The position numbers and the translations under genes are program-made. DNA of 64,000 nt, taken from NCBI GenBank assembly GCA_047495785.1, contig JBLDXI010000074.1, forward strand, positions 1,488,001 through 1,552,000, read 5' to 3'. Below, piece by piece: positions 1 to 64,000 of the stretch. The notes under the pieces were generated by a model that had not been told where the DNA came from, made no database searches, and saw nothing but the letters and a program-made list of their open reading frames with translations. Each line of letters starts with the position of its first letter. Positions within the stretch are counted from its first letter, which is position 1. The DNA is from Lepidodermella squamata (taxonomy: Eukaryota; Animalia; Gastrotricha).

Positions 1-3000
1 TAAGTTCCAGGACACCTTGGATGCGCTCATGACGGCGCCTCTCGAGTTCGCGGCTCAGAGTCTGAAAAAAGCAATTGAGGGAGCTGGAACAGATGAAGAG
101 GCAATCATTGAGGTGCTATGCTATGCTAATTACGACGACCTTCAACTAATCAAAGCCAAGTACGAAAAGCGTAAGTTGGAGTGGCCGTCGCACATTCATT
201 TGCATTATTTTTGTTCCTAGTTTACAAGGTTTCACTGCAGAAGGATATCGAGTCGGATACAAGTGGCCATTTTCGAAAACTTCTAGTTGCTCTACTCAAT
301 CGGCCTAAATCTCCAGAGAATGTTGACGTGAAAGGGGCGAAAACTGATTCGAAAACCCTACATGATGCATTTGCGAAGGGCAGTGATAAAGCTGCCGACG
401 AGTTGATCAAACTGCTGTCAGGCCGAGGGCGCTCGCAGCTACGGCTCATATTCGACACTTACAAAGCTGATTACAACACTGATGTTGTGGATGACATAAA
501 GAAAAACTTCGATAGCGACATCGAATCAGCGTTCGTCGCAACTGTCTATTCGATCCGCAACCGTTTCAAGTATTTCGCGAGCCGGTTGAATGCAGCGATG
601 GCAGGGCTTGGGACTCGAGACCAAGCTCTCATTCGGCTTATTGTCTCGCGCTGCGAAATCGATCTCGGAAATGTGAAGGAAGAGTACGAGAAAATGTACA
701 AAAAGTCTCTTGTAGCAGCCGTCTCAAGTGAAACTACGGGCGATTACTGCGACTGCTTGGTTTCGCTCATTAACGGTAACGGAAGCGGGAGCCCGCTGCC
801 AAAAGCTCCTGAACCGAAACCAGTTGAGAAGAAGGCAGAAAAGAAAGAGCCAGAGAAGAAGGAACCAGAGAAGAAAGAACCAGAGAAGCCCGAAAAAGGT
901 ATTAAAATATAAATGATGCGTATCCATATATAGTCGTATAATGAATCGCTGGGTAATTTTTGAACAGGAAAGAAAGGTAATATCAGCTTTTGCTTTCATC
1001 CAAATTTTTTAAATAGCCGGTTTATTTTATCAAGTAGAGTAGTCTGTAGCCCAATTAAATTCAAATAGCAATGCTCACGCAATTACGATACTATATATTA
1101 TATATTTCTTCAGCAATTGAGGCCTCCTGCGTCGCATCTGTACCGACTGTGGTTGCTGAGCCGAAGTTCGATGCGAAAAAAGATGCTGAGGTGTTGATGA
1201 AGGCCATGAAAGGCATTGGCACGGACGAGAAAAGCATCATCTCGGTTCTCACTCGCCGAACCTATCCGCAAAGAGCTGAGATCGAGAAGAAGTTCAAGGC
1301 GGAATACAAAAAGGTAACTTTAACATTTTTCACTCGCCATGATTACGATATTTAATGGCCTGGCAACATTTTACGAACTTAGAATTTCCTTGAAGTGAGT
1401 CTTGGTGTTGTGTATTTTGACCCCGATTCCTGATTCCCATTGCTCGTGTCATTGCTGTGAGAATCTATTTTAAAATGACGATTCGTTTCAGGAACTTCTT
1501 GCAGATCTAAAGAGTGAAACTGGAGGCGATTTCTTCAATCTTCTCACAGCCCTACTTACTCCACCTATCGAGTTCGCAGCGAAAAGTTTAAAGAAAGCGA
1601 TTCAAGGCGCTGGAACCGATGAGGAAACTCTAATCGAGGTGATCTGCTACGCATCATACGACGATCTTCAACTCATCAAGAGTAAATACGAGATGCGTGA
1701 GTTGAAGTTCTACTATATATTACCCCTTCATAATTCCCCCACTATTCGCAGTTTATCGAGTTCCGTTGCAACAAGATGCCGAAAGTGATACTAGTGGTCA
1801 TTTCCGGAAGTTGCTCGTAGCCTTGCTGAATCGGCCTAAATCGCCTGAGAATATTGATGTCAAAGCCGCGAGATCTGATGCGAAAAGCCTTCATGCCAGT
1901 ATAGCTAAAGGTGGCTCAGCAGCTGCCGATGACCTGACAACGGCTCTGTCGATAAAAGGCCGATCTCAGCTGAGGTTGATCTTCGAGAATTACAAGGCTG
2001 AATTCAAAACTGACATAGTCGATGATATTCGAGAGCATTTCGATAGCGATGTTGAAACAGCCTTTGTTGCCACTGTCGAATCGATCCGCAATAGATTCAG
2101 GTACTTCGCTACCCGGCTTGACGCGGCCATGAGTGGTGTCGGAACAAGAGATGATGCGTTGATCCGACTCATTGTCTCACGCTGTGAAATCGACCTTGGC
2201 AATATCAAGGAGGAGTTTGAAAAAATGTACAAAAAGCCATTGGTGAAAGCGGTTGGTGATGAAACGTCTGGCGATTATCGCGACGGTCTCATATCGCTGA
2301 TAATGGGCAACAATGGCAACAAGAAAGACGATCCGAAACCTCCTGAGCCGAATAAAGACAAGCCGCCACCTGAACCCAAAAAGGAGGCAAAGAAAGTAGA
2401 GCCAAAAGGTATTTTTATTTACAAACTTGCAAAGAAGTCGGACAAATATGTACTACAGCTAAAGGGAAAACAGGAGTCGACAAAGTGAAAAAAGGTTCCC
2501 AAATATTATGTAACATGTCCCTATTTTAATGTAGACCATTTCATTTCAGCTTAATAGTAGACGTAGCCAAGTATGAAATTCAATATTGTGTATAGAACCC
2601 GAAATCCTTTTCGTTTGTAGCAAAACCCTGTGGCTTAATGGAAATTAATACTCATTGCTGTTGATGTTATTCTTGTAGAAAATATAGCGTCAACGCCAAC
2701 CGTTATTCCTGAAGTCAAATTTGACGCTAAGAAGGATGCCGAGGCTCTGATGAAGGCTATGAAGGGCATTGGAACGGACGAAGATAGCCTGATAGCTGTT
2801 TTGACGCGGCGATGTTACCTCCAGCGGGCTGAGATCGAAAAAGCTTATAAGTCCGAGTACAAAAAAGTAACTATTGAACCACCATGATTGTAATGGCTAC
2901 TTGTTATCTGTTAATATATTAAAGGACTTGGAGTCAGAAATCGAAAGTGAGACTGACGGCGAATTTTTCAAAACGTTGTCAGCGCTGCTAACGTCCCCGG

Positions 3001-6000
3001 TTGAGTACCTAGCTAAATGTGCTCGAAAAGCTATTGAAGGATCGGGAACTGACGAGGAAACCTTGATCGAGGTGATTTGCGCACCCAGTTACGAGGACAT
3101 GCAGCTTCTCAAGGCCAAATACCAGCAACGTATGCTCGTATGACGTCCATGTTACTTTGTTAAAATCTCATTTTGCAGTCTACGATACTCCTCTGCAAAA
3201 AGACATTGAGGGGGATACAAGTGGAGCATTTAGAAAGCTGCTTGTTGCCCTGATCAATCGACCTAAGTCGCCTGAGAACATCGACGTGAAAGCAGCGAAA
3301 ACAGATGCGAAATCGCTGCACGACGCTATGGTGAAGGGTGGCGAAACGGCCTCAGATGAGCTGACTAAATTGCTGTCAAGCCGCGGCCGAGCTCAACTGC
3401 GACTCATTTTTGACACTTACGATGCAGACAATGACGTCGATCTCGAACCTGACATTAAGAAGCACTTCGACAGCGAGTTGGAAGCAGCCTTCGTTGCGAC
3501 AGTCCAAAGCATCCGTAATCGATTCAAATACTATGCCGGCCGCCTTGATTTCGCCATGGGAGGAAGTGGCACGAAGGACGAGATGCTCATTCGAATCATT
3601 GTCTCGCGTTGTGAACTCGATCTCGAAAATGTGAAAGATGAGTTTGAAAAGTCTTACAGCAAAACTCTGGCGAAAACAGTCGAGGATGAAACCTCTGGCG
3701 ATTACTGCAAATGTTTACTTTCCCTTATTAAGGGCAACAATGCCAACAAAATTTCGGTGGAAGAAGCCAGGAAACTTTTCAAACCTACTAAGCAGGAGGA
3801 ACACAAGGAGCCGAAGAAAGAAGAGGCTAAGAAAGAACCGGAAATTCCTCCACCGAAGCCAGATTCCAAAATGGCGCCAACGGTCCTCCCTGATCCTCAA
3901 TTTGACGTAAAGAAAGACTGCGAGGCGCTGATGAAGGCGATGAAAGGCCTGGGCACTGATGAGGACTCGCTAACTGCTGTTTTGACGAAGCGATCGTGGA
4001 AACAGAGGTCTGAAATCGAAGTCAAATACAAAGAAATCTACAAAAAGGTAAAAACCCGCTTGTCTCCCAAAATTCCCAACGTATTTGAGACATCTTGCTT
4101 TTATCAAGGAAATTAGTCAGGTAACATGAACATCAAGGCTGTTTTTTGATCCTCTAATCTAATGCTGATCTAATGCTAAATCTTTCAAATTCCACTTTAA
4201 GATTGATCTGTTCTAAACAATTTTATTTTATTAGGAGCTGGAGGCCGAGTTGAAAAGTGAAACCGAAGGCAACTATTTGATGGTGCTAACAGATCTCCTT
4301 AAGACACCCTATGAAGTTTCGGCCACCGCTTTGAATAAAGCGCTGAAAGGCAGCACGAATGAAGAGCTTCTAGTTGAAATAGTATGCAGCCAATCTTATG
4401 ACGATCTCCAGATGACACTTGGCAAATACGAAAATTGTTTGCTTACTTATTGTGCCATATGCTTTGATTCTTAACAAGTTGCTTTTCACAGTGTTTAAAA
4501 AGGCATTCATTAAGGATGTTGAAAGCGAGACAAATGGACAATTTCAGAAGTTAATGGCTGCGTTGATCAAGCGGCCGAAATCAGGTAAGGCTCCGGATCC
4601 GAAAGCTGCCAAAACGGACGCGAAAGCTCTGCATGACGAAATGCCGAAAAGCGTCGACAAGGGCTTGGATTCCTTTGTCAAGTTGCTCTCCACAAAAGGC
4701 CATACACAATTGAGGGCGGCATTCGAGGCCTACAAGGCCGATTACAAAACAGAAATCGAAGCAGACGTTCAGAAGCACTTCGGCAAGAGTCCCGATCTCC
4801 AAAAATCTCTCCTGGCAGTTGGTAAGTTCCGATCTTGCTCAAAATCCGATAAACATGTATATGTTCTCAGTCGGGATCATACGAAATAAGCCGGTGTACT
4901 TTGCGAAGAGATTTCAAGCTGCCATGGAAGGCGCTGGTACAAAAGATGAGGATTTGTCGCGCCTCTGTGTCACGCGTTGTGAAGTCGATCTAGGCACAAT
5001 CAAAGCCGAATACGAACGAATGTATAGCAAGCCACTTGTAAAAGCAGTTGAATCGGAGACTTCCGGCGATTACCAGAAAGCCCTTGTATCTCTTATCAAC
5101 GGAAACGCTCTGAGCAAAGAGAAGACTGTTACCAAAGGTTAGTCTTCACAACTATTTGCAGCATTTCCTCTATGAATCATTGCATTCTTTGGTTATAACA
5201 ATATTACAGCGGAAAATTATGTGGAGGAAGCTGAAAAAGTTAAACAAAACATTACCTCAGATGAGTGGCCTAGTTGGGAAAAAGAGGCAAATAAGCCTCA
5301 TGTCACTGGGGAAGAAGGGAATGATAAAGATGCCAGTGGTAAAGATACACAGAAAGAGGGGCAAGGTGGAGACGTAGAGATTGAAGGAGACGTGGTTGCA
5401 CCGACGGTTACTACCGAAGAAGAAAGCGATGAAGGGAAAGGTCAGAAGGATGGTGATAAAGATGATAACAAGAATGAAGTGGCCGAGGACGAGGGTGGCA
5501 CAGATGTAGGTAAGGAAGCTGAAAATAATGAAGAGTCAAAAGATGATGACAAGAAGGAAGAAGCCAAGGACGAACAGAAAGATGGCACTGATGATGGTAA
5601 GGAGACTGAAAACAAGGAAGAGTCGAAAGATGGTGATACCGAAGGAGCCAACCCTGAACGTGTGTCCGATGAAAAGCAAAAAGACGAAGAGGAAGGAGAA
5701 GGAGAAGGTAAAAAGGATGGTGATAAAGAGGGTGATAACGATGAGGACAAGAAAGATGAACAGCGGGAGGGTGAAGAAGATGTCCCAGCAGTGAAAAACG
5801 AGAACGAGGGCGATGCTGATAACGAAGATAAGCACGAAGAACCTGATGGCAATGAGAAAGACAAGGACAAAGATTCCAAGAAAGATGACAAAACTACAAC
5901 GAAAGACAGCGATAAAAAAGAGGACAAAGAGGGCAATAAACACAAAGATGGGGAAAAGGAGAAAGAGAAGGAGAAAGAGAAAGGGAAAGGGAAAGAAAAG

Positions 6001-6466
6001 GAAAAAGAAAAAGAAAAAGAAAAAGAAAGGGAAAAGGAAAAAGACCAGGGCAAAGATAAAGACAAGAAAGAGGATCATGGCAAGAATAAGGACAAAGAGA
6101 AAGAAAAGACGGCCGACAAGGACAAGGGCAAGAACGACAGCGCGAAAGCAGGTTCGATTTTCATTCAATCTCGAAAATACTTCCTTTACTTCTCGGCGTC
6201 TCAACTATTCAACATGCAAACTCAATAAACGCTTTTGGCGAAATTCTGCAGTGTTTCAACTCGCTTCGTTTTCAATTGGTTTTTTAATTCTAAAAATGTT
6301 TCGCCCTTCCAAAACTTGAATATAGTTTACTATGGTTTTGCCGTTACAATATGTCGTTTTGTTATTTCGCAGGTCCAGCAAAGCCAGAGGACAAGAAGAA
6401 AGGTATTTTAGCCGGATGAAATATTTGTTTTGTCGCACAATTTTTCATTTGATTTCAGGAAAATGA
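1..6466 (+). CDS. Multi-core annexin (at least 4 tandem four-repeat cores, 5' end outside the window) with a C-terminal acidic/KE-rich disordered tail
   Basis: Annexin motifs recur four times (MKGIGTDE, GAGTDEE, SDTSGHFRKLLVALL, GxGTRD..LIRLIVSRCEIDL, ETSGDY). Phase-compatible GT-AG exons: <1-170, 221-898, 1114-1313, 1492-1696, 1752-2408, 2679-2866, 2925-3129, 3179-4047, 4235-4436, 4492-4821, 4871-5137, 5210-6151, 6373-6402, 6459-6466 (TGA). Exon 3179-4047 joins core 3 to core 4 with no intron. AATAAA at ~6562. Confidence 0.9.
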
Positions 6467-7137
6467 GTCCGCGTGAGGTATGATTTTCCCAGTTTTCTCC
6501 CTCTTTGCTTGCCAAACACACCGTTGCTTTTCTATTTTCCAGACATGATCCGTCAAAAAGCAATAAATTTCAAAAAAACATCACAAACATAATCTTACAT
6601 TTTATAACGTGTTGTGAATCGAAAAATTGAATTTTCACTTTTCAAATGCTAGCTTCTTCGCATAAACTGTGCAGCTTTTGTACGCGTATTTCCGCACTTT
6701 TCTTCTTGTGCTGTAATAAGTTTGAACTTGTTTGTTGTGAAAGAGAATGGAACTTTCCAGCTCGCGTGTTTCAATAAAAGCGATCTTGCCATTTCATTTC
6801 TTCACCACTCACCACTCACACAATAACAGTGCGACGGGATGAATAATACGAGAGCCGCCGGTTAAGCGTACCATTTATTTTGCCACAAACATTGACGGCG
6901 AAAATAACCAGCGACCTAAAATTACACCCGAGTGCGTGTGTGCACGCTGTTGTTTTCACGGAGGTCAGCAGCGGCGAGCGGCGAGCGGCGAGATAATGCG
7001 GCTCACGCTCTCACCTCAATGGCAGGCTGAATCATCCACGCACAACTTGTTAATACTAAACTTTTCTAGATTGTTCCCCAGCGACCCAGTCCTCGTCGTT
7101 TTAAGGCGAGGTTGAACCATTTTTGAGTTGTATAGAA

Positions 7138-8569
7138 ATGCGCGCTTATTACATCATTTTGTTCGCGGCGTTTTTCGCCATTAAAGCACACGCCTTCGCC
7201 TTTTTCGGCAGCGCAAGCGGCGAGCCGGAAATCGAGGAAAAAGACGGTGTCTTGTGGTTGACCGAGAAAACATTCGACCTCGCACTTAAAAATTACAAGG
7301 CTCTCCTTGTTAGCTTTTACCCTTCATCCGTTATTTGTACCACTTGCCAACATGTCCACGACGAATTCGCAGCGGCGGCGAAAATTTTCACTGAGGAAGG
7401 TGAGCATGACACCAAGCTGGCTATTGTCGACGTTGCGAAGAACCCCGAGTTGAAGGAGCGCTTCCATGTCAAAAAGTACCCGGCAGTTCGGTTCTTCAAA
7501 AAAGGCGAGGAGTTCGAGGACTTGATGGGCCACGGTCACTACGTCGGCTCGTGGCACTCGCACACGATTGTTGCATGGCTGCGCAAAAAGAACGGCGAAA
7601 GTGCGTATCGCAGGCTGCATTCCACGGCTGAAATTCAGGAATTCGCCGAGGATAACGAAGCCGCCGTGGTCGGCATTTTCAAGGACCCGAACGGCAAGGA
7701 AGCCAAGGCGTTCGTTGAAGCGTCGCATCAAGTCCTCGACGACGGCGTCAATTTCGGCCTGGTGATCCCTGATGAGGATATGATGCAGACTGAGTTCGGC
7801 GACTCTGATAAAGTCGCCAAAATTTACATAATCAAGAAATTTGACGAGCTGATGAATGTCTACCACGACCAGCCGTACGACAGTGTCAAGGAAATTGTCA
7901 ATTTCGTCCGGTTACGGGCATTCCCTTACGTCGTCGATTTCTCAACTGGCGCCGAGGATGTGCAGCGATCGTTTGGAAGCCAACACATCCACAACCATCT
8001 GGTGCTGTTCGCCTCTAAATCCCATCCTGATATCCAGGTGAGCCACATGCTTTCTTTTTTATCCAGGTGAACCCGTTTGTGGGGCTGTGGGGCTATACAA
8101 AAAAATACTCAGTTTTTTTATAGCGATGCAACAAAATTCTGCACTTCTCAACCCCACGTTTAGCCTAAGGAATTGTTTGGTGGCTAGAACGTCGATTTAT
8201 CTTTATTTCCATACTCTTATTTCCTACGTTTTGTTTGTTATCTAGAGTCTGCACAGCGAGTTCCGAAAATCGGCGAAAGCTCTGCGCGCCGAATTCGGCG
8301 ATAGCATGAGCTGGACCTTTGTTGACGCCAGCAACCCGGAGCACCTCGAGTGGATGCAGTACTTTAGCGTTAAAAGCGAACAGGACACCCCACTGGTCAT
8401 GATCGTTGTTCTCGACGGTCGGAAACTCATCTATAAACTGAAACGCAAAACCCTGGAAAATGGACAGCTAAGCCCGATTGATGCAAAGGCCCTCGAGACC
8501 CATGTGCGCGATTTTTTCGCCGACAAACTTGACGTAGATGAGACAAATTATGTGAAAAATGAGCTTTAA
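7138..8569 (+). CDS. Protein disulfide isomerase family protein (thioredoxin-fold a-b-b', CTTC motif, ER-retrieval KNEL)
   Basis: Signal peptide MRAYYIILFAAFFAIKAHA. PDI a-domain motifs (EEKDGVLWLTEKTFD, LLVSFY..CTTC, LAIVD, RFHVKKYPAVRFFKKG), then b/b' motifs (AVVGIFKD, IIKKFDE, PYVVDFS). Exons 7138-8037 and 8246-8569 (phase 0). Ends KNEL*. Confidence 0.85.
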
Positions 8570-9596
8570 ACATTGCAATTTTTACATCACTTGAATAAAA
8601 AGAAAATCTCTTGCCCTCGACTTTGTTCGCAGTTTATTATCAAAATTAACAATTCGTTTGGCGCATAGTTCGTAAATTGCGTTCGTGTGCTGTTTTGCTG
8701 ATTGAGATTGGCTGATTGATGAATTTGGTGAGTTTGGTGACGAAGTGGTGTTGTGACACACGTGCTTCGCAAGCCATAACCAAGCCATCATCCATCTGCC
8801 TCTCACTCTCAATGCTTAGGGGTAGAAAAAAGGTAAATGCGTATTTCATTCTGATGATACCACAATCAATCCACAGGGATCTTGAAAATATTGATTAAAA
8901 CCACAGAAATGTTGAAACGAAAAAAAGCAAGCTATATAGCCAGCCGCGATAGCTTTTGCATAACCATCATCGCAGTTCTAAAAATGAACAGGTACGAAAT
9001 CAACAAAATAGGTCTGAAATATTTCAATCTGGCAATGCGGGTCGTTTCGTCATGCATGGCGAGCTCTATTCAAGCATTTCAGCGCCTGTTGGATATGCCT
9101 AACTATTAGGTTCACAGTCTATCTACTAGTCAAAGCAATGCGGATGAGGTTCGGCGAACAACTTATTCTGTTGTTGCGGCGTGTTGGCCAAAGTCTCAGT
9201 TACATAGGCTACCACGGCAGAGTACCATGGCTGATATCTTCTGACAACTGCATGTGTTTTCAACACATCGATGATGATGATGATGATGATTATATGAAAA
9301 GAAGACAGAAAAACAGAAACATGTAATTTGAACGTGCGGATAAGAAAATTCAATTGGATGCAATGCGAAAAAATCATGAGTTGAAGTAGTAGAGAAGTAT
9401 TTAGTATGCATGTCAGTAAAAAACTGAATCGCCACGAGGCCGATCGTTTTGTTATTCATCACAGTGTCAACGCAACCTTGCTAGTTATTATGTTTAGTTA
9501 AAGACTGAGGCGCTGGTTTTTTCTTTAAAAAACACATAGTTAAACACAAAATTAGTTAGGATTAAATGACTTTTCGCAAGCAGATTACAAAAGTTG

Positions 9597-12500
9597 TCAT
9601 GCCTTAGGACTGGCTCTACTGGAATTACTATTATGAACATTACTACGTACTTGTGCATTCGTCAACAGCGAGAAGTTTTCGCCGATTGGCATCGGGAAGT
9701 CCTGTAATAAAACAAAGCAATCGTACGTTTGCAATTAGTCTTGGAATTAAAAAAAAAAGAAAAAATGTAAACTTAATATAAAATGAAAATCTACATCGAC
9801 GTGCTTTCGGAAAGCTTACTCCAAATAAATAAATGACCCTAGATAATACCAAGAAGGCCAAAGTGCCTACATGAACTGTAAGCTCACTCTTGCTCCTAGG
9901 AAACAGCACTCACTCAGTCATTTATCATCGAAGAATGGTCGTGTGAAACCTTCAACACAAATAAATTCCCCATAATTAATCCTATGCAGTCCCCGAAATC
10001 TGCAAATCACCCTGTCGCCCCTTACTTACAGCACTGATTTGATACAAATCTCACAGAAAATCTCATGCGATTGGGCGGATCACTTACTTGGTGGTCCGCA
10101 ACCGAGGGGACAATGCCGAAAATGATGGCTGGACCGACGGTTATAGCGAGGAAGCATATTGTGCCGAGGGTGTAGTTGATGCAGCTGACAATATCGAGCC
10201 AGCTGACGTGGCCGTCCGTGATGCGATGGCCTTGGCTGTCGCGTTGCACGGGCACGGCGGCGAAGCGCGTCATTTCTTCGGTTTCCGACCAGCACGGCAT
10301 GTCCTGCTCGGGCGACGGCATTTGCACTATGGTGAAGCCCTCCGCCTGCATGCTCATGCGGCGGACACGCTCGTTGCGGTCGTTCGCCGCCCGAATCAGA
10401 CTCGACGTCACGCGTGGCTGCGTGCCGTGATGCCGCGGGCCTCTCCTGCAAAATCGCAAAGAAAACAGATATAAGTCTGGGCATAGACTTCTGCGCCCAA
10501 TCCTTCAAGAGCTGGATCGGGGATAAATTGTTGCTGATCAGAGCTTAAATTCAGGTTAGTAAATAGTATTTTTCTCAAAAATGCTGAATCGATTGGATAA
10601 ATTCCGGATCAAAATTAGCATTTGACTGAAAACAATCAACTCAAGGTAGTAATTTTGGAGAAGTTGGCGGTTTTGACTGTTTTCTGTCTGAGTTTATGAC
10701 ATAGAGCACGGTTGATAGAGGTCATTTCCGAATCAAAAGCAAGTTAGTTTAAAGAGGAAAACGTTAGCGACAATGTCAAGCTTCTCGCCATCCACAAGGA
10801 GGTCACAACAAAATTACCTTGACCTCAAGCACTTATCGCCCCGACACAAACAAGGGCAAGAGGACCACCACGACTGAGATCTATTATCATGGCTAATGTA
10901 ATCAAATGAATGGATCCGTTCGTTAGCCGAAAGCAAAAAGACTTACGCTGTCATGTGCGAGCAGGGCGCGGATTCTTCGCTGATGTTTTGCAGGGCCTGG
11001 CGCGCGAGGGAAGAGCTCGCCGCCTCGGTCGCGTACGTGAAGTTGTGCGGCCGGAAGTGAGCAGTGGCAGCAGTAGTTGCGAGAGTCGGAGGGAAGGCAC
11101 CGGCTTGGCCCGCCGACGACGAGCCGCTGTAGCCCGAGTGCGGGCTCTGCGGCTGCTGCAGCGGCACCGCCTCGCCCGACATCAGCACCGACGACAGGTC
11201 CTGCTTCGAGGGTGGCCCGCGCCGGCTGCACGGCGACGAGGCGCGGGAGTGCGAGCTGGAACCGAGGGTGCCACCTGTCGCCTGTTGGTTGTTGGCTTTG
11301 CGGTGCCATGCACAGCACGACTTGAGCCAGTCGGGCACGGGCGTGTGCCGGTCGTGGTTGAACGTGCAGAAGGCAGTGAATATGGAGGCGCACACGGAGG
11401 TCGCCGAGACTAGGATCACCAGATCGATGTAGATAGACAGCAGAGGCACGCTTTCGGAAGTTTTTGGCTGCAAGACAAATCACGATGGTTCAATATACAT
11501 TTTCCTCATGGCGTAGCAGTGACACTTCAAATGAGCTGAAACTCTCTAGAGCATACTACTCACAGCACTGATTTTATTGATTGTCGATTCTCTTTAAGGA
11601 GGATTGTCGAAATCAAGTATACTAGTATTTTAACCTATCCAAACTAGGTTTCCGGATTTTTCTATCCCGGTTAAATGCCTATCCTCATGAACATGTATAG
11701 AAAAAAAAGCTCACCAGTTGTGCAACGACCATGGACTGAAACACCATCACCGATAGCCTTGAAAGTAAAGGAATGAGTGACAGAAATGTACAGTTTCAAT
11801 CCTACATGGTCACAGTCGTGGAACCGACTCGTTGCGGATGCGTAGCAGGTAGGAAGAAGAACACAGTCTGAACAAACATGCGGTACTCGGTAAAACGTCT
11901 TTCATGCACCTCGCATGTAACTTACCTGAATTGCGGAAAGAATAAAACACGGAAGGATAAAGTTGATAGAGTGGTAAAGTCGCGCCCGCTCGATGATCAG
12001 CCAAAACTCGATTCTCGAGAAGTAAGTATTGACGCCGGCTTTTATCTGCTGGCTCGTTCCGAATGTTTTCTCGAGGCGCCAAGTCTCAGACTCGACGTAC
12101 ATCCTCAAATCGACAGGCGTGCGTTCCGAGCGCAGGCGCAAGTTTAGAAATCTCCGGTCAAATGTTGGCGATTCAACAATGACGGAACATTTTTGCCGGT
12201 CAAAGGGGAAATAGCTGAGTTGCAGCTTGCAGAAAGTGCGCAGGACGCCCGTCGGGTGCCACCACAGCTGCCCGTCGCTCTCTACCTTGATTTCGAAGCG
12301 CGTATCCCGGACAACGCTGTAAACGTCCGAAACTGAGTCTACAAGGAGAGAAAAGTAGGCAAAACCGTTAGATCTCAGCTGCTATAAATGTACAGAGTTA
12401 CGCCAATCAAACTCAGCTAAAAAATCACGCCAAATCACCACAAATGTGCTCGAGAAAAATCTCACGTCAAACAGTTCAACTTAAAATTGCTATTAGGTAA

Positions 12501-13810
12501 GGATAGGGTTCTCAGTTAAATAGGATTGTATGGATGGGCTCAAGTGCATCAGGAACGACGCTCAGATTGCCACGAAGCTACGACTCACCGATCGCTCCCG
12601 GCTATGCACCCTTCGATAGCTATTTATGGGTGTATTTCAAAAACTCACTTATTACAGCGAGGTCCGGTATCCACACGGACGAGGAAGGCAGCAAAATCTC
12701 AGTGATTTGGCCGAACTCATTCCTGTCCCAGGCTAATCGCTTATCGCGCCAGCCCTAGCCGAACAATAAACGATGATTAACAGGTATTAAAAAGAGCAAA
12801 AAGCCACTCACAATTTGTATGCGAACAGTAGTCTCCATTAGCTCGCTTTTTTCAACCTGGATTAAAAACAGAGACGTGTAGATGCGGCAATAGGTAAAAT
12901 GCAGTTGGCTCGATTGGCAATACATATTATGGAAGAGTTGATCGATCTCATGAAGACGTTTATTCAAAATTGATCTTGTCCCACCTCTACGGCTGCTCAT
13001 ATTCTTATTCTGTCTGGGTGGTAATTGGGGAAGGCAAACTAATGGAAAGATGCTATCTAATCTAATGCTTCTGAATTACGAGAATCAGTATTAAAATATT
13101 TCCGTGGATTGTCTGGCCCACTACAAGCATCGATAAAATTAAAAAGAGGAAAATTCGAAACTTACGAGGTCTTGGAGTTTGATAAGAATGACGCGCACCG
13201 TGACGTTAATGGGAATGTCCGTCAAGTCGGGGCGCGTCAACTGTTCATTAGATATGATGCGCTGGTAGAGGCGTTCCTGGGGGCTGGGCGCGGCACCCGA
13301 CGAGCCTGTTAACAAACTCGGAATGAGCGAGGGCGAGGCGACGGACGGCGGCACTACGAAGCGGTACGATGATACAAATTCATTGATATTATTACCCTGG
13401 GATGCGGACGTGCGCGTCCTCGCCATCGAAACAGTTGCCGGCAGGAGCAGGGCGGCCGGGTCTGCTTGGTTCGCCATCGCGACGAGTTGGTGCGCCGAGG
13501 ACTTGCCATCGACGGGCAGGGCCGCTTTCAGGCGATCGCGGCTGTGCCTGCCCTGACTCAGGCGCTCCTCGCTGTTCACGTTGTTCAAGTTGTTGTTGTT
13601 GTTGGCGTTGTCGCTGGCCGGTTCGGCGCGGTCTAGAAGAGCTGGAACGGGGGTTGGAGTGAGATAATCATCATTGTCATTATCATCATTAACAAAATCA
13701 TGAGTCATAACGAAATGGCGGCAATCGGGTCGCGAGGAGGCGCCCACCGCTTTAATAAGGTACAAAAAATTACTTGTGGCTATGATGAGGTAGATGAAGG
13801 GCGGTTTCAT
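9597..13810 (-). CDS. Cys-loop pentameric ligand-gated ion channel subunit, divergent nAChR-like, non-alpha
   Basis: Exons 13810-13166, 12856-12812, 12754-12649, 12338-11926, 11867-11806, 11757-11715, 11467-10947, 10445-10088; terminal exon uncertain (9999-9982 or 9701-9597). Motifs: WRDKRLAW, WIPDL, Cys-loop CKLQLSYFPFDRQKC, M1 YHSINFILPCFILS, M2 RVGSTTVTMLSVMVFQ, M2-M3 LPKTSESVPLL, M4 WLDIVSCINYTLGTICF. Confidence 0.88.
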
Positions 13811-16800
13811 GCTGAGCCGACGGGCATGCCTCGACTGCAGATGAGCGCGGGGCCAAGGCCGCCTCGTGTCGTCACGCGTAATTAGCCGCAACCGCTCGAC
13901 CGCACTTCCGGCACCGCATTTCACGCGCAGGACGTGTCAAAAAAGCTATCTAAGAATGAAAAATCGACGATAACAAACAAGTACGGCGGAAGTGCTGCTG
14001 TCTGTGGCCGTCTTTTGTCTCCTGCTGATTCCCGCGTGGACTGTGCTCTGTCGCGTGCTCTCTTTCTTCAGTTCTTTCTTTTAGCCCGAGTACTCTGTCG
14101 TAGTGGTCGTGCTTCATAGCAGTTAATGCCCCGTGCGTTTTCGATCTTACTACTACTACTGCTTACGAGTAGTATGGATTATCGCTGAAAAAAATCACAC
14201 GCAGGTCGAGCCGGCGCCTGCGAATAATTTATGACACGCGACGCTAAGCAACTCTGTGGCTCGACGCCCGCAGCCGCCGGCGCGCCAACGCGCGCAACGC
14301 CAGCCAGTCAGCCAGCCAGTCATCACTGCTGCCAACTTGACATACGCCCATACATGCATACATGTACGTACATGGCGACCCCCTCTAGTGATCTATAGGT
14401 AGGCTTAATTGAGGGCAAACACTTGCGTCTGTTTGTAGGCGAAACGATTGCCCTATTGTTCGATTCTTGCGAAGTAAATACAGCAGCGACACGGCTGCGA
14501 GAAAAACTGGCGCGTCGCTGAGCCGAGTGCTATAATCGAATATCGCGGGAGCAGAGAGCTGAATTGAGCGACGAAAAAATTAGGCGTGTCCGTATGTGCT
14601 GACCGAATTAGAGACAACACAGCTACGATTCACCGGACTTCATGAATGAATGTACAATCGGACAATATTTTGCAGTGTTTCATTTTTTGAAAATCTGCCC
14701 GCAATTTTGCGAAAAATTAGTGTAAACAGCCACAACAATATACAGGACGTCATATTGGAAAAAATGCGTCTGAATATGGACATCATTATGCATTCTGAAA
14801 TGGTTCCCGCAAATCTAACCAGTTTAATCATTAGATTGCGTGCTGCTCTTGTAACGGTGCAGAAAATGCATGCTAGATATTATAATATGACAATGTTCGT
14901 TTGAGAGAGTTATTGAGTATATATATACCTTCTCCTAGAGCAAGTCCTGATTTCACAAATCCAAAGGTCCTATCGAATGATCGGTTAAAGAGTGCGTACT
15001 CTTCGGCCAAATTCGCCCCTAAACCGCAAAAAGGATCCACGATCGGCGAATAGCATTAACTTGGGAAGCGAAGTTGGAGCATTTCAAAAGGCTTCACGTT
15101 CGATTGAGTGGCAATACGCATTAAGATGAAAAGCTATCGATGTAAATGGACTGGTCCCTCCAAGAAGTAATGCATTTTACCATTAGCTCCTATACCGTTA
15201 TCCGATTACACGCGCGCAAAAACAAGGTAAGAAAAAGCTATTTTGCTTGTGAAAACACGCACGTCCTACGTTGCAAAATTGCGAAGCGCGCTAATGTAAG
15301 GGGCGAGCGAAGGCTTTTTTACGGACCGACATTAAAGTGGGTGCCTGGTGCCTGTGCATTGTAGGCTGCAGCGTATTCAGGTCAACGGGCGAATTACTTC
15401 CGGCAACCAGTTCCGCCCCAGGTTTTTTGTTTCTTATTCCGCTAATTTGTTTTGCCAGCCCTGCAGGTGAGATCTGTAATGCAACCTTTCAACTCAATAA
15501 TAAGGATTTTATGTGTCAACTTCGTGAAACAGTGGTTGAAGGCGTATCATTCCGTGTAACACGGTACCCAGGATTATATAAACATTTGTATTATTCAAGA
15601 GGAAAATCTAAAAAGGCGTGAAAATTGAAGGTAGTATGGTGGGACAGGAGTTTGGACTCACCGAACTTATCATGAAACAGTCATCACCAAATCGGGAAAA
15701 ACAGGCCATAATCATGTTAAAATCATGCACTGCACGACAGTAAAAAAATTAAAATTTAATGAGACAGTTTTGGAAAATGGTTTTTCAAAAATCCAACGCG
15801 GTCTCGTAAATGCTGGTACCACTCATGTATTAGAGGAGGAAATTTCGCGTAGAAACGGACCCCAGCAGATTACAACGGACTGCACAGCAATAAAACAAAT
15901 ATCGTAAATAATGAATGAAATCTTGTCATCAGAAAGCTGAATGCTGATTCCGTGTGCGCGTAATTCTGGTCGCGGGATTAAGTAATTAAATTAATGATTG
16001 TTAGGCAACCACTGCTTTGACAATGCGCACGTGCAATAAACAAAGCGAGAACGCTGATCAAGTTGATCATCGAATTAATATCGATGCTAGCGTGCGCGGC
16101 CGAAATTTATTGACGCAATGAGCGCGCGTCGCCACTACCACTGACTGCTGCTGCTATATCAAGGCAATACCAGCACTTGTCTAGAGACCAGGAGCGGCCG
16201 GCTGGCCATTCACCTGATTTGCGATGCCTGCCACTACCTGAATCGATGGCTCGTGTATCTCATTGCCGTAGTATCGACTATATTATATACGTGTTTAACT
16301 CAGAGGATGCAGTCGTAGGGGCCGCCGCACCAGTGTTTGCGAGACGACCGCAAAAATATTTGCACGTCCTAGCGCGCAGTCTTGAAAATTGAAATACAGC
16401 AGCAGCAGTTGTGTGGTGGTGATGGTGGTTGCCAGAGAAAAAAAAACAAAAAGGCCGCGGCGGCTGCTGAGCGCAGCTCATCCGGAAGCCATCCGCTGTG
16501 CATTAACGGCTTGTCGCGCAATCGATATATATCGCCGGCACCGGGCGGGCGATGATGATGACAATTGACAATATATATCTGCGTGTTTTAATGTTATTAA
16601 TGATCGCACGGGCGAGGAAATACAATAATTATTATTATAGCTGCGTTTTTTTACATCCCAGCACATTGGCGTACACCAATTTTCGGCCAAGAAGCCGAGT
16701 GGGAAATCCTGCGATGAATATATCGTCCGTCTCGCCGGCATTGTCTGAGTTGGAAAGAAAACTTAAGAAATTGGACCTTCTTCAGAGAATTTCCATAGAT

Positions 16801-17249
16801 ATTAGTAAATGTTGTCAAGATAGCCCCCACGTTATATGCGAATCTTTTACTCAAAAAACTAGAATCAGTAAGTAAAAAAGTGCTTATATCGATGGCACTC
16901 ACATTCGCACTGGAAGTATGAAGTACACCCCCATCGAAATCCCGATAGTAGCACGAAGCTATAACCCCTTCAAAATAGCGACCTACTTTTATTCAGTACG
17001 CGGACGAAAAATCGTTCAAACAGCTGTAACTTGGTAGTGAACGCTCAAAATGCCACAAATTATATATATATACTCGTAATAAGCGCATCTAGGCGGTCAT
17101 TTTGCTATCGGTTTCGAGTTGAAATCTGTTATACAAGAACATTTGTTTTTGCGTGAGCTTTTAGTAAGGTAGTACATTTGTACATTACTGCAGAACATGA
17201 GTGACTGCTACTATACGATTTTGTTTTTTGATGTTTTATTTTCAAAAAG

Positions 17250-18717
17250 TCAAAGAACAACAAGCTGTCCAATGTCGGTGTGGCGGCGCAGGTAAACCAG
17301 GAGTCGCGGTTCGCGTCGAAACTGGGCGCTCATTTGCGCATCTCCCGGGTGGTTCTGCGGTACTGGGTGCTTTGTGCGCTTCATAAATCGGTGTTTATTG
17401 CCAAATGGCGTCAGCGGCATGACATTCATTCGCTGCTGCTGCTGCTGCTGACGGTTGCGATGAGCAGTGCCAGCAGATGAGTGGGCTCGGCGTGCTTGGA
17501 TAGGCCGCGGAGTGAACAAAAACTCGGCGTAGTGCGACGACGCCGATTTGTCGGCGACTCCTGTCAGGCAAACGGCTTTCGGCAGAGTCAGCAGCATTTC
17601 ACACCTATTTGCAAAATAATACACCGCCTCGTTAATTAAATAAATCCGATCTCGCGGGATTCAGAGTTGCATCAATAAGAGCTGACAACGACCGTCACTA
17701 ATTAAGCTGCTAATTGCAATTTATTTTGCATTTGCCATTAACCTAAAACAATTGCTCACCTGTAGTATTTCGTGCTGTCAAATTTAAATCCGCCACATCG
17801 AGGTTCACGTAAGCACTCAGCCATGCAGCCACTGGGCGAGGCGAAGTGCGACGAGGCAGGGTCGCCTCCATCCTCATTGCCAGCTCCATCTGGGTCGTAC
17901 GTGCAGTAGGGACACTTCCAAAACTGACCTGATTGAAATAACAACATATAAAGAAGTAGAAACATTATGAAAAATCAGCAATAAATCGCTAACCAAAGCA
18001 AGTGCCGTTGAAGGGTGAGAATTGCTGCCCGACCCACGTTCGATTGGCGAGCAACTGCTCGATGCGCATGGCTGCAGATGGCCGTCCAGTTGTTGTTGAC
18101 GGATGGCCCCTTTTACCGCTGTTCAGCATATCATCAGAAAGTCGCGGAGGGGTGACCAAGTCGCCGAGGACCAAAATTTCAGCAGCATCCTGGCTGAGCT
18201 CAGCTGGTGGTAGCTTGTAGTAACTGCGAACGGCATCGACAAGCTTCATTGCGCCGTCGCTTTTCCGCGCCTCAATGACATCGTCGTGTTCAACTTTCGG
18301 TATCACGTCGCTACCACCTTCCTCGTTCGGTTTCAATTTAACGTAGAACAGAAATTGCCCAGAAGAATCAGGGGCGTGGCCTCGACGACACCATGGGTCG
18401 CTGAAGTAGAAGGCGCAACGCTCTCCGACTCTCAGTTCAGCATAACGCACTGCGGTGCAATTCTTCGATGCTTTGCAGGCGCTCAAACAAGACGAAAGAG
18501 AAAAATTGCTGCATCCTGGCTCGCAGAACCAATAAGTGCCTGCACACAGCTGCTCCATCATTGTAAAATCCATAAAAATGCCCATGTCCTCTGTCCCAGT
18601 CGGAGACGTCGTGGTTGTCCCATTTTCGTTGATGATCTCGTAAGAAGTTTCATCAACCATAAGCGCCGCTAAATTGGCATGATTCAACGTTAAAATCAAC
18701 AACGTTAATAAGAGCAT
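17250..18717 (-). CDS. Secreted protein with two PAN/apple-like Cys domains
   Basis: Signal peptide MLLLTLLILTLNHANLA. Two C-x3-C-x5-C-x2-(V/F)-x-(Y/F)...C motifs (CLSACKASKNCTAVRY..C; CMAECLREPRCGGFKF..RC). Exons 18717-17994, 17928-17760 and 17604-17250 are in phase. Confidence 0.65.
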
Positions 18718-18923
18718 GCTTTGTCGGGTAAGTTAATTGACGAATTGGGCTGTAACTGGCAGTCATGAACTCAACAGGTATGTCTGTTATCTTCTGTAAC
18801 GACTGGGCCAGATAAGTAAAGTTGCGTCTATTTCGGAGAGCGATAACAGAATTGCGCAATATAATTATAATTCATAATATTTATTCGCCATTTATTGTAA
18901 AAAAAAGTTAACTAATAATATAA

Positions 18924-20761
18924 CTAATAACTAGGTCGTTCACATGCAGCGCTGCAAGTAACGTAGTCTGGCCAACTGTTGATGTTTCCAGTGCACAGCC
19001 GTTTGTACGAGACAATCATTTGGCACCGTTGGCTGTATGCCGAATCAAAGAACCACCGAATTATCGGCCTATCGCTGGGATCTATAGGAGAGCAATTTGC
19101 GCTCTCATAATCTCGAGGCGCTGAACACGAGCTGGCTCGTTCTCCGCTGCCATTGAAAGGAGTCGTAGTAGTAGGAGTTGCAGTAGTAGTCGGCCTTCTC
19201 CTCGTAGTCGTGAAATAGTCCTCGTAATTGTCTGTAGTGGTTCCTTCGTCTAGCAGACGAGTCGCCCACGAGTCTCCACGTGAACGAGGTCGAGTCGCAA
19301 AGCTGTTACTAGTTGCCCAGAATGGTAACCGTGTCCACTCTCGGTTATTTAGGACTTGCGTGGTCATAGTTGATGTTAACGATCGCCGTGTTACATCGAT
19401 CGGCCATGCGGCTGTATTGGCGGTAGATGAGGATGACAGTCTCATCTGTGCGCCTGTTTCAAAATGAGTGGTAGGTAATGCCAAACTTTTAACTCATCTC
19501 GAACTCACGTGCTAAAAGCCCAGCTAATAGTAGACTCTCGAGCTCTGAAAGAGCTTCATCTCGCCTCCATGTCGTTGAGCTAGTCCAAGCCGAAGTCTCA
19601 GTCGTGTAGATTCGAGGCCAAGTTGATCTGGTGGACCTAAAAGCGTGATCAGCAAAAAAGAGGAGAGAAATAGTTAGGTGCCAAGTTTTTTAATGCCCTT
19701 GAATTAGCGGCATTATTATTACGCGCACGTGCGTTGTTTTCAGTGGAAAAAACAGCAATTTCGAAAAATAAAGAAATGAAGGGATGAAAATTAAAGCAGA
19801 CATACCACGTGTAATCTGGCGGATAGCCAACGGTTGAAGGGTCTTGAGTCACCATTCGATTAGTCGGTTGTGTAACAGGTTCGGGGGTAGTTCGAAAGTT
19901 GTTGTAAGGAGGCGTTGCGTTCGTCGATAAATCCCGATTCCAGACATACTCTGCCAGTGAAATGTATATAAACGAGACCATTTTTAACAATATGGAGTGA
20001 AATTACGCGGAGAGACCATGCCGGGTATTACATGAGCGAGTAATGCCGGCAGCCGGTAATTTTGAATTTCCGTGGGCATCCTCACGAACCTGTTCTACGT
20101 TCAAGACCGACTGAATTCTATCGCTCTGAAAATCAGCCCTTTTGTTTTCAAACCTGTTCCATTTCAGTGGTTATCGCAGTGTGACCAAATGGAGCCATCG
20201 CCACCGAATAAAGTTCATACAAATCGATGTCCTTGCTGGTGTAATCCGCGTGCGGGATGACATGTTTGGCTTGATCCAGATTGTAAGTGTCGTAGTGATA
20301 CCCGATCATGTAACCTGGTCGTATTTCGATTCTCTCATTCGGCGGCACTTCATAAGCATTCCAACCCGTTAGTGAAGCAACAACCTATGCCAAATACGTA
20401 TGCCAAATGTTTCGCACAGATTTTTACAATAAGCTGTTATTTATACTTTGTTGTAGCCAATGAGGTAAAAATTGGATTGGCCCGAGTTGAGGCGTTGCCA
20501 TACTGAAAGGTACAAAACCGTCCCAGCTACCTTTGCTATGTTGTAAAACCACCATTCTGATATCACCCCATCACATTCTGTTTTCATGGTCGTAAAAATT
20601 TGAGCATAGGCCCCCGTGCCGTTCACCTTATCGGTAGAAAACGGTTTCCCAGCATCGCATTTCGTCCAATCTTTGTAACCACGAGGTAAGACAAATTCTA
20701 ATTCGGCTAGAATCGGCTTCGAATATAATGCTACGTAGCATAGCGTTAGCAACAGTCGCAT
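18924..20761 (-). CDS. Secreted protein: uncharacterised N-terminal beta-rich domain + Thr/Ser-rich linker + atypical Kunitz/BPTI domain (paralog A)
   Basis: Exons 20761-20447, 20384-20154, 20094-20007, 19950-19806, 19636-19509, 19453-18924. C-terminal six-Cys Kunitz pattern CSAPRD..NC..RWFFD..RC..LCTGNINSW...CSAAC. N-terminal domain is clearly homologous to that of 21214-22456. Confidence 0.8.
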
Positions 20762-21213
20762 CGTTGGAGATGAGGAAATCTCGTAGTTAAAAAACTTGAG
20801 CGTAATGCATTTATCAACTTGTTCATCATCATCACTACAGGGCGTGGTGTAGGCGTAATTCAAAGAGCCTTCTCAAGTAAACGTTTTGTTGTTGTAGTTT
20901 TTTATTCACAAATTCACACGTATTTAGTGAAGTAACCTTGAGTACACGTGGGTGAAATTTCGCGCTCTTTACAGGTAACATAACAATGGGCTAATTAAAA
21001 GTTTTAAATTCTCGAACAAGACGACGATAGAAAAAAGTATGCAACATACGCTTGATTTTTGCTCGCGCTTTTTTTCAATAAGTTTTGTATAAAAATTAAT
21101 AGCAAATCACATTTTCCAATACTGATTGACCAATACTGATCGACTGCCGATTCAATTTCATAAATGATTCAATTTCCTCTAACAAGTTGAGCTGCATGTA
21201 ACGTAAATCATCA

Positions 21214-22456
21214 TCAACCAGCCGTTTGAGGTGGATCTCGCTCGCAACTTATTATGCAGTCCATTTGCGACTTGTAATTGTTCGCATTGCCTCCACAACC
21301 TATCGCATATTTTCAAAGTTTATAGATTCAACAGTAAAACATGAGCTCACCTGTGAATGTAAACAGCTGACACCGTTGGCTGTACTCGTTGTCGTAGTAC
21401 CAGCGTACGGTTAGCGACTGCTCGCAGTTCGGATCGCCGTTGTCCCGAGGAAGGAAACACGCTACGGGAGAACAAGCCCGGTTAAAGTAATACATTATTC
21501 ACCTGAATGAGAATTCAGCCTTACCTGGTGATACGGTTCCGGTTGGTAGAGTTGTTGTCCGCGTTGTGGTTGATGGTGCCTTGGTCGTTGTAGTCGGGAT
21601 GGTCTCGAGGTCGGGCCCATTAGTCGGCGAAGTCAACCGGAACATGGTTGTCCGCGTGATCGCATGATTAATCATTTCTAAAGCACACACAATCGATTGA
21701 TTAAACCTATATTATGCGAAATCGATCAATGGCTATTACGTATTGGGTTAATGTCCCGAATGACGTGGGCGAGCATGGCGGGCAGACGGCTGTTTCTGAT
21801 CTCGCCGTACGGCAGTGACACGAATCGGTTCCGGTCCATTTCTTCCATAATCGTAGCGTGGCCATACGGCGCCGCGACAACCGAGTGCAAATCGTACAGA
21901 TCAACGTCGAGCGAGGCGTCGGACGCGTGCGGCACGATCAGCTTGTCCTGGTCCAGGTTGTAAGTGTCGTAGTGGAAGCCGAGCATGTAGCCCGGGCGCA
22001 CCTTGATGCGCTCGCTCACCGGCACTTCGACGCGCTGCCAGCCGACCGAGTTCGACGAGAACGTGTTAAAGCCGACCAGGAAATACTGGTCAGGCCCGGA
22101 GGTGAGTTTCTGCCACACGGACAGGTACAGCACCGCATTCGGCACCTTAGCGACGCTGTTAACCATTAATTAGGCAAAAATTGGATGAAAACTAGAATGT
22201 TCGGGATGAATGAAATGCTTGTATACACTTACTTGTAGACCCACCACTCGGAAATGTAGCCGTCGCAGGTCGCCTTCATGGTCGTAAAAATTTGCATGTA
22301 GGCCCCGGCGCCGGTGAGTTTGTCCGTAGAGAACGGCGTTCCGATGTCGCAGGTTCCCCAGTTTTTGTAACCTTTCGGCAGGACAAAGTCAAGCGCGGCT
22401 TGCGTCGAGCCGAACATCAGCGCCACCACGAGAGCCACGATCGCATACACGGTCAT
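21214..22456 (-). CDS. Secreted protein: uncharacterised N-terminal domain + Thr-rich linker + Kunitz/BPTI domain (paralog B)
   Basis: Exons 22456-22233, 22155-21740, 21677-21525, 21461-21351, 21299-21214. Kunitz domain assembled by splicing (absent from the ORF track): ACFLPRDNGDPNCEQSLTVRWYYDNEYSQRCQLFTFTGCGGNANNYKSQMDCIISC. Confidence 0.85.
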
Positions 22457-23689
22457 TTGCGATCGCGTTGATGAATTTTTTGTGTGTAAAAAACGAAGCA
22501 GAGCGTGAAATGGTAGCAGAGGCCACAAGGTTGGCTTATAGGCCCTGATGGACAGCACAATCTAAAGTAAGTAAGTTGATGGCGATTTTGTAAAGCAATA
22601 AAGACATTGTAAAGCGAGAGTTGAATAGAGCAATTTGTATTAGTCAGTTGTTTTGCTTGTTGGGAAAGCGGCGCAGTGGTGGAGAGGCGTGTTTGCCGGG
22701 GCTCGTGCACAAGAGAAGATCAGTTGCGCGCAAACAACAAAACCGAGGCGGGGTTTTCACTGGTTTTTCAAGCGCGCCTGCGCGTTGTGAATGCGGGCGC
22801 GCTCGCGCCATTCATGCGCGCGTCTTATTTTTCTCACGGCAGCAGCAGCAGCGGCAGCAGCGATAAGCAGAGGCTGCGCTGGATATAGCGATCAAAAAGG
22901 CTCGCGCTCTCGCGTTTTTAGCTGCGACTTGTCATTGAGCTGGATTCGGGACACATATCAAGCTCGCTATGCAGGTATTACCTACTAATAGATATGACAA
23001 AGAGCGCATGTGACTAGTAGTAGTAGTAGTAGTGGTGGTACCCTTGCATCAACAAGGCACTAACTCGGCTGTTTAGGAACTTTTTCTGCGATGGTGACCT
23101 CAGCCTTAGTCTTAGCAGATGGATGGATGGATGCCTGTCGCCTTGGCGATGGTTGCCGCCGTGTTGCAGATTCACACGTGCCGGCGGTCGCGATGACCTC
23201 ACTCGGCTCTTTGTCCGCACCAGGGTGTCCGTCCGTCAGCCGCTCTTCTTCCTATGATAAGGACAGGGCCCCACGATGGTGGTATACTCACGTCAATTTA
23301 GGCAACTCGAGCCACCTTTTAGAATTCTAGGGCACAGCAATAACCTTGCCAAATTTAGCGACAAAATGTGTGTGCTGTATGTAGTCTGCTGGGTGGATTT
23401 GTTCGACAAAAACCCAGCAAAATGTCTCATTTGTCGTAGGGATATGCTGGAACCACCATAACCTCTAAGTTCTCGATTTTTTTTTAATTTCTTAAATGTT
23501 ATCATAAATCGCGAAGCTGTGAAAAATCGAAAAATAAATGCAAAAACTTGACCGGAAATAGCACAAACTGCCAAAGGCTGGAGCTATGAAGAAAAATACA
23601 GGAAAACGTTGTGAATTGCATTGGAAAATGATCGAAAAACCAAAGGCGATGAATAATTAGATAGACTGTTTTATTGTGTTCCTCATCAT

Positions 23690-25420
23690 CATCTTTCTTC
23701 ATCATCATCATCATCATCCTCATTAGTAGAGTGATATCCTCGAAAAGACAACACTCGCTTATAATTTGATATAGCCATTACTGTACAGACATTTTGTTGT
23801 TGTTGAAGAAGAAGAAGATGAATGAATGAATATAATTATTGTTGAATAAATGGATGAACAAATGAATGCTGTACTTTTTTTAGCATATACTTGTATACTT
23901 GTAATTTTCATCGAATTAAACTAGGATAACCAACGACGTATTATTATCGATGACAATAATTGCGTGTGCCTCGCAATCAATCGGTCGGTCAGTGGGTCAG
24001 TCGAACATTATCTGATCGTGATTTTTCTCAAACTTGACAAAGAAAACACGACACCGAACGGATCGTATAAATGCGGCGAGCACGTGTTCATCAATATCGC
24101 CAATTAACGACAGACAGTAACTGTTTGCTATTCATACAATACGTCAATTGTACGTGAATACGAGAAGAGAGCGAGAGAGACAGACGACGGGAGAAGTGAG
24201 GTGAGTTGGAGGTGAGTCATCCATCCATCCATTCATACATACATTCATTCATTCATTGGTACATCCATTCGTTCAAACAGTCAAAACAGTCATCCAAAAG
24301 TGAGGAGAGGCGAGAGCGATTGTTCCTCCGAATCGATAAATCGATCATTCATTCAAGCATTCATTCAAAAGATATCTTTGATATAAGTAGTAGGTATAAT
24401 ATTTTCATCACAGATCCGATCACAGGCAGAGAGGCATTCAATTCATCCATCCATCCATCGTGGTAAATAAGAGCTATATCATCATTGTTTTTATCATCTC
24501 GTTTGAATACAAAATATAAAGACGAAGAATAAGAATAAGAAGAAGAAGAAGAAGAAGTTGCTACGAATTGCAGCGATCGAGCAGAATCCAGACACAAGTC
24601 ACAATTGAGCAGCAGGAAGACCAACCAATCAGACGGTTTGTTTCATCATCATCATCTGTAGTAATATCAACGACTTTCAATTGGGTTTCGGTTTTCTTTA
24701 ATCGGCGGAGACGAGAAGAAGAAGAAGACAAGAAGAGTAGATTATGTTAAATCATCGTCCGAACATAATTCATCAGCACTTCGAACAAAAGTTCGCGCGG
24801 TTAAATATACGCTATATAATAATGAATATAATCATAATAGCGATAGATAGATGTGTATCACAAATTTCACGCAAATTTCAAAAGAGAAGAAGACGAAGAC
24901 GAAGACGAAGTAGAAGAAGAGTTGGTAGAAGAGTTGTTTTTATTGTTGTTGCTTTTTGCGTTCTTGCCGAGAGAGACGGACAAAACGATGAGTGAAAGAC
25001 GCAAGAGCGAGAGAGAGAGAGAGATAACATACGTAGTACGTATGTAAGAGGTTGTGGTGGTGCTTGCTATTTCTATGAGTTCTAGAAGATGCGAGTCACT
25101 TGGTGAGTCAGTCATCATCATCATTATCAGTCATTCAATCAGTCATTATTAGATCAATTAATTAGATGTAGAGAAGTGGAGAGGAGATATAGATAGAAAG
25201 AGTGTTGATCGATCGATCAATCGATACAAATCAATTCAAATGAAAACGAAAAAAAATCAATTTCGATCGAGTTTTTACTATCATCATCATCATCATCATC
25301 GCATCATCGTATTCAGAGAGCTCTATGTGTGTGTGTGTATGTCTATCATCGTATTTATCGTATGTATCATATAGGTAGGTAGAGTGTGTAAATGTCAATA
25401 GTAGTAGTAAGTTTTTCAAG
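23690..25420. repeat. Microsatellite-rich AT-rich region downstream of KPNB1 (probable long 3' UTR or intergenic)
   Basis: Runs of (CAT)n, (GAA)n, (TGAA)n, (CATC)n, (CATT)n, (GA)n and (GT)n. The short ORFs here are low-complexity. Confidence 0.7.
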
Positions 25421-25440
25421 TTTCTGCTTGTGACTGCTGA

Positions 25441-28400
25441 TCACGCGGTCGCCGGCTGGAACTGCTTCTCGAGCTTCTTCATCTCGCGCCACGTCCACTG
25501 CGCCAGCTGCTTCGTCTTGGTGAGGCGGGCGTGCCGCGCGCGCTTCAGCAGCTCGGCGATGTTGCCGCGGTTCAACAACGGCAGTACGCCGACGCCGAAC
25601 GTCGTCAGCAGGTCGCCGGCGAGGCCGCACGCCGCCTGCACGCACTCATCGGATCGGGTCGACTCGTCGCCGGCCGCGTACGACGCGCCCACAGACTCGA
25701 GCAGCGCCACCATCGAGTCGACGTGCGGCTGCAGCCACACCAGGGCCGGGCTCGTCGGGTCGCCGCGGTCCGCTGGGCCCTTCAGACCTTGCACGATGCC
25801 TAAAACAAAAATGCACAAGATTACTACTTATTTTTGAAATGTAATTGTAATACACAAATAAATGATGTGAATCGATATAAATTTACGTCATTTATGGGCT
25901 GATTAAACGAGCTATACTTGCTATCTATTCCTGAAGTGAATAATTTTCGGATTTTCCGAACTCGCCTCTGCGCGGCACTCTACGTGGCGTGTTTGCGCAA
26001 TCACTCACACTTACACTTGACAACAGACTACCGTCAGATGGGGTGACTTTAGCTGGTGGGGCGACTTTGACATGCCAAAATGGGGTGACTTTAGCATACC
26101 AAAAATCGAAGATGGTAAGGTAAATACCCCATGAGTGGGGTACCGTTGGATAGCCTTGAGGAAATGCAGTCTGAAAATGGCATACGATTTCCATTTTGAT
26201 CAGACGGCTTCAAGTGAGCAATCACCAAAGTTTCAATAAAAATATGAAATTTTGAAATTTTTTCAAATTTTCACCTGCTATTATATGTCCCTAGGTGGGC
26301 TTTATTGATTTCCATTGTACAAAGCCAGGCTGGCCTTTCTTTGGGCTATCCAACGGAACCCCGCTCATGGGGTATTTACCTTACCATCTTCGATTTTTGG
26401 TATGCTAAAGTCACCCCATTTTGGCATGTCAAAGTCGCCCCACCAGCTAAAGTCACCCCATCTGACGGTATTTTTTTGTATTAATTTCAACTATCGAGAT
26501 CAATGGCGACAAAGAGGTAGAGCTGTTGATTCAGGCGCACGCCGCGCTGGTGGGCAAGCCTCTTTGGATCTTCAAACTGGTCCAAAAGCTTGTTCGCTTG
26601 TTCGCCTGACGCTGACGAAGTGTGGCCGAACGTTGTTTGCCTTCGCCGATCACCGAGTCGCCGGCGTGATGGCCATGGACGGCGACGGAGTGGACCATTG
26701 GGAGATTCGCCGGCCCAACACGCCGATTCCGCAGTGGCCGCGGGGTTACCGGCACTCGAAGAAAACGCCGCCTACCTACATCTACGCGAACCTCGCCGAC
26801 CGGTTCGGCGCCATACAACTGCATCAAGTGCTTCTGTACCTGTAACAAAACGTGCTGATTGACTGACGTCAACAGCATCGACACTGCATCGACGTTACGC
26901 CTGCCGCCCGGCACACTTATGCACATATATGCAAATGAGCGCCGTCAGACACGAAAGGATGCTCATAGAAAATTAATATCATTTGTGAATGTAGGTTGTT
27001 TTTTTCGAAATCTGATACGACGTCATGACGTCCGATCACGCGAGTTGCTGTCAGCAAGCTCAACTCGCGGCTTCACCGATGCCAACGTCATCTTATTCAA
27101 ACCTGACTGATAGAGGTTATGATCACGCGAGTGGCGATCAGCCTCACGAACGCGCGGCTTAGCTTCAACGCAGCCAACTTCACCGGCATGTTGGTGGCTT
27201 GTGCTCGCAAGCACCTGCCCGACGCCTACGAGCCGGCCATTCGAAGCTACCTGCTGGCAGGTGGCCCAAGTGTGACCGCCGTCGACGAGCAGATGGTTTC
27301 GTCGGCGACTCCGGCAGCCTTGCGCCTTGTATGTTCATTGTTCTAATAACCACCCAAGATTATGCTGTCTATAACAATTTTTTTAGATCTACCTCGAAGA
27401 CTTTGAGCGATTGAAGTTGGCCGATCGGCCCGACCTCGATGGGGGGCTACTATGTGATATGTGTAGTCAACTTAATTTAACTTGTCTTCAACTTGTGCCT
27501 AATGCTATATAATCTGTGATTCGATTTTTTTACATTCAATTCAATTTCGCCAAATGTTTTCACATACTCTTTACCACACCGAGATAGAGAAAGAGAAAAA
27601 ATTACCAAAAATATTGCTTTTTTATACCTTACATTCTCCTGTTTTTTCTAGCTCAAAGTTGAATTTATCGTTAATAATGGACGCCGGACTCTCAGCAGAA
27701 ATGCTGGCTGACCTTGACTTTTTCTCAAGTAAGTATACTATGAAGGCATCTAATAGCACATGTGTTAACAAAATGTGTTGTGATTTTGCATAGATTTCGG
27801 CTCGCCGGTTGTTACGGCGCCGACTGCCCCGTCAGCTTGGCCAAGCCCGCGAACCAATGCGACTGACATCGCCTTACTTGTGCCGCCGAGTAGGCCGAGT
27901 AGGCCATTGGCTGAGGCTACGATCGTCGCCGACCTCGCCAGTCTAGGCAGGCAGTCAGTCTAATACTATTCAACTGTTCAACTCGTACGAAATTATCAAA
28001 ATTCTATTTTTGTTATAGCCAGAGATGGTCGGTCATAGATGGTGCTGATGTGCCAGACGAAATGGCCGATTTTCACGGTATGAAAAACGAAGAATTGTAA
28101 TCGTCAGTTTTTTCGCCTTCATGTTGTCTCACTTTAGCTATATATCGCTTAACGACGCTTAACGACGAAAACAGCGCCATCACTGCTCCTCAGCCGACCG
28201 CAGTGCCAATCGCCGAGCACGAGCCAAGTCGTTCGTCTACGTTGTCGCCGCGCTGGTCATCCATCTACCGGCCGACGACTGCGATGAGATGTGGCGCGCC
28301 CGTTTTCCCACCCGAGTGGTGTAGTTTTACTTCCGATGCTATGGCTATTTTAGGTCTTATTTTGCAGCACATCTGGGTAGTTTGGGTTTTCTGGGTCGTT

Positions 28401-31400
28401 TTGGGTCGTGCGGTCCTACTACGTTTGGGAGCCGTACGTCACCGACTTCCCGACGATGCTGCTGCCGCCGAGCCAGGTCAGCGACATCATCACGCGTGGC
28501 CTGACGCTGACAATGTCGATGTCGACAACATCGGGTCACCGTTGGGCATCCTCGAGCTTGTGCCTCTGTCGAGGAGTGGGAGTGGGCGCACGAGGACGAG
28601 CGCGAGGTGAACGTCAATGTCGCCGCGGCCATGAAGGCGTTCGAGCCGAAAGACAAGCGCGAGATGGTCGACGACTTGGGCCGGAAAAGGACCGTGTGGC
28701 AGGGCAGCGATGCGCCTACACTTACTGGTTTACTGTTTTTTCGCATGCTTGCTCGATGGCTGCTGCATTCATGTAAATAACCAGCTTTCGTGTAGCTTAA
28801 CTGGTGCTACAGCTTGACTATCCCCCACGATCTCAACGCTTTGGTCGAATCAACCAAAATAGCTACTAGGTATGCGACATGCAAGTTGAGGCTACAAAAT
28901 GAATCACGACATCATTAACATTTTCCGAGATATAAAGAAATTATGCAACCGAAAGGAATCGAACACCTGCCCCATGTGGCTAACTCGACAAGCGCGCGTG
29001 ACTTGAACACATTTTCCAACTACTACTACTACTAGCCTTTGCTACTACTTTATGGAATCGAAAGCTGACGAATACGAGGAGTTGAAATGAACACAGTATG
29101 CACAGCATTTGATGTCAAAACGGTCATGTAACGGTCATAATTTAAAAAGAGAAGCAAAGCAAATTATAGTTGGTTACCTGTGTAAGCTTGCAGGCAGTTT
29201 TCGCGCAGCTCGTTGAGGAAGTCGAGGTCGTTGACGGCGGACGCGGCCGGGTCCTTGTTGGCGGCGGCGGCCGAGTTGGCGCTCGACGCCGACAGCGCCA
29301 CCGCCGTGCCGGCCGCCTGCTGCAGCGCCAGCATCGTCGCTGGTAGGAACGGCTCGAACTTGGTGCCGAGCGAGAGGGCAATGTCGCCCAGCGCCGACAG
29401 CACGTGCGGCTTCACCGACCGGTCGGCGTACGGGTCGCTGAGCAGCGCCATCAGCGCCGCCATTATGTCGTGCGTGTACGGCAGCATCGTCTCGCCCAAC
29501 GCCCGTGTGATGTCGCCGACGAGGCCGATCGCCGCGATGGCGACTTGCGGCGACGACTCACCGCCCTGGTGCTGCTGCGACTGTTGCTGACCATTCGTCG
29601 TTGCGTTCGCTCCAGCAGCATTCGCCGCCTGTGGGTGGATGGCGGCGCTGAGGAACGGCAGCAGCGCCGTCATGTACTTGGCGAACTGCGAGCCCAGCAC
29701 GTCGCACACGCCCGTGATGGCGAAGAACGCGTCCTCGCGCACCGCCGTCGACGTCGGGTTGTTCGCAATCATGCCTAGTTTGCAATACAATGTAGTTTTA
29801 AAAAAATATTCACATTTTTGAAATACGACCTTATCAAAAACGGAACTTGAATTTTTCTATCTCGGTATAAAAAACAGGTATATTTTGCGGCCAACTACGT
29901 AAGTCTAGTAAGAGGAGTAGTATCCACACGGAGAGTTACTATTTTTTCCGCGATGGCGCGAACTTCTTGCAAATGATTTTTCATGAACTGAATTCAGCTT
30001 GATACAATTGAAAGTATTGCACTTCAATTTCTAGAAAACTTCTCCGACGTATCTATAATTTTTAATTTCTTGGGTCCCAAATGGGCGAGAATTTAATTTT
30101 CTGCAGCTTAGTATTAGATAATAATATCTTTTCATATATTTATTATTATATCTATCGCGATCAACGGCGACAAGGAAGTGGAGCTGCTGATTCGGGCACA
30201 AGCAGGTGAGTTGACGCAGGTGGGCAAGCCCCTCTTTGCTACTTCTAAATCATGGTCCAACTAACTGCTTGTTCGCCAGGACCTGACGCTGACGTTGACG
30301 ACGAGCGGCCGATCACTGTTTGCTTTCAACATTACATGCAGATTGCATGCTTCGAAGATGTGGCCCATCGTTGATAAGTTACTCGTATTTGGTGGTCACT
30401 CACCGTGGTTCGGCGATTCACTCCACCACAAGTTGCAAATTTCTTAGCAATTGATTCATTATTTAATTTGTTGTACTAAATTTGCTGGCAATGGCGTCAT
30501 CAGACTCGTTTGGTTCTATTATCTTTCTACAAGGGTCATATCAGGGGCCAGATTCGTTATCTCTCTGATTGCCGGCCTGTCGGTGGCAGAGGAGGCACTC
30601 ACGATCACGTGCTGAATGGCCTCATCGCCCTCTCGCCGTCAACCCTGGGTGCGTGCCTGCCATTCGAATGGTGGCTGAACGTGGCTGATAGCCCGGTTTA
30701 CCGCCTGCTGCTGCAAATTGGGCAGCATATCAAGGTTCGAAACTTCAGCTGCGTTTCGGGCGTCATTCAGACGTACTCGTGGGAGATGTACGTGACGGAC
30801 GTACAGTCGATGCTCCTGCCACCGGGCAAAGTCAGCGCGTACGGGCTCACGCTCGTCCTGATGCGAGCTGACTGCGTCGACATCGTGTCGTCTCTCGGCA
30901 GCCTGCTCGACCTCGTGCCGCTGTCGTGGGTCCGCTACGCCGACAGCGAAGATTGGGATTGGGCGGACGAGGAAGAGCGGGAAGTCAATGTTAATGTGGT
31001 CGCTCAGATGCGCGGCTTCCAGAACAAGGACAAACGAACCATCGTCGCCGGTTTGGTACTACCGCGAGAGGAGTCGTGGCTTAACGTGGAATTTCCTATG
31101 TCCACTATGGATTATCTACCGATTTCAAGCCCACTCATACTTGACAGACTCACCCCGACCAAGAGGCTACGGCATAGTTCGACAAATCATACAGTTGTTA
31201 CTTGTTAGGAACTCTCCATAATCATTGATCCTCTATTCTTTATTACAGCTCAAGTGAGATTCTTAGTGTGAATTCTCTTCTATTTATGCACACAGTTGCA
31301 ACAAATTCGAGATACTCAATCATACGCCGAAGACCCCAAAGAGCAATCACTTTGAGCCGGCTGAATTTCCCTATTTACAACTCAGGCATGCTTTTGGAAT

Positions 31401-33584
31401 AGGTAATCTTCACAAAATTGGCTGATCCCGAATGACTTTACGTAAATTTGTGCTAGCTCCAAGTAACATCTAACAATTTAGATATGAGGTAAAAATTTGT
31501 TCCGTAATAATTTAGCAATACAACATCTATACTTGATGATACTTAGCCATAACAATATTATAGGCTGTGATAAAGTGTAACGAACCTAGAAGAGCCTGCA
31601 TGATGAGGTCGCAGTAGTGCGGGCGGGCGTCGGGCGGCAGGCGCTTGACCACCGACTGCAGCGCGGCGCACAGCTGCGACTGCAGGTCCTCGTACTGCTG
31701 CCGCGCCTCCGCCGACGACAGCGTGTTCTTGTCGACGGCGAGCACCGACCGCAGCCGCTCCAGGATCACGCTCGTCGTCCGGTACACCGTCTGCGCGCAA
31801 TCGTCCGGCGAGTTCTTCACCAGCTCCATCAGCGCCTCGAACGCCGACACGCGCAGGTTCGACTTGCCCGCATCGCCCCCGCCGCCCTGCGTCGCGTCCA
31901 CGCGGTCCGTCGCCGCCAGCAGCTCCGTTACGATGCGCTCGAAGAACGGCGACAGCGGGTACGTCGGGATCACCGCGTTCTCCGCCCGCCCGGCCGTCGC
32001 CAGGTCGAACAACCCCTGCGCCAGCGACGACAGCGCCCACGCCGCGTTCGTCGCCACGCGCGGCTCCATTTTCAGCGCGCCCAGCAGCCCTTCGACCAGG
32101 CCCGGCAACACGGCCGGTCCCGACGCCGCCTCAGCGCACACCTCGCACACGCGGCCCACCGCCCACGCCGCCGTGTCTCGCACCGTCACCGACTGGTCCT
32201 GCAGCAGGTGCACGAGCAGGGGCAGCGCAGGCCCGGCCAGCGTCTTCAACTTCTCCGGGTCCGGGCCCTCGAGGCACGAGCCGAACGCCATGACCGCCGC
32301 GTCTCGGCACCGCCAGTCCGTCGACTGGATGTTCGCCTGCACGAACGGCAGCACGTGGCCCAGGATCTCGTCCGCCACCGTCTGCGCCAGCAGCATCAGA
32401 CACACGCCGGCCGCTTTGTTTGGCGTCCACTCGTCGTCTTCGTCCTCCTCCTCGGTTTCGTCCTGCTGCTTCAGCCGCTCCAGCAGCTGCGGCACGATGT
32501 ACGGCAACGCGCCGCGGGCGTAGTGCATCGACGTACGGTCGGGCGGGCGGTTCTCCTCCTGCGCCTCTTCCCACTCTTGCTGGATCGCCTGCTCCTCTTC
32601 GCAGATCGACGACCAGAACTCGATACCCTGAAGGGCGATGCCGTCATTCGGCGACATCATCGCGTTTCTGCTGATCGGGAACAACGCCGGTGCCATGTAC
32701 GGTTCTAGGTGCTCGTAGTACAGTGATACGATCTTGACCAGGCACTGCAACGCTGCGATTGGCACCTGCGTGTCGCCATTGCACTGAGTCGCGTGGCAAA
32801 TGTGTTCCATCAGGTAGTTGCGCTCATTCGCCTGCTCGAAGTTGGTCGAACAGTACTCCAACGAGTTGAACAACGCACGGACTGCAACGAGTTTCACCGC
32901 CTGTGATCAAATTACACATAGTGAAATGAAAACATATTTAATACTGTCGCAATCTTACCTCATTTTGAGTGTCTCGGTGCATGCAAGACACAATCGCAGT
33001 TAGCAGATGGCCGGAGTAGGCTTGCAACACAGCGCCTTGCTCCATGTCTTGACACATGTAACCAATCGCTTCGAGGGCCGCCTGTTTGAACTCTGGAGGC
33101 GCATCAGCCTTCACCGCCTGACCTGTGATGGCTTCTATCAGCCCAGGCCATGTATTCAACGGCAACTCGATGCATGCTATTTGAGCGACGCATTGCGCTG
33201 CTGAGCTTGGTCGTGTTTGTTCAGTTCCTAGTGAGGCTAGTACGTTTTCTTTGATGACAGCGCGAGAATCGAGCGGGATTGACAGCCAGCGTTGAGATAG
33301 CTGAGCGCGAACCGACGGGTCTTTCGCGTACAATGCGTTCTTCAGCTGAAGACCAGCTTGCATACGCGCTACATTTCCCTGGGATGTGTCACGCAGCACC
33401 AATGACAACTGGCGCATATACTCAGGGAAGTTTTGTTGAGCTGCAGATTCCAAGAATCGCAACGCATTTTGCAGCTCTTGTTGATCTAAAAGAAACAATT
33501 AATCAGCTGAGACAGTGCTCACACACAAATAAACAAACTTGGCGAAGTTGTCTTTTCGAGGATTTGAATCAGGTCAACCTGCAT
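25441..33584 (-). CDS. KPNB1: Importin subunit beta-1 (karyopherin beta-1)
   Basis: Exons 33584-33539 (MQVDLIQILEKTTSP), 33485-32959, 32900-31586, 29774-29178, 25799-25441. Diagnostic motifs: ARMQAGLQLKNAL, SSAAQCVAQIACIELP, LQGIEFWSSICEEE, acidic loop [66 protein letters not shown]. Confidence 0.97.
26031..26468. mobile_element. MITE / non-autonomous Tc1-mariner/pogo-type element in KPNB1 intron 4
   Basis: ~125-bp near-perfect terminal inverted repeats (26031-26155 vs 26344-26468, starting CCGTCAGATGGGGTGACTTTAGC). Flanked by TA on both sides (26029-30 and 26469-70). Internal GGGGTGACTTT subrepeats. No transposase ORF. Confidence 0.88.
26491..28700 (+). pseudogene. Decayed intron-containing gene (copy A), antisense within KPNB1 intron 4
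   Basis: GC-rich coding-like blocks with stops and frameshifts (INGDKEVELLIQA; LTLTKCGRTLFAF; WEPYVTDFPTMLLPP; EWEWAHEDEREVNVNVAAAMKAFEPKDKR), homologous to 30152-31208. Confidence 0.6.
30152..31208 (+). pseudogene. Decayed or partly intact paralog (copy B), antisense within KPNB1 intron 3
   Basis: INGDKEVELLIRA and LTLTLTTSGRSLFAF blocks, plus ORF 30510-31208 with WEMYVTDVQSMLLPP and DWDWADEEEREVNVNVVAQMRGFQNKDKR. Many differences from copy A are synonymous. Confidence 0.6.
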
Positions 33585-33774
33585 CGTCTATCTATTATGT
33601 GCCTACTCGTGACTCGGCTGGTCTAAATAAAAAAAGATGTACATATACAAGAATCTGCGTAAAAGGAACAGTTAAGTTTGCGCTATTGAAGATAAAACTA
33701 AGATAATTCTGCCGACCAAATCGTACTTCCTTCAAAACAAAAAATTTGACAAAGCAATATGAAGCAATAAGAAG

Positions 33775-33815
33775 GAAGTAAAAGCTGAAGTAAAAGCTGA
33801 AGTAAAAGCTGAAGT
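33775..33815. repeat. 12-bp tandem repeat (GAAGTAAAAGCT)x3.4 upstream of the KPNB1 start codon
   Basis: Directly visible perfect repeat. Confidence 0.85.
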
Positions 33816-34249
33816 GGAGAAACCGTTGATGCCAACGGTCAACGGCCAAGAGCTAGAATTCAGGAACAACTTTCAAACGCCGACGTGAGAACAGCCGTTG
33901 GTCGGTCAGTCGTAGTCCCGCCAAGACAGAATCACGCCCGCGGTCACGGACAAACAATTATGACGGGGGGAACCCCCGTTGTAGACGCGGTTTTCGTGTG
34001 TCGGTCTGAAGCTTTATTAATGTGAAAAATGGCCAGCGTTGTAAAGGTCAATATTTAAAGATAAAAACTATTTTGCTATAATTTTATTTTTGTAATTCAG
34101 GCGGTCGAATGAATTTTTTCGAGCGCGCGATTTAAAATCTGGAGCTAATCTTAGTGATTTCTGCTCCCTGGCAACAGGCCAAATCATCAACAGGTGTCGC
34201 TTTTAGTCTCGCTTTTAGTTGCCGCTCTCCACCTCTGAAGATGAATTGC

Positions 34250-34570
34250 AAAATAAGATTATCCTGAAGTTTCTTGATCTCCCAATCCTTTGAAATTTAG
34301 TATCGCACGCCTCTTTTGTATGCAACACTGATCTGATTGTGCCTTCAGACCTCCATATGTACTGCGCTTTACATTACGTGTTCAGACGCGGCTGAGGATA
34401 ATCAACTCATCATGGAGTAAATCTGCTACTGTTATCTGCTACTTGGCTGCATTCCACGGATCCTTTGCGTTCCGAGTTATTGCCTGGTGGAACAATCTTC
34501 CCGGTGATCTATCCCTAGAGTCCTCCTGTATATTCTTTAAAGAAAAACTGAAGTTGTTGTTAAAAAATTA
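34250..34570 (+). mobile_element. Degenerate LINE (CR1/L2/Jockey-like) ORF2 3' fragment
   Basis: Translates in pieces as SFAFRVIAWWNNLPGDL...FFKEKLK, matching the conserved F..RV...WN.LP...FK..L C-terminal motif of these LINEs. Stops and frameshifts upstream. Confidence 0.6.
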
Positions 34571-35261
34571 GCTGAAGTATTTGAAAAAAGAAAACATGAA
34601 TGTTGTTATGATTATTGATAGAATATGAAGTTGTGCCATTCATATCATTATAAAGAAGGTGTAAATCTTGATCTTGGGTGCCTAGCGTCCTCGTGTTCGA
34701 ATTTGTTTACTGTATAAAACTTATTACCGTACTGCCCGGAACAAAAACCATGACATTTGTTTTTTTCAAACGCTGATGAACCCCTGACATTTAAAAGGGA
34801 CTGAAATTTATTCACTGACTGACATTTATTTATTCGAACCAACTAGTAACTTGCCTAGGTACCAAAATGGCATCCATTTTACTGAGATTCTACGTATTTT
34901 GACCCAAAAAATTGGTCCCTGACCTTTCTATGTGCCAAGAGTAAAAAATTATCCCCATTCAGAATGGCTATAATGACCTCATTAGTGATCCTCAGTATAG
35001 TCCCCGCCATTGACCTGACATTTATTTCGGTCCTGACACTTATTATTTTGAACGACCTCTAACCTCTGACATTCATTTGAGGCTGCCATTTATTCGGCTG
35101 GCTTTATTTTCGGGCAGTATGGTATAACATTGGTGCATTATTATCATTTTCGAATAAGAAATAATAAAATGATTGATTGATTGATTGATACAGTGGTTCG
35201 CCTTCAAGTCTTGGCGCGTGTGTAACTAAGCAGAGCACTTAACCCCTACTGCTCCGGCTGG

Positions 35262-35650
35262 GTGACAGCAATACACTCGGTCGTCGATCCTTGTCAAGAT
35301 CACCCAATCATCTCGGTCAGCAGTAACCAAGCGAAACCGCACGACACTCGTCAAAGTCGGTTTGCTGGCAATGGAGCTTGCGGTGTCGCACGGTGCAAAA
35401 GCTCTATGGTGCAAAAGATTGACGCCAACACGGGCAGCAATACCCGTAGATCTGCGACATCCTCTCATAGGGTTAACACCCTATATACGGCTCTGTGATC
35501 CGACATTCTTTGCCTTTCGCCAGCAATAGCCACTAGATAAACACTTGAATGCTTGTGATAAATATGCCTTACCATGTGCTACATTCTTGTCCCAGGGTTA
35601 CAATCATGTAGATGATGCTTGCACGCCAATAAAGTTTAGTTTAGTTTTTG
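35262..35650 (+). mobile_element. Second degenerate LINE 3' end
   Basis: HDTR...RRSATSSHRVNTLYTAL*...LDKHL resembles a decayed H.TR..F..RV...WN.LP..LDK.L motif. It ends in AATAAA followed by a short (GTTTA)n tail at ~35628-35645. Confidence 0.4.
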
Positions 35651-37719
35651 TTGAGTTTTTCAGCTGTGGTCTCAGACATAATTCCCTTGCGGCTTCTCTC
35701 TCTGTGAGATGAGCGATGAGCAGGTCAGGGGCTTAACCGCGCAGATCTACCAGGCCAGTTTAATAGCGTGAACGTTTCGTCTACCAGCTAGCGAAATCCA
35801 ACGCTGGTCTTGAATTGTAGGCTCAAGGGGAAAAGGGTCCGGCATCATGGGTGCCCAAATGCCGGCACACTGTGATATCAATTATAAATTGTTGCAACGC
35901 AAATTGAAAGAATAAAAGATTCTTAAATCAATGACGTTATGCATGTTATAAGTCGAAAATGACTTTCTCAAAGTTTCTCATTCTCCATTTCCCACGGTAT
36001 CTGCACTGCACGGTCCACGGTATCGCCAGTCGCCAATACTCAAGCCTACAAATAAAAATATATTTTAGTCACCCTGGGCTTCTCGATGGACAACTAGCTT
36101 TCATTTATGAAACAAATCGCTGAGGCCAAAAGGCTTGTTAGCTGTAAAGTTGGCTGTAAAACTCCTTGATTGGAGAACAGCGTTAGTGATGGCGAACGGT
36201 TTGGTGTTCACTAAAACTACGGTTATATTACCTTAGGCCAGGCTGTGCCATTCTTGGCTGACTTTAGTCGACGCAAGATGAAGCGGCATCTGCAGTGCCA
36301 TCCAACTCGCGGATCATCCGCTCCCGCATCGCCCGGTTGTGTCAGCGTGCATCAGTAGCATGCAATTCATTTGGCAATTTATGTATGGAAATTAATTTCA
36401 AGTGGTATTAACTTTTCAAACCCAGCACATTTGAGCTTCTAATGCCGCTTCGTTCCCTTCATTTCATGTAAAATCAAGTTATTACAAGCTTCAAGATTTC
36501 ATTTGGCGGTTTACACTAATGCTAAATTTAAATCAGACGATAAGTACCGAATTAAAAATTACACAGCTATTCCTAACCAAGCTATTCCAGCTATTCCAAT
36601 CTTTATTCTTAATCCTTATTCGCGAGAGAATCGCTTCGTCTCTTTATAAGAGAGGAAAGCAGCGCGCCTTTACATTGACAAACAAGTACCAAATGATGAG
36701 TGAGGTAATGTCACAACAACAGCACCTCGGTTAGTGAGCCAAAAAGTTCTGCTATCCTTTGGGGAATCTGTCATCCTTGATGGACTGTCGCAGAGGAATA
36801 CCGCGGAGTTGCTTCGTAAGCCACTCTGAGATTTGAGATTGAAGCTTGATCAGAACATGGAGAGTTTCGAGGTCTCATGCACTTGTTTGACGTTTAACGA
36901 GGCAATAAGAGTAGTGCTATCATCTCAGCTGTTGATTTAAAATGGCTTGATCGGAAAGAATATTTATTGCTATGTATCTCCTGTTTCTAACAGGGGAGGC
37001 GATGGAGGGTTGTTGCTCGTTGTGCTCGCATGTGCATAGTTAAAACAACTAAAATGGGCATCGATGGCGCTCTGTTTCGACCAATTATATTGTGATTCAA
37101 TGCAACTGCGCTCTTATTCTGGCATATTTGCAGATCGTTTTTTTGACGGCCTATTGCCCTTGCGATTCACGACTCATACCGCCGCTACTTGCACTAACCT
37201 TCCAATTGAGTCTTCCAATTGGATTCAAGTTATTTTGGGTAGAGACCAGACAAGTTTGCAGTCAGGTTCAAGTGAGGAGCTCAACTCGACTCGACTCTAA
37301 CAGTGTACTCAACAGTGTTCACCGAGCACTGGACGAACCACAAATGAGCCCAACTTCTCTTATTTTCTTTGCCCTTATTATCTATACACTACTCTCTCAA
37401 CTGCTCTCTCGCAGACCCTGGATCCTGGATGCATAGATCGAATTGATAGATTCCATAGATAGTCGCCCTCCCGATAACATCAACCCACACAACCACTGAC
37501 CGCGTTAGGTTCCCCCCGTCACGAACTCCGCCAACCGCAGGGTGGAGGTCGTCGAAATTTTTATGAAATAATTATTTACTGCTCGAAAAATGATTATCAA
37601 ATAAATTTATAACTAAAACTCCAATTATCAAGATTTATAAAAATGACAAAAACGAATGAACGATGGCGCCAAATTTGATTTACGTCGCAAAAAAATGAGG
37701 AGCTTAATCCTACCGCTTT

Positions 37720-39693
37720 GAACTTGGCAGCGTGTTTTCATCAGCACCAACTTCCATTTATCAGAGAAGTCTCATCATTTGTTATGGATTGTTACAGACT
37801 AATACTAGTTGATAGAAACAAAAATTACATTTGCATCACCTTCCGTTGGCATGCTGCCAACTTTTGCTGCTAAGTTCAGCTTTTGCCATGTAAAATGGGT
37901 GCATCGATTTGGGACCCCATTTGTTATGTCTGACAGCAGCACATAACAAACGTGAGAATTTGTTATATATCGTAACAAATGACGCTGATTGCGATGGTGC
38001 TTTTTATTTTACCATCAGCATCACCTGGACAGGTGTGGATGGAAAAAACCAGGTAAGGGGGCTTACCTGAGCAGGTAGGGTGCGACCCATGACCTCGAAA
38101 TAATTTATTTCGGATTCTCCGTCGTAAATTACTGGTATTCCCCAAGTTGTTTGGATTTCTGATATACATAACTCACGAAATGAGAAATCTAATGATATTA
38201 CACATAATACGAATATTTCGGTAGTTTTTCGGTAGTACTACCGAAAAAGTACCGAAAAAGTACCGCAGAACTACCGCAAAATTTTTTTTCAAGAATCTGA
38301 ACTAATATACGGTAATTTATCAATATCTTCACCTGGAATTACATAATTTTTAATATTAACCCCATTTACGCTAAAATATCATGATAAACGCTCAATATCA
38401 AAGCGATTTAAATATTCATAAATGAAGGGCTATATAGCCTGGTCTTCATTCATTGCGCATGCGTATTTGACGATTATCAGTAATATAACCAGCGTAAAAT
38501 AATTATGAATGAAGTCGCATGGCGGTTCGGCCGTCCTTTGCCAAAATACGTAACAGAATCAAGTAGTAATACACCATAGCATTATAGTTTTATTGCTGTT
38601 TCATCAACAACAAAGCTCTAATTGTCCTGGAACATACGTTCATAGTGGTAAATTCGAGGCAAACTTTTGCATGTTCCGCGATTTGCAGGGAAATGAGCCG
38701 GCCATATCTTGTAGAGAATCGAACGGGCTATCAGCCGATATGATCATTTCCCGCCGGCGATGGTCCGCTCGCGCTGCAGACGCGCGCAAAGATTGCCGAA
38801 ATGTCGCGTATTAGAATTTTTATCGCGTTTTTCGAGGCAAACTTTTGCATGTTCCGCGAGTTGCAGGGAAATGAGCCGGCCATATCTTGTAGTGAATCGA
38901 ACGGGCTATCTTCTAGAATGAAAACTCCACATTTTTTACGTATAGCGCTGTCAGTTAAAAAAAAATATCGTAAGCTAATTCAATTCAGACCCATTTTAAA
39001 TTTGAATAGCCGGCTACGTATCACGTGGTCAATTAACCGCCAAGCCGTCAATTATATTCGTTACACAATAGAGATGTTGATTTCTATGCTGCATCATTTT
39101 TTACCCTGGTGCACTCATTAAAATGTGAAGTTAATGTAAAAGAATCCAAGCTTCCGCTGCCAAGTAAGTAATTTTCATTGCAAACTGCCATAATCGACAT
39201 TGAAATTGCAACTTTAGTTAAACTCGCTTTTATTTCTCGAGTTATATCAATCGAAAGTTCGCAATGCTTTGTGAAACATGGTAATTTACGACGGAGAATC
39301 CGAAATAAATTATTTCGAGGTCATGGGTCGCACCCTACCTGCTCAGGTAAGCCCCCTTACCTGGTTTTTTCCATCCACACCTGTCCAGGTGATGCTGATG
39401 GTAAAATAAAAAGCACCATCGCAATCAGCGTCATTTGTTACGATATATAACAAGTTCTCACGTTTGTTATGTGCTGCTGTCAGACATAACAAATGGGGTC
39501 CCAAATCGATGCACCCATTTTACATGGCAAAAGCTGAACTTAGCAGCAAAAGTTGGCAGCATGCCAACGGAAGGTGATGCAAATGTAATTTTTGCTTCTA
39601 TCAACTAGTATTGGTCTGTAACAATCCATAACAAATGATGAGACTTCCCGGATAAATGGAAGTTGGTGCTGATGAAAACCCGCTGCTAGGTTC
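37720..39693. mobile_element. Foldback-type element: 413-bp inverted arms around a 1.15-kb non-coding spacer
   Basis: 37720-38132 is the near-identical reverse complement of 39281-39693, which also explains the identical peptide in ORFs 37963-38169(-) and 39178-39450(+). The spacer holds two 80-bp direct repeats and TACCG subrepeats. Confidence 0.85.
38653..38910 (+). repeat. Two 80-bp direct repeats (38653-38732, 38831-38910) inside the foldback spacer
   Basis: TTCGAGGCAAACTTTTGCATGTTCCGCG...GAACGGGCTATC occurs twice with two mismatches. Confidence 0.9.
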
Positions 39694-41677
39694 CGTTAGG
39701 TTTAATCCTTCCAGACCTGAGACCTCGACACGAGGAGCTTAATCATTGTTAATCTGGGTTTGAAAAACAGCTCAGCTATTCTTGGGGATCTGAATTCAAT
39801 ATCTGAGTAGCTACAAGGAAGGAAAAGAAAAGAAAGAAAAACTAATTCTTTTTGATAGCGTAAACCACAAAACAAAGGTGATCTTCAGCTGTGCCTACGA
39901 TCAATCAATCTAGGAGCGCAGAGGTCACATTACATGCGTTGCTAGTAAACTAGACTAGCAGCTGATGTGCATTTATGAGTTATTTGGCTTGCTGTATCGT
40001 GTTTCAACTATCAATGCATGAGAGCTACTCATCGTCAGGGAATGCGGCATTAAATGAACTGGGAGGACGTCCTGAAGTTGCTGAAGAACATGCTATGCGT
40101 AACACCACTCAACATTTTTGCTCATTGAGGTACTCGATTTATCTCAATACTCCAAACTCCAAAGCTTCTTACTGCGGTATTTTCATATTTCCACCTGCTT
40201 ATGACCGGAAAACCTTGTGTGAAAATGAGCCCGAGAAACCAACAAAGGGCAAGAAGGATAAAGAGAAGGAAAAGGAGATCGTTGTTGTGGACGAACTCGA
40301 AATCGTTGGCTTTCAACTCGCGTTCAACTCTTTAAAAAATTGGATATTAAAGAAATCTTCGTTTATTTCAATTAACAATCGCATAGCCTCATATCTGCAC
40401 AATAATCGTTCAAAATATCAGACTACACGCAAGGCATCACGAGATGCCCAATATATACTTCATTGTATACACTATAATTTACGAAATAATTATGATAAAT
40501 ATTTGTTTTTATACAATAAATACATTAGAATTATTCGCAACAAATATTCGGTAGTGAGAGATAGAGAGTTAGAGCGAGAGAGATTTTGCATTCTGGACAA
40601 GAGACATCATTTTTTTCAGTCAATAAATTGCTCATCGACATGGCTTATACTGGGAAGACGTTGTGGAAAATCGGACGATGCGGAAGAGCGTTTTTAATGA
40701 AGACATTCACGTACATTCATATAAGTATTTGTGAAGCAATAGCGCCATTTTGGACCAAAGACGTGTGTGGCGGCGGCAGGTTTGTACGTATCAAGAGAAA
40801 GAAAACCTCCTCCACGTAGTATGATTCTGTTTTTGTGTAACCAACCATCAATCAGCAGTTTTATGCAGCAATAGCAACAACAACACGTAAAGATTGTCGG
40901 CATTACGATGCCACGATGTGATGAGAAACAACATAGAGAGAGAGAGAGAACATATGAACAGAGAGGCAGCGAGAAACAACAAACTGAAAACGTAAGATTT
41001 CCGGAGCGTTGCACCCGGCAGCGGCACATTTTGATGTCATCAATAAGTTTTTATGTACAGATTTCGAATCAATAAAATGGCGTTGTTAGTAGTAAAATTG
41101 TACATCATCATCGTAACAAAAAATAAGACGTCAAACAGAAAGAGATTAGGAACTTTCAAGCAGCATTACAGCCATCGCAAAATAAAGATTGATATTTTCT
41201 GTCATTTTCCATAATAACAATAATTTTTTAATAATAATAGTTGAAAAATTCATAGAAGAAGGAGCTTGGATGGTTTGCGACATTAGTTATTTTGTTTTTT
41301 TACAGCACCATGAATTTTGATATTGTAACGTTGGATTTTTTGCGTTTTTTCCTCTTCCTCTTCTTAGTTGCAGTCGCTTCTTCGATCGAGTCATGCAAAA
41401 TAGGTAGTAAAAGTAATGATAATAATTATAGCACATAACTAACATCGGGAAAACAAGTCATTCATTTCGTTCGTTCGTGTCTTGTCAATTGTATTTAGTT
41501 ATAATGATGTAATTCAGTATAGAGAGAGCGTTCAGGAAGTATAAAAACGAGGACGAGTGATTTGAGATTAAAACGTAGAGCGCAGAGAGATTCATCAAAG
41601 TCGTCGCCATCAGCAGTACTTATAGTGTGTCTTTGTTATATAAGGTAGGTAGATACTATATAGCAGTTAGTAGTAGT

Positions 41678-44600
41678 TTAGACTCGTTGATCACTGGTTC
41701 GAGTTGCGGCGGCCGCACTGTTATTGTTGCTGTTTGGCTTGCGTTGCCGGTGCTTGACCATCTGCAGCAGGATGAGTTTGCGGGTGCCGAACTTGTCGCC
41801 GAGCGCGGCGACGGTGCGCCCGTCCGGCGAGATCTTGATCGAGAACACGTCCGTGTGCGTGTTGAACCAGCACAGCTGCTTGCCGGTCGAGCGCCGCCAC
41901 AGCCGGATCGTGTGGTCGGACGAGCCGGAGGCGACGAGGTCGAGCGAGTCGTTGCTCGCCAGCGCCGTGCACCACACCTCGTCGGTGTGGCCCGTCAGCG
42001 TGTGCTCGCACGTCTCCGTCGCCAGGTCCCACACTTTGAGGGTGCAGTCGCTGGAGGCGGACACGAGGTAGCGCAGGTCGTTGTGCGAGATCGCCAGCGA
42101 GTTGACGGCGCTGAGGTGCGCGAACGACGCGCCGCCCACGCCGCCGCCCGCCTCGGGCGACGCCGCCGTCTGGTAGAGCTGGCGCAGCGCGCGCGCCAAC
42201 TGCACGTCCCAGATGATGATCTCGCCCTTGCGCGTGCCCGTCGCCGCCTCCACGTTCGAGATGATGACCGTGCACTCGGGGTACGCGTCGAACTCGAGCG
42301 AGTTCGCCTCGATGAACGTGCGCGACAGGTCGAACGACAGGTAGTGCGCGTTGCCGGTGAAGGGCGACAGGAAGCCGAGCACGGCGTAGCGGTTGTCGGG
42401 CGTGACGAGCGCGCTCACCAGCGAGTCCGCGTCGCCCACCGTCCAGCTCGTGCGCATCTCCTTCACCTGCTGGTTGCGCTGCACGTCCCACACGACGGCG
42501 GCCGTGCCTTCGCTCGAGGTCCGCGCCAGCAGTAGCTGGTCGCCGGCGCCGGAGCCGTCGCCGCCGCGCAGCAGCGCCGAGGCCGTGTAGTAGACGGGCG
42601 GCTGCGTGTGCAGCTGCCGGCCCGACGCGAAGTCCCACAGTTCGAACTTGCGGTAGGCGGGCGGGACGTCGGCGGGCAGGCTCGCGCCCTGGGCCATGTG
42701 CCCGGCGAGCATGGTCTCGTCGCAGCACAGGTGCAGGTCGCCGGAGCCGGTGTCGAGGCCGGCGACCGTGCGCAGCAGCTCGCCGCTCTGCATGTCCCAG
42801 ACCTGGGGCGGGCCCGTCGACGACCCGGTCACCACGTACCGGCCGTCCGACGTGAACAGGAAGCAGTCGACGCGCACCTCATCACTAAGGTACTGCGGCA
42901 TGCCGGAGAACTGCGATGCAATCGTTCCATAACCCTATTCAAAAGTATTCAACAGTAAGCCAAAAGGTTTATTTTTTGTTAGGTGATGGCAACTTACAGC
43001 TGCTGGCGGTAGGAACTGTTCGGTTTCGCGGACGAGTTCCCGCTTGTGGCTGGTCGACGTGAAGGCCGAGTAGGCGCCGAACGCCTGCGGCTGCGGCTGC
43101 ACCAGCGGCGCCGTTTGAACTTCTGTATCAGCTCGTAGTAGCACTTCGGTTTCAACAACTCCTGAAATGATCAAATCAGTTAATTAATCAAGAACCAGCA
43201 GAGTTTGATTGAGTAATAACTAAGTATTACTCAACAACTAATATCTAATTATGCATTGGCAACTACTGACTACGGGTTAGCATGCAGTAGACTAAAATAG
43301 TATAGTAGGGGTGAGTTCTAGTCTGCTAAGGGTAGTTACACAGTAGTTTACAATGACGTACTAGGCGGCGGCGGAGACGGAATTTGCGGCGGCGGGCAAA
43401 CAGGCGGCAAGAGAACTTGCTGCTCGAGTGTCGCTGCACATACGTCGTAGCAGTAGCAGTAGGTAGGTAGGTAGGTAGGGATGGCGAAATTATAAAAGCA
43501 GGCCACAAGGTTAACAGCGAACGGACAGGCGGAAAGCACAACGGGAATGGAGAAATAAAATAAAAAAATACGTTATATTAAAAGAAGGTTATATAGATAG
43601 GTCTATTACAATTATGATACAAGCGAAAGCCAGCAAAAATTGCTCAGAAATGTCGATTTTTCATCTAAAGGAAGTCTACTAGAAATCGACACCTCTCTGA
43701 GCGCATTTTTTGCTTTCCAAAAGCGAAAGCGGGTTGAAATGGACTACATATTATGATAGTAGAAAAAAGAACGAACCTCTAGCGAAAGCGGCCTGGACAA
43801 GTTGGTAGTTGGCGATGGGCTTGGGCGCCGTCACAGTGAGCACCTTGGCCGAGGATGGGCTCGAGAAGCACGGGCACCATCCGGGCTTGCAGCGGTAGAA
43901 CGCCCACAGCAAGGCCGAGAGGAGTAGCAGAAGCGCGAGGATGCAGCCAGCCGCGACTAGGCCGGCAATGGCGGCCGGCGTCAGCAAGGGTGACGTAGCA
44001 GCGATGGGCGCAATGATGGGCGCACCCAGTTCGATGCCGGCGCCACCGCCAGCCGCCGACTGCGCCAACAACAACGCGACGTTGTTCTCGATGAGGATGG
44101 TATCGTCGTCGGTGGTGAGCGCAGCCGGGATCCAGAACGGTGTCGACGCGACCTTGACATTGCCGTGTGCAGTGCCAGCGAGGCCGGCGCTCTCGAACGG
44201 CCGTGCGCCGTTGATGTATAAGCCGGCGATGATGCCGGTGAACGGCGCCGTCCAGTAGTCGTCCGGCCACGAGATCGACGCGTCGACGCCGGCCGGCGGG
44301 CGAGCGCCGATGACGACGTAGAGCGGCGGGTTGCGCCAGGCAGCGGCGAGGGCGGCGGCGGCCTCGCTCGACAGCAGCACGCTCGCGATCGGGTACAGGC
44401 CGTCGGCGCTCAGGTTCAGGTGCTTGCCGTCGCGCACCAGCGTCACGCCGTGGTACTGGCCGTCGGCGAACGACGGCAGGTCTTTCGGCGATCCGGCGAG
44501 CGTGTACTCGCGGCTGCCGATCGAAACAACAGCTACGGGTCGTTTGTCCTTCATGCGCAGTTCGACGACGACGGGCGTGGGGTCGCCGGGGCGGTAACCC

Positions 44601-47600
44601 GTGATGCGGGCGATGACGCCGTTCGGGTGGTACGTCATGAAGCCGACGGCGAGGCGGTCGACGCCGCTGCCGGACAACGGCGCGTCCGGCGTCTGCAGCT
44701 GGAAGGCGAGCATGCCGCCGACGGGGAACGTCGTGAAGTTGTAGCCGATCGCCGGTTCCTGGTCGCAGTTCGCTCCGACACGGCCGGTTGGCGAGCAGTC
44801 GCACGTGAAGGTGAGGCCGAGCGGCTTGCAGATGCCGCCGTTCTTGCACGAGTCCGGGCGACAGGCGACGCCAGAGGCGCATCCCGAGGCGAGGCCACGA
44901 GTCGATGCCAGCGATGAGCCGAGAGTCGACACCAACTGCTGCAAGTTGACGATGCGGCCGTTGGCGAACAACGAGGCGAAGCAGCCAGAGATGCCTGGCG
45001 GCAGGCGGACGTCCGATCCGGCGGTGAAGCGTTGCGCGACCTCGGCCGGCACGCCGCCCAGGTAAACGGTAGTCTGGAAGTTGACAACGCCAGACAGCGC
45101 GCGGACAGGGTACGCCAGCGAGGCGATTTCGTTGTCGTCGACGGAGGCGCTCACTTGCAGGGATGACCCGCCTGAGGCCGCTCCGAACACCAGGGTGACC
45201 GAGTGCCACTTGTCGTCCGCTAGCGATGCGACGTCCTCGGCGAGAGGCAGCGCACGAGACTGCGCGCCCACGCCCAGGTGCAGCCGGCCGTTGATGAGTT
45301 CGACGCGGGGCAGGGCCGTGGCCATGTTCGGCAGGTCGAAGGCGGCGACGAGGCCGTTCTGTTCGCGGGTGCGGAACGAAAAGGCGTACACCGAGCCGTC
45401 GCGCAGCCGGTCTTGCACGTCGACGAACGAGGTTGGCGTGAGCAGGGTGACTGGGAACAGCACGAAGTCCGTCGGGGGCCGCGGCTCGCCGACGTGGTCG
45501 ATGGAGCCGACTGGCGGTTTCACTGGTTCCTTACCGGTTCCGATGTCGAAGATGGTCCAGAATGGCGGGCGACCGGCGCCGTGCGGTTGGATGACAAAGC
45601 CCTGCAGCTGGCCGACGAAGCCGCCGTCCGGGCTGGCGGGGTCGCGGGGCGCCGCGATGATGACGCGCTCGATGTCGATGTAGAAGCCGTCCTCGCCGGC
45701 GATGGGGTCCGGGCGGATCTCGATGCCGTCGACGACGACGACGGTGTCCTTGCCGCGGCGGGTGATGCGCACGTCGTGCCACCGGTTGTCGGCGATGCGC
45801 GGCGCCGAGACGACGCGCGACGTGCGGAACCCGTCGGCGCCGAACACCACCTTCAGCAGGCCGTTCTCGAGCGAGGCGACGATGTAGTCGTCGGGGCTCG
45901 CCGTCGACTCGGTGTGGAAGAGCGGGCCGGTGGCGGAGGGCGTCTTCACGCGGAACGCGATGTCGTTGCGGTGCGTCGACTGCGACGGGCGGAGGACGAG
46001 CGTGGCGCTCGTCGTGCCGTTGAACGTGTAGATGGGCGCCGGGTCAGCGCACGAGGCGCCGGAGAAGGCGGTGGCGGAGCAGTCGCACACGTAGCGCCGC
46101 GCCGCCTCCGCCTGCGTCCACGAGTCGAAGCAGCGGCCGGCGCCGCAGATGCGCGCCGAGCACGCCGATTTCGGGTCGCGGCACCCCTCGGCCACGTTCG
46201 GCTCCGACTTGATGAGGGTGCGGAAGTCGAGTAGTTGCGAGTCGATCGTCAGCGACAGCACGCAGCCGACGAAGCCGCGGGCGGGCGCGCGGTGCGTGTA
46301 CAGCAGCCAGGGCAGGGCGTCGAAGTCAGCGGTGCCGCCGACGACGACGCGCCAGTCGCCGGACTGGCGCAGGAACGGCGCCTGTACGGACACGACCATC
46401 TCCTTCGAGTTGTCGCACGACGCCGAGACCCGCGAGTGCTGCAGCGACACTGTCGCCGCATGACGCTGGCCATCAGTCACATTCGAGCACAGCAGCAATC
46501 TGGAAATGACAACAACAATGGAATTAAAATATCGGCAAATAATCGAGAGGTGAAAGGGGTGATGAGAGCACAGTGAATGGATGGGGTGACTATTATTTTC
46601 AGGTCTTTCATTTCTTTCTCGGTGCTCGAAGTCTCGCAGTGCGCTAATTTTTATGAACGCGCTTGATCAAGTGCATTATCAAGTATTTGTCGCACCCCAT
46701 CGAGACTTTTAGCACATTTTCACGAAAAAATGTACAGGTGGTGAAGAATAGAAGGATGAAGGAGGAGTGATGGATGAAAAACGGTGATGATGAAAGGTGA
46801 AAGGTGGGGTTTTGTGTTTTTTGCAGGTACAGTGCCTATAATTATCAGGTCGACTAATTACCTTCGTCCGACTTCGCTACTGTAAGCGTTAAGCAAAACA
46901 ACATGAAGATAAACATAAAACAAACAACAGCGTCAGTTGAACACGCAAAAAACTAAAGGATTGCTACCGCACTCTACAGTGTAAAGCATCTCGAGGCTGC
47001 CTTTTGCGCTTACCTTTTAGCGCCGATGCCTGACCATACGAAATACAGGTGGCCGTCGAAGATTTCCAGCACGATGAAGTGGCGTTGTTGAGGCGCCTCG
47101 ACGAGCGACGTCACCGCCCGCCCGTTGCCGTTGCCGTTCGTCTTGTTGTTCGGCTCGGCGAACAGCAGCAGCGACTCGCGTTCCAGCGTCGAAAACGTCA
47201 CCGTGATGCTGTTGGCGCCGGCCGCCTGCGTGCCCAGCGGCCAATCAGCGTCGACTGTAATGCCCGAAGTCGGGCGAACAAACGTGACCGCGGGCACGGC
47301 TGGGTACGCCGGCGTCGTCACCGGGTTGTAGGCGATGACCTTGACCCACGGGTCGCGCGGCTCCTTGTAGTACAGGTCGAGGAGGTCGAGCGGCGCCGGC
47401 TGCGCGTCGCCGCGGATCACCGCCTCGTTGATGAAGCCGCGGAACTGTTCGCGGATGGACGCGTCCTGGCGCCATTCGGTCTCAGGCGCGCCGCCCAAGT
47501 GGTAAATCAAATCGTCGATCAGGTGATACGCGCTTGGCAGGTCCACTTCCTTAACCGGCTCGCCGTCGAGGAAAATGGACAGGCGGGACGTGTCGGCCTG

Positions 47601-50600
47601 GCGCGAGACGCTCAGCTGCAAGTGGTGCACGGCGTTGTCGTTGATAGGGCGCGGCGAGGCGTAGCGGAAGGCGGGCGCACGGCGGTCCGGGCCGCCGGCG
47701 ACCACCAGCTTGCCGGCCTCGAGACCGATCGACAGCGACTGGCGGCGTTGCGGGTCGGCCGTGCTCGGGTTCGAGTGTGTCAGCAGCCAGCCGTCGGACG
47801 CGCCCGTCTGGAACTTGAGGTCGAACTCGTCGCGGGTGTTGACACGCTTGTAGCTGGTCGGCGCCTGGCGCAGGTCGTATTCGACGAACCACCGGCCATC
47901 GGGCTGCAGTGGCGTGCGTGGCGGTTCGGTGGGCAGGCCGGTGTCGGGCTTGTCGATGGCGCGGATCAGCTCGTAGCGGGCCTTCCACAGCTCGAGCGTG
48001 GCGATGTCCATGTCGGCGTGTTTCGCCCACGAGCCGCGCGACTGCTCCGGCCGCCCCACGTAGAACGAGTAGGCGTTGGTGGTGGCGACGGCGGTGTCGG
48101 CGCGCGTCTTGGCCGCGAACTGCCGCTCGACTTTACGGCCGTTGATGTAGAGCGTGAGGCCGGTTTCGTTGTACCAGGAGACGTCGATCCAGTTCCACGA
48201 GTTGAGGCGCAGGCCGGGGCCCTCGACCGTCCACTCGTCGTGCTGCGAGCGCATCTTGGCAACGACCTTGCCGCCGCGGTAGAACACCTCGGCGGTGTCG
48301 GACGACAGCAGGTACATGCCGTCGTAGAGGCGCGTCGGCCGCACCAGCATGCGGATCGTGAAGCCGTTGACGCAGCCGTCCAGGTGCTGGCACGTGATGT
48401 TGTCGCCGATGCGCACGCCCTGCAGCGTGCCGTCCAGGTGCAGCGCCGTCTGACCGTCGGGGCGCGCCACGATGCGTGGGCCACCCTGCGTGTACACGAA
48501 GATGCGGTCGTGCTTGACGAGGTCGTTGTGCACCTCCTGGAACGGGAACACCTCCTTCTCGACGGCGCCGCGGTAGATCAGGTCGAACGTGAGGAGGGTC
48601 TCGCGGGGCGCGTGCCAGAACTGAACTTCGTCGAGGTAGGCGTGGGCGTACGGTTTGCCGGACGATTCGACGACATCGCGGCCGAGGAACACGCCGCCGG
48701 GTGTTGACGACGAGGTGGGCGCGAACCCGGCAATGCCAGTCGCCGCTTGCTTGTTCGGCTCGGCGACAAAGTCCTTCTCGGTGTTGTTGATGTGCAGGGA
48801 GAGGCCGCGGAGCGGGTGCCACGAGAAGTCGACGAGGTTCCACTGGTTGATGGAGAGGTCGTGCGTGGACACGGTCCAGATCTCGTCGCCGGCGGGCAGC
48901 GGGCGGCGCAGGCGGCCGACGAGTTTGCCGGCCTCGTACGTGAGCGCGTAGTCCTTGGTGGCGAGGAACGTGGAGCCGTTGCGCAGCTCGACCGGCTTCA
49001 CGTACAGCGTGACCATGAGGCCGTAGCGGCAGTGCGCGACGGAGACGGCGCAGCGCGACGACTTGATCGGGATCTGCGCGTACGAGTCGGCGCCGTCCAG
49101 GTACAGCGCCTGCTGGATGTAGCCCTGCCGCAGCTCGGCTGTTCGGTAGATGTACGTGTCGTACTTCGGGTGCTCGATCGACGTCCGGCTCGAGTCTTTG
49201 TAGTACTCCATCGGGAACGACAGCCACTCGAATTCATCTAAAAGAAGGGGAGAAACAAATAAAAAGAAATTAAAAGATGTACGGGCAATAAGAGGTCATC
49301 TGCTGCAATACAAATGATATCATATAGGTCAATTATACACCACGGCCGTCAATAAGAAAATATAGGTCATCATGCCGTCGTTTGGGATGAGAATCATAAT
49401 CTAATGTAATACAGGGTGGTTCACCATTCATTATACGTGACTACTCCTGGTATTTTACATAGACTGTACCTATTAAACTTGCTAGCTGATTGCAAGCGCT
49501 GCATTCTTCTTCTTCTAATTACACATACAAATATAGTAATAATCAGTTATTATTAATTCTATAATAAAAGATGAGTGATAAAATAAAATAAAAGACTTGA
49601 TGAGAAAATGGACAGTTGTGCTCCACAAAGTGCCGAGATAAACACTAGTTTAATTCTGAACCTAAAGCCTAATATAAATTGGTACTCGAGTTTTAACGAT
49701 CGAAACCGGAAACAGCCAAAAGCATTTCTAACCCAGCAGGTTTGATACCCTCATGATCATTTTGATGGAATGCGAAAACATTCATGGCAAGCGATTCCGA
49801 ATTAACGGAATATTTTTTTTCCCAACAGCCGCGTTCACTACGACCAGGCAAGGCCAGCCAACTCTGCGTTTAATAATTAATAATTAGTTGATTATTATTA
49901 TATTATTTGTACTCTGAGTAAATCTAATAGCCTAATAACCTAATAATGAATGTATAAAAATGACAGATAAAGAAGTGGTGACACGAATCGCAAGGTGCCA
50001 CAAATGAGAGGCCTCACGTGCGAGTCACAATCAAATTAAAATAACAGGAGATAAATCAATTATTTGTAATGATAATGATTATAGTAATACCAGCAAGCGG
50101 CAACTACTGATATGGCGGGCTTAAACAAACCTTTCATCTTTTGAGCGTCTAAAATTGTTGACGAAACAAATTGTAACGGAAACAAAAAAATTACAACACA
50201 CATCGCATAGTAGGTAAGAGAGGTGATTAGACAAAAATCGAGCCAGGTAAAACATTTTTTCTACGAAACTGAAATTTCGAAAAATTAGCTGAATGATTTT
50301 ACCTCTGATGATGTACTCGTGGGCGAGCAGGTAGTCACGTGTTGCGAACCAGAATTCCATCTCGTCGAAATTGGCCTTGGCGTAGTCGAAATTAACACCA
50401 GGCGAATCACCGACGTTTTGCTGGCCAATCAAAAATTTCGCATCAGCTAAACACAAAAACAAACATGAATGAATAATATGGACAAGATCATCGAATGAAT
50501 GATCTTACATCTAGCGCCTGGGCTGTTCGACTCGCGGCGGTCGGCGTGGGCGATGAGGCGCCGGTTCAGGAACACGTCGAGGCCCTTCTCCGGGTGCCAC

Positions 50601-53600
50601 GAGAACTCGAAAAAGTACCAGCGATCGCGGCGGATCATGTCGCGCGGGATCTCCACCTGCCACTTGTACGCCGTCGACGAGTCCTGGCCGGCGCGACCGC
50701 CCGCCTCCGACCCGCCGGCGCCACCCGCACCGCTGTTCGAGCCGTCGTTGCGGCCCGACCGCTGGTTGAAGATCACGTACAGCTTCTGGTCACGCTGGAA
50801 GAACTGGATGCCGTCGTTGGGCCCGGTCGACAGCAGGTAGCGCGGCTTGTCAAAGTCGATGCCCGAGTCGAAGTTGACGAGCATCGAAACGAAAACGCCG
50901 TGGCGGCACAGCGTGAGGTTCGTGAGGCACGACCGCTGCGCCGCACCCACGTTCGCCGCCTCCATCCACTGCTTGTCGCCATTCAGACGCACCGACCAGT
51001 CGACCTTGCCCGCCGGCGAGTGCGTCGGGTTGCCGTAAAGGTTGATGTGCAGGCTGGGGTGGACGAGGCGCAGCTCGCCGTTCCGCTCCGTGTAGTCCAT
51101 GTCGAGCACGTAGAACGGCGGCAGGCCGCGCAGGATGTAGTCGTGCGCGACGAGCCACTCGCGCTCGGCGTACCAGTACTCGAGCTCGTCGACGTCGAGG
51201 TCGGCCGGGGCGCCGCGTTCCGCCGCCGTCGTCGAGCACCGCCCGACGTAGAAGCGGTGCAGCTGCTCGGACGCGAGTTGCGAGTCGATCTTGCCGACGT
51301 GCCGCGTCGCGTTCGCCTCGGGCACGTGCGCCACCAGCGCGTTGTCGACGTAGACGCGCAGGCCGCGCTCCAGTTGCCACGTCAGCTCGACGTAGTGCCA
51401 GCCGGACGTCGACGACGGCACCGAGTCGCCGTTCGACGCGCCCGCCAGCAGCCGCGAGTCCAGATCAGCCTGCCACACGTGCGTCGACGTCGCCACTTCG
51501 GCCTTGAGGCGAGCGGCGTCCCTGACTAGGCGAATTCCGTTGAGACCGGTGTCGAGGTAGCACGCCGGGGTTGCGAGTTGCGAGTTCACCTGCGGCACCC
51601 GCAGCCAGAAGGCGACGAGGGCGCCGTGGTGGCAGTAGTCGAGGTTGCCGAGGCATTTCGACCGGTGAAGACCGAGATCGACGAGGGCGCCGTTGCCGCG
51701 CAGACGCACGGCCTGGCGAGACCGGCCCTTGATGAGTGGCGACTCGGTCTCGGAACCGGGCACGAGGCCGATGGCGAGTTGCGAGTGAGCGACACGCATC
51801 GGCGCCGACCCACCACCTCGGGCTCCGTCACGCTCCACTTCGTCGAACGACACGTCGTAGTGCTGCGGCCGGCGGCGCTGGATGAAATCAACTGCGAGCA
51901 GGGTCTCTCGAGAGGCAGTCCATAACGAAACTTCGTCCAGCAAACCATTCAACGAGGCAGCTGCCTGAGGCGACCCAGCGACGTACAAGTGCGGTTCAGT
52001 TGAGGCAGGCGCCAGGCGATCGGTAGATTCGATCGAGCGGTCCGAGGTTGATGCCGAAATTTCGCCGTTGTTCACGAGAATTGACAGCACGAGGTTCTTT
52101 TCGTCGCGCTTCCGCAGCGACACCTCGACGAGGCACCACGAGCCGAGCGGCATGTCCGTTGTCGTCCACGTCTCGTACGCCTCGTACGACCGCGGGTCAG
52201 TTCCGATGAGCACGTTCGCGACAGCACGCAGCCGCTGGCCGACCAGCCACACCTGGATGCCGTAAGGACCGGCTAGCAACAGTGGCACAGGCGCCGCTGC
52301 CTTCGAGTTCAGTTGCACCCACAGCGATCCCATGACGCCGTACGGGCAAGCGTCGACGCTCGTGTTCAGTCGAGTGAAGCAGGCCAGGGCGGCCGGGGCA
52401 GGCGAAACGGCAACGTACTGCTTCGAGTTGGCCGGCAGCGAGAGCGACATGCCGAACTTGGCGTCGCTCGAGAACGAGGCGGCGAGTTGTCCAGCGGCGG
52501 TTCCAGCCAGCACGGCGCGCACATCAGGCGAGTCGAGCAGCTTCGACGACCCGGCACCGGGGGCGAAGCGGTCGAGCGGCAGACGGACCCGCGAGATGGC
52601 CTGTTCGCGGATCTGGTCCGCCGTCCTCGCCTCGGCGTAGAAGTGCAGTTCGTCGACGCGGATGAGGCCCTTGGGCTCGAGCGGGTGGCCCTCGGGCAGG
52701 GCGCCGGCGCCTCCGATGTGGTACTCGATGTTGCGGCCGATGTAGAAGTACTTGTAGCGGAGGGAGGTCGAGTCGCGGGACGTCTCGGCCGGTTCGAAGG
52801 CTCGCCGCGCCGACTCGGCAACCGCCCGCCCGTCTACGTACATCGTGAGTTCGCGCGTGTCCCACACAGCGGCGACGTGGTACCAGCGCTCGGGCCTCAC
52901 GCCCCGGAACGCCGCTTTCCACAACTCGCCACTCGGCGTGCGGAACGTGAACTGCAGCGAGTGTTGAACGAGTTCGAGCGCGACACCGTGCGACACAGCC
53001 GTGTGGCCGCCGTTGGTGAGGTACACGCCATCAGAGCCAACCGTGTCCTTGAACCACAGCCAAAGACCCAGGGTGTAGCCGCGTTCGCATTTCGACAGGT
53101 CGCCGAAGCACTCCTGGCGGTGCGAGGCGCCGGACACGACCAGCGTCTGTTTCGAGCAGTCGAGTTCGAGCGAGCGGCGGAGGACGCCCGGCTGCAGGCT
53201 GGGCGCGCCGTAGACGCGCGTGTCGAGCCCGCCGACGTTGGCGATCGACTCGTGCTCGATGGCGTCCATGGCGAGGTGGTAGTGCGGCGCCTTGTTCTCG
53301 CCGCACGCCGCCGCGCGCGCCTTGCACTTGAAGTCGTCGAGCGAGGCGGTGGCGCTCAGCTTCGTCACGCAGTAGTAGAGCACGTTGCGGCAGATGTCGG
53401 GCTGGCGGTCGCAGATCTCGACGGCCGACTCGTTGAGGCCGTGCGACGAGCGGAGGCGCGCGCGCCGCCAGTTGCAGTCGCCACAGCCGGCGAAGAACAC
53501 GACGTTGGCGACGTCGCCGACGAAGTCGCGCTGGGCGCGCGGGGCCGTCGCGAGCAGGCGGGTGCCGCGCGGCACGCCGCCGACGTAGACCGGGGTGGAG

Positions 53601-54040
53601 CCGGCGCCGAAGCGCAGGTCGGCGGCCTGCAGGGTGCGCGACACGGAGTGGCCGGCGACCTTGAGCGAGACCTCGAGGCGGTTGCGCGACACCTCGACCT
53701 CGCGCCACGCGTTGTTGGCGACGGCGGCCGGGTGCACGATGGTGAGCTCCTGCGGCGGCGCGGAGAAGCCGTCGGCTGTCTTGGCGGCGATGCGCATCTG
53801 CAGCGTGAGTTGCCGGTCGTTGATGCTCAGCATGAGGTAGTCGCCCTTGCCGTCGTCCGTGTACACGAGCACGGCGTTTTGCTCGCGCGTGCGGAAGTCG
53901 AACGAGAGGCGCGCCTGCGAACACGCGTCCCACGGCTCGTACGCCGCGAACTGGTCGGCGACGCCGCGGAACTGCAGCGCGCCAACACTTGTTGTCATTA
54001 TGATGATTGTTGTTGTTAATAGTAGTGGTAATTTCAGCAT
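41678..54040 (-). CDS. Alpha-neurexin-like type I membrane protein with six inserted pentraxin/LamG3-like repeats and an intracellular WD40 beta-propeller (~3,363 aa)
   Basis: Exons 54040-50509, 50446-50303, 49237-47014, 46499-43777, 43433-43362, 43161-42998, 42910-41678. All introns are GT-AG and phase-compatible; total 10,092 nt is divisible by 3. Signal peptide; neurexin-like motifs (WDACSQARLSFDFRT..YTDDG; YDLRQAP..DEFDLKFQT; FIVLEIFDGHLYF; RYVCDCSATAFSGASC; CRPDSCKNGGIC..FTCDC; DRLAVGFMT); TM at ~43895-43975; WD repeats (YLVSASSDCTLKVWD, TLTGHTDEVWC, ASGSSDHTIRLW). Confidence 0.85.
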
Positions 54041-54899
54041 TTTTTCGATGAATCAATGAAAGACGACGACGACGTTAAATCAATCGGTCAATCGATGCGT
54101 AATAATAACGGTAATAACGGTAATAATTAATAAATTAAGCTGCTGCTGATGGTGTTGATGGCGAGCGCTGGTTACGCTTTTGTGCCGACGCCGATGTAAG
54201 GGTCACGTAAAATCGGCAAATTTTATACGTAACATCCTATACAAATAAAAACAAGAAGATTCTATAAAAAATCTGAAATATTGAGAGATGAACTATTTAA
54301 CGTGCCCCAACTGGCGGACCTCCCCTATGACGACAATTGACCCTAAAAAAATAATGCTGGATAACAAGATTATTACACGCTCATTTGCTGTTGCGCCTTT
54401 TGTCTCACACAGGTGTATGTATGAATATTTTAACAAAACCAACCTAATGAATTATCATGTTGTACGTTGATGTAAAAAATACGACGTCTTGTATGATGCG
54501 TGTACAACAACAACAAAATTGAGAACATGTTATTATACGCACCCGCGCGGTGTATACTTAGATGATGTTAAGCGATATAAATACATACGTGTGTTACTGC
54601 AGAATCAAGACTCAAGTCGTCTAAAACATGTGAATACAATATATGCTTATTTATGAAAATGCGCATCAAAATGATCGTTTGCGCTATTAAATCTCTGCTA
54701 CTGCTACTGTTGAAGAAAATAGAACGACAGCGTGCGGTTGGTTGATTGAAAAAACCGGCGCGCGGGCCCTCGTGAAAGAAAGAAAGCAAGAAAGAAAGAG
54801 ACATCGTAGAGGGCTCGGCGTGCGAGCTGTCGGCGCAACAACACGTTCTGTTGTTGATTGTTTTATTACTACTTACAACAACTATTTGTCGCAATCTCT

Positions 54900-55861
54900 C
54901 TGTGCTGCGTCACAGACTACAAGCGTCGTCGTCGTCGGCGGCAACAAACCAGATGACCACCATTGCCACCACCAATGTCTCATGAAATTGATACTTGATG
55001 ATATACTAGATGAAGGGTACCTACCTACCTACCTACCTAGACTAAGCATGCATATAGCTATTAACAACCACTACTACAACCAGTAGTAGTAGTAGTAGTA
55101 ATAGTGAGCTCATGATATCTCTCTCTCTCTCTTTCTCTGTACATCAGGTGTGGGTTACCTGTGAGATGATGGATAGCAGCAGCAGCTCAGTATATCGATG
55201 ACAAACGGTTCGGGCCACACACGCATGCGCAGTAGCAGTAGTAACAACAAAGGTGCACACGGCTTGTTGTAGCAATTTTTGCGCCGGCTCGCTGTTTTGG
55301 CGCCGCTGTGACTGACTGACTGACTGACTGAGTCACCGAGACTACTGCGTGCGTACAGGTAAAACACACACGTACACGCAGCAGCAGTCAACTAAAAGTT
55401 ATACACACCACCGTGAACGCAACAAACCAACCAGGCACAACTGCTAGTAGTAGTAGTAGTAGTAGTAGTCGTCGTAGTCGCAGTGTTGGAAAGTCCGTTC
55501 GTGGTGGGCCAGTGTCGCCAAAACACAACAACAACAACAGCGGCAGCGGCAAAACAACAAAGTATCGACTCGCAGCACGAGCCCGCTCATCATCATCGTC
55601 GTAATAGATATACCTATATAAAATACCTATAATATAAGATAAGATACCAGGCACCAGACACCACCAATGTAACGGCGGCGGTGCAAAAAAGCACACGCGG
55701 GTGTCAACACGAGCGAGCGAGCAGGCACGTGTCAAAAAATACACGCCTTGCAGTGTCTCACTGCGCTTTGTTGTTGTTGTTGATGTTGACGGCCATCGTG
55801 TCTGGTGTCCCGGCGACGACTGGCCGCACAAAAAAAATCGACAGGAACCCGCGGCATTGCA

Positions 55862-55893
<32 letters not shown>

Positions 55894-58800
55894 TCAAGGT
55901 GCTAAAAATAAACACGAGTGGGCGCGCGTGATTAATCGATAGGCACCCCCGCTGCCGGCCTACGTTATTTACGCGCCGCCGCCGTACCACTCCGTTCAAT
56001 CTATCAGGCCAAATTAGCCCGAGCCGGCAAAAAAGCAGCAGCAGCAGCAGTGGCCAGCCGGGGCCTATTGCCTCGATTGCCTGATGCAAGACTCTCTCTT
56101 GCCCGCCCGCTCTCGCTCGCTCTGTGTGTTTATTGCTTTGCGCCGAGCGGTTTTCGTTCGTTCGTTCGTTAGGTTAGCGATTTATCGACGACGGCGCCAC
56201 AGAAAGAAAGAGCGAGATAGAGGAGCTACGTAGGTAGGTAAGTATTTTTACGATGAAGAAGCGCTCATACATAGAGCCGGACAGACCTCAACAAGCACAG
56301 TGTTATTGTTGTTTTGCTAATACAAGACTATAAAAACACGAACGAATACGAAGAAGAAGAAAACGTAGGAGCTTGATCTATAGGAGGAGGATTGCGAATG
56401 CCCCTTAACTTATCTACCTGTAATGTAGTATAATAGTGGTTGGTAGTAGCGCATTCGTAGTAGTAATACTAATAATACAGATAGGCGGTTGTTGCAATGG
56501 GCGCTGCTGCTGCTGCTGCTTAGGATGCTGCTTCGGATGCAAAACACTGCGGCTAACGTATTATTGCTGCTGCTGTTTTTGTTGTTATAATACGAATAAA
56601 AGGTGGGTATTACGGCATTACGCGCCGATTCCAAACACGCCGCCCGTCCGATGGCTGCTGCTGGTCGCTCGCTATAGCTGACTGAGGCAGAGAGCCTAGC
56701 CTAGCCTAGCCTAGCTCTCGCTTCGCTGCTCCGCGTTTAGGTACCTACCTATATACCTACACACCGAGCTTCAGAAGCCACGAAGGCGAAGAAGAAGCTG
56801 AGAAGAAGCGATTCGCAACGCTACTACTACTACTACTATCAGTATACTAATACATAGAAACTATAAATAGCAAATGGGCAATGGAGTTTTTCGGTGGGCC
56901 GTTCATTGGTTTGCGCGCTCGCTCTTTGTTTCGCCCAACCGCTGCTGCTGCTGCTGCTGCCGTGTCTCTTCGGCGGCGGCGGCGGCGGCGTAAAATAACG
57001 ACGATAACACTGCAACATAACAATTATTATATCGGCAGAGATAGAAGCACCAGGTATAATAATATCATTGCATGTGTACACCGGCGAAATGACTACTATT
57101 ACTTGTGTAGTAGTAGTAATAGTACGGCTACGACTACTAGTACTACTACTACTACTACTACTGCTGCTGGAATAACCGAAGCAGATACCTATATGTATAC
57201 GATAGTGAAGGCATGTGATGATGATGATGATGACTGCTAGGGACGAACCACGCTAGAGAGCGAGCGAGCGCGTTTTTGGTCATGCGCGCAGGTTTTTGTT
57301 TGCGGGGCGCGGCTCGGCGCCGAGCGAAAGAGAGCGCATCGTCGCAGTCGCGCAGTCGCATCGTATTAGCGCGCGTAATGTCGCCGCATTACCGGCCGCT
57401 TTCGCTCGCTCGCTCGTACCTACGTACGTTGGTTGGTTCGTTGGTTCGTTCGTACGCTCGTATGTTTGCCAACCCGGCCGAGCGACCGAGCGACCGACCC
57501 AGCTAGCTAGACCGACCGGCAGATAGCCGCCGAACACAAGGCCTATATAGCGGTGCGGAGCGGTGCCGACCAGCTTGAACGGTCGACTGACTGCGCTGGA
57601 GCAGGTTGTGTTCTCGTGTGGATTCTTGACAGGGCTTTAAACACATGCTGATGACGATGATAAGATGATCATGATGATTATTATTACTATTGTCGCCTGT
57701 TATAGCTGCCGCGCGTACTACCACGTTAAACATCATCATCTATCATCACCGCCCTATATCCGCCCGCCCATTACGTACCCGCAAATACCAGCCTGGCAGC
57801 CTACAAGCAGCCTACCTGATGGGCCTCTACATCCATACATACATACCTACATACATACATGCATATGTTGTATAACCGTAAAAAGAGTTGGTAAGTGATG
57901 AAAAAACGCACCGACCGCCGCGATCAGTGTTCGGAAACTCACACAGCTCACACCTACACACAAGCTCGCGCACCTGCGCAACAAACAAATTTTTCAACAG
58001 CAGCTCGCAGCAGACGCAACAATCAATCGGTGATGCGTGCCGGTGCGCGGGACGCGTAAAAATGGATACACTTGCCGCAATATATATATCTAGCAATATT
58101 GCCGGCGATTCGAGGAGGGTGGCGATGAAAAACAGCAATCGGCGCAAATTGTTTTCATCTCAGGCACCAACCACCACCACCATAAAGCTGTTGTTGTTGT
58201 TGTTGTTGTTTTGCGGCGCAATATCTCGCAGAAGCGCAGAAATAAGCAAGGCAAAAATGCAGTACGCAACAATCAATCGGCAGGCATACATACGAACCGT
58301 GGTGATTAATCTCGTCGCCCAACATTTATTCTATCAATTGCGAGATGAATCAATGGCGAAAGGTCTCCAACTGCTCGATTGGACATCAACACAAGATCCC
58401 CCACGAGATGCGAATGAGCCGATGTAACGCTTCTTATCGCGAAATGCATTTAAAACGAATAATCGAATCATTCAAACCATGAAAAACTTAGCAGACATTG
58501 ATGAATGGAATTGTACAAATTTTGTAGAATCCACTTGGAAAACTTGGGGCATACATAATACGGCACAAAGCTTTGTAGCAGAAATTTATGGAGAATATGA
58601 CGTGAATATTATGCTTCGATCCAACTTTGGTCTCGCTATGGATCCTATTATTTTCACCCAAAAGGCAAGACTTGAGAAACAATCTACTGTTAGCGAATAT
58701 TGGACCTATAACAATTGGATGGCAAGTTGACGTGACTAATTAGACCGAAGCCCAGGTACTAGAAGATATCGGCCAGACGGGTTGACTAACAAGCTAGTTA

Positions 58801-59800
58801 CAGCGAGTCGCAGCGTTATCGCTGCCAAAAATTCGTCGTCGCGAGAAACGCGAAGCGAGGCGAGGAAAGAATTTGGCCTCTGAAATTCTGACTCGCGCTC
58901 GCGAATGAGAAGAATAAAAATCTAGTGAGAAATGCTGCTCGGCAGAAATGCTGGGCGTTGTGAACAGCATTGCGCAATTGTTTACGACTGCTATGTAAAA
59001 CTGCAGTACTGGTGGCGGTGGTCGTGGTGATGCGCGTTATTGCGCAGTGATCGAATGCGAATCAGATGATAGCTGCCGGGCGTCGACGCCAGCGCATGCC
59101 CCCACCCACACCCGCGTACCGAACAAGCCGCGCTGTGCTAACCCCGCCGATCATCGCGGCCGAGTACAAGCGGGTGAGCGGGTAGGCGGTCGGTCGGTAG
59201 GGTCTAATCTAATAATTACACCGATCCTTCTGCGAATGCTATACCTACCTACCTCTATACGCGATGTACTGGCTACTGGAGGCAGCGGCGGATGGGATGC
59301 GCGCGCGTGGAATCAATCACACGTGGCCGTGTTCAGCTTGCGGCGAGCGACTGCTCACTCGCTTTTTCCATCTCCCTCTCGCTCATTCATTAATTAATAC
59401 CACCACTAAGCAAGCAAGCAAGCAAGCAACCACGTGTAACATGTATATTACTACATGGTGTAATAACTAATCGCCGATGAACAACAACAGCAACGCCTAC
59501 TATAACTATAACATGTAAGCGTTTTTACCGTTTTACAACCGCGCCGCTTTTGCCGAGAGCAGCAGCAATCTATACATCGTGTCGTGGCTGCTGAACAGCC
59601 GCCAAATGCGGCGAAACGGCGTTAATTTATGAACAAACGGCCCGGCAACGAAAAGGCGCGATAACAAGGCGCTGCAACGTGTAGTAAACATCATCATCAT
59701 CATCATCATGGGCGCTTAATTGATAACAAGAATGAACAGGATAACGCGTGATAACGATGAGATGATGGCTCGCAGCCAAAGCAATTGGCCCCGCAATCGG
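54900..59800. repeat. Microsatellite-dense non-coding region upstream of the neurexin-like gene (likely 5' UTR introns and regulatory DNA)
   Basis: (AG)14 at 55862-55889; (TAG)n ~55445-55469; (CTA)n ~57137-57163; also (CTGA)n, (CCTA)n, (GCT)n, (CATA)n and (GCAA)n. No convincing coding frame. Confidence 0.65.
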
Positions 59801-60997
59801 AAATCAATTAATCAATTAATTGCTAATTAACAAGCGTGTTATGTACACGGCGTGTCAGGTCACGAATCTGTGTCTAATCAAAATCTTATTGAGTACAATC
59901 AGGTGTCAGGCGATCAGGGCTACCTATAATTCGGAACAAATGCTGCGTGAACTTTTCGAACAAGAACAAGATGAGCGGCGGGGGTTATTCAAGGGTGATT
60001 AAACATCTCATCTACATCTGCGATATTAGCGTTTACAAATTGGCGATGACGGTGTGTTGTACACATCGCTCAGATGAGTCTAGACTCGGGATCTACGTGC
60101 GTGTGGGAAAAAACACTGATAATAATAGTGTAAGAAGTAGAAGAAGAGCATAACAATGGCTGAGCTGTTGGCGCAGCATTTTTTAGACGTGATTCATTAT
60201 CGCGAATCCATAGCAAATGACGGTTCACTCGACGGGGGCGCCTGTTTTTTGTCTATTTTTAACGCTTCGACCGCAAAGCCATTCACCGGCAATCTATTCT
60301 ACATGTAAGCTAAATAAGCATGATCAAGCCATTGTTTTCTCATTAGTAGCCTCCATACACAACTTCTCTTCTGCATTTTTTCAAAGACGCCTGTTACCTA
60401 TATACCTATAACCTATTAGGTATAACAAATTGCTTAAAATAGCACGCATTGATATTCGGAAAAACGTTTTTAAGCCCCCGTTCAGCCGATTTTTTTGCAG
60501 CAAATGATGACTCAGGAGACTTCGCGGCGAAATGCTGGAAAGGCGGCTAGCATATTTTTTGGTATTTTTTGGTGGTGATAATCGATAAAACGATATATAT
60601 ATAACACCTCAAGTCCGAGGTAAATTCATCTACTCTTTTGTGAATGTCTATTTCACAAGCTCCAGCAGCCCAAACAATTCGTCAAACGAGAAGAGCAGTC
60701 GATAAGTAAAAAATGGGAAAAAATACGCCAGAGTAAATATCACGACAAGAAAGGAAATAATATAATGTAGAACAAACAGATGTGGTATAGTGTTTCATAA
60801 TCCGTAAAAGCTGGCCAAACGGATGCGTGATCTAGAAGCGCGCGGTTAAAATATCGAGTTTTTTATTGACACCCTGATACAACATGTCCACGAAGTAGAG
60901 AAGCGCAAACATGAACGCTATTTTGAAGCTATAGCATACGCGCTGAAGCGTTGCAATTGCGCTACAGCTCCTTTTGAAGCTGAAATTCGTGGAAAAA

Positions 60998-61457
60998 ATG
61001 GTCGAATTCTCGCTTGGATTAGTGTTTGCGTTTTCAGGATTTTTACTACTACCAAAATGCGTTGCTCTGCGGTGCTACGAATGTGGGTTCTGCAGCTGGA
61101 GGCAACTCATCAAAGGGGTCGCAAATAAAACGTGTGACAAGGACGATGCAATTTGTGTCACCCTGACGTCGCATGCATCTTCCGGCGGGTACGTTTACCT
61201 GCACTGAAAACATAGAGCTCAAGTGATTTTAAACGAGAAAATGTAACAGGTTCAACCCACATTCGCTTATGACTCTGGGCTGTTCAACTGTTTGTCCTTC
61301 GATTGAATTCGCCCCGTCACTATTCGCCGCCATTCGCTGCTGTACGACAAATCTGTGCAATGCTGCACGTAGAAAGTCATTCGAAGAAGCACGTTGTGCC
61401 GCGTTTTTCAGCATGCTGATGAGCTTCAGCGGAATCCTCATGTCGGCTGAAAGATGA
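60998..61457 (+). CDS. Ly6/uPAR (three-finger, LU domain) protein, probably GPI-anchored
   Basis: Signal peptide, LRCYECGFC...C......C, LGC...C...RCCTTNLCN, hydrophobic tail. Exons 60998-61188 and 61250-61457. Confidence 0.85.
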
Positions 61458-61659
61458 ATGCTATTAGCAGACGAGAAAATAGTGCACGTGCCGAATAAGT
61501 CAATTCACTCGTACCGCCGATTTGATGATATTTATGATTGGAATATTAGGTACTTTATTCATGTAATGGAACTAAATCGAAAATTCTTCCTTAAATAAAA
61601 GCCTATTTGAAATGCACGCACAAAGTTAGCTTTTGCGCATCGTAGGTATTAGCGAAATA

Positions 61660-62411
61660 ATGAGACAGTTCTGTCGAAACAGAAATCGGAATCTGCTGAA
61701 ATATGCGGGATTATTCAGCCGAAAGTTCGGATCAGTTGCAACTTGGTTGCTGATTTTTCTTGTTACAGCAACAAACCTACGTGTCGATGGGCTTCAATGT
61801 TACCGCTGTTCATTTTGCGGCGAAGAGAAACTGCTGCTTCTTAAACACCAACTCGGCAGCGTGACACAGTGCAGAGACAACGAGTCGATGTGCTTTGAGG
61901 CAACTCTGCAGCTGGCTAATCCGAAAAGGTTCGCCTCATTATCGCATATCCAACATGTCAACAATTTTCGTTCGTTGTTTTTTGAAGCATTAGTGTGAAG
62001 AAACTAGGTTCAGAGCGAGCTCGCAACGAAAATTCCGCTAAGGTAATAGCAGCGACATCGTGAATTTTCATTTTCTTTCGTTATAAGAATGAGCCTCTGA
62101 ATAGGCGTCTGAATTTGATTTATTAACAGGTGATTATAACGAGCCTAGGCTGTTCCGAAGCATGTCCTGCGTTGATGGCGCCATCAAACTCAGATGGCAT
62201 CGATTCTTTCGACTATGCATCAGCTGAGGCGGCTTTCGATGACACCCAGCCAATACCGCCCATGCCACCTTTTTCATCGTATCGATGCTGCTCAACGGAT
62301 CTATGCAACAGAGGCAGCGCACTGGAATCACGGCTTCGAGGCTATCACATTTGCCTGATTATGACAACCTTCAGTGCTTCCGCAAGCAATAAACTTGATT
62401 CATTTTTGTAG
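61660..62411 (+). CDS. Ly6/uPAR (three-finger) protein, tandem paralog with elongated loops
   Basis: LQCYRCSFC...QC.....MC, SLGCSEAC...RCCSTDLCN. Exons 61660-61928, 61988-62042 and 62130-62411 are in phase. Confidence 0.8.
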
Positions 62412-64000
62412 AGTGACGTTGCTTGGGAATTTTAGTCAACGTTAAAAAGAAGGATTCTGATGCGATACACATCGAATGAAAATGAGATCTGAGTTTCAGC
62501 AGCAAACGTTCGACAAGCGACCGCAGAACATGACCAGAATGAAATTGAAAACTTGTGTCAGAAATTGCCAACTTTTCCCCTATTTTCGCCGACATTTTTT
62601 TTTGAATTTTAAGATTCTTTCGATGGCGCACAGTCAAAAGGATGTCGTCAATAGGCTGTTTTTGTCGTAATGATACCTAAAACAAATGCGTATTATTGTT
62701 GTTATTGTACAGGAGCTGCTGCGCTTTCATTGCGAGTCGCAGTCTCATTTTAGACATGGTTTTCCCACGATGAGCTCGCTCATATGAGCCGTGTTTTCAA
62801 AATACCATAACTTCTAACTTCTAACACGTTTTTGTTTGGCAACAAGTTCTTGACCTACCAATTGGCACCTACCAATCTTGAAATGGATAATATTATTTTT
62901 TTGGCAACCACATCATAATACTTGCACTGAACCACTCAGTAGCTAAAAATAGTAGCACCAATGTTTAGGTTTTTACCTGATGTGCCTGATGCCGGATGTT
63001 TAGGTATAAGATTGCGGCGACGCTGCTATCTCTACACAACTTTTATACGATGGTTCCCACATCACAGCCTCGTCGATGAAGTAAGTACGTGAGCGAATAA
63101 AAACGCGAGACGCCAACAACAAGTCAAGATGACAAGTCAAGAAGTAGCAGCAACAGCAACAGGTGTACTTCAACTAGCAGTGTGTATGCAGGTGAAGCAG
63201 GTATTAATTGATGAAGTGCGAAAAAGAACCGACAATAAAACAGCCGCAACAGCGTCGACGAATTAATTGCGAGCACGCGCGCCAAGCCAAGTACGCGCGG
63301 CGACAATTACTGCTATAATTTTACTATACCTACCTACCTACCTGAGATGGCGGCGGCTATTCGGCGCCGCTAATTTGTTCGACCGACCGACCGACCGACC
63401 GTTCTCCTCTCATCGTTTTTCCGCCCTTGCCAGCAGCAGCTAATATAGTAATTGAAATTACAACTGCGAGAAGCAAATCGATGGTCTATTCTTTCATTCT
63501 TTCTTTTTATTGTAGATTTTTGTACTATTTTATTTGTTTGTTGTTTCTTTCCTTTGTGTGTTTGCTTGTTGATTATTTCGAATATATGGTGTGGCCACCA
63601 GCATTATACCCTCCTTCGCCTGCGCCTCGTGATTAAAAATGCATGCGCGATGATCGGCGAAACAAAAAGCAACGCAGAAAACGCGAACGTGTTCGCCTAT
63701 AACTTATAATACTTTACCTGATGATGATGATGATGATGGTGATAGCAGGTATAGCCAGCAAGGGACGGCGCCAATCAGGAAATCGCGTGCCACGGCCATT
63801 GTCGCTAAAAAGCGCGCTCTTGCTACTGCGACTGCGACTGCGACTGCATTTGTGGTCGTGCTTTTTTCATCAAATCCGTTCAATTCAGTAGTAGGCAGCT
63901 GATGTAGCGAAGTATTTCGCTGTGTTTGGCGATGGTGGTTATATTTATTGGTGACGATGACACGCAGGCGCGGCCACTGACTCACTCGCTCGCTCACTCA

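Follow-up and report, generated by a model that had tools for sequence, protein, structure and literature searches.

A 64,000-nucleotide stretch of Lepidodermella squamata DNA, referred to here as the window, opens in the middle of what we consider, at a probability of about two in three, to be a single + strand gene for a poly-annexin. Its predicted product has a DCX-PLAT-PLAT-trefoil-like head, eight annexin cores and a charged tail, and would act as a microtubule-to-membrane tether. The gene spans C74:1479050-1494228 (window -8950 to 6228), the window containing its back half and the start ATG lying 8,950 bases upstream of it. The model consists of 29 exons encoding about 4,100 residues (about 459 kDa), in the order one DCX domain, two PLAT/LH2 domains, a beta-trefoil-like region, annexin cores A-H and a 339-residue D/E/K-rich tail. 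The complete GT-AG model showed neither stops nor frameshifts across 12.3 kb of coding sequence. Searches were carried out exon by exon, and exons were joined only for translation, counting, alignment, dN/dS estimation and tree building.

Annexin array

The initial annotation had described a multi-core annexin at window positions 1-5137, and this was confirmed, with Pfam Annexin (PF00191) matching all the exon pieces. It had counted at least four cores and about 16 repeats. The GT-AG exons of the window do hold 15.5 repeats, comprising the end of core E followed by cores F, G and H, while the gene as a whole has twice as many cores as that estimate, since extension of the sequence upstream revealed cores A-D and a non-annexin head on the same strand; further upstream cores had been anticipated. 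Scores of the exon pieces reached 163 bits against a cut-off of 25 bits. Six-frame translation gave 31 Pfam Annexin matches over C74:1482577-1493094, and an HMM built from the repeats of the gene itself found 32 repeats in the model, four in each core. The eight cores, of 309-313 residues each, align end to end.

The A-B, B-C, C-D and G-H junctions are internal to exons. Because this is so for the first three, at least four cores belong to one protein regardless of the inter-core introns. The D-E, E-F, F-G and H-tail boundaries are all occupied by phase-1 introns whose donor directly precedes a stop, and splicing over D-E, E-F and F-G is predicted from sequence signals. Independent starts for each core had been named as an observation that would speak against a single protein; ahead of core A, and ahead of the conserved IAS-PTV start in cores E and G, no in-frame ATG was found. 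No near-identical transcript-derived protein came up when the whole library was searched by HMMER with the G-H exon (best identity 47%) or by a word search with the E exon (best identity 42%, at full coverage).

All the features of the window described below are on the + strand, and a slash marks the splice point. Core E enters with an exon that begins 34 bases before the window and runs over 1-170, encoding the second half of repeat 1 and the first half of repeat 2 (splice sites; Pfam E-value 2.6e-12, match at 2-172). It continues in the exon at 221-898, with repeats 2b-4 and a P/E/K linker (9.3e-40 in three stretches, 226-909). This linker has 49 residues, 71% of them P+E+V+K, and a 15-base unit present 3.5 times at 836-888 encodes the five-residue PEKKE, the sole internal repeat of any linker. 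The phase-1 E-F intron (899-1113) has the donor AAG/GTATTA at 899 and the acceptor atatttcttcag/, with its pyrimidine tract, at 1113. It contains a stop at 910-912, ATTAAA at 901 and 1054, an AG at 1068 and an ATG at 1071. Core F is encoded by the exons at 1114-1313 (repeat 1a, 2.7e-11), 1492-1696 (repeats 1b-2a, splice sites, 5.8e-16) and 1752-2408 (repeats 2b-4 and linker, 6.7e-35, match at 1766-2410). In the phase-1 F-G intron (2409-2678; donor AAG/GTATTT at 2409, pyrimidine-tract acceptor at 2678) there is a stop at 2486-2488 and there was neither an AATAAA or ATTAAA nor an in-frame ATG before core G. The two read-through stops of the initial annotation are thus present, each shortly 3' of a phase-1 donor.

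Core G occupies the exons at 2679-2866 (repeat 1a, 1.4e-13) and 2925-3129 (repeats 1b-2a, 5.1e-14) together with a single open exon at 3179-4047, which carries repeats 2b-4, a 46-residue linker and repeat 1a of core H (1.3e-48 in four stretches, 3190-4053), so that core G runs into core H within one exon as originally described. The following exon of core H (4235-4436, repeats 1b-2a) has a tandem acceptor, TAG/GAG. Use of acceptor 4234, adopted in the corrected model, regains the Ca2+ cap Glu of core H repeat 1. The piece at 4256-4420 scored 23.3 bits, slightly below the 25-bit cut-off. The array is completed by the exons at 4492-4821 (repeats 2b-3, 4.9e-11) and 4871-5137 (repeat 4; six-frame match at C74:1492897-1493094, 76 bits). 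The recurrence of intron positions from core to core also held, one lying after Y-K-K (phase 0) and the other after K-Y-x-x, one base into the following codon.

The linkers between cores had been described as PEVK-like and elastic. Their composition agrees with this (31-71% P+E+V+K over all linkers; 61-71% in the E-F, F-G and G-H linkers, of 38-49 residues), but they are only 16-51 residues long and lack the 28-residue repeats of titin. They therefore fall outside the titin-type definition of PEVK (hundreds of residues, PPAK repeats of about 28 residues, poly-E and at least 70% P/E/V/K).

Head domains

The DCX domain (PF03607), at residues 78-133 of exon 1, scored 57.6 bits against a cut-off of 22 bits, and the region matches solved doublecortin N-DC domains with an E-value of about 1e-4. 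The DCX, DCLK, RP1 and DCDC family has this domain usually as a tandem pair; in the present gene it is likewise above the Pfam cut-off but single, and it is accompanied by neither a kinase nor any other known tail of that family. The two PLAT copies (PF01477) scored 46.4 and 43.6 bits against a cut-off of 23 bits, the second matching the PLAT domains of polycystin-1 (E 1e-5) and of lipoxygenases. The assignment of the region after PLAT2 as a beta-trefoil is weak: Pfam FGF gave 19.5 bits, below its 24-bit cut-off, and the match to FGF4 had an E-value of 0.045. The fascin, FRG1 and ricin clusters found as language-model look-alikes serve as leads only, and a single-sequence AlphaFold2 model was all-beta with a pLDDT of 33.8.

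Charged tail and candidate microexons

Beyond core H, a probable 72-base intron (5138-5209; donor AAG/GTTAGT, acceptor acaatattacag/) takes out the stop at 5140-5142, and it is of phase 1, as are the three inter-core introns. The probable last exon (5210-6228) would encode the 339-residue tail, which is rich in K (20%), E (20%) and D (15%). Its three-base periodicity is strong, with G/A at codon position 1, 67% A at position 2 and a mixed position 3, and its stop at 6226-6228 overlaps an AATAAA at 6224. No AATAAA or ATTAAA was found between window positions 5142 and 5935, and the tail matched no Pfam family. We consider that the tail is probably coding and belongs to the gene, although it could instead be a 3' UTR.

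A candidate microexon of 12 bases is located at 1383-1394, in the repeat-1 intron of core F, with counterparts at 4109-4120 in core H and, upstream, in cores D and E. The four long repeat-1 introns all show the pattern AG-N12-GTRA when aligned, 54-68 bases 3' of the donor. When the candidate is skipped the repeat already has its canonical length. Further candidates of 6, 9 and 21 bases were noted in three inter-core introns, which align poorly; the 9-base one lies at 968-976 in the E-F intron and the 21-base one at 2474-2494 in the F-G intron.

Calcium-binding sites

Type II sites (GxGT-38-[DE]) were identified in 14 of the 32 repeats, all of them in cores D-H. They are present in repeats 1, 2 and 4 of cores D, E, F and G and in repeats 1 and 4 of core H, 13 being strict sites and the remaining one, H repeat 1, fitting once acceptor 4234 is used. 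Five of the eight cores are thus equipped with sites, cores A-C having no canonical one, and repeat 3 has none in any core.

Duplication history and paralogues

Identity between cores ranges from 28 to 75%, with nucleotide differences of at least 31%. Since nearly every pair of cores is saturated at synonymous sites, only dN is informative (0.18 between cores E and F). In a quick tree with 28 outside cores, none from vertebrates, the eight cores and the core of a neighbouring paralogue formed one clade (SH-aLRT 99). Their separation from the outside annexins indicates internal duplication, as the initial annotation had proposed.

Two paralogues share the same DCX-PLAT-trefoil-like head, one with a single core (C74:1471381-1478680) and the other with three (C13:1495634-1503243), one of whose core junctions is exon-internal. 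The head of the latter is 48-64% identical over PLAT2 and the trefoil-like region, taken as the tblastn pieces past residue 422, and about 31% identical over the DCX piece; the cores of the paralogues are 24-53% identical to those of the eight-core gene.

Alternative gene models

The E-F intron is the place where an operon-like arrangement of two cistrons has to be considered. In it, the head and cores A-E would end at the stop at 910-912, with polyadenylation after ATTAAA at 901, and cores F-G-H with the tail would start at the ATG at 1071 behind a spliced-leader acceptor at 1068. All three signals exist, the AG lying two bases before the ATG, and the distance of about 150-190 bases between them would be compatible with an intercistronic gap. 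However, its phase-1 donor and the position of its acceptor are shared by the D-E and F-G introns, in which neither an ATG nor a poly(A) signal occurs, and the peptide read from the ATG at 1071 to the acceptor is a translated pyrimidine tract. We regard this arrangement as unlikely, and its products would in any case still be multi-core annexins, of five and three cores. Considerably less probable is a tandem array of separate single-core genes with their own starts and a merely coincidental read-through. The stops that follow the linkers of both E and F would agree with it, and tandem annexin arrays do occur elsewhere in the genome (e.g., C1:4221671-4265291), but the gaps between cores measure only 215-289 bases, all the boundaries are phase-compatible, cores A, E and G lack an in-frame ATG ahead of their first helix, and the sequence contradicts separate genes at the A-D and G-H junctions, where four boundaries lie within open exons.

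It must also be considered that the DNA behind the assembly was probably amplified by multiple displacement, a method that can give rise to chimeric reads (PMC11660948), and that an array might consist of decaying duplicates. Against an artefact, the cores differ by 25-72% in protein as well as in at least 31% of nucleotides, Tandem Repeats Finder detected no large repeats, and the saturation of dS itself indicates that the array did not arise in assembly; the initial annotation had already judged this improbable from the divergence of the cores. A pseudogene array was rejected given the intact 12.3 kb frame and the saturated dS with low dN. Either origin is hardly credible, and a single gene for the head, the eight cores and the tail is the reading that we retain.

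Comparison with other annexins

The textbook annexin has a single core, and annexin A6 is presented as the one member with two. The treatment of A6 as the classic exception is out of date: the searches found RefSeq-predicted proteins of three to five cores in Nematostella (XP_048586536.1, 1,969 residues, 19-20 repeats) and Priapulus (XP_014664979.1, 11 repeats), as well as a transcript of the dinoflagellate Yihiella with nine repeats. Among solved structures, annexin VI (1M9I/1AVC) matches the G-H exon best, in two stretches, and like the present gene it connects whole cores in series through a flexible linker within one polypeptide. Annexin A6 is confined to its two cores, with no further domains, whereas here eight cores stand between a head and a charged tail and, unlike in A6, three of the eight lack Ca2+ sites. 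Judged by the signal of internal duplication only, in a tree without vertebrate sequences, the eight cores are duplicates within their own lineage and not A6 orthologues.

The Nematostella and Priapulus proteins and that of Haliotis (XP_046366105.2) likewise have more than two cores behind a non-annexin head. They differ in having at most 19-20 repeats against 32 and in their heads, of CFAP97/Hemingway or Fn3_assoc type and not DCX-PLAT. Neither query exon had an outside match above 47% identity. No annexin with 32 repeats or with a DCX-PLAT-PLAT-trefoil-like head was found among the proteins searched; neither DCX nor PLAT was present in the 15 long matches that were scanned out of the top 150, and a word search with single exons has a length window that misses full-length relatives. 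In the tree, the cores of multi-core annexins cluster by species, which indicates independent internal duplications. Several of the non-annexin heads bear the names of proteins of cilia or microtubules.

A survey of atypical annexins by Fernandez, Garcia, Martin-Almedina and Morgan in Biol Chem in 2017 reportedly covered members that combine several ANX domains (up to 20) with various additional domains, so the poly-annexin idea is already in print. As far as could be searched, that survey is not known to describe a protein with 32 repeats or a head of DCX-PLAT type. The library searched yielded no paper on poly-annexins, and none describing multi-core annexins behind non-annexin heads in several phyla.

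Proposed mechanism and significance

The protein would be cytosolic (no signal peptide was seen by eye), with its DCX head predicted to be seated on microtubules. Upon a rise in Ca2+, cores D-H may bind membranes with acidic phospholipids, perhaps together with the PLAT domains. Cores A-C, which are Ca2+-blind, would serve with the flexible linkers as a spacer. The outcome would be a high-avidity, Ca2+-switched microtubule-to-membrane tether, whose cores might attach next to one another to a single membrane or connect two membranes, by analogy with annexin A6. Whole cores could be skipped in frame, because all the inter-core introns are of phase 1, and this would give isoforms of differing valency.

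The initial annotation had favored a membrane cross-linker or repair scaffold; the microtubule-type head points to a cytoskeleton-to-membrane tether instead, and the original interpretation as a whole is partly supported. A bolder view is tentative. In it, this would be the largest annexin known, a Ca2+-graded microtubule-membrane zipper, possibly of the ciliated ventral surface, with splicing setting the number of units, and it would represent a wider class with cilium- or microtubule-associated heads, the poly-annexin heads of other phyla being of CFAP97 and Fn3_assoc type.

With respect to the annexin family, the gene shows that eight copies of the core can share one reading frame with a microtubule-type head, and multi-core annexins arose independently in several phyla, always behind a non-annexin head. 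The gradient of Ca2+ sites along the array, with none in the first three cores and 14 in the last five, offers a natural test case. It raises the questions of how valency tunes Ca2+ sensitivity and membrane avidity, of what role Ca2+-blind annexin cores play, and of whether annexin arrays act as cytoskeleton-to-membrane tethers in animals.

Gene Model and Domain Organization

Six-frame translation placed annexin coding across window positions 1–5137 on the + strand, where the initial annotation had described at least four tandem cores joined by P/E/K-rich linkers, and every exon piece gave a Pfam Annexin match (E-values to 1.3e-48). A whole-genome six-frame Pfam scan of the assembly (121 Mb, 151 contigs) returned 88 annexin matches, 31 of which form a continuous + strand run at 1482577–1493094 of contig JBLDXI010000074.1 (C74). 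The suspicion that more cores lay upstream was borne out by four further ones (A–D) in L006, the 10 kb directly preceding the window (window coordinate = L006 position − 10000). An adult transcriptome and 28,377 gene models have been published for L. squamata (PMC11660948). This small genome has short introns (about 50 bases), and the model was built by enumerating frame-keeping GT-AG pairs and choosing among them by between-core homology. The resulting gene (C74:1479050–1494228, +) comprises 29 exons separated by 28 GT-AG introns (38–289 bases), with a coding sequence of 12,303 bases, zero internal stops and a predicted product of 4,100 residues (~459 kDa). Minus the tail that follows the last core, H, the product has 3,762 residues. 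Exons were joined within scripts only, and the joined sequence entered no homology search or fold prediction.

The recurring intron positions that had been proposed were recovered in each core, one after Y-K-K in phase 0 and the other behind the first base of the codon that follows K-Y-x-x. The passage from core G to core H within one exon likewise held (exon 3179–4047). The stops at 910–912 and 2486–2488 fall just inside introns whose AAG/GT donors stand at the end of the linkers.

Ahead of core A, the predicted start ATG (L006:1050, +) opens a head on the same strand that begins with a DCX domain (Pfam 57.6 bits), matching solved doublecortin N-DC domains, and continues with a pair of PLAT domains (46.4 and 43.6 bits), the second of which matches those of polycystin-1 and lipoxygenase. 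The region between PLAT2 and core A matched an FGF-type trefoil below threshold (19.5 bits); its language-model look-alikes were the fascin, FRG1 and ricin clusters and its single-sequence fold was poor, and a trefoil identity is only a lead.

Repeats, Calcium Sites and Linkers

Each of the eight cores is 309–313 residues long, and an HMM trained on the repeats of this gene found 32 of them, four per core. Cores E, F and G are mutually 67–75% identical, D and H are about 54% identical to the rest, and C, B and A reach at most about 52%, 43% and 33% identity to other cores, respectively. Scoring all 32 repeats for the canonical type II Ca2+ motif (GxGT, 38 residues, D/E) gave 14 sites: each of cores D to G has it in repeats 1, 2 and 4, and core H, with acceptor 4234, has it in repeats 1 and 4. 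Cores A–C lack the motif, as does repeat 3 of every core. Linkers between cores measure 16–51 residues, and those of C-D, E-F and F-G contain 66–71% P+E+V+K. All four module-boundary introns (D-E, E-F, F-G and H-tail, whose splicing would join window positions −748/−458, 898/1114, 2408/2679 and 5137/5210) are phase 1, which makes the modules symmetrical, and in-frame skipping would be possible.

The repeat-1 introns of D, E, F and H are long (178–224 bases) and each holds a 12-base segment that is in frame, free of stops and bounded by AG and GTRA, 54–68 bases past the donor (L006:8111–8122, L006:9796–9807, 1383–1394 and 4109–4120, all +). The four segments encode the peptides ELKQ, DLVY, NFLE and EISQ. 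No such segment was found in the 58-base repeat-1 intron of core G, and cores A–C have no intron there. This AG-N12-GTRA pattern may represent a conserved, alternatively used microexon that contributes one extra turn of helix. Each inter-core intron also carries a short purine-rich segment between AACAG and GT, 65–71 bases past the donor (L006:9324–9329, 968–976 and 2474–2494, +; 6, 9 and 21 bases, all multiples of three). If spliced in, these candidates, unproven as exons, would extend the linkers with G/K-rich residues; the inter-core introns align poorly with one another.

One Gene or Several

Four core junctions (A-B, B-C, C-D and G-H) are exon-internal, the first three each lying within a single exon, which favors one gene. 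The same is indicated by the lack of an in-frame ATG before the conserved start of cores A, E and G, by the absence of AATAAA or ATTAAA from the D-E and F-G introns, and by the likeness of the D-E, E-F and F-G introns in donor type, phase and acceptor placement. A cistron break would find its place at the E-F boundary, where the intron contains an ATTAAA (901), an AG (1068) and, just after that AG, an ATG (1071); if it were real, the products would be a five-core and a three-core annexin, both still multi-core. On the upstream side of the predicted single gene, the preceding gene has its own stop and AATAAA about 340 bases before the annexin-gene ATG.

Downstream, the stop at 5140–5142 sits within a donor (AAG/GTTAGT), and the use of this donor with acceptor 5209 removes a 72-base phase-1 intron and opens a tail of 339 residues (20% K, 20% E, 15% D). 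Its codon periodicity is strong, with positions 1 and 2 constrained and position 3 mixed, and its stop overlaps an AATAAA at 6224; no poly(A) signal was found between 5142 and 5935. This D/E/K-rich segment is probably the coding tail of the annexin gene. Between that AATAAA and the ATG of the next gene lies a 30-base piece (6373–6402, flanked by tttcgcag/ and /gtatttta) that encodes (G)PAKPEDKKK and resembles the annexin linkers and their AAG/GTATTT donors; this piece may be what is left of a lost linker, or else an untranslated exon. The next + strand gene (6459–8570) has an apparent ATG at 6463, four bases past an acceptor (gatttcag/GAAA ATG), and a 315-codon frame (7123–8070) with a hydrophobic leader, and by eye it looks like a thioredoxin-fold/PDI-family protein.

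Origin of the Cores and Related Proteins

Even between E and F, synonymous sites are saturated while dN is 0.18, which indicates that the copies are ancient and under purifying selection and rules out both decay of the duplicates and an artefact of assembly. In a quick maximum-likelihood tree, the eight cores and the core of the neighboring paralogue formed one clade (SH-aLRT 99), apart from all 28 outside cores included, and within it E, F and G formed a sub-clade (SH-aLRT 99). At two other loci of this genome, annexin cores stand behind a homologous head: one core in the gene immediately upstream and three at C13:1495634–1503243, where one core junction is exon-internal as well. Beyond C74, annexin matches include an eight-repeat run (C17:1024789–1028153), a 44-kb array (C1:4221671–4265291), those at C13:1499692–1503243 within the three-core locus, and others on contigs C20, C19 and C34. 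Annexin expansion and fusion appear to be a genome-wide theme in L. squamata.

Outside this genome, the closest protein to either query exon was 47% identical, and the top-scoring matches were proteins with several annexin cores. CFAP97 heads precede 19–20 repeats in Nematostella (XP_048586536.1, 1,969 aa) and 8 (Pfam) to 11 (own HMM) in Haliotis (XP_046366105.2, 1,447 aa); Fn3_assoc-type heads precede 11 in Priapulus (XP_014664979.1, 1,288 aa) and 8 in Bradybaena (BFZ22448.1, 1,096 aa). The headless Intoshia protein (OAF66649.1, 1,126 aa) has 6 (Pfam) to 8 (own HMM) repeats followed by poly(A)-polymerase-type domains, a transcript of the choanoflagellate Salpingoeca urceolata (1,268 aa) has 8 behind a weak zf-UBR match, and two dinoflagellate sequences, a Yihiella transcript and an Effrenium gene model (1,028–1,438 aa), have 9–10. 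None of the best 150 outside matches had more than 12 matched stretches, and neither DCX nor PLAT was present in the long proteins scanned among them. In the tree, multi-core proteins tend to have their cores grouped by species; the arrays therefore have independent origins. A 2017 survey of atypical annexins reportedly mentions annexins with up to 20 ANX domains. Annexin tails of 4–20 repeats recur in other phyla behind a few non-annexin heads, CFAP97 (four proteins) and Fn3_assoc (five); our literature search found no paper on this pattern. The CFAP97/Hemingway head takes its name from a cilium-associated protein.

Proposed Function

The initial observation is thus confirmed and enlarged to eight cores and a head, and its interpretation is supported in part, with no specific support for the "repair scaffold" and "elastic" readings. 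In the mechanism we propose, the DCX head would dock on microtubules, binding to acidic membranes would fall to the PLAT domains together with the five Ca2+-competent cores, and the three Ca2+-blind cores would, with the flexible linkers, serve as a spacer. Judged from its predicted domains, we suggest that the annexin-array protein may be a multivalent, Ca2+-switched tether from cytoskeleton to membrane.

Follow-up and report, generated by a model that had tools for sequence, protein, structure and literature searches.

The minus-strand gene studied here lies in a 64,000-nt window of Lepidodermella squamata DNA (contig JBLDXI010000074.1, positions 1,488,001 to 1,552,000; coordinates below are those of the window) and is very probably the PHRED-1 orthologue of this animal, with a sequence that predicts a single-pass type I membrane protein carrying LamG and EGF domains outside the cell and a WD40 propeller inside it. 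The product of a seven-exon model running from 54040 to 41678 is 3371 aa long, starts with a signal peptide and is not interrupted by any stop; all six introns have GT-AG boundaries and the frame stays open across the seven exons (Table 1). In the predicted domain order, the signal peptide would be followed by a long chain of LamG (LNS) domains and one or more EGF domains, then a single transmembrane (TM) helix, a Cys-rich WAFYxCKPG motif, a linker and the WD40 propeller, the linker between the TM side and the propeller being a low-complexity, Pro-rich segment of roughly 150 aa. The anatomy and its conservation were read in the window, whereas the join itself is seen in relatives; on this sequence evidence the fusion of LamG/EGF ectodomain, TM helix and WD40 domain in one gene is supported, and we infer both splicing in this genome, with use of these exact sites, and the membrane topology of the protein.

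Table 1. Features of the predicted PHRED-1 orthologue, in window coordinates.
Feature	Position	Strand	Description
Exon 1	50509..54040	(-)	ATG at 54040, signal peptide MLKLPLLLTTTIIIMTTSVGA, then LamG / ConA-like domains; 1177 codons + 1 nt
Exon 2	50303..50446	(-)	144 nt, completes LamG-like domain; splice sites read, model frame intact
Exon 3	47014..49237	(-)	LamG domains; Pfam Laminin_G_2 4.8e-14, Laminin_G_3 8e-12
Exon 4	43777..46499	(-)	LamG repeats (four Pfam stretches), EGF, stalk, TM helix, first cytoplasmic residues
TM helix	43889..43987	(-)	Followed by conserved juxtamembrane motif WAFYRCKPGWCPC
Exon 5	43362..43433	(-)	72-nt Pro-rich linker; splice sites read, in frame and open
Exon 6	42998..43161	(-)	164-nt linker, end ...SHKRELVRETEQFLPPAA
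Exon 7	41678..42934	(-)	Predicted WD40 beta-propeller (probably eight blades), short basic tail, TAA stop 41680-41678; start at 42934 most likely
3' UTR	41400..41677	(-)	Extends below 41400; contig from run X1, depth 36, spans 41400-41849 + 141 nt beyond

LamG families were detected by Pfam in exon 1 (Laminin_G_2 4e-26, Laminin_G_3 1e-21), exon 3 and exon 4 (43778-46498: Laminin_G_2 9e-42, Laminin_G_1 6e-24), the last of which also contains the EGF match, giving at least nine LamG-type stretches in total in the large exons. The TM helix occupies model residues 2805-2837, where the Kyte-Doolittle maximum of 2.75 is the sole such peak besides the signal peptide. The donor of exon 3 was placed at 47013 (AAAAG/GTAAGC); a position at 47047 gives a stop-free model as well, but only 47013 has the GTAAG consensus. 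Base composition separates exons (61-69% GC) from introns (29-41%), and even the short exon 5 reaches 65% GC, compared with 35-38% in the introns on either side of it. Counting against the model, GC3 falls from 0.88-0.94 in the large exons to 0.61-0.64 in the small linker exons.

In alpha-neurexin, six LNS domains are combined with three EGF domains, and the cytoplasmic tail is short, about 55 aa, with a PDZ-binding motif at its end. The original prediction, made from the letters of the window, described the ectodomain as neurexin-type, in agreement with the best solved relatives of its membrane-proximal part, which are neurexin-1alpha structures (3qcw at 1.4e-70; range 1.4e-70 to 5.7e-59), and the two proteins are alike as type I membrane proteins in which LamG/LNS and EGF domains alternate. 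However, in place of the fixed L-E-L cassettes of alpha-neurexin the predicted ectodomain extends over about 2800 aa with more LamG stretches, and in place of the short tail with its PDZ motif there are about 530 aa with a predicted propeller and the C-terminus ...TSDQRV. Public databases hold dozens of predicted orthologues, many of them mislabeled as 'neurexin-1' or split in two, as in Helobdella.

Three short introns had been proposed to connect the TM exon in frame, in phases 1, 1 and 0, to the WD40 exon, and this proposal stands: their GT-AG signals are read on the minus strand and no stop interrupts the spliced tail. The first (43776-43434) has the donor AG/GTTCGT and the acceptor tgtgcAG, and the second (43361-43162) the donor GTACGT and the acceptor tcatttcAG; because both are phase 1, exon 5 could be skipped with the frame kept. 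For the third intron, the donor (GTAAGT at 42997, phase 0) and the AG at 42911 (tgcatcgcAG), where the acceptor had been placed, are both present, but an in-frame alternative, gaatAG, ends at 42935, 24 nt upstream, for an intron of 63 nt and eight extra codons. Because the related contig L002 has lost the downstream AG (its cgcAG reads cgcAA) while it retains tttatAG upstream and the peptide GYGT(I/M)ASQFSGMPQY, and because the alignment of the Aplysia protein begins exactly at 42934, this is the most likely first position of the last exon, with the acceptor at 42935; that at 42911 may be retained as a minor site. With this one splice site corrected, the unusual receptor-propeller fusion had been rebuilt correctly from the letters of the window. 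In L002, the last 20 codons of exon 6 and its GTAAGT donor are conserved, with differences of 4/2/11 by codon position, and the start of the last exon is conserved as protein, with differences of 7/2/51, mostly at third positions, a pattern indicating that the linker is under purifying selection.

The join is found in full-length orthologues with the same layout from Owenia, Aplysia, about 25 other molluscs and three flatworms. Among 31 matching proteins (from molluscs, Owenia and flatworms), 30 contain both LamG and WD40 Pfam families, and the other is a partial model with LamG only. Over its whole length and in a single stretch, the WD40 exon matches the C-terminus of LamG proteins from Owenia (CAH1790210.1, 3736 aa, 10 LamG stretches) and Aplysia (XP_012941838.1, 1764 aa). 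Orthology spans the whole gene, since exon 1 is matched as well, by the N-terminus of the Owenia protein (residues 26-1040 of P0170 to 53980-50552, E 6e-121); residues 1062-1102 align to exon 2 with 48% identity. The WAFYxCKPG juxtamembrane motif is common to the window protein, Owenia, Aplysia, Biomphalaria and bivalves. In addition, a Logan contig from a public run (L003, 5722 nt) encodes LamG, TM and WD40 regions in one uninterrupted, intron-free ORF of 1802 aa, as would be expected of a spliced mRNA. In Helobdella the WD40 gene is annotated separately, yet the annotation looks split from its receptor gene because LamG, EGF and TM-proximal pieces sit in the same order directly upstream. These whole-length orthologues in annelids, molluscs and flatworms bear out the prediction of a neurexin-like ectodomain, TM helix and WD40 domain in one gene and, by their common layout, suggest that the receptor does carry its own intracellular propeller.

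Exon 7 matches the Pfam WD40 family at 2e-21, with two canonical repeats. An alignment of 21 family members from three phyla (Mollusca, Annelida and Platyhelminthes), here called A1, revealed that the whole propeller is shared, including its non-canonical blades, with 52 invariant columns; identity of the window propeller is 34-43% to the named members and 34-36% to those of Schistosoma, Mesocestoides and Spirometra. An AlphaFold2 model of the propeller (pLDDT 83.3, pTM 0.82) was matched by Foldseek to eight-bladed propellers with a probability of 1.0 and TMq of 0.58-0.65, and the modeled tail is probably a complete propeller of eight blades. A search for solved relatives by sequence and fold returned generic WD40 propellers only, with no specific functional lead. 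These include the eight-bladed Rsa4/Notchless, ODA16/DAW1 and Fbw7 and the seven-bladed WDR5 and PkwA, which have the same fold as the window propeller but are only 14-22% identical to it, with sequence matches confined to the two canonical repeats; unlike the window protein, none of them is tethered to a single-pass adhesion receptor. In the propeller tree the window lineage lies outside the molluscs and neodermatan flatworms sampled, on a long branch of unresolved position.

The predicted fusion was weighed against three other explanations of the locus. That two adjacent, independent genes happen to join in frame is scarcely credible: although the reads of this genome contain no splice joint (run X1, possibly RNA, covers only 41400-41946 plus scraps, without junctions, and run X2 is DNA of another haplotype with the introns present), the frame is kept by three consecutive introns, the same order and the same TM motif recur in three phyla, and purifying selection acts on the linker. 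A locus with two products is improbable, although less so. Here the receptor would usually end soon after the TM helix, through intron retention or read-through, with a short neurexin-like tail, and the WD40 domain would also, or mainly, be made as a free cytoplasmic protein of ~400 aa by initiation internally at the conserved Met in FSGMPQY. Stop codons do lie directly after the donors at 43776 and 42997 (43753-43751 and 42937-42935), the propeller is preceded by a Met in the window as in L002, the annotation of Helobdella includes a free-standing 407-aa WD40 protein, and the only run that is possibly RNA covers at depth just the 3' end of the WD40 exon. However, coverage of the 3' end only is expected from a poly(A)-primed library, the gap between the last exon and the preceding donor is only 63-87 nt, and the Helobdella gene has the LamG and TM pieces in order just upstream. 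The peptide upstream of the Met, the previous exon and its donor are kept as coding sequence in L002, and the metagenome ORF P0003 is open for ~135 aa upstream of the propeller without a start codon. The join also appears in fused full-length models, in the intron-free L003 ORF and in a planarian cDNA.

The original prediction had also suggested that the WD40 exon was captured from NWD-type proteins. As the third explanation, a recent capture specific to this lineage would have given a true alpha-neurexin gene its WD40 exon from an NWD/NACHT-WD or TEP1-like gene; it is, like the chance join, very improbable. Residues 324-375 match the Pfam TEP-1 C-terminal beta-propeller weakly (43.7 bits, cut-off 32), and comparison with many multi-WD proteins gives high scores for the two canonical repeats; NWD1/NWD2 and TEP1 do share canonical WD repeats with the window protein. 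Nevertheless, proteins outside the family match only these two repeats (query residues about 255-385), with many stretches per protein and within profile positions of about 260-370, and an NWD/TEP1 origin of the propeller was rejected on that account. NWD1/NWD2 and TEP1 combine NACHT/NTPase domains with WD40 arrays, whereas the window protein has a single propeller with no whole-domain match and no NACHT/NTPase domain; Pfam found no NACHT domain in the four large exons, about 96% of the model. In its number of LamG stretches, moreover, the ectodomain exceeds alpha-neurexin with its six LNS domains. Since the three phyla have the entire propeller in common (21 of 21 aligned members), even the blades without a match elsewhere, the fusion predates their split, and with the propeller being an ancient component of the receptor throughout the family, capture of an NWD exon lacks support.

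The architecture had been put forward as novel, a claim that fails: a LamG receptor with a WD40 tail was already described in 2017, and the window gene is a new orthologue in a known family that has received little study. PHRED-1 (Pharynx regeneration defective-1) of Schmidtea mediterranea was reported by Adler and Sanchez Alvarado (2017, bioRxiv 10.1101/131789) from a cDNA clone that holds LamG, EGF, TM and WD40 regions, with an 8-kb transcript confirmed by 5'RACE, a 2536-aa protein and an antibody used in Western blots. The protein is made in muscle, RNAi leads to thick, disordered muscle fibers, and homologues were found only in lophotrochozoans, namely Mollusca, Annelida and Platyhelminthes (bioRxiv 10.1101/131789). 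Our assignment to PHRED-1 uses the published description of the Schmidtea protein, the sequences compared being the Schistosoma, Mesocestoides and Spirometra homologues (P0288-P0290). PHRED-1 resembles the window model in having a signal peptide, LamG and EGF domains outside the cell, a single TM helix and a WD40 domain at the intracellular C-terminus; its C-terminus is strongly conserved, and the flatworm homologues in A1 share the invariant propeller columns with the window. The planarian protein has 6 LamG and 9 EGF domains by SMART in its 2536 aa, whereas the window protein, at 3371 aa, looks richer in LamG and poorer in EGF domains, with one weak Pfam EGF match in the exons scanned. Similarly, three WD40 repeats were described in planarian PHRED-1, where the window model predicts a complete propeller, probably of eight blades.

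A PHRED-1 function for the window protein would be carried over by analogy from one planarian study. Judging from the domains and the planarian work, the LamG/EGF ectodomain would probably bind the matrix, or a partner on a neighboring cell, as do the LamG domains of neurexin, laminin and agrin, and the propeller would probably serve as a fixed platform on which cytoplasmic partners dock at the contact site. What the gene adds to the family can be stated tentatively at best, as a reading we consider rather doubtful when taken as a whole: that the animal belongs to a lineage without reported PHRED-1, seen here as a long unplaced branch outside the annelids, molluscs and neodermatan flatworms sampled, and that the tail, instead of three WD repeats, comprises a full eight-bladed propeller, with blades specific to the family, and a Cys-rich anchor that may be palmitoylated. 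The gain for biology is small, PHRED-1 having received both its name and a functional analysis in planarians in 2017, and the specialist interest that remains concerns the cytoplasmic partners of the propeller. If true, the doubtful reading would widen the known range of the PHRED-1 family, and the complete propeller and Cys-rich anchor would offer concrete surfaces for testing its intracellular function. The invariant surface residues obtained from A1 and the predicted propeller model are candidate mutation sites.

Direct reading of the minus strand across 46800-41400 located splice signals for the three introns (phases 1, 1, 0) by which the original prediction had joined a neurexin-like ectodomain to a WD40 exon, and the frame is open across the translated spliced tail, with no internal stop. 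GC content is 61-69% in exons versus 29-41% in introns. Three exons upstream of the span initially described add more LamG-type domains (Pfam), and the resulting seven-exon model encodes 3371 aa with no internal stops. Pfam assigns four Laminin_G stretches and one EGF domain to 43778-46498 and WD40 repeats to the last exon. A single strongly hydrophobic helix lies at ~43987-43889, and the motif that comes after it (LLWAFYRCKPGWC in the window) recurs behind the TM helix in Owenia, Aplysia, Biomphalaria and bivalves. Right after the helix, 43880-43860 encodes a cysteine cluster, YRCKPGWCPCF, whose pattern is conserved family-wide; these conserved cysteines, close to the inner face of the membrane (CKPGWCPC), could possibly serve in lipid anchoring, as a candidate S-palmitoylation site. 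The 72-nt Pro-rich linker exon is bounded by phase-1 introns on both sides, so its skipping would preserve the frame, making it a candidate cassette exon. Simple repeats occur upstream of the start codon, in 54041-56200: (CT)n at about 55880, (TAC)n/(CTA)n at about 55450 and (GTCA)n at about 55320. The same region has GC-rich patches, which may represent 5'UTR exons or the promoter.

Features of the gene (window coordinates) and proteins matching its whole WD40 exon in one stretch (residue positions)
Feature	Position	Strand	Details
Exon 1	54040-50509	minus	signal-peptide-like start MLKLPLLLTTTIIIMTTSVGA, LamG-type domains
Exon 2	50446-50303	minus	further upstream exon
Exon 3	49237-47014	minus	further upstream exon
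Exon 4	46499-43777	minus	
Intron	43776-43434	minus	donor AG/GTTCGT, acceptor tgtgcAG/
Exon 5	43433-43362	minus	Pro-rich linker
Intron	43361-43162	minus	donor GTACGT, acceptor tcatttcAG/
Exon 6	43161-42998	minus	second linker exon
Third tail intron	from 42997	minus	donor GTAAGT at 42997; acceptor as first placed, tgcatcgcAG/ ending 42911
Exon 7	to 41678	minus	WD40 exon
P0001		 	ORF on L002, 398 aa
P0170	3354-3730		Owenia fusiformis CAH1790210.1, 3736 aa; ten LamG stretches before propeller (Pfam)
P0248	1386-1760		Aplysia californica XP_012941838.1 'neurexin-1', 1764 aa; five LamG stretches before propeller (Pfam)
P0262			metagenome ORF, 397 aa

Two sequencing runs were checked for RNA support, X1, which may be RNA, and X2, which is genomic DNA from another haplotype. 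Coverage in X1 comprised 41400-41946 at depth plus scraps only, with no splice joints; the case for the receptor-propeller join therefore rests on comparison, and is strong. The WD40 exon was searched exhaustively without a profile: most matches were multi-WD proteins, matched many times over the two canonical repeats only, and four proteins aligned along its full length in a single stretch. A second set of searches, limited to the non-canonical blades, yielded 31 proteins, 1302-4148 aa long: from Owenia, from three flatworms (Mesocestoides, Schistosoma, Spirometra) and from molluscs that include Biomphalaria, Lymnaea, Mytilus, Ostrea, Mya and Pecten. LamG and WD40 Pfam families occur together in 30 of the 31, and LamG alone in a partial model from Plakobranchus (P0301). 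The Owenia N-terminus aligns to exon 1 of the window (E 6e-121), and orthology with Owenia, as judged by alignment, spans the whole gene. Helobdella robusta has an annotated stand-alone WD40 protein of 407 aa, HELRODRAFT_109714 (KB095959.1; L001:4114-12253); in the 6 kb of unannotated sequence just upstream, coding pieces for LamG, EGF and the TM-proximal region follow each other in matching order and on the same strand (tblastn, tail model), and this protein is probably the C-terminal end of a PHRED-1-type gene whose annotation has been split. A Logan contig of 5722 nt (L003) carries one unbroken 1802-aa ORF that encodes LamG domains, TM motif and propeller together; it is intron-free and hence has the form of a spliced mRNA. 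Another metagenome ORF, P0003, is open for ~135 aa upstream of the propeller and has no start codon. The orthologues of the same layout, the TM motif and the intron-free L003 ORF bear out the fused receptor with an intracellular propeller, and the observation in the window is confirmed, apart from a 24-nt shift of one acceptor.

This correction came from L002, a metagenome contig of a close relative that begins within exon 6 and encodes a propeller with 89% amino-acid identity to that of the window in much more AT-rich codons. The final 20 codons of exon 6 read TTSHKREMVRETEQLLPQMA in L002 versus STSHKRELVRETEQFLPPAA in the window, with 4/2/11 nucleotide differences by codon position, and the GTAAGT donor is kept. 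The acceptor first proposed, cgcAG, is cgcAA in L002, and an upstream acceptor is present in both species (gaatAG/ ending 42935 in the window, tttatAG/ in L002), beyond which both read in frame GYGT(I/M)ASQFSGMPQY; counted in the same way, the opening 80 codons of exon 7 differ by 7/2/51. As the alignment of the Aplysia orthologue also begins exactly at 42934, comparison places the last intron most likely at 42997-42935 (63 nt): the predicted donor stands, and the acceptor moves from 42911 to 42935, with the frame preserved by either. The compositional shift between the two species is strong and gene-specific: GC3 is 0.86-0.94 in the large exons of the window gene (41678-54040) and only 0.45 in L002 (130-1326), with the third position differing in 51 of the first 80 codons. 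Across window genes, GC3 is ~0.45-0.5 at 1-8 kb versus 0.88-0.95 in the PHRED-1-type gene and at 31.5-32.9 kb.

The locus might also make, as minor products, a separate WD40 protein that starts internally or receptor isoforms ending at the read-through stops; against these as main products speak a linker conserved as coding sequence and the lack of space for a promoter. The comparative data contradict both chance adjacency and a recent exon capture. Capture from NWD-type proteins had been suggested, yet Pfam found no NACHT domain in the four large exons (~96% of the model) and there was no whole-domain match to NWD-type proteins, which rules out such a protein; the propeller is instead family-wide and common to three phyla, which makes the fusion an old one. 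Among solved structures, neurexin-1alpha matches the membrane-proximal ectodomain best (1.4e-70), but domain count and tail both lie outside the neurexin definition and exclude a neurexin in the strict sense.

The architecture, initially taken as unrecognized, has already been described as PHRED-1. In Schmidtea mediterranea, PHRED-1 has 2536 aa and comprises a signal sequence, six LamG domains, nine EGF domains, a TM segment and three intracellular SMART WD40 repeats; a 3-kb cDNA clone already contained LamG, EGF, TM and WD40, the 8-kb transcript was obtained by 5'RACE, and an antibody was raised (Adler and Sanchez Alvarado 2017, bioRxiv 10.1101/131789). It is expressed in muscle, and RNAi leaves muscle fibres thick and disordered and regeneration of the pharynx and gut defective; the authors consider the domain combination limited to lophotrochozoans (Schistosoma, Lottia, Octopus, Capitella and others) and the role of the WD40 part not known (bioRxiv 10.1101/131789). 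Within the searched library, only six later papers name PHRED-1, and in none does the name appear in title or abstract. Like this family, the window protein combines a signal peptide with a LamG/EGF ectodomain, one TM helix and a C-terminal propeller that is orthologous over its full length; an alignment of 21 family propellers (A1) contains 52 invariant columns, and the flatworm homologues compared were those of Schistosoma, Mesocestoides and Spirometra. On this anatomy and sequence comparison, the window protein is identified as a new PHRED-1 orthologue, within an already known family.

AlphaFold2 on A1 gave a confident all-beta model (mean pLDDT 83.3, pTM 0.82) of ~30 strands, which Foldseek matched in the PDB to eight-bladed propellers (Tako8, Rsa4/Notchless, ODA16, Fbw7) with query-normalized TM-scores of 0.58-0.65 and to seven-bladed propellers (WDR5, PkwA, WRAP-T) with 0.46-0.52. 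The tail thus probably forms a complete propeller with eight blades, only two or three of which have a canonical WD40 look. With a signal peptide and one TM helix, positive-inside logic would place the LamG/EGF chain outside the cell and the propeller in the cytoplasm. The ectodomain may bind matrix or a partner on an adjacent cell, like the LamG domains of neurexin, laminin and agrin, and the propeller may recruit cytoplasmic partners to the contact site; if the planarian orthologue is a guide, this would likely take place in the attachment and organization of muscle cells. The mollusc members P0248, P0296, P0297, P0301 and P0302 are labelled 'neurexin-1', 'neurexin-1-like', 'Neurexin-1a' or 'neurexin-1-alpha' in databases, and those that are complete have the WD40 tail. 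The predicted eight-bladed propeller would slightly refine the published description of PHRED-1, and the naming of family members as neurexins could mislead neurexin surveys.

Follow-up and report, generated by a model that had tools for sequence, protein, structure and literature searches.

Six tandem repeats lie on the minus strand of the window (the whole 64,000-nt stretch of Lepidodermella squamata DNA analysed), between domains arranged as in a neurexin. The question raised by this locus is what kind of gene carries them. The preliminary description took the gene for an otherwise complete alpha-neurexin with pentraxin/LamG3-like repeats inserted between EGF1 and LNS2.

Gene structure

The repeats are part of a six-exon gene on the minus strand (54040-41678), which codes for about 3,347 aa and is very compact, with 6 exons in 12.4 kb. 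The protein begins with a signal peptide and LNS1, after which come a degenerate EGF, the six tandem repeats of 206-254 aa, and LNS2-LNS3-EGF-LNS4-LNS5-EGF-LNS6; one transmembrane (TM) helix leads through a linker to a WD40 region in the cytoplasm. The introns are GT..AG, and long unbroken exons hold LNS1 with R1-R4 and R5-R6 with LNS2-3. The exons are:

50509..54040, minus strand: exon 1; start codon, signal peptide, LNS1, degenerate EGF1, R1-R3, and most of R4 in a single open frame
50303..50446, minus strand: exon 2 (144 nt); C-terminal end of R4 with the closing motif; acceptor tttag/, donor G/GTAAAA
47014..49237, minus strand: exon 3; R5, R6, LNS2, and the N-terminal part of LNS3 in a single open frame
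43777..46499, minus strand: exon 4; remainder of LNS3, EGF2, LNS4, LNS5, EGF3, LNS6, stalk, TM helix, and juxtamembrane motif
42998..43161, minus strand: exon 5; cytoplasmic linker that continues the frame of exon 4 (phase 1)
41678..42934, minus strand: exon 6; cytoplasmic WD40 beta-propeller region and stop codon; Pfam WD40 76 bits

Exon 1 is based on the ORF 50447-54040 and the donor AT/GTAAGA; it has Pfam matches to Laminin_G_2 (aa 49-182) and Laminin_G_3 (aa 317-477) and is 71% identical to the exon-1 ORF of a related species (P0010). Exon 2 and its splice sites are kept in the related contig L002. Exon 3, based on the ORF 47010-49211 together with its upstream open frame, matches Laminin_G_3 and Laminin_G_2 in Pfam and is 73% identical to the L002 exon. 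Four Laminin_G_2 stretches and EGF were recognized on exon 4, with neurexin-1-alpha as the closest PDB match (1.4e-70). The TM helix spans aa ~2809-2835 (hydropathy peak at aa 2809-2827), and the juxtamembrane motif WAFY(R/K)CKPGWC is common to the Owenia protein. Exon 5 is 71% identical (tblastx) to the related contig L001, where it lies directly after the exon-4 homologue; the phase of exons 4 and 5 is compatible in both species, and a conserved ATG is absent. The WD40 exon is conserved in the relative (94%) and colinear with the C-termini of homologues from Patella (40%), Owenia (42%), and Schistosoma (31%). The exon joins, those between exons 4, 5, and 6 above all, are predicted from frame, splice signals, and conservation.

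An alternative last exon would give a stand-alone protein with a PDZ-ligand-like end (...STSL), as might be expected if two or three head-to-tail genes (LamG3-repeat, neurexin-like, and WD40) had been mistaken for one. This exon was rejected, as it is unconserved in the relative, whereas the linker and WD40 exons are conserved and phase-compatible. Furthermore, the supposed gene borders are bridged by single open exons, R4 and LNS3 are each split by an intron with the domain completed by the flanks, and independently annotated proteins of Owenia, about 20 molluscs, flatworms, and Seison each combine these parts in the same order. Separate genes are thus extremely improbable.

Repeats and their homology

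An HMM built from the six repeats was used to delimit them:

52586..53293, minus strand: R1, aa 250-485; Pfam Laminin_G_3 48.3 bits, above cut-off
51875..52585, minus strand: R2, aa 486-722 (HMM limits 486-723); Laminin_G_3 19 bits
51125..51874, minus strand: R3, aa 723-972; no Pfam match when run alone
50510..51124, minus strand: N-terminal 205 aa of R4, aa 973-1177 (HMM envelope 973-1226)
48570..49235, minus strand: R5, aa 1227-1448 (HMM limits 1230-1449)
47934..48569, minus strand: R6, aa 1449-1660 (HMM limits 1455-1660); Laminin_G_3 26.5 bits

R4 is spread over three exons: it runs from exon 1 through exon 2 into the first codon of exon 3. The preliminary description had placed six repeats at 47960-53290, which corresponds to aa ~251-1652 (R1 to R6), and the minus-strand translation contains all of its motif strings (aa 310, 554, 796, 1038, 1288, and 1508). 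The closing motif (DE..xW...R..L), earlier ascribed to most of the repeats, follows every one, in degenerate form in R6.

The repeats are homologous to each other, with 22-30% identity. In pairwise blastp, R3-R4 matched at 2e-20, R5-R6 at 4e-17, R3-R5 at 4e-10, R2-R5 at 2e-8, and R1-R3 at 4e-5; this similarity is far above chance. No DNA-level repeat was found across the six, and the repeats are therefore regarded as old duplicates and not as an assembly artefact. Compared with the relative, the repeats are 65-83% and the LNS domains 60-73% identical, while only 33% of identical residues use the same codon and GC3 is 0.86 in the window gene and 0.38 in the relative. From these comparisons, the repeat module appears to be under purifying selection.

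Fold of the repeats

The AlphaFold (AF2) model of R3 (pLDDT 88.8, pTM 0.88) is an all-beta ConA-like jelly roll, and the R5-R6 pair was modelled with pLDDT 90.5 and pTM 0.87. In structure comparison with ConA-like lectin domains, the R3 model reached a VIA Z of up to 16.6. Clostridial HCN and a bacterial sugar-binding domain (Z ~16) both cover about 50 extra N-terminal residues that are absent from pentraxins; PTX3/pentraxins, the human ADGRG4 PTX-like domain (11.8), laminin LG, and neurexin LNS4 were tied at 11-12.4. When the repeat profile was compared with PDB, an S-layer LamG-like domain (7e-11) and the PTX3 pentraxin domain (6e-5) were matched. No Pfam Pentaxin match was obtained in the repeats at E<=1, and the pentraxin signature was sought there and is absent. 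According to the models and the Laminin_G_3 matches of R1 and R6, the repeats are predicted Laminin_G_3-type (ConA-like lectin) jelly-roll domains. The LamG3-like fold described earlier was thus recovered, but not a specifically pentraxin character.

The repeats had also been likened to the pentraxin-like domain of adhesion GPCRs. The nearest repeat-HMM matches found outside the family are tandem LamG3 arrays of such receptors (Acanthaster LOC110986089, P0096, P0150), the first of which combines EGF_CA, LamG3 repeats, GAIN, GPS, and 7tm_2. Invertebrate receptors of this kind share with the window protein tandem Laminin_G_3 arrays in the ectodomain, and human ADGRG4 (PDB 8B55) shares the superfamily fold; the membrane part, however, is 7TM with GAIN/GPS, and human adhesion GPCRs have a single PTX-like domain. 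HMM scores to the receptor arrays are low and partial (20-62 bits), and the direction of transfer is not inferable from them. Together with the PTX3 profile match and the Z to ADGRG4, these arrays could point to true PTX domains exon-shuffled from an ADGRD/ADGRG-type receptor and working as they do there. Such an origin is unlikely, as Pfam Pentaxin and the signature are missing and the tied Z values stay below those of the two ~16 domains.

Relation to neurexins

The LNS domains that flank the repeats are:

53426..53977, minus strand: LNS1, aa 22-205; top PDB match neurexin-1-alpha residues 1-134, E 8e-15
47334..47933, minus strand: LNS2, aa 1661-1860; Pfam Laminin_G_2 37 bits; within the colinear neurexin alignment

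The region aa 21-180 aligns to NRXN1 LNS1, and LNS1 forms one clade (100/100) with canonical neurexin LNS1 domains in the domain tree. EGF1 (aa ~206-249), which has five Cys, is degenerate and was not matched by Pfam EGF. The region aa 1673-2775 is colinear with Sorex NRXN1-alpha 290-1311 (LNS2-LNS6) with 25% identity over 1,151 columns (blastp, E 8e-61). This match has 219 bits, versus 85 bits for Nrx-IV/CASPR. The placement of the repeats between LNS1-(EGF1) and neurexin-ordered LNS2-6 was thus borne out, and the tree check placed the LNS domains with neurexin, away from CASPR; LNS1, LNS4, and LNS6 each fall together with their positional equivalents in neurexins.

These results agree with a canonical alpha-neurexin bearing a lineage-specific insertion of about 1,400 aa of pentraxin-like repeats. 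Alpha-neurexins (NRXN1-3, Drosophila Nrx-1) have the same LNS1-EGF-LNS2-LNS3-EGF-LNS4-LNS5-EGF-LNS6-TM order with positional correspondence, but in them EGF1 is directly followed by LNS2, and the tail is short and carries a PDZ ligand, whereas the window protein has six LamG3 domains and a WD40 propeller, in frame after the TM helix and conserved in a second species. Also, canonical neurexins of mollusc, fly, hemichordate, and mammal form their own clades, which exclude LNS2, LNS4, and LNS6 of the window protein, and in molluscs a canonical neurexin (Haliotis, 1,482 aa) exists alongside long PHRED-type proteins. The gene is therefore not an otherwise complete alpha-neurexin; this reading is already contradicted and highly unlikely.

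Probable membership of the PHRED-1 family

PHRED-1 of Schmidtea mediterranea defines a family with LamG, EGF, TM, and WD40 that is restricted to lophotrochozoans (Adler & Sanchez Alvarado 2017, bioRxiv 10.1101/131789, Dev Biol 427:165). Muscle expresses PHRED-1, and the patterning of muscle fibres requires it; six Laminin G and nine EGF domains were identified in it by SMART, and LamG3/pentraxin-like repeats are unmentioned (bioRxiv 10.1101/131789). PHRED-1 and its lophotrochozoan homologues, which were found in spiralians only, resemble the window protein in the signal peptide, neurexin-1-related LNS/EGF ectodomain, single TM helix, cytoplasmic WD40, and strongly conserved C-terminus. Unlike PHRED-1, the window protein carries an LNS1-EGF1-6xLamG3 module at its N-terminus and has EGF at only three positions; the flatworm homologues tested are without LamG3 repeat and LNS1-type domain.

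In a HMMER search of 1.84 billion proteins, Owenia fusiformis CAH1790210.1 (3,736 aa) was matched at E 8e-139 with the same N-terminus; it has Laminin_G_2, Laminin_G_3, and C-terminal WD40. About 20 full-length mollusc proteins combine PF02210, PF13385, and WD40. Exactly six repeats, at aa ~245-1515, were found with the repeat HMM in about 16 long mollusc proteins and in the Owenia isoform P0187. Long proteins of this type, such as Patella caerulea SNE40_023527, Biomphalaria glabrata LOC106070898, Ostrea edulis LOC125678424, and Owenia CAH1790210.1 with a 4,148-aa isoform, have the same part order and WD40 tail, and Patella also has exactly six LNS domains. However, their repeats are only 27-41% identical to those of the window, in Owenia and oysters there are additional LNS domains and the low-complexity cytoplasmic linker is much longer, and the window gene is very compact and GC3-rich in comparison. 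The Seison (Rotifera) homologue has LNS1, weaker LamG3 repeats, and WD40. The array is absent from the flatworm homologues scanned with the repeat HMM and from a short scallop paralogue.

Repeats of different species form positional clades for R1 (100/100), R2 (80/62), R4 (99/92), R5 (90/83), and R6 (97/90); of the six window repeats, five are placed with their positional counterparts from other phyla. Window R3 groups with window R4 (97/68), apart from other R3 repeats, and so the R3 position is without simple one-to-one orthology; gene conversion or long-branch attraction may be the cause. As six repeats stand at the same place across phyla and five of them are in their own-position clade, the array is ancestral and not a lineage-specific insert, and the block can no longer be described as inserted. 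Taken through other flatworm, mollusc, and annelid homologues and not through the planarian PHRED-1 sequence itself, the comparison makes the window gene very probably a full-length member of the PHRED-1 family, in its six-repeat long form. Genes with this block have already been annotated in molluscs and annelids, though not described; no paper describing the six-repeat array was found in a literature search.

Proposed origin and role

The PHRED-1 family would be a spiralian (lophotrochozoan) neurexin paralogue with a neurexin-ordered LNS/EGF ectodomain, one TM helix, and a cytoplasmic WD40 propeller. LNS1, EGF1, and the six repeats would be the conserved N-terminal module of its long form, probably with all six repeats in place by the time of the last ancestor shared by molluscs, annelids, and L. 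squamata. Because the pTM of the two-repeat model is high and the closing helix is conserved, the repeats may form a fairly rigid rod by head-to-tail packing; pTM is an indirect sign of a rigid repeat-repeat interface. At about 4-5 nm per domain, the rod would place LNS1 about 25-30 nm past LNS2-6 and would present six lectin-like surfaces to matrix or glycan ligands.

The function of the window protein we infer entirely by analogy. As flatworm homologues have no array, the studied planarian PHRED-1 probably lacks it too, and its phenotype is therefore not directly informative on the repeats. By analogy with planarian PHRED-1, the protein would act in muscle-cell adhesion and fibre organisation and not at synapses, and its WD40 domain would recruit cytoplasmic partners.

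Gene structure and conservation

The gene of interest is on the minus strand and contains three long open frames coding for Laminin G. Introns between the large exons have GT..AG borders and are 62, 1,065, and 514 nt long, with an exon of 144 nt in between. All three large exons have Pfam matches to Laminin_G_2/Laminin_G_1, and exon 4 also matches EGF. The revised gene model has six exons and codes for a protein of 3,347 aa (WIN) with six laminin-type domains (LNS1 to LNS6) and six tandem repeats (R1 to R6).

Features of the gene coding for WIN
50447-54040, minus strand: open frame of exon 1; signal peptide, LNS1, a degenerate EGF-like stretch with five Cys, R1-R3, and most of R4
144 nt, minus strand: exon 2; completes R4 together with the first codon of exon 3
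47010-49211, minus strand: open frame of exon 3; the exon codes for R5, R6, LNS2, and the beginning of LNS3
43751-46498, minus strand: open frame of exon 4; remainder of the ectodomain up to the transmembrane (TM) helix
41678-43161, minus strand: linker and WD40 exons; in frame after the ectodomain and TM helix, conserved in L001 (a metagenome contig of a relative), colinear with annotated orthologues

The junctions from LNS1 to the repeats and from the repeats to LNS2 are inside single open exons, so this architecture is independent of splice prediction. The N-terminus is hydrophobic and fits a signal peptide, and a hydropathy peak at aa 2809-2827 represents the TM helix. Exon 4 ends in phase 1, and its predicted join to a linker exon of 164 nt and then to the WD40 exon is in frame in two species. 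On L001, the linker exon (71%) and the WD40 exon (94%) are conserved right behind the exon-4 homologue, and no conserved start codon was found there. The WD40 stretch is about 420 aa long and has a score of 76 bits in Pfam. The C-terminus of WIN is colinear with proteins of Patella (40% identity), Owenia (42%), and Schistosoma (31%) over about 400-540 aa, with E values of 1e-69 to 1e-83.

Another terminal exon, placed at 43433-43348 at first (...STSL*), was dropped, as L001 has counterparts of the linker exon and the WD40 exon but none of this one. Its AG acceptor is in the right phase, and with it the protein would end in ...PPPPSTSL, similar to a class-I PDZ ligand; judged from the sequence, a minor short-tailed isoform may be a candidate product of this exon. 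An Rfam scan of the window gave no match. Neighboring ORFs code for an importin-beta-like HEAT/TPR segment (31530-32897, minus strand), an annexin whose four repeats are in a single exon (3157-4116, plus strand), and a thioredoxin-fold protein (7123-8070, plus strand).

Close relatives were found only as ENA metagenome contigs. One of them, L002, has the same exons as the window gene, exon 2 included. Between the window and the relative, repeats are 65-83% and LNS domains 60-73% identical. In R1-R4, the same codon is used at only 33% of identical residues and GC3 is 0.86 in the window gene vs. 0.38 in the relative, so synonymous sites are saturated and the protein is conserved. This extreme gap in codon usage was seen over 43777-54040 when compared with L002, a 70% identical relative. 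The exons of the window gene have a G+C content of 54-68%, and the introns and flanks about 40-45%.

Relationship to PHRED-1 and neurexins

An exhaustive HMMER search with exon 1 recovered a close metagenome relative (74% identity), a 3,736-aa protein of Owenia fusiformis (CAH1790210.1) with the same N-terminus (E value 8e-139), and numerous fragments from molluscs. At its C-terminal end, the Owenia protein has WD40, and it has the juxtamembrane motif WAFY(K/R)CKPGWC in common with WIN. A search of the literature led to PHRED-1, described in planarians as a 'divergent neurexin-1 homolog' with LamG, EGF, and WD40, with homologues in lophotrochozoans only, expressed in muscle and needed for the patterning of muscle fibers in regeneration (Adler & Sanchez Alvarado 2017, bioRxiv 10.1101/131789). 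WIN has the ectodomain of this family (signal peptide, LNS, and EGF), its predicted model joins one TM helix and WD40 in one polypeptide, and its WD40 C-terminus is strongly conserved in Patella, Owenia, and Schistosoma. In this comparison, homologues of other flatworms represented the PHRED-1 of S. mediterranea (dd_Smed_v6_4789_0_1). Some PHRED-type proteins or fragments go by neurexin names in public records, such as Plakobranchus 'neurexin-2-alpha' (P0014) and a Mizuhopecten record named 'Neurexin-1a' in UniRef (P0211); the former consists of LamG3 repeats alone.

The preliminary description had taken the gene for an otherwise complete alpha-neurexin with repeats put in between EGF1 and LNS2. 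An LNS HMM identified six LNS domains in the neurexin order LNS1-EGF-LNS2-LNS3-EGF-LNS4-LNS5-EGF-LNS6. Residues 1673-2775 of WIN are colinear with residues 290-1311 of mammalian NRXN1-alpha (E value 8e-61) and likewise with neurexins of Haliotis and Ptychodera, LNS1 pairs with LNS1, and the best PDB matches of the flanks are neurexin-1-alpha. A tree was built from 62 LNS domains, among them those of canonical neurexins from mammal, hemichordate, fly, and mollusc. In it, LNS1 of WIN was in one clade with canonical LNS1 (100/100). LNS4 (99/93) and LNS6 (99/91, with CASPR outside) joined neurexin domains of equal position, and LNS3 and LNS5 were on long branches with no firm placement. The canonical clades of LNS2 (98/98), LNS4 (99/91), and LNS6 (100/97) leave out the PHRED-type domains, which adjoin them.

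CASPR/Nrx-IV and pikachurin were also considered as the parent family and were ruled out by scores and by the LNS tree. CASPR reached at most 85 bits vs. 219 for neurexin, its LNS domains are outside the joint neurexin/PHRED clades, and neither discoidin (F5/8C) nor fibrinogen-like domains, which are traits of CASPR, were found in WIN by Pfam. The proposed comparison with CASPR thus came out on the side of neurexin. The order of LNS and EGF domains and this grouping stand from the preliminary description. Orthology to alpha-neurexin does not, since the canonical clades exclude WIN, and neither does the tail; instead of the short tail with a PDZ-binding motif of canonical alpha-neurexins, the conserved continuation is the linker and about 420 aa of WD40. 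The gene is assigned to PHRED-1, a neurexin paralogue of spiralians only, and not a neurexin with a doubled ectodomain.

Sequence and fold of the repeats

All six motifs quoted for the repeats in the preliminary description were found in WIN. A repeat HMM marks off six units of 206-254 aa. Their common features are three Trp, a C-x6-C pair (a predicted disulfide) with G behind it, and a helix with DE..xW...RE.L at the close. Pairwise blastp among the repeats gave E values of 2e-20 for R3-R4, 4e-17 for R5-R6, and down to 4e-5 for the rest, with 22-30% identity. In Pfam, Laminin_G_3 matched R1 with 48.3 bits (cut-off 27.6), R6 with 26.5 (just under the cut-off), R2 with 19, and R5 with 17; R3 and R4 had no Laminin_G_3 match and are linked only by homology to the other repeats. 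A recent tandem duplication or an assembly artefact was ruled out, as no repeat was found at the DNA level, the repeats are only 22-30% identical, and the relative is colinear.

R3, which is missed by Pfam, was modelled in AlphaFold2 with an alignment of 49 repeat sequences. The model is all-beta, with pLDDT 88.8 and pTM 0.88, and was placed by Foldseek and VIA-align in the ConA-like lectin/LamG superfamily. Lower-scoring structural matches leave out roughly the first 50 residues of the model.

Structural matches of the R3 model in VIA-align
Sugar-binding domain 4 of arabinanase AbnA: Z about 16, spans all 250 residues
Lectin-like HCN domain of clostridial neurotoxins: Z about 16, spans all 250 residues
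Collagen IX NC4: Z 12.8
PTX3 pentraxin domain: Z 12.4
Laminin LG: Z 12.1
ADGRG4 PTX-like domain: Z 11.8
Neurexin LNS4: Z 11.7

When the repeat profile was compared with PDB sequences, a LamG-like S-layer domain (7e-11) and PTX3 (6e-5) were matched. Pfam Pentaxin (PF00354) matched no repeat at E<=1, and the pentraxin signature HxCx(S/T)Wx(S/T) is absent from WIN. Judging by the model, the repeats are jelly rolls of the Laminin_G_3 (PF13385) type with an extra N-terminal beta segment. Of the proposed pentraxin/LamG3 nature, the LamG3 part is borne out by profile and fold (48.3 bits for R1; Z 16), and the specifically pentraxin part is not; structural and profile scores make the repeats pentraxin-like at the superfamily level only. 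A model of R5 and R6 together has pLDDT 90.5 and pTM 0.87; these values speak for a defined interface of adjacent repeats but are no proof of it.

Outside the family, the closest LamG3 arrays recovered by the search belong to invertebrate adhesion GPCRs (EGF_CA, LamG3 repeats, GAIN, GPS, and 7tm_2) and to other mosaic proteins. P0053, P0096, and P0150 (for instance, Acanthaster planci LOC110986089) are adhesion GPCRs with four to six Laminin_G_3 before GAIN/GPS/7tm_2. The likeness to adhesion GPCR domains put forward earlier gains some support here. These matches are weak and cover only part of the sequence, and the direction of descent is not readable from them.

Distribution of the repeat array

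The family set was obtained by a search with the WD40 region of the Owenia protein. It consists of about 20 mollusc proteins of full length, which have 3,071-3,873 aa and are all recorded as 'uncharacterized', of flatworm proteins, and of a scallop paralogue that is shorter (about 2,625 aa). In about 16 long mollusc proteins, and likewise in the Owenia isoform of 4,148 aa, the number of repeats recognized by the repeat HMM is exactly six, and they are located at aa ~245-1515; two of these mollusc records start within the first repeat and have repeats from near aa 1. Patella has six LNS and six LamG3 domains in a layout equal to that of WIN. In the rotifer Seison, a protein of 4,756 aa combines LNS1 and a WD40 tail with Fz domains and weaker LamG3 repeats. 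No match of the repeat HMM was found in the short scallop paralogue, Spirometra, Schistosoma, or Mesocestoides.

In a tree of 54 repeats, the grouping follows position rather than species: clades are formed by R1 (100/100), R2 (80/62), R5 (90/83), and R6 (97/90), R3 and R4 are sister groups, and the repeats of the window fall outside the mollusc clades. The exception is R3 of WIN, which, unlike that of all other species, is placed within the R4 clade, together with its own R4 (97/68); R3 and R4 are coded at 50510-51874. Its composition is deviant. Gene conversion of adjacent repeats may be behind this grouping, or long-branch/compositional attraction.

The six-repeat layout and the positional clades across phyla indicate that the array is old and precedes at least the split of molluscs and annelids. 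The idea of a lineage-specific insertion has to be abandoned, as the same six-repeat block, grouped by position, is present across molluscs and in Owenia. From its distribution among the available sequences, the array may be ancestral for Spiralia; as far as the profile matches reach, it is lost in flatworms.

The two annotated Owenia isoforms, on one contig, differ by exactly two LamG3 repeats (about 412 aa), with four repeats recognized by the HMM in the 3,736-aa isoform and six in the longer one. This suggests that R5-R6 are alternatively spliced in the annelid. In the window, R5 and R6 share an exon with LNS2 and therefore could not be skipped alone. The short scallop proteins (P0210-P0213) represent a second PHRED-type paralogue without LNS1 and LamG3 but with the WD40 tail kept. 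They have nine LNS domains, which look like a duplicated LNS2-5 cassette and LNS6. In Ylistrum balloti, long and short PHRED-type genes are on one contig.

Putative function and significance

In the proposed arrangement, LNS1-EGF1-6xLamG3 would be the N-terminal module of the long form, carried by the neurexin-like LNS2-6 array. The conserved closing helix, the direct succession of repeats with no linkers, the positional conservation, and the high pTM of the pair model point to a fairly stiff lectin-like chain of six domains. Such a chain could bring LNS1 farther out and provide several surfaces for putative matrix or glycan ligands. In the cytoplasm, the WD40 propeller would link the receptor to its partners. 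Taking planarian PHRED-1 as the analogue, a role in adhesion of muscle cells and organization of fibers would be expected rather than one at the synapse. The planarian protein is probably without the module, so its phenotype is no direct evidence on the role of the repeats.

The family is already published, and long-form gene models with PF13385 are already in public databases. The window gene adds one more member of PHRED-1 and not a new kind of system, and its assignment corrects the tempting misreading as a neurexin with a doubled ectodomain. A literature search for LamG3/pentraxin arrays in neurexin-like or PHRED proteins found no paper describing the six-repeat module. As published, the family is characterized by LamG, EGF, and WD40, which omits this block of about 1,300 aa with six LamG3, whose positions are conserved across phyla; the block is present in most members outside flatworms and is conserved at least as well as the LNS domains. 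This is relevant to work on PHRED-type proteins in molluscs and annelids and to the annotation of 'neurexin-like' genes, some of which are recorded as neurexin-1a or neurexin-2-alpha.

Tentatively, and with somewhat more doubt than confidence, LNS1-EGF1-6xLamG3 is proposed as an undescribed ancestral module of spiralians. It would define a 'long' class of PHRED-type proteins in molluscs, annelids, and this animal, weaker in Seison and lost in flatworms and in the short scallop paralogue, and would form a rigid rod of six lectin-like domains that binds matrix or glycans and determines how far out LNS1 is held. PHRED-1 has been studied so far only in planarian muscle; if the proposal is true, the module would represent an extracellular function of the family that is beyond the sight of the planarian work.
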